Source: a virus
Lineage: Duplodnaviria; Caudoviricetes
Strand: one strand, 5' to 3'
DNA length: 54,835 nucleotides
Virus record (IMG/VR): IMGVR_UViG_3300042503_000400
Span: 1-54,835 of that record
Position numbers and translations under genes: made by a program. Position 1 is the first letter of the stretch. Each line of letters starts with the position of its first letter. Shown here piece by piece: positions 1-54,835 of the stretch. Under the pieces are notes generated by a model that was not told the DNA's origin, made no database searches, and saw nothing but the letters and a program-made list of their open reading frames with translations.

Positions 1-2
1 CT

Positions 3-77
3 TCGATCTACGCCTACGACGGCGACGACGACTACGACATCACGGACTTCCGCGTGGTGTTCTGGTTCGACAACTAA
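3..77 (+). CDS. 3' end of truncated phage hypothetical protein (…DFRVVFWFDN*)
   Basis: Open frame from the window edge to TAA at 75-77; the C-terminal RVVFWFDN resembles endings of phage hypothetical proteins; the next gene's RBS follows. Confidence 0.6.
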   Translation, partial: SIYAYDGDDDYDITDFRVVFWFDN

Positions 78-97
78 TCACATCAAGGAGACACACA

Positions 98-694
98 ATG
101 GAACACGCATACCCCCACCTCGTCCCGGTCGAGACCGCTTTGGTCATCGCCAATGTGCTGCCCTCAGGGTCAGCGTTCGGTGTCCGCATGGACAACGGAG
201 AGAACTGCTACATCCCAGTCAACGTCGCCACGGCAACGCATGTCACAGTGGGCATGGAGGTCACCGCCAAGCTGGTGCCCAACCGCTTCCCTGACAAGGC
301 CGAGCGCACACCTTGGTTGACTGTGTTCCTGTCCCGCAACCCCGCCCCTGTTAGGACGTCAGTGCCTGTGCAGTATGCCATGCCCTTCGAGCAGTTCGAC
401 ATCGAGCCCTCGGTCCCGGCGGCACCGTCGATGGCAGACAGGGTGCGACGCACCATGCGTAACGGCGGGGTGTGGACAGTGGGGTCCCTCTATGAGGAGC
501 TTGTGCCCGGTAAGGTTCGGGTCGATGGCCTGACGGAATACAACTCCATCTCGGCCGCGGTCCGGGCGATGTATGCCAAGGGTGAGTGCGCCAAGTTCCA
601 ACTGTGGCGGACCTCTGACCAGAGCAAGCCGAGCCGGGAGTGGTTCACCTGTCACCCCGACCGGGCTGACGTTGATGAATGGGAGGCAGTGTGA
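98..694 (+). CDS. Hypothetical phage protein
   Basis: 198-aa ORF with AGGAG RBS upstream; stop overlaps the next start. Confidence 0.75.
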   Translation: MEHAYPHLVPVETALVIANVLPSGSAFGVRMDNGENCYIPVNVATATHVTVGMEVTAKLVPNRFPDKAERTPWLTVFLSRNPAPVRTSVPVQYAMPFEQFDIEPSVPAAPSMADRVRRTMRNGGVWTVGSLYEELVPGKVRVDGLTEYNSISAAVRAMYAKGECAKFQLWRTSDQSKPSREWFTCHPDRADVDEWEAV

Positions 695-906
695 TGCCTG
701 TCTATCGAGTGACTGTCTCGGTCCGCACGCTGGACCACATCGAGCCTGATACAATGGCCAACCACGTGGCCGATGCAGTGTCCTGTTGGGGTGGGCAATA
801 CCACCCCGACGACCCCCTGTTCTCAGCGCATGTCAGGAGCAAGGCCACATGCCGGGGGGTAACCATGCAAGACGCAGACTACGACACATTCTTGGAGGAT
901 AACTGA
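694..906 (+). CDS. Hypothetical phage protein
   Basis: TGATG coupling to the upstream gene with GGGAGG RBS; 70 aa. Confidence 0.7.
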   Translation: MPVYRVTVSVRTLDHIEPDTMANHVADAVSCWGGQYHPDDPLFSAHVRSKATCRGVTMQDADYDTFLEDN

Positions 907-907
907 A

Positions 908-1516
908 ATGACACGAATAACAAACAACCTGCGCACCGCAATGGAGCGCGAGATCATGAAAGACCTGCCGAGCAGGGACTACGTTAAGGAGATTCACGCG
1001 CTGGTGCAGGAGGTCGTGATTGCCCACGCCCCGGAGCAGATAAGGGTTATGTATGACGACCCTGACCTGCGCGGATACCTAAAGACTGTCGGGCTCGAGG
1101 TAAAAATTGGGAACAAATACGTCTTGATGAACAGAATTGGTGAGGGTCACGGCGAGGTCTATGGGATCAAGTCTGGGAGACTTAGCATCCGCATGGACGA
1201 TGCCGAGAACGCCAGCAGGCTACCCGAGGGTTCCCTATATCGGGACATCGTGACCAAGCTGCATGAGGCTGGCCTTGTCGCTGCCTACTTCGCACAGGAT
1301 GAGCTGCGGGCCAATGTGCAGGTTCGCCTGCGGGCTAACCTTAAAGCGTCCAAGACCTTCAAGCAGCTCTACGAAATCCTCGAGCCCGAGCTGCACCACT
1401 ACATCCCCAAGGACGAGGTCAAGGCACAGCTGCCTGCCTGTGTTGCACCCGTGGTGGACGACCTGCGTAAGCTGGGTGCAGTGCTGCCTTCGGTACCGAA
1501 GGTGGAGGATAACTGA
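908..1516 (+). CDS. Nmad5-like (nucleotide modification associated domain 5) protein
   Basis: N-terminus MTRITNNLR…DLPSRDY…YDDPDLRGYLKT and C-terminus KQLYEILEPELHHYIP…LPA…VVDDL resemble the Nmad5 family; GGAGG RBS. Confidence 0.6.
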   Translation: MTRITNNLRTAMEREIMKDLPSRDYVKEIHALVQEVVIAHAPEQIRVMYDDPDLRGYLKTVGLEVKIGNKYVLMNRIGEGHGEVYGIKSGRLSIRMDDAENASRLPEGSLYRDIVTKLHEAGLVAAYFAQDELRANVQVRLRANLKASKTFKQLYEILEPELHHYIPKDEVKAQLPACVAPVVDDLRKLGAVLPSVPKVEDN

Positions 1517-1737
1517 TGTTCGGAAGGAAACAATCTGACGTTCCGTTTCTGCGGGACATGAAGTCCACTGCTGCCAGTGCCGTCATGGTGATGGATGGTA
1601 TCCGGGCGCTGCCATCGAAGCCTGCGTGCAACTCTGTCTACACAGCACTGGCCGACAAGGGTGACCTGAGTGCCGCCGATCTGGAGGAACTGGCCAACAA
1701 GCTCGGCCGACTGGCATGGGAAAGGGGGCGGAAATGA
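1516..1737 (+). CDS. Hypothetical protein
   Basis: TGATG coupling, GGAGG RBS; 73 aa. Confidence 0.7.
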   Translation: MFGRKQSDVPFLRDMKSTAASAVMVMDGIRALPSKPACNSVYTALADKGDLSAADLEELANKLGRLAWERGRK

Positions 1738-1937
1738 AAGGGTTAGTTTACACTGGGGCGACCGACGCGCAGGTGCGGTGGGGCGGCAACAGCGATCCTC
1801 GTGGGGTTCTCGTTGAAGGCCGCGTGTATACTGTTGAGCATACAGATGTTCACACATGGCACACCAAGATTAAACTCGTAGGCATTGATGGCTGGTTCAA
1901 TAGCGCGTGCTTTGAAGACGCAAAGGAGCCGATGTAA
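1734..1937 (+). CDS. Hypothetical protein (small beta-rich domain)
   Basis: ATGA overlap with the upstream stop; 67 aa. Confidence 0.7.
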   Translation: MKGLVYTGATDAQVRWGGNSDPRGVLVEGRVYTVEHTDVHTWHTKIKLVGIDGWFNSACFEDAKEPM

Positions 1938-2374
1938 TGAGTGACGAAGAACTGGTGAAGCGGCTGCTGGATTTTGACAAGGTGACAGTTGGGGATGCCC
2001 GCGATGCCGCACTCCGCATCGAAGCCCTGACGGCCAAGGTCAAACTTATGGACGACCTCGACGTTATCAACGGGGAGAAGATCGAAGCCCTGACAGAGCA
2101 ACTCGAAGCCGCACGTGCTGACGCCAAGGAGGCCGAGGCTTATGCGGAGGAGTTGGAGGCCAAGAATGGAAACTTGTGCGATCTTGCCGTTAACGAACAT
2201 GGGCGGGCAGAACGGGCAGAAGCCAAGCTGTCGAAGGCGGTAAAGGCGCTTCTCCTTGCCCGTGTCCATGTCGCCAACAATGAGCAGGGATGGAGCGTGG
2301 GTCGGGCCTCTGCGCGATCTGACCTAAAGATTATCAACGCCACGCTGGCCGAGGTTGAGGGAGAGAAGACATGA
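1937..2374 (+). CDS. Hypothetical coiled-coil protein
   Basis: TAATG coupling; heptad-rich middle (EQLEAARADAKEAEAYAEELEAK). Confidence 0.7.
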   Translation: MSDEELVKRLLDFDKVTVGDARDAALRIEALTAKVKLMDDLDVINGEKIEALTEQLEAARADAKEAEAYAEELEAKNGNLCDLAVNEHGRAERAEAKLSKAVKALLLARVHVANNEQGWSVGRASARSDLKIINATLAEVEGEKT

Positions 2375-2802
2375 GTGACAACGATCTGATCCGGCGCGGG
2401 GATGCCCTAGCAGTTTTGCGCGATGAAATCGACTTGGCGCGAATTGCCATGCCGCAGTGCGTCCCGATCTTGGCCGCTGATATGCGCGCCATCGCCGCCC
2501 TGCCCGCCGCCGATCCTCTAGCAGACCCACGGGTGAAGGCGTTGGTGGAGGCAAAGCTGGAAAAGGTGCTGAACCATATCAGAAAAATGCAAGGTTACGT
2601 TCAAGAGTATCTTGAGCCGGGGCCGTACGTTGCAAAGCACGGAAATGGCGGAACCTTTAGCGAGCCACACCCGTACCAAGATGAGGCTTATGCGTATTTC
2701 ATGCGGCAACAGATGCGCGAGGCTGTGCTAAACGACCTAATTCACATGTTGGATGGACCAGAAGAACGCGCCACGCTGGCCGAAATTGAGGGAGAGAAGT
2801 GA
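2371..2802 (+). CDS. Hypothetical protein
   Basis: ATGA overlap, GAGGGAG RBS; 143 aa; ends like the upstream gene (ATLAE.EGEK). Confidence 0.7.
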   Translation: MSDNDLIRRGDALAVLRDEIDLARIAMPQCVPILAADMRAIAALPAADPLADPRVKALVEAKLEKVLNHIRKMQGYVQEYLEPGPYVAKHGNGGTFSEPHPYQDEAYAYFMRQQMREAVLNDLIHMLDGPEERATLAEIEGEK

Positions 2803-3026
2803 TGAGTGAACCACTGTGCGCGACATTCAGCACCCAACGAGAGGAGGAGTTCCTCACCAAAGTGCAGGATGCCCGCATCAAACTGGCTGACTTCAAGCTG
2901 GCGATGCGGCACGTCCGGCTCACGGTAAGTAAAGAGGAGGAGATCGAGGACTTCGCCGAGGACATGGCAGACACGCTCTGTAAGCTGGAGCGTAGCTGCC
3001 TGCGGAACCTCAAAGGCCGGGATTGA
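2802..3026 (+). CDS. Hypothetical protein
   Basis: TGATG coupling; 74 aa. Confidence 0.65.
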   Translation: MSEPLCATFSTQREEEFLTKVQDARIKLADFKLAMRHVRLTVSKEEEIEDFAEDMADTLCKLERSCLRNLKGRD

Positions 3027-3034
3027 GGGAAGCA

Positions 3035-3217
3035 ATGCCCCGTGACCCATCCAACAGCCCCGGTGCGAGAGCCCTGAGGCTGGCAGGGTACGTCAAGTTG
3101 CCTGCGTGGTGGGTCACGCAGGAGCAGTTCGAGTTGATAGAGTACATGGCTAAACAAAACAAAGACGACATCGACGCAATTAAGGAGAGAGCCTATGACT
3201 GGCCGCAGGATTATTAG
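3035..3217 (+). CDS. Hypothetical protein
   Basis: GAGGGG RBS before ATG at 3035; 60 aa. Confidence 0.6.
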   Translation: MPRDPSNSPGARALRLAGYVKLPAWWVTQEQFELIEYMAKQNKDDIDAIKERAYDWPQDY

Positions 3218-3512
3218 TCGTGACATGATGGAAGCAGCACGAGACAAAGGGTGGAACGCAACACAAACTTCCCGGCACTACGGGTTCCACCGCAAGTCCA
3301 TCGAGGATGCGTGTGAACGGTTTGGTATCATCCTACCACTGGGCACGACATGGGCACCGCCGCCCAAGCCCAAGCCCCTCGTTGTCTGGACCGACGAGGT
3401 CGAGCCCAAGACCAAGGAGAAAGTCAGGCTGTCAGCCGGCTCGGCCGCTATCGAAAGAGCACTGGCCAAGCTGGTCGCCGAGAAGAAATCGCGGTTGCAG
3501 GCTACCACCTGA
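3195..3512 (+). CDS. Putative HTH DNA-binding protein
   Basis: AAGGAG RBS; WNATQTSRHYGFHRKSIEDACERFG resembles a helix-turn-helix. Confidence 0.55.
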   Translation: MTGRRIISRDMMEAARDKGWNATQTSRHYGFHRKSIEDACERFGIILPLGTTWAPPPKPKPLVVWTDEVEPKTKEKVRLSAGSAAIERALAKLVAEKKSRLQATT

Positions 3513-3525
3513 CCCGCTACCAATC

Positions 3526-3616
3526 TCGTGAGGGGCGCATACGAAACCTGCGGTTTTGTGTTGGTCGAAGATCAGACTGCGCTACGGCTCATCATCCACC
3601 ATCGCGCCCCTCACGA
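3526..3616. ncRNA. Candidate structured RNA/DNA element closed by a perfect 13-bp stem
   Basis: TCGTGAGGGGCGC (3526-3538) pairs perfectly with GCGCCCCTCACGA (3604-3616); nested internal hairpin TGGTC-GAA-GATCA; intergenic position. Confidence 0.55.
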
Positions 3617-3635
3617 TCCCCACTGGAGGATCGAC

Positions 3636-3995
3636 ATGACTAAATCTGCACAAGACGAATGGGAAGACGAGCGCATCCTGATGCGATCAGAAGGCGTCAA
3701 GTTCGACGGCGACAAGCCACGTTACGACCTGATCCCCCCGGAACTTCTGGAGGAGACGGCAATCGTATTGACTTACGGTGCTGTTAAGTATAGTGAAAGG
3801 AACTGGGAGAAGGGTATGGCGTGGCACCGTCCGTTCGGTGCACTCATGCGTCATATGTGGTCGTGGTGGAGAGGCGAGAACGTAGACCCTGAGACAGGGT
3901 TTTCACATCTTGCACATGCAGCATGTTGCATTGCCTTCCTCATCACATACGAGCGCCGTAGTATCGGCAAAGACGACAGGCATAAGACAGGGTGA
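3636..3995 (+). CDS. dATP/dGTP diphosphohydrolase-like protein (DUF5664 family)
   Basis: GVKFDGDKPRYDLIP…YGAVKYSERNWEKG…ALMRH…DPETGFSHLAHAAC signature; GGAGG RBS before ATG 3636. Confidence 0.85.
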   Translation: MTKSAQDEWEDERILMRSEGVKFDGDKPRYDLIPPELLEETAIVLTYGAVKYSERNWEKGMAWHRPFGALMRHMWSWWRGENVDPETGFSHLAHAACCIAFLITYERRSIGKDDRHKTG

Positions 3996-4001
3996 GACAG
4001 G

Positions 4002-4292
4002 ATGAATCCAGATGACATTAAGAGCGCAATACAAGCACAGATTAGCATACCTGATCTGAATGTACGCGTATACAAAGACGCAATGACTATGAGTAATACT
4101 ATATCTGCAGAGCTAGACAGCAGGCTGGCAGCGCAGGTAGCAGAGCGTGCGCTTGATATGCTGGCAGCTAAGAGCAACATGTCCGCCAGCGGGCTGGTGC
4201 AGATGCTGCAGTTCCTATCAGAAGATCACGAAACGCAGATGAGATACACAGCGTGGCGTACAGCGCGGCGCCTTAGGGGGGATAGGGTGTGA
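4002..4292 (+). CDS. Hypothetical protein (AT-richer codon usage)
   Basis: 96-aa ORF filling the gap; stop coupled to the polymerase start. Confidence 0.6.
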   Translation: MNPDDIKSAIQAQISIPDLNVRVYKDAMTMSNTISAELDSRLAAQVAERALDMLAAKSNMSASGLVQMLQFLSEDHETQMRYTAWRTARRLRGDRV

Positions 4293-6157
4293 TGGACATC
4301 GTAACAATCGACTTCGAGACATACTACGACAGGGACTACTCGCTGTCCAAGATCACGACAGAATCCTACGTCCGCAGCCCACTGTTCGAGGTGATCGGTG
4401 TGGGCGTCAAGGTCAACGATGGGCCCGTCGATACTTACAGTGGTGACAACGCGGGCAGGTTCCTCAAGTCACTGGACTACAGCGACAAGGCCATCCTCTG
4501 CCACAACACCATGTTCGACGGGGCTATCCTCTCGTGGCACTACGGCATCAAGCCCAAGCTGTGGCTGGACACGCTATCTATGGCACGTCCTCTGCATCAG
4601 GCGACGGTGGGCGGCAGCCTCAAGGCACTGGCTCAGCACTACGGGCTGGGGGCCAAGGGCGACGAGGTCATCCAAGCACTGGGCAAACGGCGCAAGGACT
4701 TCTCCTCGGCGGAGCTGGCTGCGTACATGAAGTACTGCGCCAACGACATCGACCTGACCTACGCCCTGTTCAAGAAGCTGCGCAAGGGGTTCCCTGTCTC
4801 GGAGATGCGCGTCATCGACACCGCCATCCGGATGTACACCGAGCCGACAGTGGAGTTGGACGAGGACAAGCTGGCTGCGCACCTCGTTGTGGTGCAGGCA
4901 GAGAAGCAGGCGCTGCTCGACACCCTTGGTGGCAAGGGCAAAGAGTACATCATGTCGAACGACAAGTTCGCCAAGCTGCTGCGCAAGCGTGGGGTGGAGC
5001 CACCGACCAAGACCAGCGCGACCACGGGCAAGGAGACTTATGCCTTCGCCAAGACCGACCTCGCCTTCACTGCACTGCAAGAGCACCACGACCCCATTGT
5101 TCAGACACTGGTGACCGCACGGCTGGGGCTCAAGTCCACTCTGGAGGAGACGCGCACAGCAGCGCTGATCGGGGTGCAGTCACGTGGTCGGCTGCCCATC
5201 ATGCTCAACTACTATGGCGCCCACACTGGCCGCTTCTCCGGCGGGGACAAGCTCAACCTGCAGAACCTGCCCCGTGGTGGTGTGCTGCGCCATGCCCTCC
5301 GGGCACCCGAGGGACACAAGATCATCAGCTGTGACAGCAGCCAGATCGAAGCCCGCATGGTGGCTTACCTTGCCGGGCAGGCTGACCTTGTGCAGTGGTT
5401 CCGTGAGGGCCGGGATGTTTACTCGGAGTTCGCCACGACGTTCTACGGCCGCAAGATCACCAAGGCTGACAAGCTGGAGCGTCACGTGGGCAAGGCAGCC
5501 ATCCTTGGGCTGGGCTACGGCATGTCGGCCGACAAGTTTGGACTGACGCTCAAGCGCGGCAAGCCGCCCGTCAACCTGCCAGAGGAGGACATCGAGCGTC
5601 TGGTTCGCACCTACCGCACGGGCTATCACCAGATCGTCAAGCTCTGGGGTGAGTGCGGCTACGCCCTGTCCAGCATGGTGGCTGGGCGCAAGGGGCGGAT
5701 CGGTAACATCCTGACCTATGATGCCGATGGTATCTTCCTGCCCAACGGGATGAAGCTGCGCTACCACGGCCTGTCGGCCACCGATCGGAACTTCACCTAC
5801 ATCCAAGACCGCCGCATGTTCGATCGGGCGATGAAGGCCCGGCTCGACGGCAGTAAGGTTGACACTGGCAAGGGCCAAATCCCCGGCCAGAGCCGCATCT
5901 ATGGTGCGATGGTGGTGGAGAACGTGACCCAAGCACTGGCACGCATCGTTGTAGCAGAGCAGATGCTGGCGATCCAAGACGCTGGCTACCACGTCGCCTT
6001 CCAAGTGCATGACGAGAACGTCTGCGTGGTGCCTGAGGACAAGGCTGAGCAGGCGCAGAAGGACATCGTCGAGATCATGTCCACCGCCCCGACTTGGGCA
6101 CCCGACTTGCCCGTGGCCTGCGAGGCAGGCACGGCTGACAACTATGGAGACACGTGA
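4292..6157 (+). CDS. polA: Family A DNA polymerase with 3'-5' exonuclease domain
   Basis: ExoI IDFETY, ExoII HNTMFD, ExoIII YCANDI; motif A CDSSQIEAR, motif B RHVGKAAILGLGYG, motif C QVHDE. Confidence 0.95.
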   Translation: MDIVTIDFETYYDRDYSLSKITTESYVRSPLFEVIGVGVKVNDGPVDTYSGDNAGRFLKSLDYSDKAILCHNTMFDGAILSWHYGIKPKLWLDTLSMARPLHQATVGGSLKALAQHYGLGAKGDEVIQALGKRRKDFSSAELAAYMKYCANDIDLTYALFKKLRKGFPVSEMRVIDTAIRMYTEPTVELDEDKLAAHLVVVQAEKQALLDTLGGKGKEYIMSNDKFAKLLRKRGVEPPTKTSATTGKETYAFAKTDLAFTALQEHHDPIVQTLVTARLGLKSTLEETRTAALIGVQSRGRLPIMLNYYGAHTGRFSGGDKLNLQNLPRGGVLRHALRAPEGHKIISCDSSQIEARMVAYLAGQADLVQWFREGRDVYSEFATTFYGRKITKADKLERHVGKAAILGLGYGMSADKFGLTLKRGKPPVNLPEEDIERLVRTYRTGYHQIVKLWGECGYALSSMVAGRKGRIGNILTYDADGIFLPNGMKLRYHGLSATDRNFTYIQDRRMFDRAMKARLDGSKVDTGKGQIPGQSRIYGAMVVENVTQALARIVVAEQMLAIQDAGYHVAFQVHDENVCVVPEDKAEQAQKDIVEIMSTAPTWAPDLPVACEAGTADNYGDT

Positions 6158-6516
6158 TGTCGTTTGCCGGACTCGAACATATACTGGCGGAGGTTGCCGC
6201 CAAAGCTGACGCGGAGCAATTCGTGATTGATTTCGTCGGCGTTAGGGACGACTGGGTGTCGCCCGGTGACTACATAGTAACCATAGGGCTACATAGAACT
6301 GACCTACAGTTGAACCACGAGTTCATAATAAGGAGCAACGGTAAGTATGTGAGCAATGCAAGTCCTACGTCTTTGCGCACTAAGGTACGTAATAGATACA
6401 GGCAAATCGTCGGGAAGCTGGAACGCAGGCTGAACCGAACAGCGCCAGATGCTGATGGGTTTTACAGGCGCACACTGTTCTACGACAACGACAAGTATTA
6501 CCTTGGAGATTCGTGA
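6157..6516 (+). CDS. Hypothetical protein, low-GC insertion
   Basis: 119 aa, coupled at both ends by TGATG; visibly AT-richer than its neighbours. Confidence 0.65.
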   Translation: MSFAGLEHILAEVAAKADAEQFVIDFVGVRDDWVSPGDYIVTIGLHRTDLQLNHEFIIRSNGKYVSNASPTSLRTKVRNRYRQIVGKLERRLNRTAPDADGFYRRTLFYDNDKYYLGDS

Positions 6517-7187
6517 TGACAACTAAACTCGCTCACTCGTACACCGCCCTCAAGATGTATGAGAACTGCCCCAAGAGGTACTACCACCAGCGCATCACCA
6601 AGGAAGTGGTGGACCAGCCGGGCACGGCGACAGTCTACGGTGAGCGGGTGCACAAGCAGCTGGAGGAATACCTCAAGGCCCCGGCCGTTGGCCTGCCCGA
6701 GGAGACGGCTGCGCTCAAGCCACTGTGCGATCAGGTGACAGCGGGTGCCAATGGTGGCGGGATGCTGCTCGTCGAGCAGGAGTACACCCTGACCAGTGAC
6801 CTGCAACCCACCAGCTGGTTTGCCAAGGACGCATGGCTGCGCTTCAAGCTCGACGTCCTCGTGATCCGCGGCAACTCCACGGCTGTGGTGGTGGACTGGA
6901 AGACAGGCAAGCGCCGCCCCGACTTCGACCAGCTGGAGATGTTCGCCCTCGCTGTGTTCAGCTTCTGGCCGTCGATCACCAAGGTCTCCTCCATGTTTGT
7001 GTGGACCAAGGAGAACGCCATCGACAAGGAGATGTACCGGGTCGAGCACAAGGACGAGATGTGGACGCGACTGATGACGCGCATCAATCGGGTGGAGAAG
7101 TCCTTGGAGACCGACAACTGGCCGGCCAAGCCCAGTGGGCTGTGCAAATTCTGCCCGTGCAAGGGCTTCTGTGAGTTCGCTGCTTGA
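6516..7187 (+). CDS. PD-(D/E)XK exonuclease (RecB/Cas4-like)
   Basis: SYT…CPKRYY, GERVH, VEQEY, KLDVL, VVDWKTG, QLEMFA and C-terminal CKFCPC…C cysteine cluster. Confidence 0.9.
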   Translation: MTTKLAHSYTALKMYENCPKRYYHQRITKEVVDQPGTATVYGERVHKQLEEYLKAPAVGLPEETAALKPLCDQVTAGANGGGMLLVEQEYTLTSDLQPTSWFAKDAWLRFKLDVLVIRGNSTAVVVDWKTGKRRPDFDQLEMFALAVFSFWPSITKVSSMFVWTKENAIDKEMYRVEHKDEMWTRLMTRINRVEKSLETDNWPAKPSGLCKFCPCKGFCEFAA

Positions 7188-7189
7188 CG

Positions 7190-7519
7190 ATGGCTACTCC
7201 AGAGGGCAAGATCAAGGCAGCGTTAGACCGGATGTTGAAGGCTGAGCGGGTGTGGTTTTACCCCCCGCAGGCCGGACCATTTGGTAGCGCAGGCATCCCC
7301 GACCGAGTTGCGGTCGTGGCAGGTTTGTTCGTGGGTATCGAGTGTAAAGCTGACGCCACCAAAAAGCCCGCCGCCCTGCAGATAAAGTGCATGGCGGACA
7401 TCGAAGCTGCGGGTGGCAAGTGTTTCGTGGTCTATGACAAGGCCACAATCGAGCAGGTAAGGGAGTGGATACATGCTTGTCGTCGAGTCCGCGAGGGCCG
7501 TAGCCCTCAAACTGAGTGA
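7190..7519 (+). CDS. VRR-NUC domain nuclease (Holliday junction resolvase-like)
   Basis: PEGKIK…GIPD…GIECKA…LQ…I..AGG…VV pattern. Confidence 0.88.
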   Translation: MATPEGKIKAALDRMLKAERVWFYPPQAGPFGSAGIPDRVAVVAGLFVGIECKADATKKPAALQIKCMADIEAAGGKCFVVYDKATIEQVREWIHACRRVREGRSPQTE

Positions 7520-9020
7520 CCCGCACCGGGTCCTAGAGTGCATACCCAAGGCGCGACAACTGCCGTCCGATCCACGCATCGTCGTGGTGCCCCACCGGGT
7601 GAAGGAGATGCAGCGTCTCAAGGAACTGGGGTTCAACCCGCCGTCACCCATTGCCTACCAGTACGACTGGCCCGGGCGCTTCACGCCATACGAGCACCAG
7701 AAGTCCACGGCTGAGTTCCTTACATTGCACAAGCGCTGCCTTGTGCTGAACTCGATCGGCACAGGCAAGACTGTCAGCGCCCTGTGGGCTGCCGACTACC
7801 TGATGAACATGGGCCTCATCAAGAAGGTGCTGATCCTGTCGCCCCTGTCCACCCTTGAGCGGGTGTGGGGTGACGCTGTGTTCAAGGAGTTGTACCACCG
7901 CAAGTCGGTGACCCTCTATGGTGACGCCAAGCGCAGGCTCAAGCTGCTCAAGACCGAGGCGGACTTCTACATCATCAACCACGACGGCTTCCCCATCATC
8001 GCCAAGGAAGCACTGGACATGTTCGACCTCGTCATCATCGACGAGGCGGCGGTCTACCGGAACCCATCGACCCGGCGCTTCAAGCAGTTCTATCGCTGGC
8101 TGCAGGTGCAGCCGAAGATGAACCTGTGGCTGATGACGGGCACACCCACCCCGAACGAGCCCACCGATGCGTGGGCGCTGGCCAAGCTGGTCGACAGCCC
8201 GCACATGAGCAAGAGCTACACCGGGTTCCGCGAGCAGGTCATGATGAAGATGGGCCAGTGGAAGTTCATCCCCCGCCCGGACAGCGTGGACATTGTGAAG
8301 CACGTGCTCCAGCCATCCATCCGCTTCACCCGGGAGGAGTGTCTCGACCTGCCGGACACCATCACGCAGACCCGCAAGGTGTCGCTGACCCCCGAGCAGG
8401 CCAAGCACTTCAAGCAGATGGTCAAACAGCTGGTCACCGAGGTGGCAGGCGGCACGATCACTGCCGTCAACGAGGCGGTCAAGGCGCAGAAGCTGATCCA
8501 GATCGCACTGGGTGTAGCTTACGGGGAGAATGGAGAGCTGCTCGAACTGGACTGTGGTCCACGGATCAGCGCCGTGAAGGAAGTCATCGAGGAAGCAGGC
8601 GAGAAGGTCATCCTGTTTGTTCCCCTGACGGGAACTCTGCGCATGCTGGAGCGCGAACTGTCCAAGGACTGGACGGTGGGCGTGGTCAACGGCGAGGTGT
8701 CATCCGCCAAGCGCAACGACATCTTCCACAACTTCCAGAACGCGCGTGACCCTCGTATACTTATTGCGCATCCTGCGACAATGGCGCATGGATTGACCTT
8801 GACAGCGGCGTCAACCGTTGTATGGTATGGTCCGATCACTAGTAATGAACAGTATGTTCAAGCTAACGGTCGTGTCGAACGTATCGGCAAGAAGCATGTG
8901 TCGAACGTCGTACACATTGAAGCAACTGAGGTGGAGCATCGCATCTATGAACGCCTGCAGAATAAGCAGAAGTTACAGGGTGTGCTGCTAGACCTGATAG
9001 CCCAGATGGGAAAGGAATAA
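7473..9020 (+). CDS. SNF2-family (SF2) helicase
   Basis: PYEHQ, IGTGKT (Walker A), IIDEA (Walker B), MTGTPTPN, HGLTLT, QANGRVERIG motifs. Confidence 0.92.
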   Translation: MLVVESARAVALKLSDPHRVLECIPKARQLPSDPRIVVVPHRVKEMQRLKELGFNPPSPIAYQYDWPGRFTPYEHQKSTAEFLTLHKRCLVLNSIGTGKTVSALWAADYLMNMGLIKKVLILSPLSTLERVWGDAVFKELYHRKSVTLYGDAKRRLKLLKTEADFYIINHDGFPIIAKEALDMFDLVIIDEAAVYRNPSTRRFKQFYRWLQVQPKMNLWLMTGTPTPNEPTDAWALAKLVDSPHMSKSYTGFREQVMMKMGQWKFIPRPDSVDIVKHVLQPSIRFTREECLDLPDTITQTRKVSLTPEQAKHFKQMVKQLVTEVAGGTITAVNEAVKAQKLIQIALGVAYGENGELLELDCGPRISAVKEVIEEAGEKVILFVPLTGTLRMLERELSKDWTVGVVNGEVSSAKRNDIFHNFQNARDPRILIAHPATMAHGLTLTAASTVVWYGPITSNEQYVQANGRVERIGKKHVSNVVHIEATEVEHRIYERLQNKQKLQGVLLDLIAQMGKE

Positions 9021-9021
9021 C

Positions 9022-9249
9022 ATGTCGTTTAGCATTGAGAAGGACGTCCCGCTGCCGGAGAAGAACGTGCGCTGGAAGTATCCGTTCGACCAGATGGAAG
9101 TTGGCGACAGCTTCTTCGTCGTGAACAAGGACACCACGCAGATGTCTGCGCTGTGCAAGCGGGCGGGCAAGCGGCTCGAAGCACGGTTCGTCACCGCCAA
9201 GTCGGAAAAGAATGGGGCGCAGGGCGTCCGGGTGTGGAGGATGGAATGA
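9022..9249 (+). CDS. Small conserved phage protein (KYPFxxMEVGDSFFV family), putative DNA-binding
   Basis: IEKDVPLP…KYPFDQMEVGDSFFV…GVRVWR; AAGGA RBS. Confidence 0.75.
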   Translation: MSFSIEKDVPLPEKNVRWKYPFDQMEVGDSFFVVNKDTTQMSALCKRAGKRLEARFVTAKSEKNGAQGVRVWRME

Positions 9250-9647
9250 GCTTTACAGTCGAGCAGGTGGTGGAGACTTACCTCAAACTGCGGAGGAAGA
9301 AGGAGGCAGTCGAGAACGAGACCAAGGATAAGGTCGCGGAACTCAAGGCCAAGATGACCAAGCTGGAGTCGTGGCTGATGCAGAAGGCAGACGACGAGGG
9401 TGTCACCTCGTTCAAGACTTCGGCGGGCACGGCCTTCGTGACCAGCACTGACTTCGCCAACGTCGCAGACTGGGATGCTGTGCTCACCTTCGTCAAGGAG
9501 CATGATGCGTTCGACATGCTGGAGAAGCGCGTGGCCAAGGCTGCGGTGCGGGCTCACATGGAGGAGACTGGCGACGTGCCACCGGGCATCACCTATGGTA
9601 CCAAGCTGGGCATCAACATCCGCAAGGCGTCAGGGGGTGACGAATGA
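9246..9647 (+). CDS. Conserved phage protein (coiled-coil N-terminus) of the replication/recombination module
   Basis: ATGA overlap, GGAGG RBS; DWDA…LEKRV…GDVPPG motifs typical of genes beside phage helicase/SSB. Confidence 0.75.
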   Translation: MSFTVEQVVETYLKLRRKKEAVENETKDKVAELKAKMTKLESWLMQKADDEGVTSFKTSAGTAFVTSTDFANVADWDAVLTFVKEHDAFDMLEKRVAKAAVRAHMEETGDVPPGITYGTKLGINIRKASGGDE

Positions 9648-9925
9648 GGTGGCTTCGCAGAATGGTGCGCCGCTGGCTGGAAGGTCCCACGGTGGAGGCG
9701 GTTGGTCGCGGCGGCAACGCAGAGAGCATGGCTCTCCACATGCTGAGCTCCGCGGATAACTCGGTGGCGCACGTCGTGACGCCGATCCGCAATGGCTTCC
9801 TTGTCAGCACCCGCGCCTACAACCCCAATGGTCCGGACAAAATCGACGCAGTCTACGCAGCAAGCGCAGACGAACTCGGGCCCCTGCTCGTCGCCGAGAT
9901 GGCGACGCGGCGTCTCACCAAGTAA
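9644..9925 (+). CDS. Hypothetical protein
   Basis: ATGA overlap; 93 aa. Confidence 0.65.
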   Translation: MRWLRRMVRRWLEGPTVEAVGRGGNAESMALHMLSSADNSVAHVVTPIRNGFLVSTRAYNPNGPDKIDAVYAASADELGPLLVAEMATRRLTK

Positions 9926-9942
9926 CGCTCAGAGAGGACAAC

Positions 9943-10941
9943 ATGAGCAACATCGTACCTTCCAACATCCAAATCCCGGCGCACCTCGCACGTGTGGTCG
10001 GTCAACCCTCTGCACTGTCGGCCGCTCTGGCCGGTGGTCTGGCAGGTGGCGCAGAGTACCCGCGCATCTCCATCAAGGGCAGCCGCTTCCGCATCATCGA
10101 GGGTGGTGCTGAGACTGTGCTTGAGGACACCAAGCTGTCGGTCGTGATCGTGGGTGCCAACCCGCGCCTGTCCAAGACGTTCTATGCCAAGCAGTGGACC
10201 CCGGACAGTGAGCCCTCGTCGCCTGACTGCTACTCGCTGGATGGCGTCCGCCCGCATGGTGAGAGCACCGACCCGCAGAACGACACCTGCGCTGGCTGCC
10301 CGATGAACGCATGGGGTTCCAAGATCACGCCGATGGGCCAGCAGATCAAAGCCTGCGCCGACCAGAAGCGTCTGGCTGTCGTGGCATCCAACGACCCCGA
10401 GGGTCCGGTGTACCTGCTGCAGATCACCCCGGCCGCGCTCAAGGGTCTGGGTTCCTACCAGAAGGAACTGCAGATGCGGGGCATCCCGGTCGAGGCAGTC
10501 AAGACCGTGGTCACCTTCGACACTGACGCCAGCTTCCCGAAGCTGATGTTCAAGTTCGGCGGCTTCCTTGACGAGGGTGAGTACGCTGCGGTCGAAGGGC
10601 TGTTCGGTTCGGACAAGGTGCTTGAGATCACTGGCGAGAAAGAAACCGCCGCTGAACCCAAGGGCGAAGCCAAGCCGAAGGCAGCTGCCAAGCCCGCCGC
10701 TGTCGCTGCCAAGCCGAAGCCTGCTCCGGTCGAGGAGGAAGAAGCCCCGGCACCCAAGCGTGGGTTCGGTGCGAAGGCAGCCGCTCCGGTCGAGGAGGAA
10801 GAAGCTCCGGCCCCCAAGCCGAAGCCTGCCGCCAAGGCCGCAGCACCCAAGGCCGCAGCACCCAAGGTGGAGAAGGCTGGTGCCAGCTCTCTCGCCGACG
10901 AGATCGCTGATCTGATGTCGGACATGGACGACGATGACTGA
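9943..10941 (+). CDS. Putative single-stranded DNA-binding protein
   Basis: RISIKG, PDCYSLDG…CAGCP…KAC core, Ala/Lys/Pro linker and acidic tail (DMDDDD); located in the replication module; GAGGA RBS. Confidence 0.65.
   Translation: MSNIVPSNIQIPAHLARVVGQPSALSAALAGGLAGGAEYPRISIKGSRFRIIEGGAETVLEDTKLSVVIVGANPRLSKTFYAKQWTPDSEPSSPDCYSLDGVRPHGESTDPQNDTCAGCPMNAWGSKITPMGQQIKACADQKRLAVVASNDPEGPVYLLQITPAALKGLGSYQKELQMRGIPVEAVKTVVTFDTDASFPKLMFKFGGFLDEGEYAAVEGLFGSDKVLEITGEKETAAEPKGEAKPKAAAKPAAVAAKPKPAPVEEEEAPAPKRGFGAKAAAPVEEEEAPAPKPKPAAKAAAPKAAAPKVEKAGASSLADEIADLMSDMDDDD
10723..10819 (+). repeat. 37-bp direct repeat x2 (APVEEEEAPAPK) in the SSB linker
   Basis: 10723-10759 vs 10783-10819, 35/37 identical, period 60. 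Confidence 0.85.
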
Positions 10942-11218
10942 GCAGAAGCGGATCACGTTCGAGAAGATCGACGCGCTCCGTAGGCACATGCTGCTCACGC
11001 ACACCCAGATGGCAAGGTTACTCGGGGTATCCCGGGTAACCTACTACAACTGGAAAAAAGAGGGCCACCCTGCCGAGCGCAACGCCACGAAAACGCGGGC
11101 TATCCTAAAGGACATGCTCCGTGTTATGACAGAACACGAGTGGCCGGCACCGGCCATCGTGGCAATGGATCAGGACGACAGACTGATTGCATTGCAGAAG
11201 TTGCTTCTCGTAAAATAA
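10934..11218 (+). CDS. XRE/Cro-like HTH transcriptional regulator
   Basis: LRRHMLLTHTQMARLLGVSRVTYYNW HTH signature. Confidence 0.85.
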   Translation: MTEQKRITFEKIDALRRHMLLTHTQMARLLGVSRVTYYNWKKEGHPAERNATKTRAILKDMLRVMTEHEWPAPAIVAMDQDDRLIALQKLLLVK

Positions 11219-11220
11219 AG

Positions 11221-11243
11221 GTGGGGGGTGTCGAGCCCCCCAC
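11221..11243 (+). terminator. GC-rich hairpin between HTH and primase genes
   Basis: GTGGGGGG-TGTCGAG-CCCCCCAC, 8-bp stem; no U-tract on +, so it may be a processing or pause hairpin. Confidence 0.4.
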
Positions 11244-11263
11244 ACACCGAGCAGGGTAGGGAC

Positions 11264-14131
11264 ATGGACACAGCAGAGTTCTTGGGCAGGGTGCTGCCCG
11301 GCGAAGGGTATTATGTAGCGACAGTTATCAACCCGGACAGACGTGCGCAGAAGTCTTACGAGACCATAGACGCGCTGTCCAACGCGGTCATCCGGATCGA
11401 CATTGCTGGTGGTAACGTGTACTACGCAATGTCCTCGTTCACCGAGGCGGGCAACCGCAAGCAGGTGAACGTCAAGCAGACCAAGGCCCTGTTCATCGAC
11501 ATCGACTGCGGTGAGGACAAGCCCTTCGCCGACCAGCGCGAGGGCGCCAAGGCCCTCAAGACATTCCTCAAAGCCAGTGGCCTGCCACCACCCATGATCG
11601 TCAACTCGGGCCGTGGTCTCCACGTGTACTGGCCGTTGACCGAGGCGCTTGCGCCCGCTGACTGGCAGCCTCTGGCTGATGCACTCAAGGAGTGCGCGAA
11701 GCAGCATGGCTTCGAGATCGACCCGGCGGTGACCGCGGACAGCGCCCGGGTGCTGCGCCCAGTGGGTACCCACAACCCCAAGAACGGGGCGGAAGTGGTG
11801 CTCATCAAGGACGCACCTGACAACGACCCCGATGATCTGCGCCAGCTCCTAGCAAACTACATGTACCGTGCCCCCACCAAGCGGGGCTTCGCTGCGCAGG
11901 CCAAGCCTGTGTCCAGCATCACGGGAGCACTTGCGTCCGGGCAGGAGTACGAGCCTGCTATCGCGGGCAACATCATCGAAGGCTGCGCACAGGTACGCTG
12001 GGCTGCCAACAACCAAGGGGATGTGGAGGAGCCGTTCTGGTACGCGCTGCTCGGCATCGCTGCCTTCTGTGACGACCCGGAAGGGACGGCCATCGCGTGG
12101 TCAGACCAGCACCCGGACTACGACTATAGTCGTACTGTCCTCAAGGTGGAGCAGTGGAGAGGCAAGGCCACGGGACCAACCACCTGCGCCAAGTTCAAGG
12201 ACCTGCGCTCGACGGGCTGCAACAAGTGTCCCTTTGCTGGCAAGATCACCTCCCCCTGTCAGATCGGCCGCAAGCTGACTGAGGCCGAGGGCCCGGCCGA
12301 GGATGCACTTGACGAAGTGGCACATGAAGTGCCCATGCCTGCGGGCTTCAAGCGTGTGGCCAAGGGTGGCATCGCCCAGACCATCGACGACACTGACATC
12401 ATGGTCGTACCGTTCGACCTGTACCCCGTGAGCTACGGCAAGGACGAAGCGCTGGGGTACGAGGTGGTCCGCTTCCACTGGAAGCGCCCGCACAAGGGCT
12501 GGCAGGAACTCAAGTTCAGGCAAGCCTACCTCGCCGACGGGAACCGCGAGTTCCCCACAGCCATCGCTGACCAAGGTATCGTGCTGCCCTTCAAGGGCAT
12601 AACCGAGAGGTTCCAATACATGCTCCGTTCCTACATGGATGAACTCCGCAAGCTCAAGACGACCACCAACCTCTACACCACGCTCGGGTGGAAGGAGGAG
12701 AACTCCCTGTTCGTGCTCGGCGACAAGCAAGTCCGCAAGGACGAGCAAGGCCAGACCGTGGTCGAGGATGTCGTGCTGTCCTCTGCGGTGCAGCGCATCG
12801 GCACTGGGATGTATGGCACCAAGGGTGACCACGAGAAGTGGATCAAGATCACCAAGCTCATGGAAGCTGCCGGGCTCAAGGCTCACATCTTCGCCATGGG
12901 CGTGTCCATGTCCGCGCCGCTCTACCAGTTCACCGGGCTCAAGGGTGCGGTGCTGTCGCTCTACGGGCCGACAGGTAGCGGCAAGTCGCTGGCTCAGCTG
13001 GCGATGCAGTCTGTCTGGGGCAACCCTGTCGAGCTGCACTTCCAGTCTAAGTACACACAGAACGCGCTGTTCACCCGCCTGTCGTTCCTGAACAACCTGC
13101 CCATGACGATCGACGAGACCACCATGATGCCCGACAAAGAGGTCGGCGACTTCATCTACGGTGTGACGCAGGGCCGGGACAAGAGCCGCCTCAATGCCCG
13201 GGTGGAGGAGCGTGATCCGCGGACGTGGGCTACGCCTGTGACCCTGTCAACCAACCGTCCGATGGGCGGCAAGCTGCTGGCTGGTAACTTCGAGACTGAC
13301 GCGCAGATGGCCCGGATGTTGGAGCTTTCGCTGGAGAGTTCGGACATCTTCACCAAGAGCACGGATGTGGGGCGCAAGTTCTACAACACCATCACCCGCA
13401 ACTACGGCCATGTCGGCCTGCTGATCCTCCAGTGGCTGGTGGACAAGGGCGAGGTCGCCATCGTCAAGATGATCGCCGACCACATGGTCGCCTTCGAGAA
13501 GAAGTACAAGGTTCGGTTCAGCGGCGAGGAGCGGTACTGGGAAGTCATGATCGTGCTGGCTGACCTGATGAACAAGGTCGCGGTAGAGAACGGCTGGGTG
13601 GACTACGACTACACCAAGGCCACTGAGTTCGCACTAGAGCAGGCAGGCATGATCCGCCGCAGCATCAGCGCCGCCAAGCTGGATGAGTTCGACTTGCTGG
13701 GCGAATACCTCAACGAGATGCGTGCTGCCACTGTCCTCGTCTCCCACATCGACGGCCACGACCTGCCGATCTACGACCCCAGCAGGCTGCCACGCGCAGA
13801 AGTCCGGGTGCGGTTCGACCTGTACCGCAAGGCCACCAATGCCAAGAACGATCGGGGCATCCTGCTTGTGGACCGCACCCACTTCCGTCAGTGGATGGCC
13901 AGCCGGGGCGGGGACTGGAAGAAGTTTAGCGACGTGCTCGTGTCGGAAAGCGTCGACGCCACGCCGTCATCCAAGAAGGCCATCCTCGGCCGGGGCATCC
14001 CAGAACTGCGGCTCCCTCAGACCTACGTGGTCGGCATCAACCTTGCCCACGACCGGCTCCATACTCTCTTGGAGAATGAGGATAACCGGCCGGAGAGCAT
14101 GACGCTGGGTCAGCTGCGGGCAATGCCCTAG
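11264..14131 (+). CDS. AEP/RepB-type primase fused to a DUF927 (Cch-like) helicase
   Basis: FIDID, NSGRGLHVYW and RVLRPVGTHN primase motifs; CAKF…CNKCP cysteines; GPTGSGKS Walker A and TIDE Walker B. Confidence 0.85.
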   Translation: MDTAEFLGRVLPGEGYYVATVINPDRRAQKSYETIDALSNAVIRIDIAGGNVYYAMSSFTEAGNRKQVNVKQTKALFIDIDCGEDKPFADQREGAKALKTFLKASGLPPPMIVNSGRGLHVYWPLTEALAPADWQPLADALKECAKQHGFEIDPAVTADSARVLRPVGTHNPKNGAEVVLIKDAPDNDPDDLRQLLANYMYRAPTKRGFAAQAKPVSSITGALASGQEYEPAIAGNIIEGCAQVRWAANNQGDVEEPFWYALLGIAAFCDDPEGTAIAWSDQHPDYDYSRTVLKVEQWRGKATGPTTCAKFKDLRSTGCNKCPFAGKITSPCQIGRKLTEAEGPAEDALDEVAHEVPMPAGFKRVAKGGIAQTIDDTDIMVVPFDLYPVSYGKDEALGYEVVRFHWKRPHKGWQELKFRQAYLADGNREFPTAIADQGIVLPFKGITERFQYMLRSYMDELRKLKTTTNLYTTLGWKEENSLFVLGDKQVRKDEQGQTVVEDVVLSSAVQRIGTGMYGTKGDHEKWIKITKLMEAAGLKAHIFAMGVSMSAPLYQFTGLKGAVLSLYGPTGSGKSLAQLAMQSVWGNPVELHFQSKYTQNALFTRLSFLNNLPMTIDETTMMPDKEVGDFIYGVTQGRDKSRLNARVEERDPRTWATPVTLSTNRPMGGKLLAGNFETDAQMARMLELSLESSDIFTKSTDVGRKFYNTITRNYGHVGLLILQWLVDKGEVAIVKMIADHMVAFEKKYKVRFSGEERYWEVMIVLADLMNKVAVENGWVDYDYTKATEFALEQAGMIRRSISAAKLDEFDLLGEYLNEMRAATVLVSHIDGHDLPIYDPSRLPRAEVRVRFDLYRKATNAKNDRGILLVDRTHFRQWMASRGGDWKKFSDVLVSESVDATPSSKKAILGRGIPELRLPQTYVVGINLAHDRLHTLLENEDNRPESMTLGQLRAMP

Positions 14132-17100
14132 TTCAGCGTCATCAAGTCGATTAGGTTCTGCAGATCACGCTCGGCAGCATTAGGCGCGGACCGCAAGGTC
14201 CGCTCCATAGCTGGACGATCTGCTTCTTTTAACGCACGCTGAGAGTTCTTGACGAAGTTCTTGATCTCCAGACCAGTGCCCTTGGACCCTGCGTTCCACG
14301 TGTCAACTTCCGCTTCGATCTCACGCGCCCGCGCCCGGTCGCCCTCCATCATGGCCTTGACCCATCCAGTCCTGTACGCCGTAGTTTGCTCACGCTGGTA
14401 GTCCGTGATGCGTTTGGCCATACCGATCATCTCGTACTGACGGGAAGCCGCGACTGGGTAGAACCCAAGCACCCGCGTCAGAACGACACCGGCACTCATC
14501 TCCGGCGACACAGTGTAACCGCGCCGATCAGTAATTGCACCGTTCTGCATGTAGACGTAGGCTTCACCAGCCGCACGCATCATGGTTACGGGGGACTCGC
14601 GCAGTACATCTTCAACATCCACCGTGGCGGTGAATGGGGCCGTGAGCGCCTGTTTGGCAAACGTACCTGTAGCACCAATCATGCCTGCAGCAGGACCGAG
14701 GATTTCCATGACAGACCGGAACGGGTCAGCCCCAGCTATGAGAGCGCCCGAGCCCGGCAGCAAATCCCCGAGTGAGGTCTTGGCGGCCACGTCTCCGGGT
14801 ACGAACTGGTTGACCAAGCCCTGCATAAGCAGCGGCGACATCCCCGGGAAGATGCTGTCCAACATCTGCGCTGCTTCGTAACGGGCGCCCTGCCATCCGG
14901 AGATTTTTAGGGTCTGCGCGATGGTGTCGATGACATCTTCAAGGTCTTCCGCGAAGGGCAGACCCGCCAGACCTGTCAGCATCCACAAGGACCCCAACAT
15001 AAAAATCTGTCCCTTGCGGTCCATGTTGGCCAGCAGCTGGACAGACGTGGTGACGAACACCTTGTACATGTAGGCAAAAGACTGGATGCCCGAGCGCCAT
15101 GCAGGCGGACGGTTAAGGACGGCGTAGTCACCAAGCGTAAGGTCCAGTGCTTGCAGCGAGAACTGTGTCGCTTGGTCGTGCGCCTCGGCTTCTGTCTTAC
15201 CGGCTGCCAGCTTGCGGGCGTATTCAAGCCGATAGGCTGTAAGACCTGCAGTCTGGCGCGACGCGCGTTCAAACGAGTTGAACGTCCACATCCATACGTC
15301 GATGGCTTTCTGGGTAGCCCCGCGAGTTACCCGCCCGCGGGATGTACCGATGAGCGAGTTGGTCTGGGCGGGCGTTAGCTTGCCGTCAAGGATACCTTCC
15401 TTGAGGAACTGTGCTTCTCTGGCCGACAGACCAAACTGTTTCTGGAGTTTGTCACTGGCTTCCACCTCAGCAAAAAACTCAGCGGTATCGAACCGACTGT
15501 CAACAATACTGCGCCCACCTACCTGCACAGCAGCACGAACCATCTCCTTGTGGACGTTACCGAGACCGAAGCCCCCACCGAAAGCGGTTTTGCTGTTGTA
15601 TGAAGCGAGATAGGGGACGACGTTGGTCTCCAGCGCTACGAAGTTCATAGCCCCCGTTGCAACAGAGCCGCCCAGCTGGACCATAGAAGTAATTGCCCGC
15701 AAGGCGGACACCCAAGGCTTCGCCCCGAAGTCGGATTCGTCAACGCTTCTGTTGCCCTCGACAAACTCCATCGTCTTAGCGGCTTCGCCGTAGAACTGGT
15801 TGGCGCGGTTGGCGGGACCGCCACGGGTCTGCTGTACCATGTGGGCGTAGGCTTCATAGATACGGCGTGCGTCCACCTTGGCCTCACGGGAGACCGTGGG
15901 GTCTGCGTCCATAGCATCGGCGCGTTCTTTCAGAACCTCCGCCCAGTCGCGCCCGGTGCGCGGGTCCTTGAGCTCCGCGTTCCACAGTTCATTCGTGGAC
16001 CTCATGCTGCGGTCCATAAGCTCTGACCTACGCACACGCGTGGCGATCTTGGCCACAGTAGATGCGCGACCTTCAATGTGACGAGATGCAGCCATGATCG
16101 CGTCCGGGTCGGCGCCGGGGGTAAACGCCCGCATCAGGCGGTTACGAGCTGAGCTGTTCTGCCGAGTGAGCGCGACGACCAACTGTTCCAATTTTTGCGG
16201 CGACAGGTTGATGTCAAACTGCCGGATGCCGCGAAGGAACTCGTTAAGGTTGAGGTCCGGCGGCGCAGCTACGGTTTCCAGCGCGGTTTCAGGCACAGCC
16301 TGTAGCGTTACATTGCCGAGCACGTAGCCTTGTGCGGCGTCGCTGTAGTACATCACCTCGAACGGGGTGTTACCAAAGGCTTCGTTGGCCTTGCCCGACA
16401 TCTCCACAGCTTCCGACAACGAGTCAAACTGGGAGTAGACCAGTTGCTCCCGGTAGGAGTCCTTGACCTGCACCGGCTTGCCACCGACTAGGGCTACGAC
16501 ACGCATCTGGAACCGCCCCTCCCGAAGGATAGGAACGTACCCGGTGAACAGCGTGCGCTTGGTGTAAGCGTCCGCGTCTTGGTTGGCGATCTCGGCGGTG
16601 ATGATTTGCTTCACCTTGTCCTGCACCGCGAACTTGTCACCCTTGAGGGATAGGCGCTGCCGGAAGCCCTTGAGCTTGGCAATTAGATCGTCTGCGATCT
16701 GGGCTTCCATGGCAGCAGGTAGAGTTCTGTCTACTTCGCTGCCTGCCTCGCCCTTGATGAACACACGCGGCTCTACGAGCAGCTTGCGCAGTGCATCGAA
16801 ACGATCTGTCGACTCCCCAATGAGCGCCATGTTTGTCTGGCGCAGCACATCGTTGGCGTAGGTCTGATAGTCGGGGTCGAGCCTAGCGCCGCCGGACTCG
16901 CTCACGGTGACGTCTGTGGTGTACAAGTTACTGTACGTTTCGGCCACCGTTACGAGCGCTGCCCGCTCATCCGCAGTTAGCTCTCCATCCGTGACAGACT
17001 GCGCCAGTTTGCGGAACATAAGATCGCGGTTGTCGATCAGGCTCTGGTAGTGCGCCTCCAAAAGTTCAAGCTCAATACCGTCCATGGCTTTACGGACGGA

Positions 17101-20100
17101 TTCATAGCTACGCCACTCGGTGCTGTTCTCGGTCAGACCCTCGATCCCCGGGAAGCGCTCCTTCTTCTTGACGGTCTTGCCGCCCTCCTCGAACTCCACG
17201 TCGTAGTCAAACCCGTCGCGCATCTGTTCAAAGGTGCGAGTGCCGTTCTTCTGCAGCCGTTCAATCTCGGGGGTGTTGCGGGTAAGTTTGTCCCCGTCGA
17301 TCCGGAACAGTGGCACACGACCAAGATCACCGCCTGCTTTCGCGTAGTCAGAGGCGCCGCGGCGAAGACCCGCCATCAACATTTTACTGACGGTGCTGCG
17401 CTGCGCGTTAGAAATACCGCCAAGCTCTCCGTATACGGCGCGGCTTAGCGCCACCCGCATCATCTCGTTGTACTTGGTCTTGAGCGACATAGAGATGTCG
17501 CGGGCTTGCTTTAGGGAGTCATCAAACGCAGCGGACCCGGGGTTAATCCGTGCACGGTAGTTGGCGAGACTGAGCACCTGAGCCTTGAACCGGTCTAGGG
17601 AGTCAATCGTGTTGATGTTGCGAGCTTTGATGAAGTCCCACGCTTCGCCAAAAGACTGCGGAGCCGCGCCCAAATCGTCGCGCATCAGCCCCACTTCGAT
17701 GTTCACGTCACGCAGGGACTTGCCGGTTGAGAACCGCCCTGTATCACCCGAGGTTTCCACGTTGTGCAAGCGTTGCCCTACAGACCCCGCGTCGAAAGTA
17801 ACCCCCGTGCCGTAGCGCACATAGCGCCGGGACTGGTCGAGCAGGTAGCGGGTCATCTCATCGCCGTAACGCACGCCGAGCTTGTTTAGGATGCTCTTGA
17901 TAGAGTTCCACACCCGGGCCACGAGACTGGTGTCGAGGATGGCTGCGTAGTCCGACAAGTATTCTTCCACGGCCTCGGCTCTGGAGAGACCGGGACGCGC
18001 AGCCATAGCTGCGTCGGCTGCCCGTGACACGCGCTCATCAAGGTTGTACACCGCTTCCATCAGAGCGTCGAACTTCGCGCCGGGCATGATGGCCCGCAGG
18101 CCATAGTGGCCCATGCTCTCGTGGGCGAGGACGAAGTTAAGCTGCTGCTCGGTGGCAATGCGATCGGTGAAGACGACGACCTGACCGTCGCCGAAGGAGT
18201 AACCCATGGCCTGAGCGGTGTCGAAGTCGCCCTGCGGGCGGGCTGCCACGGCGCGGGCGTAAAGCTGTGGGAACTTGGCCTTGAGGTCAGCCTGATTGCG
18301 GACCACGGTGACCTTGGGTGCACGTGCCAGCTTGCTGAGGAAGTTCCTGACCAAGAGCTGCACGCGGCCGGGCGCGATGGCAGTGATGGGTTTGCCGTCC
18401 AGATCGACGACACCCTCGATGGTGTTCCAGTTGGCGAGGGCGAAGCCGCCACGAGCAGTCAGTTCGCCACGCTGAACATTCGGTTCGTTCTGGGCGTTGA
18501 CGTAGGCCAGCAGTGGGACGTTACCCCGACCCCGCAAGGCGGTACGACCTTCTTCGCCAAGGGCTTTAACCGCCACAGCGGTCTCACGAAATGCCTTTAT
18601 AAACCCAGACGGTAGATCGGTATTGCTCGCACGGCTCGCGGCAAATACGTCAAGCATCGTGTTCAACGTGTGGATTGCAGTAGACCCACCGACTTGAGAT
18701 TCTAGAGCTTCACCTGCGGCTTCCATCTCGGGTACAGACCCGACACTTTTATATTTATCCCAGAGTTCTTTCGCATAGGTCTGGTCAGCAGATGACAGCG
18801 TAGCAACGTACTCTTTGGCACGCCGTAGGCGAGCACGATAGGCAGCGGCCAGTTCCGGATCAGTGTCCTTGAGCCCCTTGGGGGTACGACCTTCGGCGAT
18901 TGCCATCACGCCAAACAACGCTTGGTCCCGCTCATCAGCGGCCAACTCGGGGTCTGCCAGTTCCTCGATGTACCCGTCCAGTTCGGCATTTAGCAACTCT
19001 GCGTCAGACACGGCCTGCGCACCGGCCTCGTCTTTGGCCCGTTCAACGGCTTGCTCAAAGGTAACCGCTTCGCGGGTCTGTACTGCGGTTGGCGCTGTAC
19101 GTTCTGCCTCCCGGCGGGCTGCTATAGCCTCTCTATTCTGACGCGGTGTCCTGTAGGTCCCGCCAGCAGTAAACTTGTCAAGTACAGCTTCCACATTGGC
19201 TGCAGCGGTGGCTTCTCTACCACCAGTTCTCGTGGTTCCTTTTTCGGCAAGCGCGGCAAACGCACTCGGCCGTGTTGGTGCCGTAGTTACTTCGGTAAAG
19301 ATCGAAGATGGCTCAGCCCGAGGTTTGGGTTGGGCAGGCACACCCGGGCCCTCGGGCACCGCCTCGGCCCGAGGTTTAGGTTGGGCGGCAGCGCCTCGCC
19401 GGACTGTCGCCGCCTTGGGTGCAGCAGCTTTGGGCGCACCCTGACGCTGGATGCCGGCCTTGCCGGTTGGTTTGGTCGGCGCCGGAGGCGGTGGCGGGGG
19501 CGCAACAGCGCGGTCGATCGCAGCGTTCACTGCGTCGGGGTCACTGGCGATTAGGGTACCAATGCCCTGCGCATCCGTGCCGAGGTCGGCGAGGACAGCC
19601 TGCTGCTGCTCCGGGGTGAGGGCACCCAAGCGCTCGATGACGTCACGCTGCTTCTTCGGCAGCGGCTTGGCTTTCAGCGGGGCCTTGGCCTTGGGCGCGG
19701 GTGTGGCCTTCGCCGCCGCCGCTCTCTGTGCCTTGGTGAGCGGTCGCGCTACGGGAGCGGCAACAGGAGTAGGTACAGGCGGCACTCGCGTGTCCGGCGT
19801 AACTCCCGCACCCACGTCCTCGATCCGACTGCGCAGCCCCGCGAGCACCCTAGTGGCGTCAGTGTATTCTGCCCCCGCCCGTTGCTGCTGGACCCTGTCA
19901 CCGGTCGCACGCGCTTGGATGAGGGCTCGGTTCGCAGCCTCGACCCGTGCCTCAGCCTCCATCAGGTTGTTGTAGTACAGCCGATCGGCAGGAGTGGCGG
20001 CTCCTGCTACCTGCTCCGCTACCGACATGTCGGCAGCCCTACCACGCGCAGCAAGTTCCTCCCCGCGGGCGGCACGCTGTAGCGATCGGCCGGCTGCAGC

Positions 20101-21894
20101 CTGCGCGACTTCGCCCTCTAGTGCTGCATCAAGCGCAGCACCCTGCCTGTTGGCTGCGGCTGAGCGACTGCCGCGAAGTAGGTTGCGGGCCATCGCGCCC
20201 CGGGCGACGTCTACGGCCTGCGTAGCGTCAAGCGCAGCATCGCGTGCTTCCACCGCGGCTCTCCGCTCGTTCGCGCGCAGCAGCGTGATAGGGGCAGGCG
20301 GACCCTGCATCGGGCCAAGCGGAGCAGGCCCTTGCATCTCGCCGAGCGGCGCGGGCCCCTGCATCGGGCCAAGCGGAGCAGGCCCTTGCATCTCACCAAG
20401 CGGCATCGGCCCCTGCATCGGGCCAAGCGGAGCAGGCCCTTGCATCTCACCAAGCGGCATCGGCCCCTGCATCGGGCCAAGCGGAGCAGGCCCTTGCATG
20501 TAGTCTTCTAGCCGCGGACCCTGCATCGGTCCAAGCGGCGCTGTGTCGGCCGGTGCCTCTTTCTCAGCCGCCTGCTCAGTGGCAGTGGTGTTCAGATCGA
20601 GCGGCTTGTCAGTAGGAACTGGTGGCTTGGGAGCGCCACGCGCAAACGCACCCTGTGGGAGCGCGACACCAACACCGCCACCGAGGAGGGCACCAGCACC
20701 TGCTGCCACGAGCATCTGCTCGCCGTACCGTTCGGCGATATAGGGGGCCAGTACTTTCCAGTCCTGCGGGGACAGGTTGTCGTGTACCATGGGGTCGAAC
20801 AGCACAGACTCAAGGAAGGTCTGCGCCACTTCCGTGCCAGCTTCCGCAAAGCCAGTGGCAACACCAGAGGTCAGTCGACGGCGAACCGCACTCTTGGCTG
20901 CGTTCTCAGCTGCGGCTTTAACGACCGGGCTCAGCAGTCGGCTTTCGATACCGAACGTGTCGAGGTAGGAGTTAGCCAGTGCGCCGCCGAGGACGCCCAC
21001 CTTAACCAGTGGATCGCTCAGGTCCTGCTGGTTGCGGACAGCCGCGTCGTACATACCGGCGAGGTGGATGGGGAAGTTAGCCCCAGCTGCGCCAGCAGTA
21101 GCGGCGCGTGTTACACCTTGAGTAGCCATACCGGCACGAGAAGCCAGCGACGCGGCACCCATACCACCCGCTAACGACCCCACCAGCAGCGGGATGGACT
21201 CGATGGACCCGTCGACGATCTGCTCCCACAGAGAGCTGTTCTCAGCAATGAGCGCGGAGCGCAGCTGTTCGTTCTCAGAGTCACCAAGAAGCGACTCGAC
21301 CGGAGCACGCAGCGCAGCACCCGTTTCCTCGAAGCCCGCCAGTGTCGCGGCCGTACCCGGCAGCGTGCCAAGACCGTAGGCTAGGTTCTTGAGACCACGA
21401 CCCAGCAGTTCCCCGGTGCCACGGCGCTCGGAAAACGACGCGAGGTACTGCCCGAACGCGTTACCGGGTAGAGCAACCCACCCAGCGCCAGTAGGGCGAG
21501 TGGTATTCCCCGGCGTCTGAGCAGCTTCAAGCGCAGAGCGGACGTCATCAGCTTTGAACACACGGTCGCCAGCGAACATTTCGTTCGTGGCTTGGTTGAA
21601 GTAGGCCGTGGCGGGAGGACGCACTGGCGTACCAGCGGGGGTACCAAGAGTCGGTCCCTCGAACAAACTCGCTGCGCGGGCGTCCCCGGCCGCACGGGCT
21701 TCGTTAAGCGTAGTCAGTGCCGAAGGCGCTTGCCGCGGAACCACGCGGCCGGAAACGAGTGTGTCTGCGTCTGTCGGTTGAAGACTACCGGCGCCCATGC
21801 GGGTTGCCGGATCATCCCCGAAACGAGCGGACGGGACACGAAGCCCCGTCCCCATAGCTTGGCTGACCGGCCTGTCAAAAAACATTTCAGCCAT
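14128..21894 (-). CDS. Giant internal virion/ejection (polyvalent-type) protein, 2588 aa
   Basis: Last and largest gene of the structural operon; AHESMGHYGLR zincin-like motif and YVPILREG (PLxRFG-like) motif. Confidence 0.75.
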   Translation of the reverse strand: MAEMFFDRPVSQAMGTGLRVPSARFGDDPATRMGAGSLQPTDADTLVSGRVVPRQAPSALTTLNEARAAGDARAASLFEGPTLGTPAGTPVRPPATAYFNQATNEMFAGDRVFKADDVRSALEAAQTPGNTTRPTGAGWVALPGNAFGQYLASFSERRGTGELLGRGLKNLAYGLGTLPGTAATLAGFEETGAALRAPVESLLGDSENEQLRSALIAENSSLWEQIVDGSIESIPLLVGSLAGGMGAASLASRAGMATQGVTRAATAGAAGANFPIHLAGMYDAAVRNQQDLSDPLVKVGVLGGALANSYLDTFGIESRLLSPVVKAAAENAAKSAVRRRLTSGVATGFAEAGTEVAQTFLESVLFDPMVHDNLSPQDWKVLAPYIAERYGEQMLVAAGAGALLGGGVGVALPQGAFARGAPKPPVPTDKPLDLNTTATEQAAEKEAPADTAPLGPMQGPRLEDYMQGPAPLGPMQGPMPLGEMQGPAPLGPMQGPMPLGEMQGPAPLGPMQGPAPLGEMQGPAPLGPMQGPPAPITLLRANERRAAVEARDAALDATQAVDVARGAMARNLLRGSRSAAANRQGAALDAALEGEVAQAAAGRSLQRAARGEELAARGRAADMSVAEQVAGAATPADRLYYNNLMEAEARVEAANRALIQARATGDRVQQQRAGAEYTDATRVLAGLRSRIEDVGAGVTPDTRVPPVPTPVAAPVARPLTKAQRAAAAKATPAPKAKAPLKAKPLPKKQRDVIERLGALTPEQQQAVLADLGTDAQGIGTLIASDPDAVNAAIDRAVAPPPPPPAPTKPTGKAGIQRQGAPKAAAPKAATVRRGAAAQPKPRAEAVPEGPGVPAQPKPRAEPSSIFTEVTTAPTRPSAFAALAEKGTTRTGGREATAAANVEAVLDKFTAGGTYRTPRQNREAIAARREAERTAPTAVQTREAVTFEQAVERAKDEAGAQAVSDAELLNAELDGYIEELADPELAADERDQALFGVMAIAEGRTPKGLKDTDPELAAAYRARLRRAKEYVATLSSADQTYAKELWDKYKSVGSVPEMEAAGEALESQVGGSTAIHTLNTMLDVFAASRASNTDLPSGFIKAFRETAVAVKALGEEGRTALRGRGNVPLLAYVNAQNEPNVQRGELTARGGFALANWNTIEGVVDLDGKPITAIAPGRVQLLVRNFLSKLARAPKVTVVRNQADLKAKFPQLYARAVAARPQGDFDTAQAMGYSFGDGQVVVFTDRIATEQQLNFVLAHESMGHYGLRAIMPGAKFDALMEAVYNLDERVSRAADAAMAARPGLSRAEAVEEYLSDYAAILDTSLVARVWNSIKSILNKLGVRYGDEMTRYLLDQSRRYVRYGTGVTFDAGSVGQRLHNVETSGDTGRFSTGKSLRDVNIEVGLMRDDLGAAPQSFGEAWDFIKARNINTIDSLDRFKAQVLSLANYRARINPGSAAFDDSLKQARDISMSLKTKYNEMMRVALSRAVYGELGGISNAQRSTVSKMLMAGLRRGASDYAKAGGDLGRVPLFRIDGDKLTRNTPEIERLQKNGTRTFEQMRDGFDYDVEFEEGGKTVKKKERFPGIEGLTENSTEWRSYESVRKAMDGIELELLEAHYQSLIDNRDLMFRKLAQSVTDGELTADERAALVTVAETYSNLYTTDVTVSESGGARLDPDYQTYANDVLRQTNMALIGESTDRFDALRKLLVEPRVFIKGEAGSEVDRTLPAAMEAQIADDLIAKLKGFRQRLSLKGDKFAVQDKVKQIITAEIANQDADAYTKRTLFTGYVPILREGRFQMRVVALVGGKPVQVKDSYREQLVYSQFDSLSEAVEMSGKANEAFGNTPFEVMYYSDAAQGYVLGNVTLQAVPETALETVAAPPDLNLNEFLRGIRQFDINLSPQKLEQLVVALTRQNSSARNRLMRAFTPGADPDAIMAASRHIEGRASTVAKIATRVRRSELMDRSMRSTNELWNAELKDPRTGRDWAEVLKERADAMDADPTVSREAKVDARRIYEAYAHMVQQTRGGPANRANQFYGEAAKTMEFVEGNRSVDESDFGAKPWVSALRAITSMVQLGGSVATGAMNFVALETNVVPYLASYNSKTAFGGGFGLGNVHKEMVRAAVQVGGRSIVDSRFDTAEFFAEVEASDKLQKQFGLSAREAQFLKEGILDGKLTPAQTNSLIGTSRGRVTRGATQKAIDVWMWTFNSFERASRQTAGLTAYRLEYARKLAAGKTEAEAHDQATQFSLQALDLTLGDYAVLNRPPAWRSGIQSFAYMYKVFVTTSVQLLANMDRKGQIFMLGSLWMLTGLAGLPFAEDLEDVIDTIAQTLKISGWQGARYEAAQMLDSIFPGMSPLLMQGLVNQFVPGDVAAKTSLGDLLPGSGALIAGADPFRSVMEILGPAAGMIGATGTFAKQALTAPFTATVDVEDVLRESPVTMMRAAGEAYVYMQNGAITDRRGYTVSPEMSAGVVLTRVLGFYPVAASRQYEMIGMAKRITDYQREQTTAYRTGWVKAMMEGDRARAREIEAEVDTWNAGSKGTGLEIKNFVKNSQRALKEADRPAMERTLRSAPNAAERDLQNLIDLMTLN
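20299..20541 (-). repeat. Nine 27-bp tandem units encoding xPLG(P/E)MQGP
   Basis: Alternating 27-mers giving a 54-bp period (for example 20361 vs 20415); one divergent unit (RLEDYMQGP). Confidence 0.95.
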
Positions 21895-21897
21895 GGT

Positions 21898-23820
21898 TTA
21901 CCCCCCGATGTCGACAAGCACGGTCTGCGGCCCTGCGGCTGTATCTTGCACCTGTAGTTGGAACGCTGCAACCTGTTGTCCGTTGGAGAGCACCACAATC
22001 GTGTCCTCCCCGAGCTTCTGGTAGTTATAGTCTGCGGCCGGGCCGGGCAGCTTGCCGCTGGCAACCAACGCCGCCTTGAGCTGCTCGACCTGCACATCAT
22101 TCAGCTTGGTGCCGAGGTCTTGCTCGATTGCCAGCGCCATGTCGAAGGCTTTTTGGTCAGCGTCCAAGGCGGCTTGGTTCTGGTCGATCGTGGTCTGCTG
22201 ACGGATAGCTTCATCAGTTTTGAAGGTTTCCTTAGCGCGTTCTGCTTCCGCAGCAGCAACCTGTGCACGGTAGCCAGCGTCAATCGTCTGCAGCATTTCA
22301 TCGCCCATACCGGCAAGGTCAGCGTCAGCTTGCGACAGTTGACCGTTCATGTAAACGTCGCCCAGCCCATTACCCTTCGGGATAATGACGACGTCAGCGC
22401 CGCCATACACCATGGATGCCACTGCACTCAGGCGCTGCGCACTGTTGAAGTTGGTAGCCTCGTTAACGCCCAGCGTGAGCTGCTGCGTAAGGATCATGGT
22501 TTCCAGCTCGCGCACCTTGCTGACGGCGGTCATGTAACCATTGAGGTCGCCTCTGTTCATAGCATCTTCGGCCGCGTAGGCGTACAGCGCACGCTCTTGT
22601 TCGGCGATGGCCGAGAAGTTCGGGTCGAACACAGGACTGTTCTGCTGCGAGACAAGTGCCGGCAGGTCCACATTGCCTGCCGGAGTCCTGCCGATGTCGG
22701 CGAAGAACATCTCTGTCGGGGTCGGTGCTGCGCCAAGGCGCTCACCAAACGTCATGGTCTGGCCGGTCGGTTGCTGCGCCGTTCCGACGCCCGCACCGAA
22801 CCCCAAGGTGTAATCACCCAGTGGCTGATACGGTGCGGGCTCTGGTGGGCGTACACCCGCGGGCGGGAAGCGCATAGCGTCACCGCCCATGTCCTCCACG
22901 GGCACCCTGATAGGTCCGTTAGGTCCTTGGATGGTAATCATCTGCGGCGGCACGTAGCCTTCTGGGTAGTACGGACCCGCCGGTACTTGACGTGCACCGA
23001 GAACTTCGGGGCCTTCCAGAGCAGTGGCGCCGCGAACGGACACGGCCCCGGGCCGCTGTCCCGCCTCGGCAATCAGAGCATCTAGCGCCCGCTCTTCGGC
23101 AACGAGTGCGTCAAGGTCCTCCGACCCCCGTCCGCCTTCTTGCCGCGCGGCTACGTCATCAGCCCGGCGCCGTTGGATGTCTCTCTTAATCTCCTGCATA
23201 AGCGGCAAAGCATTGCTGTCCAGCCACACGTCACCATAGCCCGGTATGCTGACGAATTGCTCCTCCAGCCGCCCTTGCGTTGCTCGCGCAGCAAAGTCGC
23301 CCGGGCGTGCAGACAGGTCACCGGCTCCCGGTGTATAGAATGTCGGTGTCATCAACGCGCCAAGCGTGTCAGTACCCGCGCCGCCGCTTACAGAAGTCGA
23401 CCCCGCCCCACCAGAGATATTGGCGTTAGCTGCTGCAGGCGCGGCAGGAGCCCTAGTACCCATGCTTAGCGGTATACGAACACCGCCCTGTGGGGCAGAA
23501 GGTGCGCCGGGGACGGTAGCACCACTGCCAGTGGCTGGCGCCCCAATACGAAAGAACGGTTGCGCAGTTCCAATACCGGCGAGTGCTGCTTTGTTGGCAG
23601 CTCTAGCAGCGGCTGCCTCAGCTGTTGCCGCCGCACGGCGACGCTTGGCTTCCTCACGGTCTTCGACCTTGAACTGCTGGTCCTGCGCGCGGATGTTCAT
23701 CTCCTGACGCGATGACCGCTGGCCGAGGGCAGTGGTTACACCCGTACCAAACGCCTCAGACATACGCGGATCGGGCGCACCGACGCCGCCAATGATGCGG
23801 TTACCGAAGACTTGGACCAT
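21898..23820 (-). CDS. Putative internal virion protein
   Basis: 640 aa, Ala/Gly/Pro-rich with helical segments, upstream of the giant gene; GGAGG RBS. Confidence 0.65.
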   Translation of the reverse strand: MVQVFGNRIIGGVGAPDPRMSEAFGTGVTTALGQRSSRQEMNIRAQDQQFKVEDREEAKRRRAAATAEAAAARAANKAALAGIGTAQPFFRIGAPATGSGATVPGAPSAPQGGVRIPLSMGTRAPAAPAAANANISGGAGSTSVSGGAGTDTLGALMTPTFYTPGAGDLSARPGDFAARATQGRLEEQFVSIPGYGDVWLDSNALPLMQEIKRDIQRRRADDVAARQEGGRGSEDLDALVAEERALDALIAEAGQRPGAVSVRGATALEGPEVLGARQVPAGPYYPEGYVPPQMITIQGPNGPIRVPVEDMGGDAMRFPPAGVRPPEPAPYQPLGDYTLGFGAGVGTAQQPTGQTMTFGERLGAAPTPTEMFFADIGRTPAGNVDLPALVSQQNSPVFDPNFSAIAEQERALYAYAAEDAMNRGDLNGYMTAVSKVRELETMILTQQLTLGVNEATNFNSAQRLSAVASMVYGGADVVIIPKGNGLGDVYMNGQLSQADADLAGMGDEMLQTIDAGYRAQVAAAEAERAKETFKTDEAIRQQTTIDQNQAALDADQKAFDMALAIEQDLGTKLNDVQVEQLKAALVASGKLPGPAADYNYQKLGEDTIVVLSNGQQVAAFQLQVQDTAAGPQTVLVDIGG

Positions 23821-23832
23821 GGGTGCCTCCTA

Positions 23833-24726
23833 TTAGGCGATGTTACCGTACATTTGCCCGAAACCACCAGCCAAGTCACGACCAAAATCCGCCCGGCGTT
23901 TGTACAGGTCTTCGTAGATGGCCATGTTAAGCTCGGCTCCCGTGGTCGGGACGTTGGTTGGGAGTTGCGCAAGCCCTGCGGCTTTAGTTTGCGCAGCACG
24001 AGCCTGTTCGCCAGTGACAGCAGCGGTGCCAAGACGGGCACCCTCGATCGAAGCGCGACGACGCTCCGCGGTCTGGAGACCCGGGCGACCAGAGATGGCG
24101 GCAGTACGCTCGACATCACGCAGGCCGCGCTGAGTGCCCATCTGGGCCTCAGCAAACGCACGCTCCGGGTTGGCCTCGCCAGCTTGGAGGAGAGAACGTG
24201 CGCCTGCTAGGCGCTCGTCGAAGACACCACGCTCAGTGGCGGCGGTCTCGGCATTACGCGCAACAGCCTCGCGTTCTTCGGGGGTCAAGTTCTGCGGCGC
24301 CTTACCAAACATGGCCATGGCCACCGGTGCAAGGTTGCCGATGTTAAGGCCTGAGAAGAACCCGCCACCTCCCCCGCCCGCAACCGCCGGGGCTGTTTTT
24401 ACCAGCGCGTCACCTACTGCAGCCCCGGTCTCCGCACCACCTGTGATACCGCCAAACATGCCTTTAGCGGCTTGTCCGATCTGGCCGAAGCCACCTGCTG
24501 CACCAAAGCCACCAAGCCCACCAAGCGCTGCTCCGATCCTTGGGTCTACCCCAGCTGCGGCCGCACCAAGTCCGCCGATGGCGGCACCCGTCAGTGCTGA
24601 GCCGAGCGCCCCGGAGATACCGATGGCGCCAGCGATGGGGGCAGCGATGAAGGGGGCAGCGATCATGGCCACAGCCCCGGCTACTTTCTTAATGCCGCGC
24701 CACACTTTCGACAGGAAGCCCATCAC
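23833..24726 (-). CDS. Putative DNA-transfer/pilot-like internal virion protein
   Basis: GFLSKVWRGIKKV amphipathic start, Gly/Ala-rich hydrophobic stretch, helical C-terminus. Confidence 0.65.
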   Translation of the reverse strand: MMGFLSKVWRGIKKVAGAVAMIAAPFIAAPIAGAIGISGALGSALTGAAIGGLGAAAAGVDPRIGAALGGLGGFGAAGGFGQIGQAAKGMFGGITGGAETGAAVGDALVKTAPAVAGGGGGGFFSGLNIGNLAPVAMAMFGKAPQNLTPEEREAVARNAETAATERGVFDERLAGARSLLQAGEANPERAFAEAQMGTQRGLRDVERTAAISGRPGLQTAERRRASIEGARLGTAAVTGEQARAAQTKAAGLAQLPTNVPTTGAELNMAIYEDLYKRRADFGRDLAGGFGQMYGNIA

Positions 24727-26012
24727 ATCTCTCCTTTATCTTCTGCGCCACGCGTTTTGGCAATCATCTTGTCGAGGTGGTCAGTCCCCAGCCTCCGAAC
24801 CACGTCAGCAGGGATGACGTACTCACCCTCGTGGGCGTTGATCGGGATCGACCCATCCGGGTTCTTGCTCTTGGCCGGCAGTGCGCCGCCCTTAGCCATC
24901 GACATCTGGGGTGCCTGTCCTGCGGACATCGGCATGCCGCCTTGCTCTGGCGCAGGCGTGGTCATCTGTCCACCACCCATGGTCTTGCCAATGATGTAGA
25001 GGATGATGAGGAACCCTTGGTCGTACTCCGCGCCGACGTCCTCGGCGTCCAGCATGCCCTGCTGGATCAGAACTTGGCGCAGCTGCGGCCACATGTCGGG
25101 GTTCTGCAACGCCGTCGTGGCGACCTGAACAAACATGTTGAGGCTTTGGGCGTCGATCTCACCAGCCGCCATGGCTTGCTGGACTTGCGCCTTGATCTGT
25201 TCAACCTGCTGCGGGTTCTGCTGCATGAACTGCTGCGCCTGCTGGTCGATGGCAGCGAAGTTAAGCGGACGGCCCTGACCGCCCTGCGGAGCGAGACCAA
25301 CCACAGGAGCGCCGCCTTGCTGGGCGACGTTCATAGCCATGGGAGAAGCCATCGGGCGCTGTGGCATGCCGCCGGGGCCGACCATCCCGCCCTCAGCATA
25401 GGACTGCATGGGCATGTCGAGCATACGCGCCAGCGCGGGCGGCAGATCAAGCGACGCCGTCGACGGGCGGATGGGGGCGCCATCCTTGCCCACGTAGCCA
25501 CCGGCCTCATAGGTCGGGACGCGCGAACGCTCGGCGTTGCGGCGGCTGATCTCCTCGCCGATCAGAAGCAGGTTACTGGAGTCGATCAGGTCGGAGCCCC
25601 CGCTCGGGGGAACCACGGCCGGAGTCGTGACCGGCAGGTCTACGACAGGCAGTACGGGTACCACAGGCTGAGCCGAACGACCTTCGCGCTCGCTACGTAC
25701 TGGCATGGCCGCGCGAGGTGCAGGTTCTGGTGTGGTCCGGGTTACCGGCCGGTCTTGCGCCGTCGGCGCACCCTGCGGGGCGCTAAGCGCCGCGGCCGTG
25801 CGGTTCAGTCTGCTGCTTGGGTCGTTGGTATTAACACCACCGGGGTTGTAGCTACCGCCGCCGCCCTGTCCGGCCGGGGCAATACCCATAGCGTTACCAG
25901 CGCGAGACAACGCGCCGCCGCCTGAGAACGTGGCACCGGACCGGCCAGCACCACCGCCGTCGAACATGTCACGAAGGCCAGTGTATCCGCCGCGAGAGGG
26001 GGCTTTTGCCAT
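24723..26012 (-). CDS. Putative internal virion protein with repeated xxxGG motifs
   Basis: YEAGG, YAEGG and MAKGG motifs; C-terminal HEGEYVIPADVV motif. Confidence 0.65.
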   Translation of the reverse strand: MAKAPSRGGYTGLRDMFDGGGAGRSGATFSGGGALSRAGNAMGIAPAGQGGGGSYNPGGVNTNDPSSRLNRTAAALSAPQGAPTAQDRPVTRTTPEPAPRAAMPVRSEREGRSAQPVVPVLPVVDLPVTTPAVVPPSGGSDLIDSSNLLLIGEEISRRNAERSRVPTYEAGGYVGKDGAPIRPSTASLDLPPALARMLDMPMQSYAEGGMVGPGGMPQRPMASPMAMNVAQQGGAPVVGLAPQGGQGRPLNFAAIDQQAQQFMQQNPQQVEQIKAQVQQAMAAGEIDAQSLNMFVQVATTALQNPDMWPQLRQVLIQQGMLDAEDVGAEYDQGFLIILYIIGKTMGGGQMTTPAPEQGGMPMSAGQAPQMSMAKGGALPAKSKNPDGSIPINAHEGEYVIPADVVRRLGTDHLDKMIAKTRGAEDKGEM

Positions 26013-26025
26013 ACCGGGTATCCTT

Positions 26026-26373
26026 TCAGCGTCTCAACTGTGAGATCAGAGTATTCAATGCTGCCCTTAGTTGGGCCACGTCATTTGTCAGAGACTGCAC
26101 GTCACGAACCAGCAACTGATAGTCGGACAAGGATGGCACCTGTGCACCACTGATTGTAAACCCCGATCCTACAGCAGATACTGCACGAATGGAAGGTTCT
26201 GGTGCACTGGTAATAGCGACCGACGACTTTAGCAATGCTCTGCTGGACAGGTCCTGTTCACCACGGGTGCCAATCAGAAGCTCGATGTTCTGTTTCATGG
26301 CGTTGAGGACACGAACCTGCCACTCCTCTACGCCAATCTGTGGCAGTGAGGGTATACCTGTAAACCGTGCCAT
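26026..26373 (-). CDS. Hypothetical tail-associated protein
   Basis: 115 aa with C-terminal coiled coil, coupled to the nozzle gene. Confidence 0.65.
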   Translation of the reverse strand: MARFTGIPSLPQIGVEEWQVRVLNAMKQNIELLIGTRGEQDLSSRALLKSSVAITSAPEPSIRAVSAVGSGFTISGAQVPSLSDYQLLVRDVQSLTNDVAQLRAALNTLISQLRR

Positions 26374-28811
26374 TACGACCTCGCCAGTGACGCCGGTGTT
26401 TCACCCAGATGGACTGCGCGAACCCGGACTGTGCCTGTAATCTGGAACTCGTAGGTGTCCGTCTTATAACCCGCCGGCAGCCGGAACACATCGCTCGACG
26501 CCCGCGTCGTCGTGAGCACCGCGGTCTTGTTCGCAAAGAGCGTGAAGGTGACCGGCTCTGTAACGGACCAAGTCACATCGGCATCTTCCCAGTCCACGTC
26601 GTACTGCCCCCAGATGGGGGACGGCGTCACGCCGGCGTAGTCACCGACCACACGCGCGGCGCCGAGGTTGAACGGCACCTGCGACACGAACACCTTGGAC
26701 TTCCACGCATAGTCCGAGTTCGGCTGGGTCGGATCATCCCAGCGCACGATGTCACCGTTGGTGCCGGTGACGTAGTAAAGCGCCCCGTCAATAGGGTCGA
26801 ACCACGCAGCGGTGAACGTCAGGTCGTAGTCAACGAAGTCGCCCGGGGCTTGCCCGTCTTGCGATCGGCGGTAGAAGAACGCACCCGTGCTGTGAGAGCC
26901 GAAGTACATGCTGTCGTAGAACGCGCCCACGATCGTGTTAGGGTCCAGTGCCTCGTTCCATGTGTCCGGGCTATGCGCCGGGGCCGTGGCGATCTGGACG
27001 CCACCAACAAACGATGCCAGCGCCAGCCCCTCATGGGTGGCGTACATTACACCGACGTCAGTCTGCACGATGCTGCGCTTGCTCAGGCACGGGTAGTTGG
27101 TTGAGTACCGCGTGGTCGACAGGACCGACGGATCAGACCCGGAGATCACATAAGGGAAGCCCTCAGTCATCACGAGCAGGTCGCTGCCAAGAGCGACCAT
27201 GCCTACGATGTTGTACTCCAGCGAGATTTTGTACTTGTTAGGCCAAGCGTGGAACTCGCCCGGCTCAGAGAAGTAGACGTCGTTGCCTACGAACCCGGCC
27301 ATGATGTTGTTCTGGATCACCGTGATCCCCTGCAGGTCGACCGGCGGCGGGTCGTACTCATTCGACACCAGTGTGTCGAGCAAGCTGCGGTAGTTGAAGT
27401 CGTCGGTGAAGTTGTACGAAGCATCGCCCCAGTAGCGAGCAGCGTCCCCCGGGGGGTTCTCAGCCACGTCGTAGTAGACCGTACCAGTGGCAGATGTGAT
27501 GGCGGTGTCCGCCCCGACTTGGGCGTAGGCGATCGAAAATCTGTCGATCACGCTGGTGACAACTCCACCAGTGATGTCGAACCCAGCCTCGCTGCACCCG
27601 GACAGCTTGAACCGGTCGCCCTCGATGAACTTGTGTGGCTCGGCAAACCTGATGGCGGATACGTCCGACTGTCGTGCCACGGCGTCGATAGCCTGCGGGA
27701 ACCACAGTGTGGCCAAGCGGAAGTAGTCCGCCTCAGCTGTCTGAGCAGTCGTGGCCAACGTCCGGTAGAGCCGGATGCCACGGATGAAGTTGTCGCCGGC
27801 TGGCGGAGCAGTCGGCAGACCAGAGACTGTGACGATCTGGCCCTCCTTGATGAAGATAGCAGACGATGGTTCTGAGCCGATCGACTCCTCATCCCACGGC
27901 GTGTACCACGTGTAGAGGTAGTTGCGAGACTGGACCAACCCGCCAAGGTCTAGGCGACCGTCTGTGTTCGTGGTCAGTGCGATCTGCGCCCCGGGCGAGA
28001 AGTAGGTCAGCGTCGTGGAGTTGATGACCGTCGCCGTCGTGGTGACGTTAAGATCACGGATGTCCCACCGGCAGTCACCAGATGTGGAGCCTGATACCGT
28101 GTCGGCCACGGTGAAGGTGTTAGCCCCTGTGACCGTGACAGCGTAAGCGTTGGTTGTAGCGCCACCGGAGGTGAACTCGATGTAGATGCGCGTCCCGTTG
28201 ACCAAGCCGTGATCGTTGATTGTCACCGTGATCGTGGTGCCAGTGCGCGAGTACGTCCCGGTGCGATAGGCAAAGCCGGACACAGTAACCAGAGCGCCGT
28301 CTTTGACGTTGTGCGCAGTGCCAGTGACAAGCGTCACGTTCCCGCCGCCGTCGCGGGCGAAGCTCGCGGAGTTGACCGTGGTGAACGATGTCGGCGTCGC
28401 CGTAGGGGTGGCGGTAGGCAGCGGCAGCCCCAGTTCGTAGTAGCCACCCGTGGCTGGGTAGGGGGCGAGACCAGCAGTGGCCAGTGCATAGGTGCTGACC
28501 TTGGGTGTGCCGTCGCCGGTGTAGTAGAACCGCTGCTCGTTCAGCTCGTCTGCCGCGGGGGTAGCAATGTCGATCTCGCCCGCCCAAGTCAGCCACTTGA
28601 GTGCGCTCGTCGACGGGTCACGCAGTGCGTAGAGCGTCTTGATCGTGCCAGTCCGGCCCGCGGCCGCAGCCACCACCGGGACAGGGGTGGGAATAAGATC
28701 GCCGGAGTAGAGCTTTGCGTCGACCGCAATCTGCGCCGCTGTCCCCGGAAGAAGCTCCGGGGAGATGCGCGGCAACGTCCCTTTGAACTCGGCGATCTTA
28801 GTCGTTGTCAC
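26373..28811 (-). CDS. Tail nozzle / tubular protein B-like (packaged DNA stabilization) protein
   Basis: F.G..PR..P.LL start, YLYTWYT.W.EES…S, VYFSEP…HAWP and CLSKRSIV motifs; GTG start overlapping the upstream TGA. Confidence 0.7.
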   Translation of the reverse strand: MTTTKIAEFKGTLPRISPELLPGTAAQIAVDAKLYSGDLIPTPVPVVAAAAGRTGTIKTLYALRDPSTSALKWLTWAGEIDIATPAADELNEQRFYYTGDGTPKVSTYALATAGLAPYPATGGYYELGLPLPTATPTATPTSFTTVNSASFARDGGGNVTLVTGTAHNVKDGALVTVSGFAYRTGTYSRTGTTITVTINDHGLVNGTRIYIEFTSGGATTNAYAVTVTGANTFTVADTVSGSTSGDCRWDIRDLNVTTTATVINSTTLTYFSPGAQIALTTNTDGRLDLGGLVQSRNYLYTWYTPWDEESIGSEPSSAIFIKEGQIVTVSGLPTAPPAGDNFIRGIRLYRTLATTAQTAEADYFRLATLWFPQAIDAVARQSDVSAIRFAEPHKFIEGDRFKLSGCSEAGFDITGGVVTSVIDRFSIAYAQVGADTAITSATGTVYYDVAENPPGDAARYWGDASYNFTDDFNYRSLLDTLVSNEYDPPPVDLQGITVIQNNIMAGFVGNDVYFSEPGEFHAWPNKYKISLEYNIVGMVALGSDLLVMTEGFPYVISGSDPSVLSTTRYSTNYPCLSKRSIVQTDVGVMYATHEGLALASFVGGVQIATAPAHSPDTWNEALDPNTIVGAFYDSMYFGSHSTGAFFYRRSQDGQAPGDFVDYDLTFTAAWFDPIDGALYYVTGTNGDIVRWDDPTQPNSDYAWKSKVFVSQVPFNLGAARVVGDYAGVTPSPIWGQYDVDWEDADVTWSVTEPVTFTLFANKTAVLTTTRASSDVFRLPAGYKTDTYEFQITGTVRVRAVHLGETPASLARS

Positions 28812-28909
28812 TTCTTCGCAGCCTTCTTCATGCACTTACCCATGGCGGTGCACTTCTTGGGGTTGGGGCAGCCCGGGCAGGGCTTGAACTTAGGCATCGG
28901 CGCTTTCAT
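28808..28909 (-). CDS. 33-aa basic four-cysteine peptide (not in ORF track)
   Basis: MKAPMPKFKPCPGCPNPKKCTAMGKCMKKAAKK*; GGAG RBS; stop overlaps the next GTG start. Confidence 0.65.
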   Translation of the reverse strand: MKAPMPKFKPCPGCPNPKKCTAMGKCMKKAAKK

Positions 28910-28944
28910 CTGCGTCACTCCGTTTGGGTTTCAGTTACCTTACA

Positions 28945-29796
28945 TCAACCGAGCAGCTTAGCCAATGTCTTAGGGCCAGCTACGCCGTCGGCGGTAAGTC
29001 CGTTTGCGGCCTGCCACTTCTTGAGTGCGGCCTCAGTGCCGGGGCCGAAGTCGCCATCGGCTGCGAGACCCAGCTTGGCCTGCATCCTCTTGACGTCCTC
29101 GCCCTTGGAGCCACGGCGCAGCGTGCCGCCCGAGGCGGCAGCGACAGCCGGCGCAGCAGCTGTGATCTTGCCACCGAGGGCTGCCATGGCGCGGGTGTAG
29201 CGGGCCTGACGGTCGGCGAGGCCGATGTCGCCGCCGTTGATCTTCTTCGTCAGCGCCGGGACGCTGCCCGTGTCAGCGATGGGGTTGAGCTTGTTGGTGT
29301 TCCAGAACCACAGTGCCGATGCCAACGCACCTTCCTTGGTCTCCACCCACACGGCAGCTTCTTCGGCGGTCATGTCGTAGTCTTTGGCGAAGCGGGTGTA
29401 GTTGTCCCGCCCGGTCAGCTGTTTGAGCCCGCGGCCGCGGAAGCGCCATCCGTCGCCGGGCTGGGTGTTGCCCAGCTTGGAAGTGCGGAACTCATCCATG
29501 TAAACGTAGTTGGCGATCTTCTCGGGGTTGCGGGCGTACTCGGCCGCGCTGCGCTTGCCGGGGCCGAAGTAACGCGGGAAGACCTTGTTCAGGGTCTCCT
29601 CCCGGTAGTTCAGGTTCTCGGACATGGCGGTGAAGTCCATCGACTCGTGAGCGCACTGCGAGATGAACCCGGCGATGCGCTGGTCGGTGGTGATGTCGTA
29701 CTTCGGCAGCGCCTTGTTCAGCTCCTCGCACCAAGCCTCGACCTCTTTGTTGTTTGGGATCATGGCACGCAGCTGGTCTACGGTAATCAGGCTCAT
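28945..29796 (-). CDS. Endolysin: glycoside hydrolase family 19 with C-terminal peptidoglycan-binding domain
   Basis: QCAHES, ENLNY, DGWRFRGRGLKQLTGRDNY and INGG motifs; LRRGSKG…DGDFGPGT…WQ…DGVAGPKT PG-binding domain. Confidence 0.92.
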   Translation of the reverse strand: MSLITVDQLRAMIPNNKEVEAWCEELNKALPKYDITTDQRIAGFISQCAHESMDFTAMSENLNYREETLNKVFPRYFGPGKRSAAEYARNPEKIANYVYMDEFRTSKLGNTQPGDGWRFRGRGLKQLTGRDNYTRFAKDYDMTAEEAAVWVETKEGALASALWFWNTNKLNPIADTGSVPALTKKINGGDIGLADRQARYTRAMAALGGKITAAAPAVAAASGGTLRRGSKGEDVKRMQAKLGLAADGDFGPGTEAALKKWQAANGLTADGVAGPKTLAKLLG

Positions 29797-30008
29797 TTCT
29801 TCTTGCCCCTCTTGGTGATGGCGCCGAGGACAGCCTCTCGCCCCATGTCCTTGCCCATGCCACCGAGCAGGTCACCCACGTTGCCAGTGGCTGCGACCTT
29901 GATCGCGTTCTCCACCGGGTCAGGTAGGTTCACCTTGTCCAGCACTGCGTCCACGGCCTTCTCTTTGAGCTTGCGGCCAACAAGCATCCCAACCATGCGT
30001 CCGATCAT
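29793..30008 (-). CDS. Hypothetical lysis-cluster protein
   Basis: 71 aa, ATGA-coupled on both sides. Confidence 0.65.
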   Translation of the reverse strand: MIGRMVGMLVGRKLKEKAVDAVLDKVNLPDPVENAIKVAATGNVGDLLGGMGKDMGREAVLGAITKRGKKK

Positions 30009-30289
30009 TCTTGATACTCCTGTGGGGCGGGCGGTTCATCATTGCCACCCTTGTTGCGGTTGTTGCCTGCTGCCATGACGCCGCCCAAGGCACCCACGAT
30101 GAACGAGGCGATGGGGGTCAGCAGCTCGAAGAACTTGCGGTCGTTCTCGCTGGAGTCGCCAAGAGGCTGGGTCACGAAGATCAGGCTGTAGAGGATGGAG
30201 AAGATCACCCCACCGAGGATCACGGTCAGCGCCACGCCGATGAAGTAGCGCAGCTTGGCTTCCATCACGTCTGGATCGTTGTTGCTCAT
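30005..30289 (-). CDS. Two-TM membrane protein, holin candidate
   Basis: Two hydrophobic helices (YFIGVALTVILGGVIFSILYSLIFV; LLTPIASFIVGALGGVMAA) near the endolysin. Confidence 0.6.
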   Translation of the reverse strand: MSNNDPDVMEAKLRYFIGVALTVILGGVIFSILYSLIFVTQPLGDSSENDRKFFELLTPIASFIVGALGGVMAAGNNRNKGGNDEPPAPQEYQE

Positions 30290-30477
30290 TGCGAAGCTCC
30301 TGTCAGGTCAGTGGCGCACATGCCGGTGCGCAGGCAGATCGGGGGAGTGCACTCCAGTGCAGTCCAGTTCACGGGGTCTTGGCAGGGGTAGCGATAGAAC
30401 CCGTCACCAGACAGGTAGAAGACCGCCCCCAAGGCGGCAATGAAGCCTAGCCAGACGAAGTTCTCAAGTTTCATCAT
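30286..30477 (-). CDS. Small membrane-anchored Cys-rich protein
   Basis: N-terminal TM followed by YRYPCQDP.NW…C.PP.C…C. Confidence 0.65.
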   Translation of the reverse strand: MMKLENFVWLGFIAALGAVFYLSGDGFYRYPCQDPVNWTALECTPPICLRTGMCATDLTGASQ

Positions 30478-30905
30478 CGCATCGGGTTCCTTACTAGGTC
30501 GTCCATGGCCTTCCAAAGGTCTTCGATCTCGGCGTCGTACTTCTCCAGCTTGCCCTGCAGGCCGGAGGCCACACTGTCCGACTTCTCTACCATGGAACGA
30601 AGGTCCATCAACTCTTTCTGTTGCTCAAGGATCGTCCCCATCTGGGTCGAGATTGCCGACAGCTTCGGTGCAAGGCCCCGGACGTCATTGTCTTGGATCG
30701 CTTGCTCCAGAGTTTGCACCCGGCTCTCAACGCCCAAGACGCCATCCACGCTCTCCTCGACAGCCCAGAAACGGTTGACGGTATCGTAGCCCACATAGAT
30801 CGTGCCGCTCAAGCCTGACAGCACGGGCAGGGCGGCGGCAAGCCACCAGCCCTTGATGTCAAAACCTGCGATCCGCAGGCCGTTGGTTTCAGCCTCCTCG
30901 CTCAC
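30474..30905 (-). CDS. TM plus coiled-coil protein (spanin-like candidate)
   Basis: N-terminal hydrophobic segment followed by long heptad repeats. Confidence 0.55.
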   Translation of the reverse strand: MSEEAETNGLRIAGFDIKGWWLAAALPVLSGLSGTIYVGYDTVNRFWAVEESVDGVLGVESRVQTLEQAIQDNDVRGLAPKLSAISTQMGTILEQQKELMDLRSMVEKSDSVASGLQGKLEKYDAEIEDLWKAMDDLVRNPMR

Positions 30906-31651
30906 GAGCCATATCCCGCAGCGTAGACATCAGACAGTGACACCGCGTCAGCGCCAAGCAAGCCCTGCAGGCCGATGCTGTAGACCTGACCCATGCTCAC
31001 GTTGATGATGTCAGCCGTGGCGCTGTAGGCCACCGTCGCGCCATAGAGGCTGACCCCGGTGTTGGCCGCGTAGTTGTCCACTGAGCTGGTCATGGTGGCG
31101 TTGCGGGACGCGGCAAGGAAGGCACCGGCATCGCGGGCGTAAGTCTGCACCGCGCCAAGGGCCGAGTTGTAGTTGCTCACATCGGCGGCGGTGATGGTCA
31201 TGTCGTTGTTGGTCAGGATCGTCTGGAAGGCCATCTGCTCCTGAACCGTGTCGGCCTGCGCCGCCATGTTGGCGACGGCCTGTACCTCCATCAGAACCGC
31301 AGTCGCGGCAACGAGCTGATCGACAGCCGTATCGAGATTTGCCATCGCTGCGTTGTGCTGATCCTGAAACAAAATCTCGGCGTTGTAGTACGTCGCGTCG
31401 ATTACCCCCTGAATGTCGGAGTTGTAGTCGAGCCGCATTTGCTCGGTGACGACGGCTGTCTCCATGATGCCGGGGTCGATGATGCCGCCGTCCGCTGCGT
31501 AATAGGTCACACCAGCCGTCAGGCTCTGGGCTGCCGACAGCTGGTTAAGGATTGTCTGGGCTGACCCCTGCAGGTTCGTCATCGTTGGCTCGGCGTGAGC
31601 GGCGGAAGCGCTCAGACAGAGTAGGGCCAGTGCTTTCTTGAGGTACGACAT
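30902..31651 (-). CDS. Secreted helical protein
   Basis: Signal peptide MSYLKKALALLCLSASAAHA/EP; GAGGA RBS. Confidence 0.65.
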   Translation of the reverse strand: MSYLKKALALLCLSASAAHAEPTMTNLQGSAQTILNQLSAAQSLTAGVTYYAADGGIIDPGIMETAVVTEQMRLDYNSDIQGVIDATYYNAEILFQDQHNAAMANLDTAVDQLVAATAVLMEVQAVANMAAQADTVQEQMAFQTILTNNDMTITAADVSNYNSALGAVQTYARDAGAFLAASRNATMTSSVDNYAANTGVSLYGATVAYSATADIINVSMGQVYSIGLQGLLGADAVSLSDVYAAGYGS

Positions 31652-32258
31652 CGGGCAGTTCCTCTCCAATGCGAAGGAAGGTGTCCCAGAAGGACCGATC
31701 TTGGGCGTATCCTACCACATATGTGTGCGGGTTGTCACGCATGGCCAGATAGCCTTCTCGACCCACCAATAGCTTACCAGTTTCGATGCTATAGATAGGG
31801 CAGGGCGTCGATGCCAAGGCCATCGCTTTGTAGATTTCCGGGCTGTCGCACATGACGGATATGCCACTGACCTGCAGGCCCAGACCCCCAGCTTCTTGTG
31901 GTGTGCCGAGCAGCCTTGCATCCTTGCGGCGGTTGCACTCTGGGTCTTGCTCCATCTTACCCTCGGCCCTGCCGAAGATGCTGACTTGGAACGCCTGCTG
32001 GTAGGGGATCAGGCAGGAGTCATTGCCACCGCCACCCATGACTGTCGGCGCCGCGGCAGTCGGAACGGGCTGCGAGAAGGGCGAGGAGCCAGCGCCGTTG
32101 TAGTTCTTGGTCTCGCTGGTCGAGACATTACCACTGTCGATGGTGGAGTTGGTGTTGCCACTGTTGGTGTTCAGATCACCGCTGACTTGGGCGTTGGCGG
32201 TAGCTGTCAGTAGACAGAGCAGAGCGCACCCATAACGTCCCGCGTATCGCCAGAGCAT
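31545..32258 (-). CDS. Secreted Cys-containing protein
   Basis: Signal-like ALLCLLTATANA/Q, Asn/Ser/Thr-rich N-terminus, PTAAAP…SC…EC…MC…TPCP pattern; start position uncertain. Confidence 0.6.
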   Translation of the reverse strand: MLWRYAGRYGCALLCLLTATANAQVSGDLNTNSGNTNSTIDSGNVSTSETKNYNGAGSSPFSQPVPTAAAPTVMGGGGNDSCLIPYQQAFQVSIFGRAEGKMEQDPECNRRKDARLLGTPQEAGGLGLQVSGISVMCDSPEIYKAMALASTPCPIYSIETGKLLVGREGYLAMRDNPHTYVVGYAQDRSFWDTFLRIGEELPDVVPQESTGPTLSERFRRSRRANDDEPAGVSPDNP

Positions 32259-32422
32259 AGCAGTTCGTTGGCCGCATCGCCGTGCGCCATGTAATACAGG
32301 GTCTCTGCGTTCTGTCGTATCTCGCACTGGCGGTCACCTTTCGGGCAGGCCGTCGTGTAGGCCACGGACGATACAGTAACAGGGCCGCAGCCGGCGACCA
32401 AGAGGACAAGGATTAGTCTCAT
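32207..32422 (-). CDS. Predicted lipoprotein
   Basis: MRLILVLLVAG/C lipobox; four further Cys residues. Confidence 0.65.
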   Translation of the reverse strand: MRLILVLLVAGCGPVTVSSVAYTTACPKGDRQCEIRQNAETLYYMAHGDAANELLCSGDTRDVMGALCSVY

Positions 32423-32661
32423 TTGGCAAGGCTCCGCATCAGTTCGTCGATCTTCTTGTCGAGGTTATCCAGCCGCGAGATCACCCGATTCATGTCGGTG
32501 TGCATGTCGGCCCGGGTGACGTAGTCACGGGCTACTTCTTCGCGGGTACGGTTCAGCAGGATTTGCAGCCGCTTCACTTCCTCGACATGGTTCTTTAGCA
32601 CCCAGCCGATCAGGCCGAGTGCTCCGCTGAGGACGAAGTTCCAGAGTATCTCGGGGGTCAT
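32419..32661 (-). CDS. Small TM plus coiled-coil protein
   Basis: One N-terminal TM, then YV…D…RLD.LDKKID heptads. Confidence 0.7.
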   Translation of the reverse strand: MTPEILWNFVLSGALGLIGWVLKNHVEEVKRLQILLNRTREEVARDYVTRADMHTDMNRVISRLDNLDKKIDELMRSLAK

Positions 32662-33155
32662 TGCGCGACCGCTTTGAAGTGGATGGCGATGGCACCCTCG
32701 GGGATCACGACCTCGACTGCGCGGTCCTCCGGCAGGTACGCGAACTTCTTAGCCGAGATTTCCGCCCCGCCCGCCGTGACTGTGCCGCTGGCAACAAACA
32801 CCGTTTCTGCGGTGCTACCCTTGGTCAGGCTGTAGGTGCCCGGCGTGAGCAGCGTTGCTCCCAAGTCCAGCGACGGGTCCGCGACAGAGAAAACGATGCA
32901 CATTGCAACATCGGAAGTGATCTCGATGTCTGCGTCCGTCGAAGTTTTGTGTGCGTGAAGGTCGAAGAAATCCCCCGCCACGAAAGGCAGGCTGACCCCG
33001 AGGTCGTGGTACCGGATCGAGCCAGTCCCCATCACAGCGTAGCCAAAGCGCTGCTTGCTGACCCCAGCTCCGTTCCGTACCGGGCTATCCGCCAACGTGA
33101 CAGAGTTATAGCATGCGTAGCACGTGCCGACGTTCCTGATTTCATTCACGATCAT
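32658..33155 (-). CDS. Hypothetical beta-rich protein
   Basis: 165 aa, ATGA-coupled. Confidence 0.6.
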   Translation of the reverse strand: MIVNEIRNVGTCYACYNSVTLADSPVRNGAGVSKQRFGYAVMGTGSIRYHDLGVSLPFVAGDFFDLHAHKTSTDADIEITSDVAMCIVFSVADPSLDLGATLLTPGTYSLTKGSTAETVFVASGTVTAGGAEISAKKFAYLPEDRAVEVVIPEGAIAIHFKAVAQ

Positions 33156-33433
33156 AGGACAACCTCGTCTGGCAGCGGTGCTTGCGTTGTTTGCGATGCC
33201 ACATGGCTAGTGTCAACAGTCCCACTTGCGCCAACTTGCGGCGCGACGACCGCAAGCTCTAGCTCCCTCCAGTAGGCTGCTGGAGAGTAGGCTTGGATAA
33301 CTGCCTCTAGGGACTCTCCCTCGAAGGGTAGCCGTGCGCCGACAAGCACGGAGCCGTGGGTCTCATGAGTGTAGACAACCTCCATCACGCGGGCCTGTTC
33401 GTCTACGTTTGTGATTTCGTAGGTGTATCTCAT
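33152..33433 (-). CDS. Hypothetical tail-fibre-associated small protein
   Basis: MRYTYEITNVDE…; ATGA overlap with the upstream stop. Confidence 0.65.
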   Translation of the reverse strand: MRYTYEITNVDEQARVMEVVYTHETHGSVLVGARLPFEGESLEAVIQAYSPAAYWRELELAVVAPQVGASGTVDTSHVASQTTQAPLPDEVVL

Positions 33434-34413
33434 GTGATCGCTCCGAGTCTGGTGCCAGTGGCAATCCAAGTAATGTTTGAGTTTCCAGCAATGGCTGCAC
33501 CACCTGCGCCTCCGGTAGATGTCAACGTTACCGTTGAACCTGCGTACGGGACTGCTGATAGACTTTGACCAGAAGCACCCCATTCGCCACCGCTCCCGCC
33601 AACTCCAACTAATGTTGAAAGACCTAGTGGCCGTGTTTGTAGAACGGGGTCAGGGGCCTGAGCAATAAAGACAAAACCACGCCCCCCGCTCCCAGCAGAT
33701 ACTAGCGTACCAGCAGTGCCGTTCTCAGCACTGCCGTTGGCGCTAGTGGCGGTTACGTTGCGGCCACTTGCGACTCCGCCCACCCCGCCAGCCGCGTTCG
33801 AAAGACTACTCCTGCCGCCGCCGCCGCCGCCGCCGACATATTGCCCATTAAACTTAAGGTCACTGAACACTATCCCGCCAGCGCCGCCGCCGCCGCCGCC
33901 AGCAATTCGACCAGCGTTATTGATAGAGACTGCTGACTGGACGAGTAAACCCGGTCCGCCAGAGGCCCCCGGAGTCTGGGCTGTGTCTTGAAGGTTACCG
34001 GCAACTATGGCGCTACTACCACCGTTACCACCAGCACCGCCCATACCCTGAATGGCACCGTTGTTGACGAGGGTCAGGCCACCGGGGAAGCTGCCGCTGA
34101 TCGTCATGGCGTAACTGCCAGTGGAGGTCGCGGAGATCGTAACGCCAGATGCAACGGTTATGGTGGCGGCAGAGGCGCCGTTCCAGCCATTGGCCAGCAT
34201 GTAATTGCGAAGGTTGAGGTTGTTCTGGTTCGAGCTGATAGTGTTGAGGAAGGCGTTGGCCTTGCCTTGCAGGCTGCTCATCCCAATAGCGCCGGATGCC
34301 ACGCCTGCAAGGGAGCGCAGAGCAGCATCGTTCATGCTGATCTCGGCAGTCGCAGAGCGACCAAGCTCTACGTTCACTTCGGACAGGGAGATTGTGCCTG
34401 TTGGCAGCGGCAT
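33430..34413 (-). CDS. Glycine-rich tail fibre/receptor-binding protein
   Basis: MPLPTGTISLSEVNVELG start; NNGAIQGMGGAGG and IAGGGGGG glycine-rich domain. Confidence 0.7.
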   Translation of the reverse strand: MPLPTGTISLSEVNVELGRSATAEISMNDAALRSLAGVASGAIGMSSLQGKANAFLNTISSNQNNLNLRNYMLANGWNGASAATITVASGVTISATSTGSYAMTISGSFPGGLTLVNNGAIQGMGGAGGNGGSSAIVAGNLQDTAQTPGASGGPGLLVQSAVSINNAGRIAGGGGGGAGGIVFSDLKFNGQYVGGGGGGGRSSLSNAAGGVGGVASGRNVTATSANGSAENGTAGTLVSAGSGGRGFVFIAQAPDPVLQTRPLGLSTLVGVGGSGGEWGASGQSLSAVPYAGSTVTLTSTGGAGGAAIAGNSNITWIATGTRLGAIT

Positions 34414-34414
34414 G

Positions 34415-34930
34415 TCAGCCCTCCAGCCTGCGCGCTAGCTCGTCGATCTGCGCCTGCTGTTCCTTGATGGCCTCGATCAAAACTCCGACGATGTTACCGT
34501 AGGCTACTGACTTGTATTCGCCGTCACGAACCACCTCGGGCAGCACAGCTTCCATCTCTTGGGCGATGACACCCACGTTCGGCTCACCGTCTTTATCGAA
34601 GAATACGCCACGCATTGCCTGCACCAACGAAAGGGCGCCGGGGACAGTGCGGATGTTGGTCTTGAGGCGCTCGTCGGAGAAAGCCGTAACGTTGCCCGTG
34701 GCCAAGATGTTCCCAGAAACATTCAGCCGCTCTGTCGGCGAAGTGAGCCCAAGCCCCAGACGGCCGCTGCTGTCAAAGCGGGCAACCTCTGCACCCCCCT
34801 CCGCAAAGGCAATAGTATCCGCAGCGGGGAAGAAGATGCCCGTGTTGGCGTCGTCGCCTCTCAGAGCAGGGGTGGCGGCAGAGCCGTCATTACCTGAGAT
34901 GCCCGCGGTTCCGTCGATGACAACGCTCAT
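34415..34930 (-). CDS. Tail fibre protein with intramolecular chaperone (peptidase S74) domain
   Basis: SDERLKTNI…GVIAQE…PEVV…LIEAIKE signature. Confidence 0.88.
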   Translation of the reverse strand: MSVVIDGTAGISGNDGSAATPALRGDDANTGIFFPAADTIAFAEGGAEVARFDSSGRLGLGLTSPTERLNVSGNILATGNVTAFSDERLKTNIRTVPGALSLVQAMRGVFFDKDGEPNVGVIAQEMEAVLPEVVRDGEYKSVAYGNIVGVLIEAIKEQQAQIDELARRLEG

Positions 34931-35112
34931 GCTTGGGTCTCCTGTTCAATCACCAGATCGCCAGCGTCTACCTGTGCCATGATCTCGTCGTAGTGGCGGT
35001 TGCCGGGGGTCAAAGGCACGGACCACTCTTGCCCGTCGATGGTGGCAAGGATGCTGGACGGTTGGCCTGTGAAGCTGACGTATTGGGCCGATGTGATGTT
35101 CATGGTGTTCAT
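34927..35112 (-). CDS. Small tail-fibre assembly-like protein
   Basis: VPLTPGNRHY motif; 61 aa. Confidence 0.65.
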   Translation of the reverse strand: MNTMNITSAQYVSFTGQPSSILATIDGQEWSVPLTPGNRHYDEIMAQVDAGDLVIEQETQA

Positions 35113-35115
35113 GGT

Positions 35116-36147
35116 CTAAAGCTCCGCGTCTGCTGAGACAAGTTCGCTAAACTGCTGCTGCGAGGCAGAGTTCGAACACCCACGATACGCGATCCCGCCG
35201 TAGAGGCTGCCAATGTGATTTGACGAGGTGCTTGATACCCCAACTTGTGAGTAGAGATAATTGTTTGTCACTTGGGCAAAGGCTGGCTGTCCGCGCTTTG
35301 TGACAGCAAACACAAACGGCGCAGCTAGCGTTGCCGTGCTTGCGCTAGACGGGATTGATGCGCTGGCAGGAACATACTCAAAATACCTCTGGCACCGCGC
35401 CAACTCAGGCCCCAATTCGGGCTGCTTGTAGAGGTCCACAGCCGCCGTGGTGTGAGTGCCAACCTTGATGTGGACGCCCCAGAAATCGACCCCAATGGTT
35501 TGGGGGCCGAGGGAGTTGGAACCCGTACTGTAAGAACTGCCTGCACTAGTGAAAAAAGTTAAAGTCAACTTGTCGTTTCCGTTGGTGCCGAGCGTTTTTC
35601 CAGTGATCGAAGGGACACTGAAAGTAACGGCAAACGGGGCAAATGAAGAAGTGAGCGTCACAGTCTGACCTGAAAGAACGACACCCGCTGACGGTGAGCC
35701 GCCAGTACCGAAATTTTGATCTACCGTAACTGCCATATTGCCAGAACCAGACGACCGACGCGCCCACCCAAGGACAGTAATGGTCTGACCTGCATAAGAA
35801 CGAACCCCTTCAACGGCTTGCTGGACAGCGGCAAGATCGCCAGAATTTACTTGCCCGCTTACAGTTTGGCGCAAGAAGTAGGTTGGATTGTTTGACCCGA
35901 GAGTGTCACCCAGTGCAAAGGCTTGGCGGGACATAGTAACCGTACCGCCGGAAATGGTGTTCGCCCAACGATCAGCCGCAACATACCCACCCGAAGTGCC
36001 GCTCGTCCCCCGCTGCCAGAAGTCGAAGGCCCCGTTGATGATGCGGTTCTCAGGGTCAAGAACACCGGGGCGCAGAGGCACAGTGTTGATCGTAGCCGTG
36101 TTGCCACCAGAGGCGTCGAGGATCGCGTTTGTGCGGAGTGTGGACAT
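35116..36147 (-). CDS. Tail fibre protein with carbohydrate-binding-like domain
   Basis: NRIINGAFDFWQRG…ADRW…ELARCQRYF motifs. Confidence 0.75.
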   Translation of the reverse strand: MSTLRTNAILDASGGNTATINTVPLRPGVLDPENRIINGAFDFWQRGTSGTSGGYVAADRWANTISGGTVTMSRQAFALGDTLGSNNPTYFLRQTVSGQVNSGDLAAVQQAVEGVRSYAGQTITVLGWARRSSGSGNMAVTVDQNFGTGGSPSAGVVLSGQTVTLTSSFAPFAVTFSVPSITGKTLGTNGNDKLTLTFFTSAGSSYSTGSNSLGPQTIGVDFWGVHIKVGTHTTAAVDLYKQPELGPELARCQRYFEYVPASASIPSSASTATLAAPFVFAVTKRGQPAFAQVTNNYLYSQVGVSSTSSNHIGSLYGGIAYRGCSNSASQQQFSELVSADAEL

Positions 36148-36176
36148 TAGTTGGCCTCCAATGCGGTGATGGTCAT
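36147..36176 (-). pseudogene. 9-aa mini-ORF (MTITALEAN), probable deletion scar
   Basis: Has its own GAGGAG RBS; TAATG-coupled to the next gene. Confidence 0.5.
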
Positions 36177-36187
36177 GGCTCTACTCC

Positions 36188-36514
36188 TCACCATGAAAAC
36201 GCTGCCGGAGCAGCCTGCGAGAGAGCCGGGACGCTCTCCTCTCGTTTTGCGACAAGCTCGGACAGCTCACGCTCCATGTCTGCGACCGCCTGCTCACCTA
36301 GAGCCTGCTTGACCCAAGACACAACGGTGTCCTTGCTCAGGTCACCAAGAGCCGTAAACGACGAAGGATTGGGCGCTGCGAGGGTCACGGAGCCATGGGC
36401 ACCCTGCACTACCTCTGCGTCAAACTTCTGGTACAGGGAGTAGCCGACCTCAACAGCAACCTGCCCGAGGGTGGCATCCTCAACGACCTTAGGTCCGTAT
36501 ACGTTCCATTCCAT
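36188..36514 (-). CDS. Tail-fibre-associated small protein
   Basis: GSVTL…F…LSKDTVVSWVK.ALG…W pattern; GAGGGG RBS. Confidence 0.65.
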   Translation of the reverse strand: MEWNVYGPKVVEDATLGQVAVEVGYSLYQKFDAEVVQGAHGSVTLAAPNPSSFTALGDLSKDTVVSWVKQALGEQAVADMERELSELVAKREESVPALSQAAPAAFSW

Positions 36515-36525
36515 GGTGTCACCCC

Positions 36526-37212
36526 TCAGTTCAAAAAGACGATTTCGGCCCAGTAATTAGGCGTACCGCCACTGCCGTTAGTTACAGTAATACGTGGAGA
36601 ACCCCCGTTATTAGTAAAGGTTGCAGTGCCGTTAAACTCGTATTGAGCAACTTTGCTCAAGGCCAGCGCATGCCCGTTAAAGTTAGTTGTGTATAGGCCG
36701 ACAGCTTGAACTTGGTGGTTGAATGTAAGAGAGGTCATCGTAACAAAGAAAAACCGAGATTGGTTTTCTGCACTCCCAGAGCCTTGGCCAACAAAACCTG
36801 AAATGTCTATGTTGTAGGTTCCGGTTGTTCCAGCACTCACTCCAGCAGCGTAAATAAAGCCTCTGCGCCGTTGAGGGAAGAGAACTTCCCCGTTCACATG
36901 TAATAGGGTGCTAGGCGAAGTTGTCCCGACCCCAAGCCGCCCGCTGCTATCAAACCGAGCAGCCTCAACGCCACCCTCAGAGAAGGCAATCGTATCAGCC
37001 GCCGGGAAGAAGATACCCGTGTTGCTGTCACCCGTGGGGTAGATCGCAGGCGCACCCGCGCTGCCCGCTGGCACCTCGTTGGCGAGACCCGAGACGTTCA
37101 CAGTCCCCGTCGCATCCGGCAGCGTCAGCGTCCGATCCGTGTTGCTATTGGGCGAGGCGAGGGTGAAGTTCCCCGTGCCAGAGGCGTTCGGCGTGAGTGC
37201 GATTTTGCTCAT
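36526..37212 (-). CDS. Tail fibre protein
   Basis: MSKIALTPNASGTG…TLTLPDATG…NTGIFFPAADTIAF…GVGTTSP; TGATG coupling. Confidence 0.75.
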   Translation of the reverse strand: MSKIALTPNASGTGNFTLASPNSNTDRTLTLPDATGTVNVSGLANEVPAGSAGAPAIYPTGDSNTGIFFPAADTIAFSEGGVEAARFDSSGRLGVGTTSPSTLLHVNGEVLFPQRRRGFIYAAGVSAGTTGTYNIDISGFVGQGSGSAENQSRFFFVTMTSLTFNHQVQAVGLYTTNFNGHALALSKVAQYEFNGTATFTNNGGSPRITVTNGSGGTPNYWAEIVFLN

Positions 37213-37787
37213 CAGATCACCACGTATCTTGCGCCGGATTCGACCGTAACGGTGATGCCGGAGTTGATAGTTATTGGGCCAGTAGACATCCCATTGCGAC
37301 CGGTCACAAGCGTGACGTTCTCGGTGACCGTAGCCGAGTTCTCGTAGATCGCGTCCGACGTAGCACCGCCGCCGCCACCAATCGCCCCCCACGCCGTACC
37401 GTCATAGCCCTCGAAGGATGCAGCGTCGGTGTTAAACCGGAGGTAGCCAGCCGAGGGAGAGCCATCACGTTCCGACTCGTCGCCGGTGGGTATAACTGCA
37501 GAACCAGTTGCAGAAGTCTGCGCAACCGCATCTCCCGGCTGGAGCGCACTGTCAGCTGTACTACCCTGCGCCGCAGTGGCGTAATCCGTCGCATCGGTAG
37601 TGGCTGCAGTGCCCAACCCGAGGGTCGTGCGCGCGGCACCAGCATCCGCGTCGTCGATCAGGCTTGCACCAAACGTGGAGATGGTCGAGGTCTCGACCTT
37701 GTCGCTGTTCAGGTTGTTGAAGTTGGCGTCCACCTCAGCGTTCGTTAAGGGGGCGCCTTTGCCGGATCGCGTTACGATGGTCGCCAT
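37212..37787 (-). CDS. Tail fibre proximal protein
   Basis: TRSGKGAPLTNAEVDANF, IPTG…R…GYLRFN…FEGY and GPITINSG motifs. Confidence 0.75.
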   Translation of the reverse strand: MATIVTRSGKGAPLTNAEVDANFNNLNSDKVETSTISTFGASLIDDADAGAARTTLGLGTAATTDATDYATAAQGSTADSALQPGDAVAQTSATGSAVIPTGDESERDGSPSAGYLRFNTDAASFEGYDGTAWGAIGGGGGATSDAIYENSATVTENVTLVTGRNGMSTGPITINSGITVTVESGARYVVI

Positions 37788-37795
37788 GTATCACC

Positions 37796-38257
37796 TCATG
37801 CCGCCGACAGGGTCACGGTCCACGTGATCTGCAGGGTGTCGCCAGCCTGCTTGTTGACCACCGGGAACACAGTGCGGCAGAGCATCGTGCCGCTCGTAGA
37901 GGCGTTGAAAATGCCGGCCTCCGTCACTGCACCGGTGGCTTCGCCGGGGTCGAACGTCGTCGCGTAGACAATGCTCTCGTTGCTGCCGCCACTCTGCGTG
38001 GCGCTGCCCAGCGCTTTGCGCGAGCCGATCAGCGAGCCGAGGTTGGTGTCACCCGCAGCGGCCGGGCTAGTTCCGGCGCCTAGCCCCATGTGGCTCATGA
38101 CCCCAGACGACGTGCCCAACATACGGCTGGTGATGTGCGCAAGCCCAGTGGTCACGATCAAGTTCTTGATCTCGCGCTGGTCCTTGACCGCGCCGTCCGA
38201 CCCGGTGAGGACAATGGTCAGGCGTCCGGAGAGGCCGAGTCTTTCTTTCGAGTTCAT
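37796..38257 (-). CDS. Tail-associated structural protein
   Basis: NLIVTTG…GLGAG…TEAGIFNA…ML.RTVF…K…LQITW pattern; AGGAG RBS. Confidence 0.7.
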   Translation of the reverse strand: MNSKERLGLSGRLTIVLTGSDGAVKDQREIKNLIVTTGLAHITSRMLGTSSGVMSHMGLGAGTSPAAAGDTNLGSLIGSRKALGSATQSGGSNESIVYATTFDPGEATGAVTEAGIFNASTSGTMLCRTVFPVVNKQAGDTLQITWTVTLSAA

Positions 38258-38268
38258 CTAGTATCTCC

Positions 38269-39069
38269 TTAGAAGGTTCGGGCTTCGCCGACATAGTCCT
38301 CTGCGAAGTATGTAAAATCGCAGTAGTCTTGCATCCGGATAGAACCGCTATCCGCGATAGACGCTGCGTCCACAATACCAAGATTTGCGGCGATTACAAC
38401 AGTGTCGACTGCACCTGCGCCATCCACGATGCGCTTGTTCGGCACCACGTTCGGGAAGTCAGCCACTGTGTACTGATCGGCGAAGGGTTTGGCCGCTGAC
38501 AGTTCAGATACCGACAGCACATCAGCCGCGTCTGCGAACGCAAGGATGCGCGTGAATACAATACTGTCCACCATCGACACTGCGTCGGTGGGGCCTATCA
38601 GCATGTTCAGCGCGAAAAGCGTGTCCGCAGCAGCGACGCTTTCGCTGAGCGGTTTGGTGAACGACAGCTCGATCGAGACGATCGTGTACCCCGGGTCGGT
38701 ATAGTCCTCCGCGAAGTACGCACCCTCCTCGATCTTGGGGTTCTCGAATAACCCCTTGCTGATCTGGAACGGCGACAGTGCATCGTCGACCTCCACAGCG
38801 TCGGCGAAGCGCTTGTTTGGCACCACATCAGGGAAGTCGGCCACGGTGTACTGATCGGCGAACGGCTTCGCCATAGACATGTCAGTGTCGGAAAACAGCC
38901 TGACCACATCGGCGCGTGTCAAAAATTTGACAAACACGCCGAGCACATAGTTGTAGACGATGTACGGGACCTGAACCGCAGCAGACATGACAGGTACCGC
39001 GGCCGCAGCCCGGACCTGTACCGCTGAGATCGCCGCGCGGATGCGCGGTATGGTCTCGTTTATCTTCAC
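38269..39069 (-). CDS. Virion structural protein with internal repeats
   Basis: GTGA overlap start; duplicated AKPFADQYTVADFP.VVPNKR and YFAEDY. Confidence 0.6.
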   Translation of the reverse strand: MKINETIPRIRAAISAVQVRAAAAVPVMSAAVQVPYIVYNYVLGVFVKFLTRADVVRLFSDTDMSMAKPFADQYTVADFPDVVPNKRFADAVEVDDALSPFQISKGLFENPKIEEGAYFAEDYTDPGYTIVSIELSFTKPLSESVAAADTLFALNMLIGPTDAVSMVDSIVFTRILAFADAADVLSVSELSAAKPFADQYTVADFPNVVPNKRIVDGAGAVDTVVIAANLGIVDAASIADSGSIRMQDYCDFTYFAEDYVGEARTF

Positions 39070-39413
39070 TCGAAGTCGTCTCTGATCCGGAACTGCAGCG
39101 GGTCGTACACAGTCTGGCGCACGCCGGTCTGCAAGAGCACCTCGACCTCGCCCTCGTAGTACCCCGCCGGGTGATCGAGGTCGCCTGCCTGCCACACGAT
39201 AATAGCCACGCCCTGCGTCGCCGTTGGCGACGGGATCGTCAGCGCACGAGAGAACAGCGTGTCGCCCCCGACTGCGCGGAAGTGCAGCGTCGCCGTGGCG
39301 CCGGACAAGTTGATCGCGGCACCCGTGGACTCGTCTGTCAGCGTGAGGCTGACCTGCGGGCCGGTGTCGTTGCGGACCAGCTTGATCCGGGTGTCAGAGA
39401 TGCGTGGGTCCAA
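39066..39413 (-). CDS. BppU-N/Ig-like tail adaptor protein
   Basis: LVRNDT.P…INLSGA…GYYEGEVEV…QTVYD pattern; TTG start with AGGAGG RBS. Confidence 0.65.
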   Translation of the reverse strand: MDPRISDTRIKLVRNDTGPQVSLTLTDESTGAAINLSGATATLHFRAVGGDTLFSRALTIPSPTATQGVAIIVWQAGDLDHPAGYYEGEVEVLLQTGVRQTVYDPLQFRIRDDFE

Positions 39414-39422
39414 TGTTTCCTC

Positions 39423-40094
39423 CTACGCGAACTTGGGGCCGCGGACGACGAGCGCAGAGCGGAACGCGCCGAGGTTGGTCTTGGCCCGCGCCGATGTGAC
39501 GGCGAACAGAAACTGCTTTGCGTGATAGGCAGCAAGTTCCCGATCGGTCCAGTCCACGTTCGGCAGCACCAGCAGATGCTGCAATGCGCCGTGCAGGATG
39601 GCATCCTCGAACTCGTCGAAGACAGCCTGATCCATATCGGACGAGCTGCGGGTCGGCTTGAGCGCGAACGTCATCGACAGCGTGTAGGTACGCTCTGCGT
39701 CGGGCATCGGGAAGACACGGTACCGGTTGGCGCCCACTTGCGCGATCATGCGTGGCTCGGAGCCAAGCTCGGCGATCTCCGCTGGCACTGTGGTGGTGGC
39801 CGGCCACTCCGTAATCATCGCGGCTGCAGCGTCGTAGGACAAGACCTGCGCGGGGGTTCCGTTGATGTCAGTCCGCACCACAGCCTGCACCATCGTGTCG
39901 GGCGGGGCCGCGAAATCATACTCAGCTCGCCCGGGCGTCAGCGTGATGGGTGGGGCAGTGTACCGCCACGCCAAGGTGCGCTCGCAGACCCGGATGGCCG
40001 AGTCGCGGATGTAGTCCACGACCACCGGGTAGGCGCAAGAAGGGGCGCTGGCCGAGACTTTGGCGCTGAGCGTGGAGAAGGCACGCGTTTCCAT
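39423..40094 (-). CDS. Head-tail adaptor / tail tubular protein A-like
   Basis: C…IR..AI..CERT.AW…I.HGAL..L…W pattern. Confidence 0.65.
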   Translation of the reverse strand: METRAFSTLSAKVSASAPSCAYPVVVDYIRDSAIRVCERTLAWRYTAPPITLTPGRAEYDFAAPPDTMVQAVVRTDINGTPAQVLSYDAAAAMITEWPATTTVPAEIAELGSEPRMIAQVGANRYRVFPMPDAERTYTLSMTFALKPTRSSSDMDQAVFDEFEDAILHGALQHLLVLPNVDWTDRELAAYHAKQFLFAVTSARAKTNLGAFRSALVVRGPKFA

Positions 40095-40735
40095 CAGGCA
40101 CCTCTGCTTTGCGTGGGCATCGTTTCTTTGTCGGTGACGACGCGCGCCTGCAGGTCAACACCAAGCGACTGGCTGAACGAGTCCATGAACAGCTTGGCGC
40201 GGCCGGAGTCGACGTTCTCGTCGTCGATCGACGAGGCGAGGAACACCACACCGTCCACCAGTTGCGGCAGGTAGCCGTCGGACGGAGCGTCCATCACCTC
40301 GTCTAGGGCGTAGTCCCCCGGCACCGCGACGTACTCCAGCATGACCGTCGTGTTGGGCAGCGGCTTGGGGTACACGAAGAACTTGGTCGGGTTGCGCTCG
40401 TGGCGCATGAAGTTAAGGGGCGTGCCCGCCGGATCAGAGACCCACTGCGGATACGCACGCTGGAACATCGGCCGCTCGACCTCCGTGACGGAGTTGCGCC
40501 CCACGACGTAGTAGATGTCCACCAGTCGGTGAGCGTCGGCCGGGAGTTCCTGCATGACATCATTCGCCGTCAGCGCGACTGTGGTCATCTTGTTGAACAG
40601 ATCAGGGCGCATGCCGAGCATGCGCTTGACGGTCTGGTTCACGTAGCCCAGCAGGTCGGCGTCGCTGTAACGCAGGGGGGCCCGCGTGTCCTGCAGCAAC
40701 TTCCGCGCTTCAACGATGATGTCCGCTGGTGTCAT
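40094..40735 (-). CDS. Head-tail adaptor (DUF6682-like)
   Basis: LLQD…YS..DLL…RPDL…FFVYPKP motifs. Confidence 0.7.
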   Translation of the reverse strand: MTPADIIVEARKLLQDTRAPLRYSDADLLGYVNQTVKRMLGMRPDLFNKMTTVALTANDVMQELPADAHRLVDIYYVVGRNSVTEVERPMFQRAYPQWVSDPAGTPLNFMRHERNPTKFFVYPKPLPNTTVMLEYVAVPGDYALDEVMDAPSDGYLPQLVDGVVFLASSIDDENVDSGRAKLFMDSFSQSLGVDLQARVVTDKETMPTQSRGA

Positions 40736-40977
40736 TCAGGCAAGTCCCTTGAGGCGTCGGCCGACAGTTCCGGCGAAGTATACACGGGTTGCTCAGGGAT
40801 GTCATCCGTGGCGAGGTCGAGTTTCTTCACCCGCCGCTTGGCCTTCTCCACCACCGCCGTGGCGAAGCGCTCCGGGTACGCTTCCTCCTCGGTCACCTCC
40901 TCGCACTTCGGGTGCCGAGCGAGTGTTTCGTTCCACTCGTAGATGAAGCCGTCGACTTTGTTCCGCAGGTATCTCAT
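40732..40977 (-). CDS. Hypothetical protein
   Basis: 81 aa, ATGA-coupled. Confidence 0.7.
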   Translation of the reverse strand: MRYLRNKVDGFIYEWNETLARHPKCEEVTEEEAYPERFATAVVEKAKRRVKKLDLATDDIPEQPVYTSPELSADASRDLPE

Positions 40978-41114
40978 TTCTTCTTCCCCTTCTTGGTGAC
41001 ACCCTTGACGGTGCCCTTGTTCTCGGATGCGTAGAACACCCGCTCGCCTTGCTCTTTCCCGTACTGCTTCTGCATGGCAGCCTTAATCTTCTTGCCCTTG
41101 GCGTTCAGCGGCAT
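40974..41114 (-). CDS. 46-aa basic protein (not in ORF track)
   Basis: MPLNAKGKKIKAAMQKQYGKEQGERVFYASENKGTVKGVTKKGKKK*; GAGGA RBS. Confidence 0.7.
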   Translation of the reverse strand: MPLNAKGKKIKAAMQKQYGKEQGERVFYASENKGTVKGVTKKGKKK

Positions 41115-41115
41115 G

Positions 41116-41346
41116 TTACGTCCTCTTACCCGATGGTTTGACCGGCCACGACTTGCGCGCAGGGCCCGTCTTCTTGGTCGCCATGGTGCGCTTTTCTGTC
41201 GCGCTCATCTTTGCAGCAGCAGCGGCGGGACGACAAGCCGGGTAGGCACGCGAGGACTTCTCAGACCCGGAGCGACCGCACTCCTTGCCAGTCTTGACGT
41301 CGACCCACTTCTCACCAAACCACTTGCCGAGCCCACCCTTGCTCAT
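41116..41346 (-). CDS. Small basic protein (DUF5872-like C-terminal half)
   Basis: GLGKWFGEKWVDVKTGKECGRS…YPACRP. Confidence 0.65.
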   Translation of the reverse strand: MSKGGLGKWFGEKWVDVKTGKECGRSGSEKSSRAYPACRPAAAAAKMSATEKRTMATKKTGPARKSWPVKPSGKRT

Positions 41347-41510
41347 TTCTTCACCCGATTGTCCGGGCCGCTCCACCCACCGCCGCGCTTCTTGTACTCC
41401 TTGGCAGCCCACGCGTTGGCGTAGGCAGAGGGGTACACGTCGAACTTGGTCTTAGCCGCGGCTTTGACCTTGGACCAGAGTGCGGGGTTGGTTGGTTTGG
41501 GGCTCGCCAT
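41343..41510 (-). CDS. Small basic protein (DUF5872-like N-terminal half; not in ORF track)
   Basis: MASPKPTNPALWSKVKAAAKTKFDVYPSAYANAWAAKEYKKRGGGW…*. Confidence 0.65.
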   Translation of the reverse strand: MASPKPTNPALWSKVKAAAKTKFDVYPSAYANAWAAKEYKKRGGGWSGPDNRVKK

Positions 41511-41511
41511 G

Positions 41512-41766
41512 TCAGCAGTTCCACGCGCGCAGTGACTTGTTGATCCGGCTGTTCGGGTCGTTGGCCGTTTTCTTCGACGTCAGCTTTTTCTTCATGCCCT
41601 CCATCCGGGCGCAGAAGCTGTCCCGGCGGGGACCGCCCTCAGGCTGCGGGGCCTTGAGTCCCGGCTTGCCGGGGTTGGCCTTGTTGTAGCTGGCCCGACC
41701 CTTGGCGTTGAGCCCGCCGGATTCACTCTTGCCTTCCTTGCGGGTCCACGCTGGAGTCTTGGCCAT
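41512..41766 (-). CDS. Small basic protein (DUF6321-like)
   Basis: PAWTRKEGK…GGLNAKGRASY…RRDSFCARM…SRINKSLRAWNC. Confidence 0.75.
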   Translation of the reverse strand: MAKTPAWTRKEGKSESGGLNAKGRASYNKANPGKPGLKAPQPEGGPRRDSFCARMEGMKKKLTSKKTANDPNSRINKSLRAWNC

Positions 41767-42728
41767 TATGCGATCCTCTCAGACACGATGATTGCCGAAG
41801 GAGTTACCGGAGCAATAGCGCCGGCCGCAGTGTGGTCGAGCGTTATAGCTGCGTTTTCTGGCAGCCACAACACCTGCACGTACTGCCCGGCGGTGACCGT
41901 CACATAGAAAACGATCTGGAAATAAGCCGCGCCGCCGTCTCCCGCCTTCGGTACAGTGACTCGGGTGGCAGACCGTGCGATGTTCGTGCCGTCCAGCGCG
42001 AACCAGATCGTGGCGTCGTGATCGTTGGTGTCGGAGTTCGCCAGCTGCAGACTGGGCGCAACCATGTAGGTTCCGGCCGCGGCAAAGGTCAGGCGAGTCA
42101 AGTTGGTACCATCGGTGACCATGGTGATGCCGGCGCCCACAACCTCGGTCGTACCGAACTTGACTGCTGTGGCAGCAGACACACTGCCGGTCTGGTCTGT
42201 CACGTCCGAGAAGCAGGCAAAGGCCCGGCCAGTGATCGTGGTGAAAGGCACTTTACCGCTGAGCACGTCGATGTTCGTTACGTTCACCTCACCCGTACCC
42301 TTGGGCGTGATGTTGATATTGATGTTGGTGTCGGTCCCGTCTGCCGAGATCGTGTTCTCGGTGATCGTGAGACCAGTCTCGGCGTCGCCGGTAGACAGCG
42401 TGTCGGACTCAATGAGAATGATGCCAGTGAAGCTGCCGGGGAACGATGCCCCCGTGATCGTGCCGCCGGTGATCTCCACGTTGTCGATGACGACGGCGCC
42501 GCTGCCGTCCGGGGACAGGATCAAGTCGCCGTTGGTGTTCGTCGTGCTGATGGTGTTCCCGTCGATGCGGATGTTGTCGACCTCGATGTTGGTCGTGCCG
42601 ACCTTGAGCGCAGTCGCCGTGCCCGTGCCGCTGTACACCGTCTTGGGTGTAGCCTCAGGCCCGCCGTCGATGTGCAGCAGTTGCGAGAAGCTGTCTTTAA
42701 CTTTTTCTGCTGTCAGGTTGGTGGCCAT
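41766..42728 (-). CDS. Virion fibre/spike-like protein with C-terminal beta-sandwich
   Basis: DNIRIDGNTISTTNTNGDL and NINITPKGTG fibre repeats; AAGGAG RBS. Confidence 0.65.
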   Translation of the reverse strand: MATNLTAEKVKDSFSQLLHIDGGPEATPKTVYSGTGTATALKVGTTNIEVDNIRIDGNTISTTNTNGDLILSPDGSGAVVIDNVEITGGTITGASFPGSFTGIILIESDTLSTGDAETGLTITENTISADGTDTNININITPKGTGEVNVTNIDVLSGKVPFTTITGRAFACFSDVTDQTGSVSAATAVKFGTTEVVGAGITMVTDGTNLTRLTFAAAGTYMVAPSLQLANSDTNDHDATIWFALDGTNIARSATRVTVPKAGDGGAAYFQIVFYVTVTAGQYVQVLWLPENAAITLDHTAAGAIAPVTPSAIIVSERIA

Positions 42729-42746
42729 GGTGCGCTCCTTGAAGAA

Positions 42747-42768
42747 GCGAGGCCCCGAAGGGCCTCGC
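42747..42768 (-). terminator. Rho-independent terminator after the capsid gene block
   Basis: On the minus strand GCGAGGCCC-TTCG-GGGCCTCGC followed by TTCTT. Confidence 0.65.
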
Positions 42769-42773
42769 AATTA

Positions 42774-43214
42774 TTACGACGGCAACAGCGGAATGGTGAA
42801 CCAATCCACGTCGTCGATGGCGACGAACATCGCAGCAGTCTTAGCTGCCATGTTCAACGAGCCGGTGGTGGCCGTGCCGCTGTTGATCTTGTCGCTTGCA
42901 CCGGGGTACACCTTCAAGATCGCGTTGGCTGCGTCAGCGTTTTTCACGATGACGATCTTACCAGCTGCAGCTGCCGGCAGCTTCACACCCTTAGTGCCAT
43001 CAGCACCAGTTGCATGAACCACACCGTAGGCGGCGATGGCGCCAGCGTTCGTGTTGTCCGAACCAGCTGCGGCAACAGCCGCAACCGGAAGGGTCACGTT
43101 GCCCGTGACACCGCCCGAAGCAGTCAAGTCGCCGGTAACAGTCAGCGTCTGCAGGGTTGCATTGCCGCTGTTGATCCGGACGTTGTCCTGCGAGATACCG
43201 CTATAGACACCCAT
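42774..43214 (-). CDS. Putative capsid decoration protein
   Basis: 146 aa after the capsid genes; GVKLP…KVYP..GA.IN pattern; AGGAG RBS. Confidence 0.55.
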   Translation of the reverse strand: MGVYSGISQDNVRINSGNATLQTLTVTGDLTASGGVTGNVTLPVAAVAAAGSDNTNAGAIAAYGVVHATGADGTKGVKLPAAAAGKIVIVKNADAANAILKVYPGASDKINSGTATTGSLNMAAKTAAMFVAIDDVDWFTIPLLPS

Positions 43215-43236
43215 TTTCAGTCTCCTTTGTTGGGGA

Positions 43237-43258
43237 GGTAGGGGCCGAAGCCCCTACC
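43237..43258 (-). terminator. C(UUCG)G hairpin between structural genes
   Basis: GGTAGGGGC-TTCG-GCCCCTACC; no U-tract. Confidence 0.5.
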
Positions 43259-43259
43259 A

Positions 43260-43736
43260 TCAGGCCGACGGAATGGTGCCGAGTTCAGCGCCCATGTTGA
43301 CCACTGCCAACGAGACCTTAACGCGAGCTGCGTTGATGCTGTTGGAGTTCAGGGTCAGCAGGATGCTGGTATCGACTGCGCAGTAGTAGGCTGCCGCATC
43401 AGCGTAGCCACCGGTGGTGCCAACCGCAGCGTTCAGGTCGAAGCCATCGACCCAGAAGTCCACGGTGCCGCCGCCGATGCCGACGTCGACGTTACCCGCA
43501 GCGCCTTCGGCGCGAACGAGCGTGGCCACGCCGCCAAGGACGAAGGCGCCTTTGGGCAGGGTGCCGATGACCAGCGTGTCGGTCGCTGCCAGCGCAGCTG
43601 CGCTGGCAGCGGTGCGGGCTGCCGCGATCTTGGCGAAGTCGAGGTCGATCTCGATCACGCTGACGCGGTCAGTGTAGTTGGCCGAGAAGCCGGCCGAGTT
43701 CTTGGCGAACCCAAGGGAGTCAGTGTAAGCAACCAT
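43260..43736 (-). CDS. Putative capsid cement/decoration protein
   Basis: 158-aa beta-rich protein directly after the MCP; AGGAG RBS. Confidence 0.6.
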   Translation of the reverse strand: MVAYTDSLGFAKNSAGFSANYTDRVSVIEIDLDFAKIAAARTAASAAALAATDTLVIGTLPKGAFVLGGVATLVRAEGAAGNVDVGIGGGTVDFWVDGFDLNAAVGTTGGYADAAAYYCAVDTSILLTLNSNSINAARVKVSLAVVNMGAELGTIPSA

Positions 43737-43748
43737 GATCTGGTCTCC

Positions 43749-44675
43749 TTATGCGAACTGGACGACGGCTTGTGCCAGCGCCTCGGGCTTCGTGACCTTG
43801 TAGCCGTACACCTGCAGGCCGCGCACGATGTTGCCGAAGGTGGACTGAGCGCGGAGAGTTTCCATCTCAGTCATCTGCGACGCGAAGGTGAAGCCCATCT
43901 TGTGACCGGCGATGATCGAGGTCTTGCCGGACGAGACGTTCAGGTTGTGCGACACGTAGAGCGTGAAGCGGTCGATCATGCCGAGACGGCCGTTACGGAT
44001 CGGGCTCGCGCTGTCGCCCGAGAGCGAAGCGTCCTTGAGTTCCGACTTCTTGATGAGACCAGCCATGCGGGCCGGGATCACGAGGAAGCGGTCCGACTCC
44101 GGCACGTTGGCCTCGTCGAGCACGGTGCCCATGTCAACGATCAGGTCGACGACCGGGGTGGTGGTCGAAGCGCCGTCCTTGGTCACGGTCAGCGGAGCGC
44201 CGGTGGTGCCGAGGTTGAAGGCAGCCGACTGCTGACCAGCGGTCGCGCCTTTGTTGGCAGCAGCGATGTCCGGCAGCATGTCGGTCAGAACGCGCTGGTC
44301 GATCTTGACCTTCATCTGCTCCGAAGCATCCTTCGACCACATGTCCATCAGCTTGATGTCCGACTGAACGCGGTCGATGTCGTCTTCAACGCAGGAGAAG
44401 TACTCGCCTTTGTCGATGAGCAGCTGCAGCTTCGGTGAATCCGGGTTCTCGACGACGAGGTTCTGGCCCTTGACGTACTCGCGGATGGTGATGTTGGGCT
44501 GGGTACGGATGTTAACCGTATCGCCCATGCGGCGGATTTCGCCTTCGTAGTCGGTGTTCGAGATCGCCGACAGCACGGTGGCGTCGTAGAAGTTCTCGAT
44601 CAGTTTGCCGGACCAAATCTCGGGGATGAAGTTACCCGAGTAGTTGGGGCGGCCGGGAGCAACGGGATAGGCCAT
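43749..44675 (-). CDS. Major capsid protein (P22 coat-like)
   Basis: NFIPEIWSGKL…YEGEI…GDTVNI…RGLQVYG.KV..PEAL motifs; follows the scaffold gene. Confidence 0.9.
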   Translation of the reverse strand: MAYPVAPGRPNYSGNFIPEIWSGKLIENFYDATVLSAISNTDYEGEIRRMGDTVNIRTQPNITIREYVKGQNLVVENPDSPKLQLLIDKGEYFSCVEDDIDRVQSDIKLMDMWSKDASEQMKVKIDQRVLTDMLPDIAAANKGATAGQQSAAFNLGTTGAPLTVTKDGASTTTPVVDLIVDMGTVLDEANVPESDRFLVIPARMAGLIKKSELKDASLSGDSASPIRNGRLGMIDRFTLYVSHNLNVSSGKTSIIAGHKMGFTFASQMTEMETLRAQSTFGNIVRGLQVYGYKVTKPEALAQAVVQFA

Positions 44676-44699
44676 GTGGTGTCCTTTCACTTAGCCAGT

Positions 44700-45689
44700 T
44701 TATGTAATGCGGCCATCTCGCTGTGCAGCGAAGATGTCGCGTTCGATCCGGTCACGCTCCTGCTCCCGACCCTTATACAGACCTTTGCGCACGTCGTCAA
44801 AGAACTTGGCGACGTCCGCCCGGGCGTAGGTCTTGGCGTCATTGGCGGCAGGAGTGCTCGCCGCTGTACGACCGCGACCCGGTGCGATCTGTTTTTCGAG
44901 TTGGGAACTGGCAACGTTCCGAGGTGATTGAGCAACAGAACCGCCATTCACTGACTGCCACGTCTTGAAGAACCCTGCGACCCGTCGTGCATCCAACTGG
45001 TTCTGCGCGTTATCGAGGTACGACTGCCGGGATACGCCGGACAGCGGGTCGATCTCAAGCAGCCAGTTGTGGAAGCCTTGCTCGGCGTTGATTTCACGCC
45101 AGTCTGGGACTTCCGCCGACAGTTCTGACCAGAACATTTGCTCAGAGTTAAGGGCCTGTCGCTGTACGACGCTCTCCACCTTGGGGACGACGTTGGTCTG
45201 CAACTGCATGACCAAGCGCTTGAGTTCCGCGACCTCCTGCTGCGATGCAGCAACTTCTTCGCGGGCGGCACGGCGCATGACTTCGATCGAGTCGCCGTAA
45301 TCCTCAACGTCCTTGTCGGTGATGAGCTTCGCCGCGGCCGCCTGTGCAGGTGCCTGCTGGGGCGCGGAAAGCGACGCGAGCAGCCGTTCGAGCTGACTGA
45401 CGCGTTGGCCCATCTGATTGTTCTCCGCCTTGAGGCGAGCCGTTTCAGCGTTGTACATTCCTTGCAGGGATCGCCAACGCTGTTCGTAGGTCAGGTCTTC
45501 GTCTGTGTTACCGGATTGCCCTTGCCCTGTAGGCACCGGTGCAGCCGCAGCATCGCCCCCACCGTCGGCTTCGGTCGGCTGCTGGACCTCACCCTCCGCC
45601 GGAGATTGTTCTCCTTCGGTCGGGTTCAAGTCTTCGTACAGCTTCGAAATAGCCTCGGACTGCTTGCGAATTTGTGCGGGAATAGCCAT
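44700..45689 (-). CDS. Scaffolding protein
   Basis: Acidic, coiled-coil; LQGMYN, PDW..I…F..W and C-terminal EI..A..DGRI motifs; between portal and MCP. Confidence 0.75.
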   Translation of the reverse strand: MAIPAQIRKQSEAISKLYEDLNPTEGEQSPAEGEVQQPTEADGGGDAAAAPVPTGQGQSGNTDEDLTYEQRWRSLQGMYNAETARLKAENNQMGQRVSQLERLLASLSAPQQAPAQAAAAKLITDKDVEDYGDSIEVMRRAAREEVAASQQEVAELKRLVMQLQTNVVPKVESVVQRQALNSEQMFWSELSAEVPDWREINAEQGFHNWLLEIDPLSGVSRQSYLDNAQNQLDARRVAGFFKTWQSVNGGSVAQSPRNVASSQLEKQIAPGRGRTAASTPAANDAKTYARADVAKFFDDVRKGLYKGREQERDRIERDIFAAQRDGRIT

Positions 45690-45720
45690 TTTTACGCTCC
45701 TCTCGGTGTGCGTGATTGGA

Positions 45721-45948
45721 TCAGCTGCCCCTACGGGGCTGTGCTGCTAAGTCAGGGGACTCACTGACGAGCTTGTAAAGCTCGCCTAAGACCTGACACC
45801 GCCCCTGTGCAAGTGTCACGCTCTGTCCCACGCTTGGCAGCCGTTCAAGCTCAGACATCCGCCACTCTCCCAGCCACTCTTGGATGACTGGGTATTGACG
45901 GACGCTGTTAGCCAGCGCGAGGATTACTTCGGGGGTGGCCTGCTTCAC
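45721..45948 (-). CDS. Conserved small protein after portal
   Basis: 75 aa with AQGR motif; GTGA overlap. Confidence 0.65.
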   Translation of the reverse strand: MKQATPEVILALANSVRQYPVIQEWLGEWRMSELERLPSVGQSVTLAQGRCQVLGELYKLVSESPDLAAQPRRGS

Positions 45949-47972
45949 TGCGGCCCCCCGTTTATGAGGTTGGTACCACCGGCCGGTGCGCCGGCGAGGT
46001 CCATGTTCTGTGTCGCGGGCTGCCCGCCCCCGGGTGCCGGCATCTGCTGCGCTGCAGCAGCGAGCCGCTCGTTCATCGCCATCTTCTCACGCGACGGGAC
46101 GATGTCGTCAACCGACATCTGTAGTCCCTTAGCGACCTCGCGCAGCAGCGCAGCGCGGCCCTGCGGCCCGATGATGTTGATGTCGAACTCGTTAGCCGTG
46201 GCGTTGAGGAACTCCACCCGGCGGACGTTGACCGTCTCCTTGACAGCGAGGTTAACCGCGCCCTTGGCAACGACCTGTGCATCGCCCTTGATCGACTCGT
46301 CCGGATCGTAGCGCATGTTGTAGACGAACTGGCGCTGCACGATGGTCTTGAGCACGTCGCTGTCGATGTGCATCACCACCTGCCGGATGCCCTTGCCCGC
46401 GGAGCCCATCAGCATGGAGAGGCCCGACGCGGTGCGCCCTGCCCCCTGCACGTTGGTGTCGCCGTAGATGTAGGCCGGGATGCCGCTGTGGTCGTCCGCC
46501 ATGCGCGAGAAGCGGTCGTAGACCCCCACCAACGTGTTGGCGTTGTCGTTGGGCTGGTTGAACCGAACTGCCGGGGCCGACGAACCCAGCGGGTCGTTCA
46601 TCACCTGCCAGATTTTCCACGGCTGCAGCTGGGTGATGTCCTCGTTGGGGGGCAGACGTTCAAGGTTAACCTCGACCTGCGGCCCGGAGGCGATCGCCAT
46701 GTTGTTGACCAGAGCCCGGGCTGCTGCGTTGCAGACGTTCTGGATGTCCTCGATGATCTCGGGGATGGCCTTGCCCCAGAAGGCACCGGGCTGCTTGATG
46801 AAGCTGGTCTTGGCGTAAGGCTTCTCGCCGAGCGGGTCGTAGTTGAGCACCGCCTTGATGATGTAGTTCCCCACGGTCCAGACGTTGGCGTCGTACTCGC
46901 GGTCGACGTCAGGCACTTCCTCCTCGGTCATGCCCCACTCGCGCAGCATCCGGCCGCTGATCTTGCCCCAGAACTCCAGCGTGTCGTAGACCTCGGTCGG
47001 ACGCAGCTCGGTGTGGAACTTGCGCTCCTCCTCCTCGCGTGAGTCCTTCTGCCACTCTTGCACCCATGACTGGGTGTTGCCCACTTCGAGCACCTTGCGG
47101 ATGGCGGCGTCGTCGTAGCCCGGCACACCGATGAGATCGGCCAGCTGGGTGCGGGTCAGTTCGTGGTACTCGAAGATGTAGCCGTCGTTGATCCGGGTGA
47201 TGCCCGGCTCGGGGTAGATGTGGAACGGGCTGACCCGCTCATACTCAGGCGCGATGCGCTCACCGGGGACGAGCTTGCTGCCCTCCCACTTTAGGTACCG
47301 CTGGCGCCGAACGATCGGCCCCTTGATGAAGGCTGCCGGGAAAGTCACGAGATCGGTGATGAACTCGTTAAACGAGTCCGACCAGCCGCCCTGAGCGAAC
47401 TGGTCTTCGATCTTGGTCCGCATCTTGTCGACGCGATTCTGCGCCGCCTGCATGATCTTGAACCGGAACTCCTGCCCGACCATCTCCTTGAGCTCGCTGA
47501 GCTCGGACTTGCTCGGAGCCTGCCCTGACGACTGGAGAATCTCCATCACGCGCTCGGCGAAGGCCAGCTGCAGCTCCTCCGCCTCTTTGGGCGACAGGTC
47601 TGGGATGGGTGTGGGCACGATGTCCCACGGTGGAGTGCCGTTGTCGAGCAGGATGTCCCGCAGCCAGCTCTCCGCAGCGCGGCACTTGACCTCGGTAATC
47701 ATCATGAAGACTTCCGAGCCACCCTGCTCTTGGATGCGCAGGAGCTTGTCGGCCTCGTACTCACCGTTGCGCTGGCGCATGGCCCTGAGCATGATATCGG
47801 TGATGGGGTCACGCGAGATGCGCGCTGCGTCCCAGCACTCCTTGAGGTGCGCTGTCAGACCCACCATGACGGGGCTGCTCTGCCGCGCTGCGAGTTCACG
47901 CTCTGCCTGTTCGCGCTCTTGGCGCACAAGCTCATCGTTACCAACGACGCGGAGAATTGTCAGACCTGCCAT
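45945..47972 (-). CDS. Portal protein
   Basis: 675 aa; VSPFHIYP, FWG…I.D.Q…NA..RA..NN and RTASGLSMLM motifs; between terminase and scaffold. Confidence 0.88.
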   Translation of the reverse strand: MAGLTILRVVGNDELVRQEREQAERELAARQSSPVMVGLTAHLKECWDAARISRDPITDIMLRAMRQRNGEYEADKLLRIQEQGGSEVFMMITEVKCRAAESWLRDILLDNGTPPWDIVPTPIPDLSPKEAEELQLAFAERVMEILQSSGQAPSKSELSELKEMVGQEFRFKIMQAAQNRVDKMRTKIEDQFAQGGWSDSFNEFITDLVTFPAAFIKGPIVRRQRYLKWEGSKLVPGERIAPEYERVSPFHIYPEPGITRINDGYIFEYHELTRTQLADLIGVPGYDDAAIRKVLEVGNTQSWVQEWQKDSREEEERKFHTELRPTEVYDTLEFWGKISGRMLREWGMTEEEVPDVDREYDANVWTVGNYIIKAVLNYDPLGEKPYAKTSFIKQPGAFWGKAIPEIIEDIQNVCNAAARALVNNMAIASGPQVEVNLERLPPNEDITQLQPWKIWQVMNDPLGSSAPAVRFNQPNDNANTLVGVYDRFSRMADDHSGIPAYIYGDTNVQGAGRTASGLSMLMGSAGKGIRQVVMHIDSDVLKTIVQRQFVYNMRYDPDESIKGDAQVVAKGAVNLAVKETVNVRRVEFLNATANEFDINIIGPQGRAALLREVAKGLQMSVDDIVPSREKMAMNERLAAAAQQMPAPGGGQPATQNMDLAGAPAGGTNLINGGPQ

Positions 47973-47986
47973 GGTGCGGAGCTACC

Positions 47987-48196
47987 TCAGTACATCGGGT
48001 TCTTCTTGGGGCGCGGGCTGGACTTCATGCCAGCCTTGGCCTTAGACTTAGCGTCCATGCGCCCGGCCTCGGCATCCTGCCGCTCACGTGCTGCAGCGCC
48101 ACCCATGGCACGAGTCATGGTCGCATTTGCGCGTCCCGTCTCTGCATCCATAGGGCGCGGGGACTTCTTCGGTGCCAGTGATTTCTTCTTGTCCAT
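47987..48196 (-). CDS. Small basic protein
   Basis: MDKKKSLAPKKSPRP…SSPRPKKNPMY; GGGAGG RBS. Confidence 0.65.
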   Translation of the reverse strand: MDKKKSLAPKKSPRPMDAETGRANATMTRAMGGAAARERQDAEAGRMDAKSKAKAGMKSSPRPKKNPMY

Positions 48197-48222
48197 GACG
48201 GACCTCCCTTGCAAGTTGACAG

Positions 48223-48251
48223 AATATAACCCGGCCGCGCGCATCTAGCAA
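48223..48251 (-). promoter_or_regulatory. Sigma70-like promoter for the portal/capsid operon
   Basis: TTGCTA-17 nt-TATATT on the minus strand. Confidence 0.55.
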
Positions 48252-48255
48252 GAGA

Positions 48256-48284
48256 AACCCCTCCGGGGGTGGGCCGGAGGGGTT
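48256..48284 (-). terminator. Terminator after terL
   Basis: AACCCCTCCGG-7 nt-CCGGAGGGGTT, 11-bp stem, followed by TCTCTT on the minus strand. Confidence 0.65.
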
Positions 48285-48337
48285 AGGTCGAGCAGGCAGC
48301 GGACGAGGGAGGAGAATCCGCCGGTACACTTTATGTA

Positions 48338-49738
48338 TCACGCCCACCCTTTGGCGTCAACTCGCTTCACCTCTCGCCGCGTGTGCATCATCGCGCCACT
48401 GTCGAGACTGCCGATGTGCATCATGAGGTAGCTGATGGCGTCGCCGATGTGGCTGTGCTTGCCGGCGTCGCCCGACTTCTCCAGCCCGTCGCCGTTCTTC
48501 TTGAACCGGTAGCCGCCCATCAGGGCTGCCTTAAGCCGGATGCAGCTGGGGTCCATGAGGAACCCCGGGTCACCGTCGACTTGGCGCATGAGGTAGTCGT
48601 CGACCGCGGCGATGCGCGGGGTGATGTTGTTGGTCCGGGCGGGCATGACCCTGAACCCCTCGGCCTTGATGATGTCGACCGCGGAGCGCTCGTCGGTCTG
48701 GGCTCGCTGCGTGCCTGCTGGGTCAACCACGATGATGATGGGCGCCCCGGCGAACTTCTCGTAGAGCAGGGGCTTGAGCACCGTGCGCATGAACCTCTGG
48801 ATGCCCATGTCGTAACTGACGGCTTCTGCGAGCACCAGCGCCCGGCCTCGTGGGTCCTGCTGTCCGATGACAGCCGCGGGCGTGAGCCCGAGGTCCATCC
48901 CCACGATAATCGGTCTCGTGCCATTGGTGATGGCTTTGAGCGGCATCTTGGCCATGTGATAGTCCGGCCGGAAGTATTTGAACACCGGCGTGCCGGCGAG
49001 CGACAGCCCGTACTCCCCGTCGATGAAAACCCTGACGTACTCCTCCGAACGACCTTGGGTGTCGTAGTACCCTTCCGGCAGGTTCTCGATGTTCTCGGCG
49101 TAGGGGCTGCGCCCCGACGGCTGCTTGAACACATCCCACCCGTTGTTGTTGGGGCTGACCCCATCCTTCGGGTCGATCTTCTCCATCTGGTAGAACCACC
49201 ACGTGTCCATGGTCGGCGGGTTGGTGTCCGCCCACATCCCGTGCCACGTCGCCCCGCCATCCTTGGCCGAGGGGAATCGCCCCACCCGCTTAGACATAGC
49301 GTCCACAATGTCAGGGTGGATGTCGCGGCACTCGTTGAACCACGCAAAGGTCAGTTCGAGGGAGTTAAGGTTAGCCACGTCGTCCGCGTCGTCCAGCGCG
49401 CGGAACATGATCTCGCACTCCACGTCGCCCACCTTGAAGAAGTAGGTCTTGGTGGTGCGCATGAAGTGGCCACAGACCCCCGGGGGGAACCAGTCGAGGA
49501 AGGTTTTGATCGTGGTATCGGAGAGTTGGCGGACAGTTTCGCGGACCACAGCGCAGCGGGTCTTGCGGATGCCATTGGCGTTGGGTTTCTGCTGGCTGGC
49601 ACGCCGGATAATCTCAAAGCAGCAGGCCACGGACTTGCCGGAGCCGACAGGACCCATGATGACCCGCATCTTCCTGTCCGATTGCATGAACCGGGTGACC
49701 GTGGGGGTGGGTGTGTAGGAGATGTCGAGGGCCATCAA
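48338..49738 (-). CDS. terL: Terminase large subunit
   Basis: GPVGSGKS Walker A, FAWFNE Walker B, ADTNPP coupling motif, GMDLGLTPA RNase H motif and SHIGDA C-terminus. Confidence 0.93.
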   Translation of the reverse strand: MMALDISYTPTPTVTRFMQSDRKMRVIMGPVGSGKSVACCFEIIRRASQQKPNANGIRKTRCAVVRETVRQLSDTTIKTFLDWFPPGVCGHFMRTTKTYFFKVGDVECEIMFRALDDADDVANLNSLELTFAWFNECRDIHPDIVDAMSKRVGRFPSAKDGGATWHGMWADTNPPTMDTWWFYQMEKIDPKDGVSPNNNGWDVFKQPSGRSPYAENIENLPEGYYDTQGRSEEYVRVFIDGEYGLSLAGTPVFKYFRPDYHMAKMPLKAITNGTRPIIVGMDLGLTPAAVIGQQDPRGRALVLAEAVSYDMGIQRFMRTVLKPLLYEKFAGAPIIIVVDPAGTQRAQTDERSAVDIIKAEGFRVMPARTNNITPRIAAVDDYLMRQVDGDPGFLMDPSCIRLKAALMGGYRFKKNGDGLEKSGDAGKHSHIGDAISYLMMHIGSLDSGAMMHTRREVKRVDAKGWA

Positions 49739-49977
49739 TCGTCCTCTTGCATTTCGGGCGGCAAGTACTGCCCGCTCAACAGATTGTGCTTGAACTTTTC
49801 AATCAGCCACAGGACGTCACCGCCGTCTTTGAGTCCGAGAGTCGCCCGAGCCTCCATGTTGCCGTCCTTGTTCCACCCAATAAGCAGAACCTCGTCGAAG
49901 ACCTCCAGCGCCTGCTCCAACACGTTGTCGGCGCTCTTGGCAGCGTCTTTCGGATAGAATTTCTTGATCTCAGCCAT
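49735..49977 (-). CDS. Hypothetical protein
   Basis: VLLIGWNKDG…WLIEKFK; ATGA overlap with terL. Confidence 0.65.
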   Translation of the reverse strand: MAEIKKFYPKDAAKSADNVLEQALEVFDEVLLIGWNKDGNMEARATLGLKDGGDVLWLIEKFKHNLLSGQYLPPEMQEDD

Positions 49978-50119
49978 AGACAAACACCCTGTAAATAGGT
50001 TTTCCGGGCTTCGGACGGGCGGCGCGGGCGGTCCGGTAGGACTTTTGTTCGGCTTTTAGGGTGGCGATGAAGGCTTGCGCTGCAAACAGGCTGTGAAACG
50101 AGTGAACCTCAGTCTTCAT
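49970..50119 (-). CDS. 49-aa hypothetical protein (not in ORF track)
   Basis: MKTEVHSFHSLFAAQAFIATLKAEQKSYRTARAARPKPGKPIYRVFVYG*; GGAG RBS; fills the gap with short overlaps. Confidence 0.5.
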   Translation of the reverse strand: MKTEVHSFHSLFAAQAFIATLKAEQKSYRTARAARPKPGKPIYRVFVYG

Positions 50120-50585
50120 CAGCGTACTCCGCGTCATCCACGGGGATGGCGGGCGGTTTCGCCGTCACATCCAGCGTCTGTCCGCCCAAATTGATGCTGA
50201 TCGTGACGCCACCAGCGGCATTTGCGTTCTCATTGGCAGGGGTGGTGTCCAGCCCAGCCCACTTGACCGTGCTTTTGATGAGGTCGGCCTTCACCGCGGG
50301 GCTTACAATGGGGTCGTGGATGAGAATCCAGCTGGTCTTGAGCAGTTCCTCGGCCTGTGCACGCGCCTTGACCCTGAATGTGAGGCCCTTGGTACGCACT
50401 TCCTCCCTGCAAGCCTCCACCTTCTTGAGGAAAGTGGCGTCGTTCTTGAAGGTGAGGAGGTCTGATGCCTCGAACTCGTGCCGATCCAGCAGTTCGTCGA
50501 GCTTTTCCCCGCTCCCCTCCATCAGAAGGGCGAGGTCAAAGGCGAACCGGTCGGTCCATTTGGTGTGAACAGGGCTCATGTACAT
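50109..50585 (-). CDS. terS: Probable terminase small subunit
   Basis: Helical protein ending in GGVTISINLG plus an acidic tail; first gene of the packaging operon. Confidence 0.65.
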   Translation of the reverse strand: MYMSPVHTKWTDRFAFDLALLMEGSGEKLDELLDRHEFEASDLLTFKNDATFLKKVEACREEVRTKGLTFRVKARAQAEELLKTSWILIHDPIVSPAVKADLIKSTVKWAGLDTTPANENANAAGGVTISINLGGQTLDVTAKPPAIPVDDAEYADED

Positions 50586-50591
50586 GGGGGG

Positions 50592-50621
50592 ATGGTAACT
50601 CTTGGAGGCGGGGGCGGTCAA
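50592..50621 (-). promoter_or_regulatory. Promoter for the terS operon (likely leaderless)
   Basis: TTGACC-18 nt-TACCAT, then 6 nt to the ATG at 50585; no SD sequence. Confidence 0.5.
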
Positions 50622-50844
50622 TAGTGTAAAGATTTGGTTTTTTGGGCCGGGAAAATTTTTTATAAAGTGATAGTAGGGGGGTGTATAGTTGTAAAGTTTG
50701 GTAATTTTGGGTTGTGTTGTAAGGGGTCTACTACAATAGCGGGGGGCTGAAAAAATCCAATCCAACCCCCCACCCCCCTGCCTGCCTGCTATCGCGCGGC
50801 GCGCGTGCTATAGGGCAGGGAAAACGCCCTATGCGACGCCTAAT

Positions 50845-50873
50845 TTGACCCGGACGTCGTGACATGCCATAAA
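50845..50873 (+). promoter_or_regulatory. Early sigma70-like promoter
   Basis: TTGACC-17 nt-CATAAA. Confidence 0.55.
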
Positions 50874-50908
50874 GATTTCACCGAACGGCAAACCACCGCC
50901 GAACGGTA

Positions 50909-50934
50909 GCGGGAAACCGCGCCGCTCTTTGACA
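50909..50934 (+). promoter_or_regulatory. boxB-like GNRA hairpin plus boxA antitermination site
   Basis: GCGG-GAAA-CCGC followed by CGCTCTTTGACA (compare boxA consensus YGCTCTTTAACA). Confidence 0.6.
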
Positions 50935-51014
50935 CTGTTAACCTGACCCTAGACACATAGTGTCGATGATGGGTGGCACAAGTTTCAACCTTATGCCATA
51001 TGAAAGGAAACACC

Positions 51015-51413
51015 ATGGCCAAGATGTTCGACATTGAACCGGTAGTTCTGTCCCTCAAGCTGACCGTCACCAAAGCGACGGAAAACGGTCTCTTGGGCGG
51101 CGTCACCGACGTCGAAGTGGTAAGCGCCAACGGGGAAGCGGATACCCGCTTCTACGGCTTTGCCAGCAACTGGGGCAGCCTTGTGATGAACTACAAGTCA
51201 GAAGGCCGTCCGGCAAAGCCTGCCAAGGCTGACAAGCCCGCGCCGAAGGCGCTGACTGCGACGCAGAAGGCAATGATCCCGGCCAACGGGACCAAGGCTA
51301 AGGGTAAGGCCAAGGCCGAACCTGCAGCACCTGCAGCACCTGCCACGATTGCGGGCTTTACCCCCGAGCAGCTTGCGAAACTGCAGGCGCTCAAGGATGC
51401 AGGCATCCTCTAA
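51015..51413 (+). CDS. Hypothetical early protein with Ala/Lys/Pro-rich tail
   Basis: AAAGGA RBS; 132 aa. Confidence 0.7.
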   Translation: MAKMFDIEPVVLSLKLTVTKATENGLLGGVTDVEVVSANGEADTRFYGFASNWGSLVMNYKSEGRPAKPAKADKPAPKALTATQKAMIPANGTKAKGKAKAEPAAPAAPATIAGFTPEQLAKLQALKDAGIL

Positions 51414-51418
51414 GAACA

Positions 51419-51442
51419 GGGCGGACCCACAAGGGTCCGCCC
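51419..51442 (+). terminator. GC hairpin after the first early gene
   Basis: GGGCGGACCC-ACAA-GGGTCCGCCC, perfect 10-bp stem; no U-tract. Confidence 0.5.
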
Positions 51443-51467
51443 AACCTCTCTCACAAGGAAGATAGAA

Positions 51468-51632
51468 ATGCGGAAATACGACGATGTTCAGCGCGCATCC
51501 ATCCAGCGCTCCGAGGCATACCTGCGCAAGAAGGCGATGTCCAAGCCCGTAAGCTATGTCGGCGAGTTTATCGCAGGCATACTGTTCATGGCCTTGATGG
51601 CCCTGCTCGCAGTGATCCTACTGTCGCTCTGA
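51468..51632 (+). CDS. 54-aa protein with C-terminal TM helix (not in ORF track)
   Basis: MRKYDDVQRASIQRSEAYLRKKAMSKPVSYVGEFIAGILFMALMALLAVILLSL*; AAGGA RBS. Confidence 0.65.
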   Translation: MRKYDDVQRASIQRSEAYLRKKAMSKPVSYVGEFIAGILFMALMALLAVILLSL

Positions 51633-51637
51633 CCCTG

Positions 51638-51669
51638 ACCCGCCCGGCTCACCACCGGGCGGGTTTTTT
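51638..51669 (+). terminator. Rho-independent terminator
   Basis: ACCCGCCCGG-7 nt-CCGGGCGGGT followed by TTTTT. Confidence 0.85.
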
Positions 51670-51678
51670 GTTGCCCGC

Positions 51679-52234
51679 TTTACACCTTTACACCGCCCGC
51701 ATAGGAGGCAGTTGCGTGCTGCGCGTCGTTAAGTTTTGCTCGTTTCACTCGCCATACGTCGGGGGCCTGTAGCTCTGACACGTAGACATGCTGCCCTTTA
51801 CACACTGTCAGGCCAAACAGTCGGGGGGCTGTAACGTATTGATATTAAACAACTATCTATTTTCGCTTTACACTACCTTTACACAAAATGTGTAAAATTT
51901 AGATGGTTTACATGTTTACACCACGATGGATAGTCCAATGAAACCAAGGGGTTAGCGGATGTAAACCAGTGTGTAGTAGTAGTAAAGTATCTCTACTATC
52001 TATAATATATAGGTTTTTTTTGAAGATACGTGACGGAAATCGTCAATCAACTCGGTTGAGTGTAAACCTTTACAATACAACCGTCCCAGTTGCACAATTT
52101 TAGCGCCGGATATTCTGAAAAATCGTAGATAGTTTAGATACCTACCCACAACCCATTGATTTTCCATACGTTTTACTATCTATCGTGTAAAGATACTTCG
52201 CCTACCCAAACCTCAATTCTTAGATACTTTACAC
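51679..52234. repeat. AT-rich non-coding array of TTTACAC and TAGATA motifs with IHF sites (candidate origin)
   Basis: 10 exact TTTACAC/GTGTAAA copies, 6 TAGATA/TATCTA copies and 2 perfect IHF consensus matches. Confidence 0.7.
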
Positions 52235-52370
52235 TCTATTTCCCCCCTACCCCCCAGATTTGACGCCATCTGGCCCGATCGGCTAGGAAGATGGGGCTGG
52301 CCGAGGTCCACCCAAACCACCTCCGGTCCGGCAAACTTAACAATCTTAACACACACTGGAGACTACCATC

Positions 52371-52643
52371 ATGGCTAACTGGGCCAAACTTGCCGACCTC
52401 TCCGCTGACCTTTACAAGAAAACCCTTACAGTCCGGCCCTTGTGCCGCCCTTACATCAGTCAGGCTGATGCCATCTATGACTACACCGTCGGCCATGAAC
52501 TGGTCGTCGTGGACCAATCGTCCCCCCTTAACAACTGCCGGATCACTGTCTGTGACCGTCATGAGTTGAAGCGGCACTACGACCTGACCCATCTCAACAT
52601 CCAGTTCAACCCCGGCATGGCTCCGGTTGAAGTCACCCTCTGA
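52371..52643 (+). CDS. Hypothetical protein
   Basis: GGAG RBS; 90 aa. Confidence 0.65.
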   Translation: MANWAKLADLSADLYKKTLTVRPLCRPYISQADAIYDYTVGHELVVVDQSSPLNNCRITVCDRHELKRHYDLTHLNIQFNPGMAPVEVTL

Positions 52644-52655
52644 GGAGTAGGTATT

Positions 52656-52826
52656 ATGGATGCTAACACGGTTCGAATGACTGCCGCGGTGCTTAGCTAC
52701 CTCGGTCTTGACGAGTTCTACAAGCAGGTCGATGCCCATATCGAGGCATACCCCGGTATCTCCTACAAGGATGCCCTTACAGAAGTGGTCCAAATCCATG
52801 TGGATCACATGGGCCACCGGCTCTAA
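52656..52826 (+). CDS. 56-aa hypothetical protein (not in ORF track)
   Basis: MDANTVRMTAAVLSYLGLDEFYKQVDAHIEAYPG…HRL*; GAGGAG RBS. Confidence 0.6.
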   Translation: MDANTVRMTAAVLSYLGLDEFYKQVDAHIEAYPGISYKDALTEVVQIHVDHMGHRL

Positions 52827-52831
52827 CAACC

Positions 52832-52861
52832 AGCCCGTCCGGCTCTGTCGGATGGGCTTTC
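52832..52861 (+). terminator. Hairpin / weak terminator
   Basis: AGCCCGTCCGG-CTCTG-TCGGATGGGCT (two G-U pairs) with a short T run. Confidence 0.45.
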
Positions 52862-52894
52862 CCGTTCCTCAACCCTCTAAGGAAGGTCACTAAC

Positions 52895-53668
52895 ATGTTC
52901 GGCTCTAACATCGCCCTGCCCCGTGGCGGCATCACTTCCTATCAGCAAGCTCTGGTTAAGCATGATAGCATCGCTCCCATCAGGGGGCGGTCCACTGACG
53001 TCAGACCTCTTGGTAACCGGAGGAATGACAACCTCACCATCCGCAAACTTGACAACGGCTCCATTGCCGTCCGGCTCTACCAGACTGACATCGTCACTTA
53101 CCATGACGATGGCACCATCGACCTTGAGCCTTACTCGTCCAAGCTGACAGACGAGGCTGTCAGACAGGTGTTTCGCGGTGCTGTCACGGCCAGTTACACC
53201 AACCCTGTTGGGCCTGTCCTGTGGACAAACCACAACGGCACTCGTCGGGGCTATCTGGTCGATGGCTGTGCCTCACTGGACAAAGACCTCAACGTCATCG
53301 CTGGGACCAAGCCCTTCACCCGTTACAGTGTCAGCCGCAAGAAGGCCAACGCTGCCTGCGCCAAGGGCTTCAACCAGTTCAAGCTGTGGGTCGAGACCCA
53401 AGTCAGACTGGGCATTGACCCTAGACAAGGTGAGCGTTGGGGCACAGTCCACCTGTCTAACATGGCCTTGGCCTGTCTCGATGAGCCGGATCGCTACGCT
53501 GACATTGCCCGTGGCATGTCCACTTATGTCACTGTTGACTCTCACCTCGACGCCATCCGGCGCCAAGTGCTGAAATACCACGACTGCGTCGAGGAGACCG
53601 AGGTGCCTTACATCACAGGGTGGGACCAGCTCACTTCCATCCAGTCCAGCAAGAAGCGGTGGGGGTGA
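52895..53668 (+). CDS. Hypothetical early protein
   Basis: 257 aa, AGGAAGG RBS. Confidence 0.75.
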   Translation: MFGSNIALPRGGITSYQQALVKHDSIAPIRGRSTDVRPLGNRRNDNLTIRKLDNGSIAVRLYQTDIVTYHDDGTIDLEPYSSKLTDEAVRQVFRGAVTASYTNPVGPVLWTNHNGTRRGYLVDGCASLDKDLNVIAGTKPFTRYSVSRKKANAACAKGFNQFKLWVETQVRLGIDPRQGERWGTVHLSNMALACLDEPDRYADIARGMSTYVTVDSHLDAIRRQVLKYHDCVEETEVPYITGWDQLTSIQSSKKRWG

Positions 53669-53699
53669 AATTACCTATGAGTCGAAACTGGAGAACAAC

Positions 53700-53918
53700 A
53701 TGAACAGATACGTCACCTTTACAACCTACACCGACGAGGACCCACAGGTCCTGACAGAGTCCGAGTTCTTCGACACACCAAAAAACGACACCGACTGGTG
53801 TGAGTGGGTCTGGCAGTATGCCCCCGACAGAGCGACGGCTCTTTCCCAGCACCAGACCAAGATGGACGAATATCAGGCCGACGTCGAAGCTGGTCGGACA
53901 GAGAAGCGAACATACTAA
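53700..53918 (+). CDS. Hypothetical acidic protein
   Basis: GGAG RBS; 72 aa. Confidence 0.65.
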   Translation: MNRYVTFTTYTDEDPQVLTESEFFDTPKNDTDWCEWVWQYAPDRATALSQHQTKMDEYQADVEAGRTEKRTY

Positions 53919-53981
53919 TGTCGAAACACCCTTCGGGGTGTCTGTGGCAGGTGGCTCCTGCTGCACTGATGAGACAAGCCA
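53919..53981 (+). ncRNA. Type II hammerhead ribozyme with loop I-3' tail pseudoknot
   Basis: TGTC-GAAA-CACCC(TTCG)GGGTG-TC^-TGTGGCAGG(TGGCT)CCTGCTGCA-CTGATGA-GACA-AGCCA: complete core, three stems and a GUC cleavage triplet. Confidence 0.92.
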
Positions 53982-54004
53982 AACAACCTCTTATGGAGAA
54001 CACA

Positions 54005-54835
54005 ATGCGTCCATCCCTTCTGTCTGACACACTTAAAGACCTCATCTCGATCAACCGCACCGTGGCTATCGAGGGGGCACCGGGTGGTGGCAAGACCACC
54101 CTCGTTCAGTCTGTGACTGAGGCTCTCGGTCTGCACTATGTCGAGCGTCACCTGCCGACCATGCTGGTCGAGGACTTCGGCATCCCTGTCATTGGGGGCG
54201 AGACCCTACGTTACATGATCCCCGACTGGTTCCCTGCCAAGGGCTCTCGTTATGACGATGGCCGTGGTGGGGTGCTCTGCTTTGATGATCGGAACCAAGC
54301 TCCGGCCGACATCCAGAAAGTGCTGGCTAACATCTGCCAAGCACGCAACCTCCACGGCACACCCCTTGCCAAGGGCTGGACTGTCGTCTCCACTGGTAAC
54401 CGTCAGTCTGACCGGGCTGGGGCCAACCGGGTGCTGTCTCACCTTCGCAATCGTGAGACTGTCCTAGAGTTCGACACCAACCTCGATGACTGGTCGTCGT
54501 GGGCACTGACACATGGGGTCAAGTCTGAGGTGGTGGCCTTCATCCGCTTCCGTCCCGGTCTGCTCCATGACTTCGATGCCAACAAGGACCAGAACCCTAC
54601 CCCACGCAGCTGGACCGAGGGTGTCAGTGATGTGCTTGGTGTCGTCCCTCCTGAGGCTGAGTTCGACTGCTTCAAGGGCGCCGTTGGTGAGGGGGCTGCG
54701 GCTGAGTTCGTGGGGTTCCTCAAGATTTACCGCAAGCTGCCTAACCCTGATGCTATCTTGCTCAACCCTGACAGTGCCGATGTGCCGTCCGATCCGGCCA
54801 CTCTCTACGCTCTGTCTGGTGCTATCTCCAGCCGC
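54005..54835 (+). CDS. MoxR-like AAA+ ATPase (runs off the window end; not in ORF track)
   Basis: GAPGGGKT Walker A, LCFDD Walker B, TGNR…D sensor I, LRNR arginine finger and PTPRSW sensor II; GGAG RBS. Confidence 0.88.
   Translation, partial: MRPSLLSDTLKDLISINRTVAIEGAPGGGKTTLVQSVTEALGLHYVERHLPTMLVEDFGIPVIGGETLRYMIPDWFPAKGSRYDDGRGGVLCFDDRNQAPADIQKVLANICQARNLHGTPLAKGWTVVSTGNRQSDRAGANRVLSHLRNRETVLEFDTNLDDWSSWALTHGVKSEVVAFIRFRPGLLHDFDANKDQNPTPRSWTEGVSDVLGVVPPEAEFDCFKGAVGEGAAAEFVGFLKIYRKLPNPDAILLNPDSADVPSDPATLYALSGAISSR

What the first reader, a model, noticed from the sequence alone, without database searches (positions are those of the whole stretch)
53919..53981. Intact self-cleaving hammerhead ribozyme inside the early operon, directly before the AAA ATPase
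Seen: it begins at the base after the TAA of gene 53700-53918. It has stem II TGTC/GACA, GAAA, stem III CACCC-UUCG-GGGTG, a GUC cleavage site after C53942, a 9-bp stem I, the CUGAUGA core, and loop I UGGCU complementary to the 3' AGCCA (pseudoknot). Established: type II hammerheads with this pseudoknot occur in phage and bacterial intergenic regions, and their function is largely unknown. Inference: protein-free processing of the polycistronic early mRNA, giving the ATPase message a structured 5'-OH end that alters stability or translation.
Basis: partly seen in the sequence, partly recalled or inferred. Interest (0 to 1): 0.8.

Follow-up and report, generated by a model that had tools for sequence, protein, structure and literature searches.

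The report
Phage hammerhead ribozyme before ATPase gene
A genuine type II hammerhead self-cleaving RNA fills the gap between a small gene and an ATPase gene in an uncultured phage; it is a well-preserved example of a kind known since 2011.

Summary
Window 53919-53984 (+) is the only Rfam match above gathering score in the window: Hammerhead_II, 39.2 bits against a cut-off of 37. All core nucleotides, the GUC cleavage site (bond 53942/53943), stems I-III and the 5-bp loop I/3'-tail pseudoknot are present. In related phages found through the ATPase gene, 23 distinct hammerheads keep the core invariant. Their stems covary: 96.5% of cells are paired, 18 of 24 pairs change on both sides, and 0 of 500 shuffles reach this.

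It sits between same-strand genes in the replication-gene block, 0 nt after a stop codon and 23 nt before the probable ATPase start at 54005. The best reading is the standard one: protein-free cutting of a polycistronic mRNA. This leaves a hairpin-capped 3' end on the upstream message and a hairpin-capped 5'-OH end on the ATPase message. Cleavage and transcription were not tested.

Additional points:
- A 12-nt remnant of a second hammerhead lies before the 72-aa gene.
- Some relatives have small genes flanked by two hammerheads.
- One sister lineage has a promoter-like site in the hammerhead's place.
- In this subtype the upstream stop codon abuts the ribozyme in 58 of 63 cases.

Verdict: a new member of a known kind, of modest interest.

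The parts
52895..53668 (+). 257-aa ORF of unknown function. Its family is the commonest gene directly upstream of the hammerhead in relatives.
   Evidence: ORF list. No Pfam or PHROG match. The upstream ORFs of 15 of 36 hammerhead hits cluster with homologues of this gene, e.g. L003, L005 and L014. Window-to-L003 flank identity is 92%.
53680..53691 (+). 12-nt remnant of a second hammerhead: 5' strand of stem II, GAAA core and start of stem III. It is fused directly to the ribosome-binding region of the 72-aa ORF.
   Evidence: In the alignment, window and L003 are collinear up to this point. L003 then continues into an intact hammerhead, while the window continues into GGAG (53690-53693) and ATG 53700. 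No covariance-model hit here at E up to 1.
53700..53918 (+). 72-aa ORF, an insertion relative to L003-type relatives. Its TAA stop (53916-53918) abuts the ribozyme.
   Evidence: No Pfam or PHROG match. Apart from the window's own protein, one relative at 82% identity in the protein collection. None found in viral contigs.
53919..53984 (+). Type II hammerhead ribozyme, full Rfam model match.
   Evidence: RF02276, 39.2 bits, cut-off 37. 72.8 bits with the clade model R1.
53919..53922 (+). Stem II 5' strand (UGUC). It pairs with 53973-53976 (GACA).
   Evidence: Helix 1: 3 of 4 pairs change on both sides in relatives.
53923..53925 (+). Core G12 A13 A14.
   Evidence: Invariant in all 23 distinct relatives.
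53926..53941 (+). Stem III hairpin (6 bp including A15.1-U16.1, UUCG loop). It becomes the 3'-terminal hairpin of the upstream cleavage product.
   Evidence: second fold. Helix 2: 5 of 7 pairs change on both sides, 98.8% of cells paired.
53942..53943 (+). Cleavage site: C17 (53942) and U1.1 (53943). The predicted products are ...C53942 with a 2',3'-cyclic phosphate and 5'-OH-U53943...
   Evidence: Position follows from the family consensus alignment. The chemistry is established knowledge of hammerheads. Cleavage was not tested here.
53943..53965 (+). Stem I hairpin (9 bp, loop UGGCU 53952-53956). It becomes the 5'-terminal hairpin of the ATPase message.
   Evidence: first fold. Helix 3: 9 of 9 pairs change on both sides, 96.9% of cells paired.
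53966..53972 (+). Core C3 U4 G5 A6 U7 G8 A9 (CUGAUGA).
   Evidence: Invariant except N7 in 23 distinct relatives.
53977..53981 (+). 3' strand of the pseudoknot (AGCCA), which pairs with loop I 53952-53956.
   Evidence: Helix 4: 100% of cells paired, and pair 54-82 changes C-G to U-A in 3 distinct sequences. The pseudoknot was shown to be needed for fast cleavage in this class (PMC3088659, passages).
53995..53998 (+). GGAG, the probable Shine-Dalgarno of the ATPase gene, 6 nt before ATG 54005.
   Evidence: In L006-type relatives the upstream ATG is followed by GAG TAA, so only the second ATG can start the ATPase.
54005..54835 (+). MoxR-like AAA+ ATPase gene (probable start 54005; alternative in-frame ATG 53993). 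It is cut off by the end of the record after 281 of about 334 codons.
   Evidence: Pfam AAA_5, 27.6 bits. phrog_1297 ATPase, E 1.6e-55. The full-length homologue in L003 is 334 aa.
51637..51665 (+). Terminator-like hairpin (11 bp, then a T run) that closes the preceding + strand unit.
51666..52370 (+). AT-rich non-coding region with repeated TTTACAC-type motifs. It is the candidate start region of the transcript that carries the hammerhead.
   Evidence: GC 0.36-0.47 against 0.52-0.64 in the flanks. Repeat families D1-D3, D6 and D10. Two weak promoter-like sites at 51907-51934 and 52069-52098, not more than shuffles give.

Best explanation
Window 53919-53984 encodes a catalytically intact type II hammerhead ribozyme of the pseudoknot-stabilised subtype, inside a + strand multi-gene transcript of an uncultured tailed phage.

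Proposed mechanism:
1. As RNA polymerase passes the site, the RNA folds. Stems I and III are hairpins. Stem II is closed by the 5' and 3' ends. Loop I pairs with the AGCCA tail.
2. The RNA cuts itself between C53942 and U53943 without any protein.
3. The upstream message (small genes 52371-53918) ends 24 nt after its last stop codon in the UUCG-capped stem III hairpin, with a 2',3'-cyclic phosphate.
4. The ATPase/replication-gene message begins with a 5'-OH on the first base of the 9-bp stem I hairpin. It has a constant 62-nt leader carrying its own GGAG and AUG 54005.
5. The two halves of the transcript can therefore decay and be translated independently, whatever gene lies upstream.

Shown here: the motif, its conservation and covariation, and its position.
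Inferred: transcription, cleavage in vivo, and the consequences for stability or translation.

The confidence given (0.75) is for self-cleavage of the phage transcript in vivo. That the sequence is a true hammerhead I put at about 0.97.
For: (1) Family match above Rfam's curated cut-off, the only one in the window. It rang in 0 of 14 control genomes.

(2) All defining nucleotides and the three core-adjacent pairs are present.

(3) Relatives. A clade model found 36 hammerheads in 33 of 81 sources (window plus 80 ATPase loci), 23 of them distinct. On their alignment 96.5% of cells pair, 18 of 24 pairs change on both sides, and the covariation score is 0.660 against 0.148 in shuffles (0 of 500 reach it). 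Sliding the partner by 1-3 columns gives 35-42% paired. The core is invariant while the stems are rewritten, which indicates selection for catalysis.

(4) Same-strand ORFs lie on both sides. No promoter-like or terminator-like site was found on the + strand between about 52100 and the ribozyme.

(5) The same ribozyme/ATPase junction follows different upstream genes. There are 12 upstream ORF families among the 36 hits.

(6) In one sister sublineage (8 loci, L020-L026 and L031) a TTGACA-17-nATGAT site (10 of 12, with TG) stands at the same place instead of a hammerhead. This fits the idea that a new 5' end is wanted there.

(7) Predicted products have terminal hairpins (folds 1 and 2).

(8) Print: type II hammerheads with this pseudoknot cleave at more than 1 per min at 0.5 mM Mg2+. 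Hammerheads flank single genes in prophages. A halovirus hammerhead 13 nt before an early helicase gene coincides with a mapped 5' end (PMC3088659, passages read).
Against: - No cleavage assay was done and there is no RNA evidence.
- In a longer context (53900-54040) the MFE model keeps stems I and III but pairs the stem II strands elsewhere (fold 3). MFE models cannot include the pseudoknot.
- The fold energy of the motif alone is unremarkable (z -1.94).
- The ribozyme is dispensable at such junctions. 46 of 80 related loci show none within the fetched flanks, and 9 have one only farther upstream. Only 22 of 79 whole records match RF02276 at E <= 0.01. This genome itself has lost a second copy (remnant 53680-53691).
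- The promoter substitution is one lineage, so one evolutionary event.
- The host is unknown (best cellular relative of the ATPase is 43% identical). The fate of 5'-OH and cyclic-phosphate ends in its RNA decay system therefore cannot be predicted.
Confidence: 0.75

Rival explanations
1. Cleavage is not constitutive. It is gated by translation of the upstream gene. The stop codon abuts the 5' strand of stem II, so a terminating ribosome covers stem II, G12-A14 and half of stem III. The ribozyme can fold only when the upstream ORF is not being translated, or after ribosome release. This would make the ratio of joined to separated message depend on translation.
For: The stop codon ends 0 nt before the ribozyme in the window. 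It ends within -3..+5 nt in 20 of 23 distinct hammerheads of the ATPase clade. It ends within -2..+5 nt in 58 of 63 distinct hammerheads of the same subtype from 80 other viral loci, against 12 of 162 at decoy anchors. In 16 of those 63 the stop codon overlaps the first two ribozyme bases.
Against: Tight packing is what a compact phage genome gives anyway, and the downstream side is equally filled (mostly 13-29 nt to the start). Three clade members have 11-15 nt gaps. No experiment was done. The ribosome footprint argument rests on general knowledge, not on a call.
Confidence: 0.15
2. The hammerhead plus the ribosome-binding leader behind it (about 90 nt) persists mainly as a portable joint for gene exchange. 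Recombination between copies inserts, deletes or swaps small genes. RNA cleavage then serves only to insulate each new cassette from its neighbours.
For: L002 and L004 have two hammerheads flanking a 143-aa gene that starts with the same leader as the ATPase. L037 has two flanking the 257-aa-family gene. In the window a 12-nt remnant of an upstream copy precedes the inserted 72-aa gene, which carries the same GGAG-leader. The window's ribozyme shares its stem III with L002's first copy and its stem I with L002's second copy (96% over 50 nt). Ten of the 80 subtype loci listed hold two copies. Downstream genes are diverse: AAA_5 in 9 of 58, SprT-like 2, ArdC-N 1, most without a Pfam family. Print: hammerheads flank individual genes of varying identity in prophages (PMC3088659).
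Against: A recombination joint would not need an invariant catalytic core and covarying stems. Those show selection on the RNA. The mosaic pattern rests on few sequences and could reflect shared ancestry. This rival complements the main explanation rather than excluding it.
Confidence: 0.12
3. The element is a decayed or non-cleaving hammerhead look-alike that acts only as a structured intergenic spacer or protein-binding site.
For: No activity data. The Rfam score is only 2.2 bits above the cut-off. Some natural hammerhead-like sequences were inactive in vitro (PMC3088659, Discussion passage).
Against: Every core position matches the active consensus, and the three core-adjacent pairs are Watson-Crick. 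The core is invariant across 23 distinct relatives whose stems covary. The pseudoknot needed for fast cleavage is present and covaries.
Confidence: 0.04
4. The stretch is protein-coding: an N-terminal extension of the ATPase, since the frame is open from GTG 53804 through the ribozyme.
For: ORF 53804-54835 is open in the ATPase frame.
Against: In L006-type relatives a TAA lies in that frame just before the ATPase start. Lengths differ by non-multiples of three among relatives, 68 to 77 nt. Substitutions are paired across stems, not patterned by codon. The ATPase homology starts at residue 1-5 of the short form in all 80 loci.
Confidence: 0.01

Closest known systems
Type II hammerhead ribozymes with loop I/3'-tail pseudoknot (Rfam RF02276; Perreault et al. 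2011, PMC3088659)
   Same: Same permuted topology: stems I and III capped, stem II open. Same invariant core, same GUC site, short stem II, and a pseudoknot of 4 or more bp between loop I and the nucleotides just after stem II. Same setting in phage or prophage intergenic regions.
   Different: Nothing structural differs. This copy comes from an uncultured phage clade defined here by its ATPase gene. I could not check whether it or a near-identical metagenomic sequence is already in that paper's Dataset S1 or in Rfam's full alignment, because supplements are closed.
Multiple hammerheads flanking single genes in prophages, e.g. the triple arrangement in Agrobacterium tumefaciens (PMC3088659, passages)
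   Same: Relatives L002/L004 and L037 have two hammerheads around one gene. The window has one intact copy plus a remnant around a 72-aa gene.
   Different: Here the second copy has been deleted. The window therefore shows loss as well as spread of such copies. The flanked genes are unrelated to ardA or the genes named in the paper.
HHphage variant hammerhead of haloviruses HF1/HF2, 13 nt before the start codon of an early helicase gene (PMC3088659, Discussion passage)
   Same: A ribozyme immediately before the first gene of a replication-type block in a lytic virus. A mapped 5' end near the cleavage site there supports in vivo processing.
   Different: Archaeal virus, a variant core and a different hammerhead architecture. 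No transcript mapping exists for the window's phage.
Engineered ribozyme insulators such as RiboJ, and RNase III/RNase E processing sites between phage early genes (recalled from memory, not from any call)
   Same: Works alike in principle. A cut upstream of a ribosome-binding site gives the downstream gene a fixed, hairpin-capped leader that is independent of what lies upstream.
   Different: RiboJ is synthetic and derived from a satellite-RNA hammerhead. RNase sites need host enzymes. Membership is not claimed; this is only an analogy of mechanism.

Membership tests
Hammerhead_II (Rfam RF02276) | Covariance-model score at or above the curated gathering score (37 bits) | tested here: met
   39.2 bits, full-length model match 1-66, E 1.5e-4 for the window. 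E 3.6e-8 per genome.
Hammerhead_II (Rfam RF02276) | Invariant catalytic core C3 U4 G5 A6 N7 G8 A9 and G12 A13 A14 | tested here: met
   CUGAUGA at 53966-53972 and GAA at 53923-53925. Invariant in 23 distinct relatives except N7. The numbering convention is recalled.
Hammerhead_II (Rfam RF02276) | A15.1-U16.1 pair and a non-G nucleotide 17 at the cleavage site | tested here: met
   A53926-U53941 and C53942. The pair at columns 8-40 is A-U in 23 of 23.
Hammerhead_II (Rfam RF02276) | Three helices around the core; stems I and III closed by loops, stem II open (type II permutation) | tested here: met
   The MFE fold gives exactly this. Helices 1-3 are supported by changes on both sides in 17 of 20 pairs.
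Hammerhead_II (Rfam RF02276) | Watson-Crick pairs directly next to the core (10.1-11.1, 1.1-2.1, 15.1-16.1), the acceptance rule of Perreault et al. | tested here: met
   G53973-C53922, U53943-A53965 and A53926-U53941. The rule is quoted in the PMC3088659 Methods passage.
Hammerhead_II (Rfam RF02276) | Pseudoknot of 4 or more bp between loop I and the nucleotides just 3' of stem II (typical of the type, not obligatory) | tested here: met
   UGGCU 53952-53956 with AGCCA 53977-53981. Helix 4 has 100% of cells paired, and one pair changes C-G to U-A in 3 distinct sequences.
Hammerhead_II (Rfam RF02276) | Mg2+-dependent site-specific self-cleavage giving 2',3'-cyclic phosphate and 5'-OH | not testable with these tools
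No RNA run holds the stretch.
Hammerhead_II (Rfam RF02276) | Transcribed on the strand that carries the motif | not testable with these tools
   Inferred only from flanking + strand genes. No RNA holder is listed.

The most novel reading that the evidence does not exclude
The hammerhead together with the GGAG-AUG leader behind it is a portable, roughly 90-nt intercistronic module in phages. Its 5' edge is locked onto the upstream stop codon, so the terminating ribosome gates folding and cleavage. Its cut gives every downstream gene the same hairpin-capped leader, which makes it functionally interchangeable with a promoter, as in the L020 sublineage. Copies of the module serve as the joints at which small genes are inserted, swapped and deleted; the window preserves one such event as a 12-nt remnant. 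If true, this would give the long-orphan bacterial and phage hammerheads a defined role as translation-coupled insulators of gene cassettes.
Probability: 0.2. Interest if true: 0.6.

Novelty: new member of a known kind. Interest (0 to 1): 0.3.

Why it matters
The biological role of genomically encoded hammerheads in bacteria and phages is still described as unresolved (review PMC6765202, passages read).

This copy adds no new structure. However, the phage clade around it is a ready-made comparative set, because the same ATPase junction occurs in several forms:
- with a pseudoknot-type hammerhead;
- with a second hammerhead subtype;
- with two hammerheads around an inserted gene;
- with a dead remnant;
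- with a promoter-like site instead;
- with nothing.

This allows direct tests of whether the cut sets message stability, translation or cassette insulation.

The regular abutment of stop codon and ribozyme (58 of 63) is a simple, checkable rule. I did not find it in the main text of the founding paper: 'stop codon' and 'ribosome' occur 0 times. One literature search on it found nothing either.

Tried and rejected
- **blastn against deposited phages.** blastn of 52800-54835 found no match. By protein the ATPase is under 60% identical in all 613 matching records, and 28.6-32.4% in the 25 listed, which are mostly N4-like phages. No named relative exists.
- **Expression.** No RNA holder is listed. 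I laid four runs that hold small shares of the stretch. They are contigs of relatives at 85-99% likeness and probably DNA. They show no starts or ends (table 6 empty), so they say nothing on cleavage.
- **Second ribozyme in the window.** None was found with the clade model at E up to 1 or with all Rfam families at E up to 1.
- **Relatives of the 72-aa ORF.** None in viral contigs. One at 82% identity in the protein collection.
- **Host.** Genome contigs gave only 32-43% identical ATPases in MAGs of several phyla. The host stays unknown.
- **Circular continuation of the ATPase gene at window base 1.** Rejected. Frame 1 of the start is low-complexity and unrelated. L003's gene end has no match at the window start.
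- **N-terminal extension of the ATPase through the ribozyme.** Rejected (see rivals).
- **Circular RNA or splicing by two hammerheads.** Not applicable to the window, which has one intact copy. The 2011 authors reported that they could not detect such products (PMC3088659).
- **Supplements of PMC3088659.** The hammerhead alignments and figures S3-S6 could not be opened. They may already contain near-identical metagenomic sequences.
- **Slips that were corrected.** Wrong frame (redone). Too many loci in one call (split into). Sequence too long for batch folding (redone). A regex that required the wrong stem II register (fixed).

Full report
**What is there**

The window is a whole IMG/VR virus record of 54,835 bases.
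- The TAA stop of a 72-aa ORF lies at 53916-53918.
- Stem II is UGUC 53919-53922 paired with GACA 53973-53976.
- The core purines GAA lie at 53923-53925.
- Stem III is 53926-53931 paired with 53936-53941, around a UUCG loop.
- The GUC triplet ends at C53942.
- Stem I is 9 bp, 53943-53951 with 53957-53965, with loop UGGCU.
- The core CUGAUGA lies at 53966-53972.
- AGCCA at 53977-53981 is complementary to loop I.

Rfam's covariance models give one match above gathering score in the whole window. It is Hammerhead_II (RF02276) at 53919-53984, + strand, 39.2 bits against a cut-off of 37, matching the full model. A permissive scan (E up to 1) adds only two chance-level hits far away. The family rang in 0 of 14 control genomes. 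An unconstrained MFE fold gives exactly the three-way junction. Its energy is not unusual (z -1.94, 10 of 200 shuffles fold as well), so thermodynamics alone would not carry the claim.

**Is it more than chance? Relatives**

Using the downstream ATPase protein I fetched 80 related loci from viral contigs; 195 relatives were found and the best 80 kept.
- RF02276 run over the whole records behind these loci matched at E <= 0.01 in 18 of 40 and 4 of 39 records.
- It matched above the cut-off in 11 and 3 of them. Three records have two matches above the cut-off or just below it.
- A model built from seven 70-nt copies then found 36 hammerheads in 33 of 81 sources (window plus 80 loci). Of these 23 are distinct, and only one is in the window.

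On their alignment the core is invariant and the stems are rewritten:
- 96.5% of 516 cells pair.
- 18 of 24 pairs change on both sides.
- The covariation score is 0.660 against 0.148 in shuffles (0 of 500 reach it).
- Sliding the 3' partners by 1-3 columns drops pairing to 35-42%.
- All 9 pairs of stem I and 5 of 7 pairs of stem III show double changes.
- In the pseudoknot, one pair switches from C-G to U-A in three distinct sequences.

That alignment was fitted to the model's nested structure, which favours it somewhat. The pseudoknot was not part of the model. The plain MAFFT alignment and per-sequence MFE folds show the same picture.

**Setting**

- The ORF downstream is a MoxR-like AAA+ ATPase (Pfam AAA_5; phrog_1297, E 1.6e-55).
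- The + strand block at the other end of the record holds DNA polymerase, helicase and primase genes.
- The - strand block holds terminase, portal/adaptor, internal virion and tail fibre genes.
- The record ends inside the ATPase gene, after 281 of about 334 codons. The window's first bases do not continue it.
- The ATPase start is probably ATG 54005 with GGAG at 53995-53998. In L006-type relatives the earlier ATG is followed by GAG TAA.
- Upstream, a terminator-like hairpin (51637-51665) is followed by a 700-nt AT-rich non-coding region with repeated TTTACAC-type motifs.
- Four + strand ORFs then lead to the ribozyme. No terminator-like or promoter-like site lies on that strand between them.
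- So the ribozyme very likely lies inside a multi-gene transcript. 'Early' is a reasonable guess from gene content, not a result.
- No deposited phage is close and no close prophage was found. The host is unknown.

**How it most likely works**

From the family's established chemistry, the RNA cuts itself after C53942. The predicted products are:
- An upstream message that ends 24 nt past its stop codon in the UUCG-capped stem III hairpin, with a cyclic phosphate.
- A downstream message whose very first base (5'-OH U53943) is paired in the 9-bp stem I hairpin, followed by a fixed 62-nt leader to AUG 54005 (folds 1 and 2).

From general knowledge, not from a call: terminal hairpins and a 5'-OH hinder the usual exonucleolytic and 5'-end-dependent decay routes. 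However, in some bacteria a 5'-OH instead attracts RNase J. The direction of the effect cannot be predicted without the host.

This reading is the one already proposed in print. Perreault et al. describe type II hammerheads with exactly this pseudoknot and show that the pseudoknot is needed for fast cleavage. They note hammerheads flanking single genes in prophages 'implying' processing of long phage transcripts. They also point to a halovirus hammerhead 13 nt before an early helicase gene whose transcript 5' end maps at the cleavage site (PMC3088659, passages read). A 2019 review still calls the purpose unresolved (PMC6765202, passages read).

**What the comparison adds**

(a) The junction is modular.
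- In 23 of 80 loci a hammerhead lies within about 125 nt of the ATPase start. In 9 it lies farther upstream, in 46 none was found, and 2 had too little upstream sequence.
- The gene in front of the ribozyme differs: 12 ORF families among the 36 hits.

(b) The window carries a scar.
- Up to 53691 it is collinear with L003, where an intact hammerhead follows.
- In the window only the first 12 nt of that hammerhead remain (53680-53691). They are fused to GGAG and the ATG of the 72-aa ORF, and the intact ribozyme comes after that ORF.
- L002 and L004 show the presumably older state: two hammerheads around an inserted 143-aa gene that starts with the same leader as the ATPase. L037 has two around the 257-aa-family gene.
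- The window's ribozyme shares its stem III with L002's first copy and its stem I with L002's second copy (96% over 50 nt).
- This suggests that ribozyme-plus-leader units are the joints at which small genes come and go.

(c) In one sister sublineage (8 loci) a TTGACA-17-nATGAT site with an upstream TG (10 of 12) stands where the ribozyme stands elsewhere. This is one evolutionary event and only a hint. It fits a need for a fresh 5' end before the ATPase.

(d) The same hammerhead subtype is common.
- In 69 distinct copies from the 80 loci listed, 63 had an upstream ORF of 40 or more codons.
- That ORF's stop codon ends -2 to +5 nt from the first ribozyme base in 58 of the 63.
- At decoy anchors the figure is 12 of 162.
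- The gap to the next start codon is mostly 13-29 nt.
- Some of these loci are the ATPase-clade contigs again, so the two sets overlap.
- Downstream genes are diverse: AAA_5 in 9 of 58, SprT-like in 2, ArdC-N in 1, and most without a Pfam family.
- The tight stop-codon abutment may simply reflect genome compaction. It may also mean that a terminating ribosome blocks folding. I rate the latter at about 0.15.

**Evidence against, and what is missing**

- No RNA run holds the stretch, and the contigs I laid say nothing on ends.
- In a 141-nt context the MFE model pairs the stem II strands elsewhere (fold 3).
- The ribozyme is clearly dispensable. Most relatives lack it, and this genome has lost one copy.
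- Activity, strand of transcription, timing and effect all remain to be tested.
- The supplements of the 2011 paper, which list its hammerhead alignments, could not be opened. I therefore cannot say whether this sequence or a near-identical one is already catalogued.

**Comparison and verdict**

- On every sequence-level criterion tested, this is a member of Hammerhead_II. The only untestable criteria are cleavage and transcription.
- It works like the prophage hammerheads described in 2011 and, by analogy only, like engineered ribozyme insulators (recalled).
- It is a new member of a known kind.
- A specialist would not be surprised by the motif. The value lies in the comparative set around it and in the stop-codon rule.
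- Interest 0.3. Confidence about 0.97 that it is a true hammerhead and about 0.75 that it cleaves the phage transcript in vivo.

Noticed in passing
window 51666-52370 (with hairpin 51637-51665): A roughly 700-nt AT-rich non-coding region (GC 0.36-0.47 against 0.52-0.64 around it) lies behind a strong terminator-like hairpin. It holds at least nine TTTACAC-type motifs on both strands and several short inverted repeats. It is 80-89% conserved in relatives. It may be an early promoter cluster, regulator binding sites or an origin.
   Followed up: partly
L029:2927-2995, L033:2914-2982 (= L034), L038:2921-2994: A second hammerhead subtype sits at the same place before the ATPase. It lacks the loop I/tail pseudoknot. 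With its 3' tail included, the MFE fold replaces stem II by a 6-8 bp hairpin that pairs the catalytic CUGAnG with the tail (z -3.4 to -4.6, 0 of 200 shuffles fold as well). The N7 change from U to C in L029 is matched by A to G in the tail. This could be an 'off' conformer or a post-cleavage lock.
   Followed up: partly
window 54835 / window 1: The record ends inside the ATPase gene, at 281 of about 334 codons, and base 1 does not continue it. The record is therefore cut, not a closed circle, despite the 100% completeness estimate.
   Followed up: yes
window 19483-19578 (+): ARAGORN calls a 96-nt tRNA-Ala(CGC) inside, and antisense to, the 2588-aa ORF 14128-21894. It is probably spurious.
   Followed up: no
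window 14128-21894 (-): A 2588-aa ORF matches only the C-terminal part of PHROG families of giant proteins of unknown function (phrog_11358, profile length 3431). The ATPase's nearest deposited relatives are N4-like phages at about 30% identity. This hints at a distant N4-like podovirus with a giant virion protein.
   Followed up: no
L002:2966-3000 and L014:2951-2990: Some relatives carry an extra GC-rich hairpin between the hammerhead's pseudoknot tail and the ATPase ribosome-binding site. The window lacks it.
   Followed up: no
L020:2937-2965 (also L021-L026, L031): A sister sublineage has a near-consensus sigma-70-like site (TTGACA, 17 nt, nATGAT with upstream TG) about 35 nt before the ATPase start, where the window's clade has the hammerhead.
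   Followed up: partly
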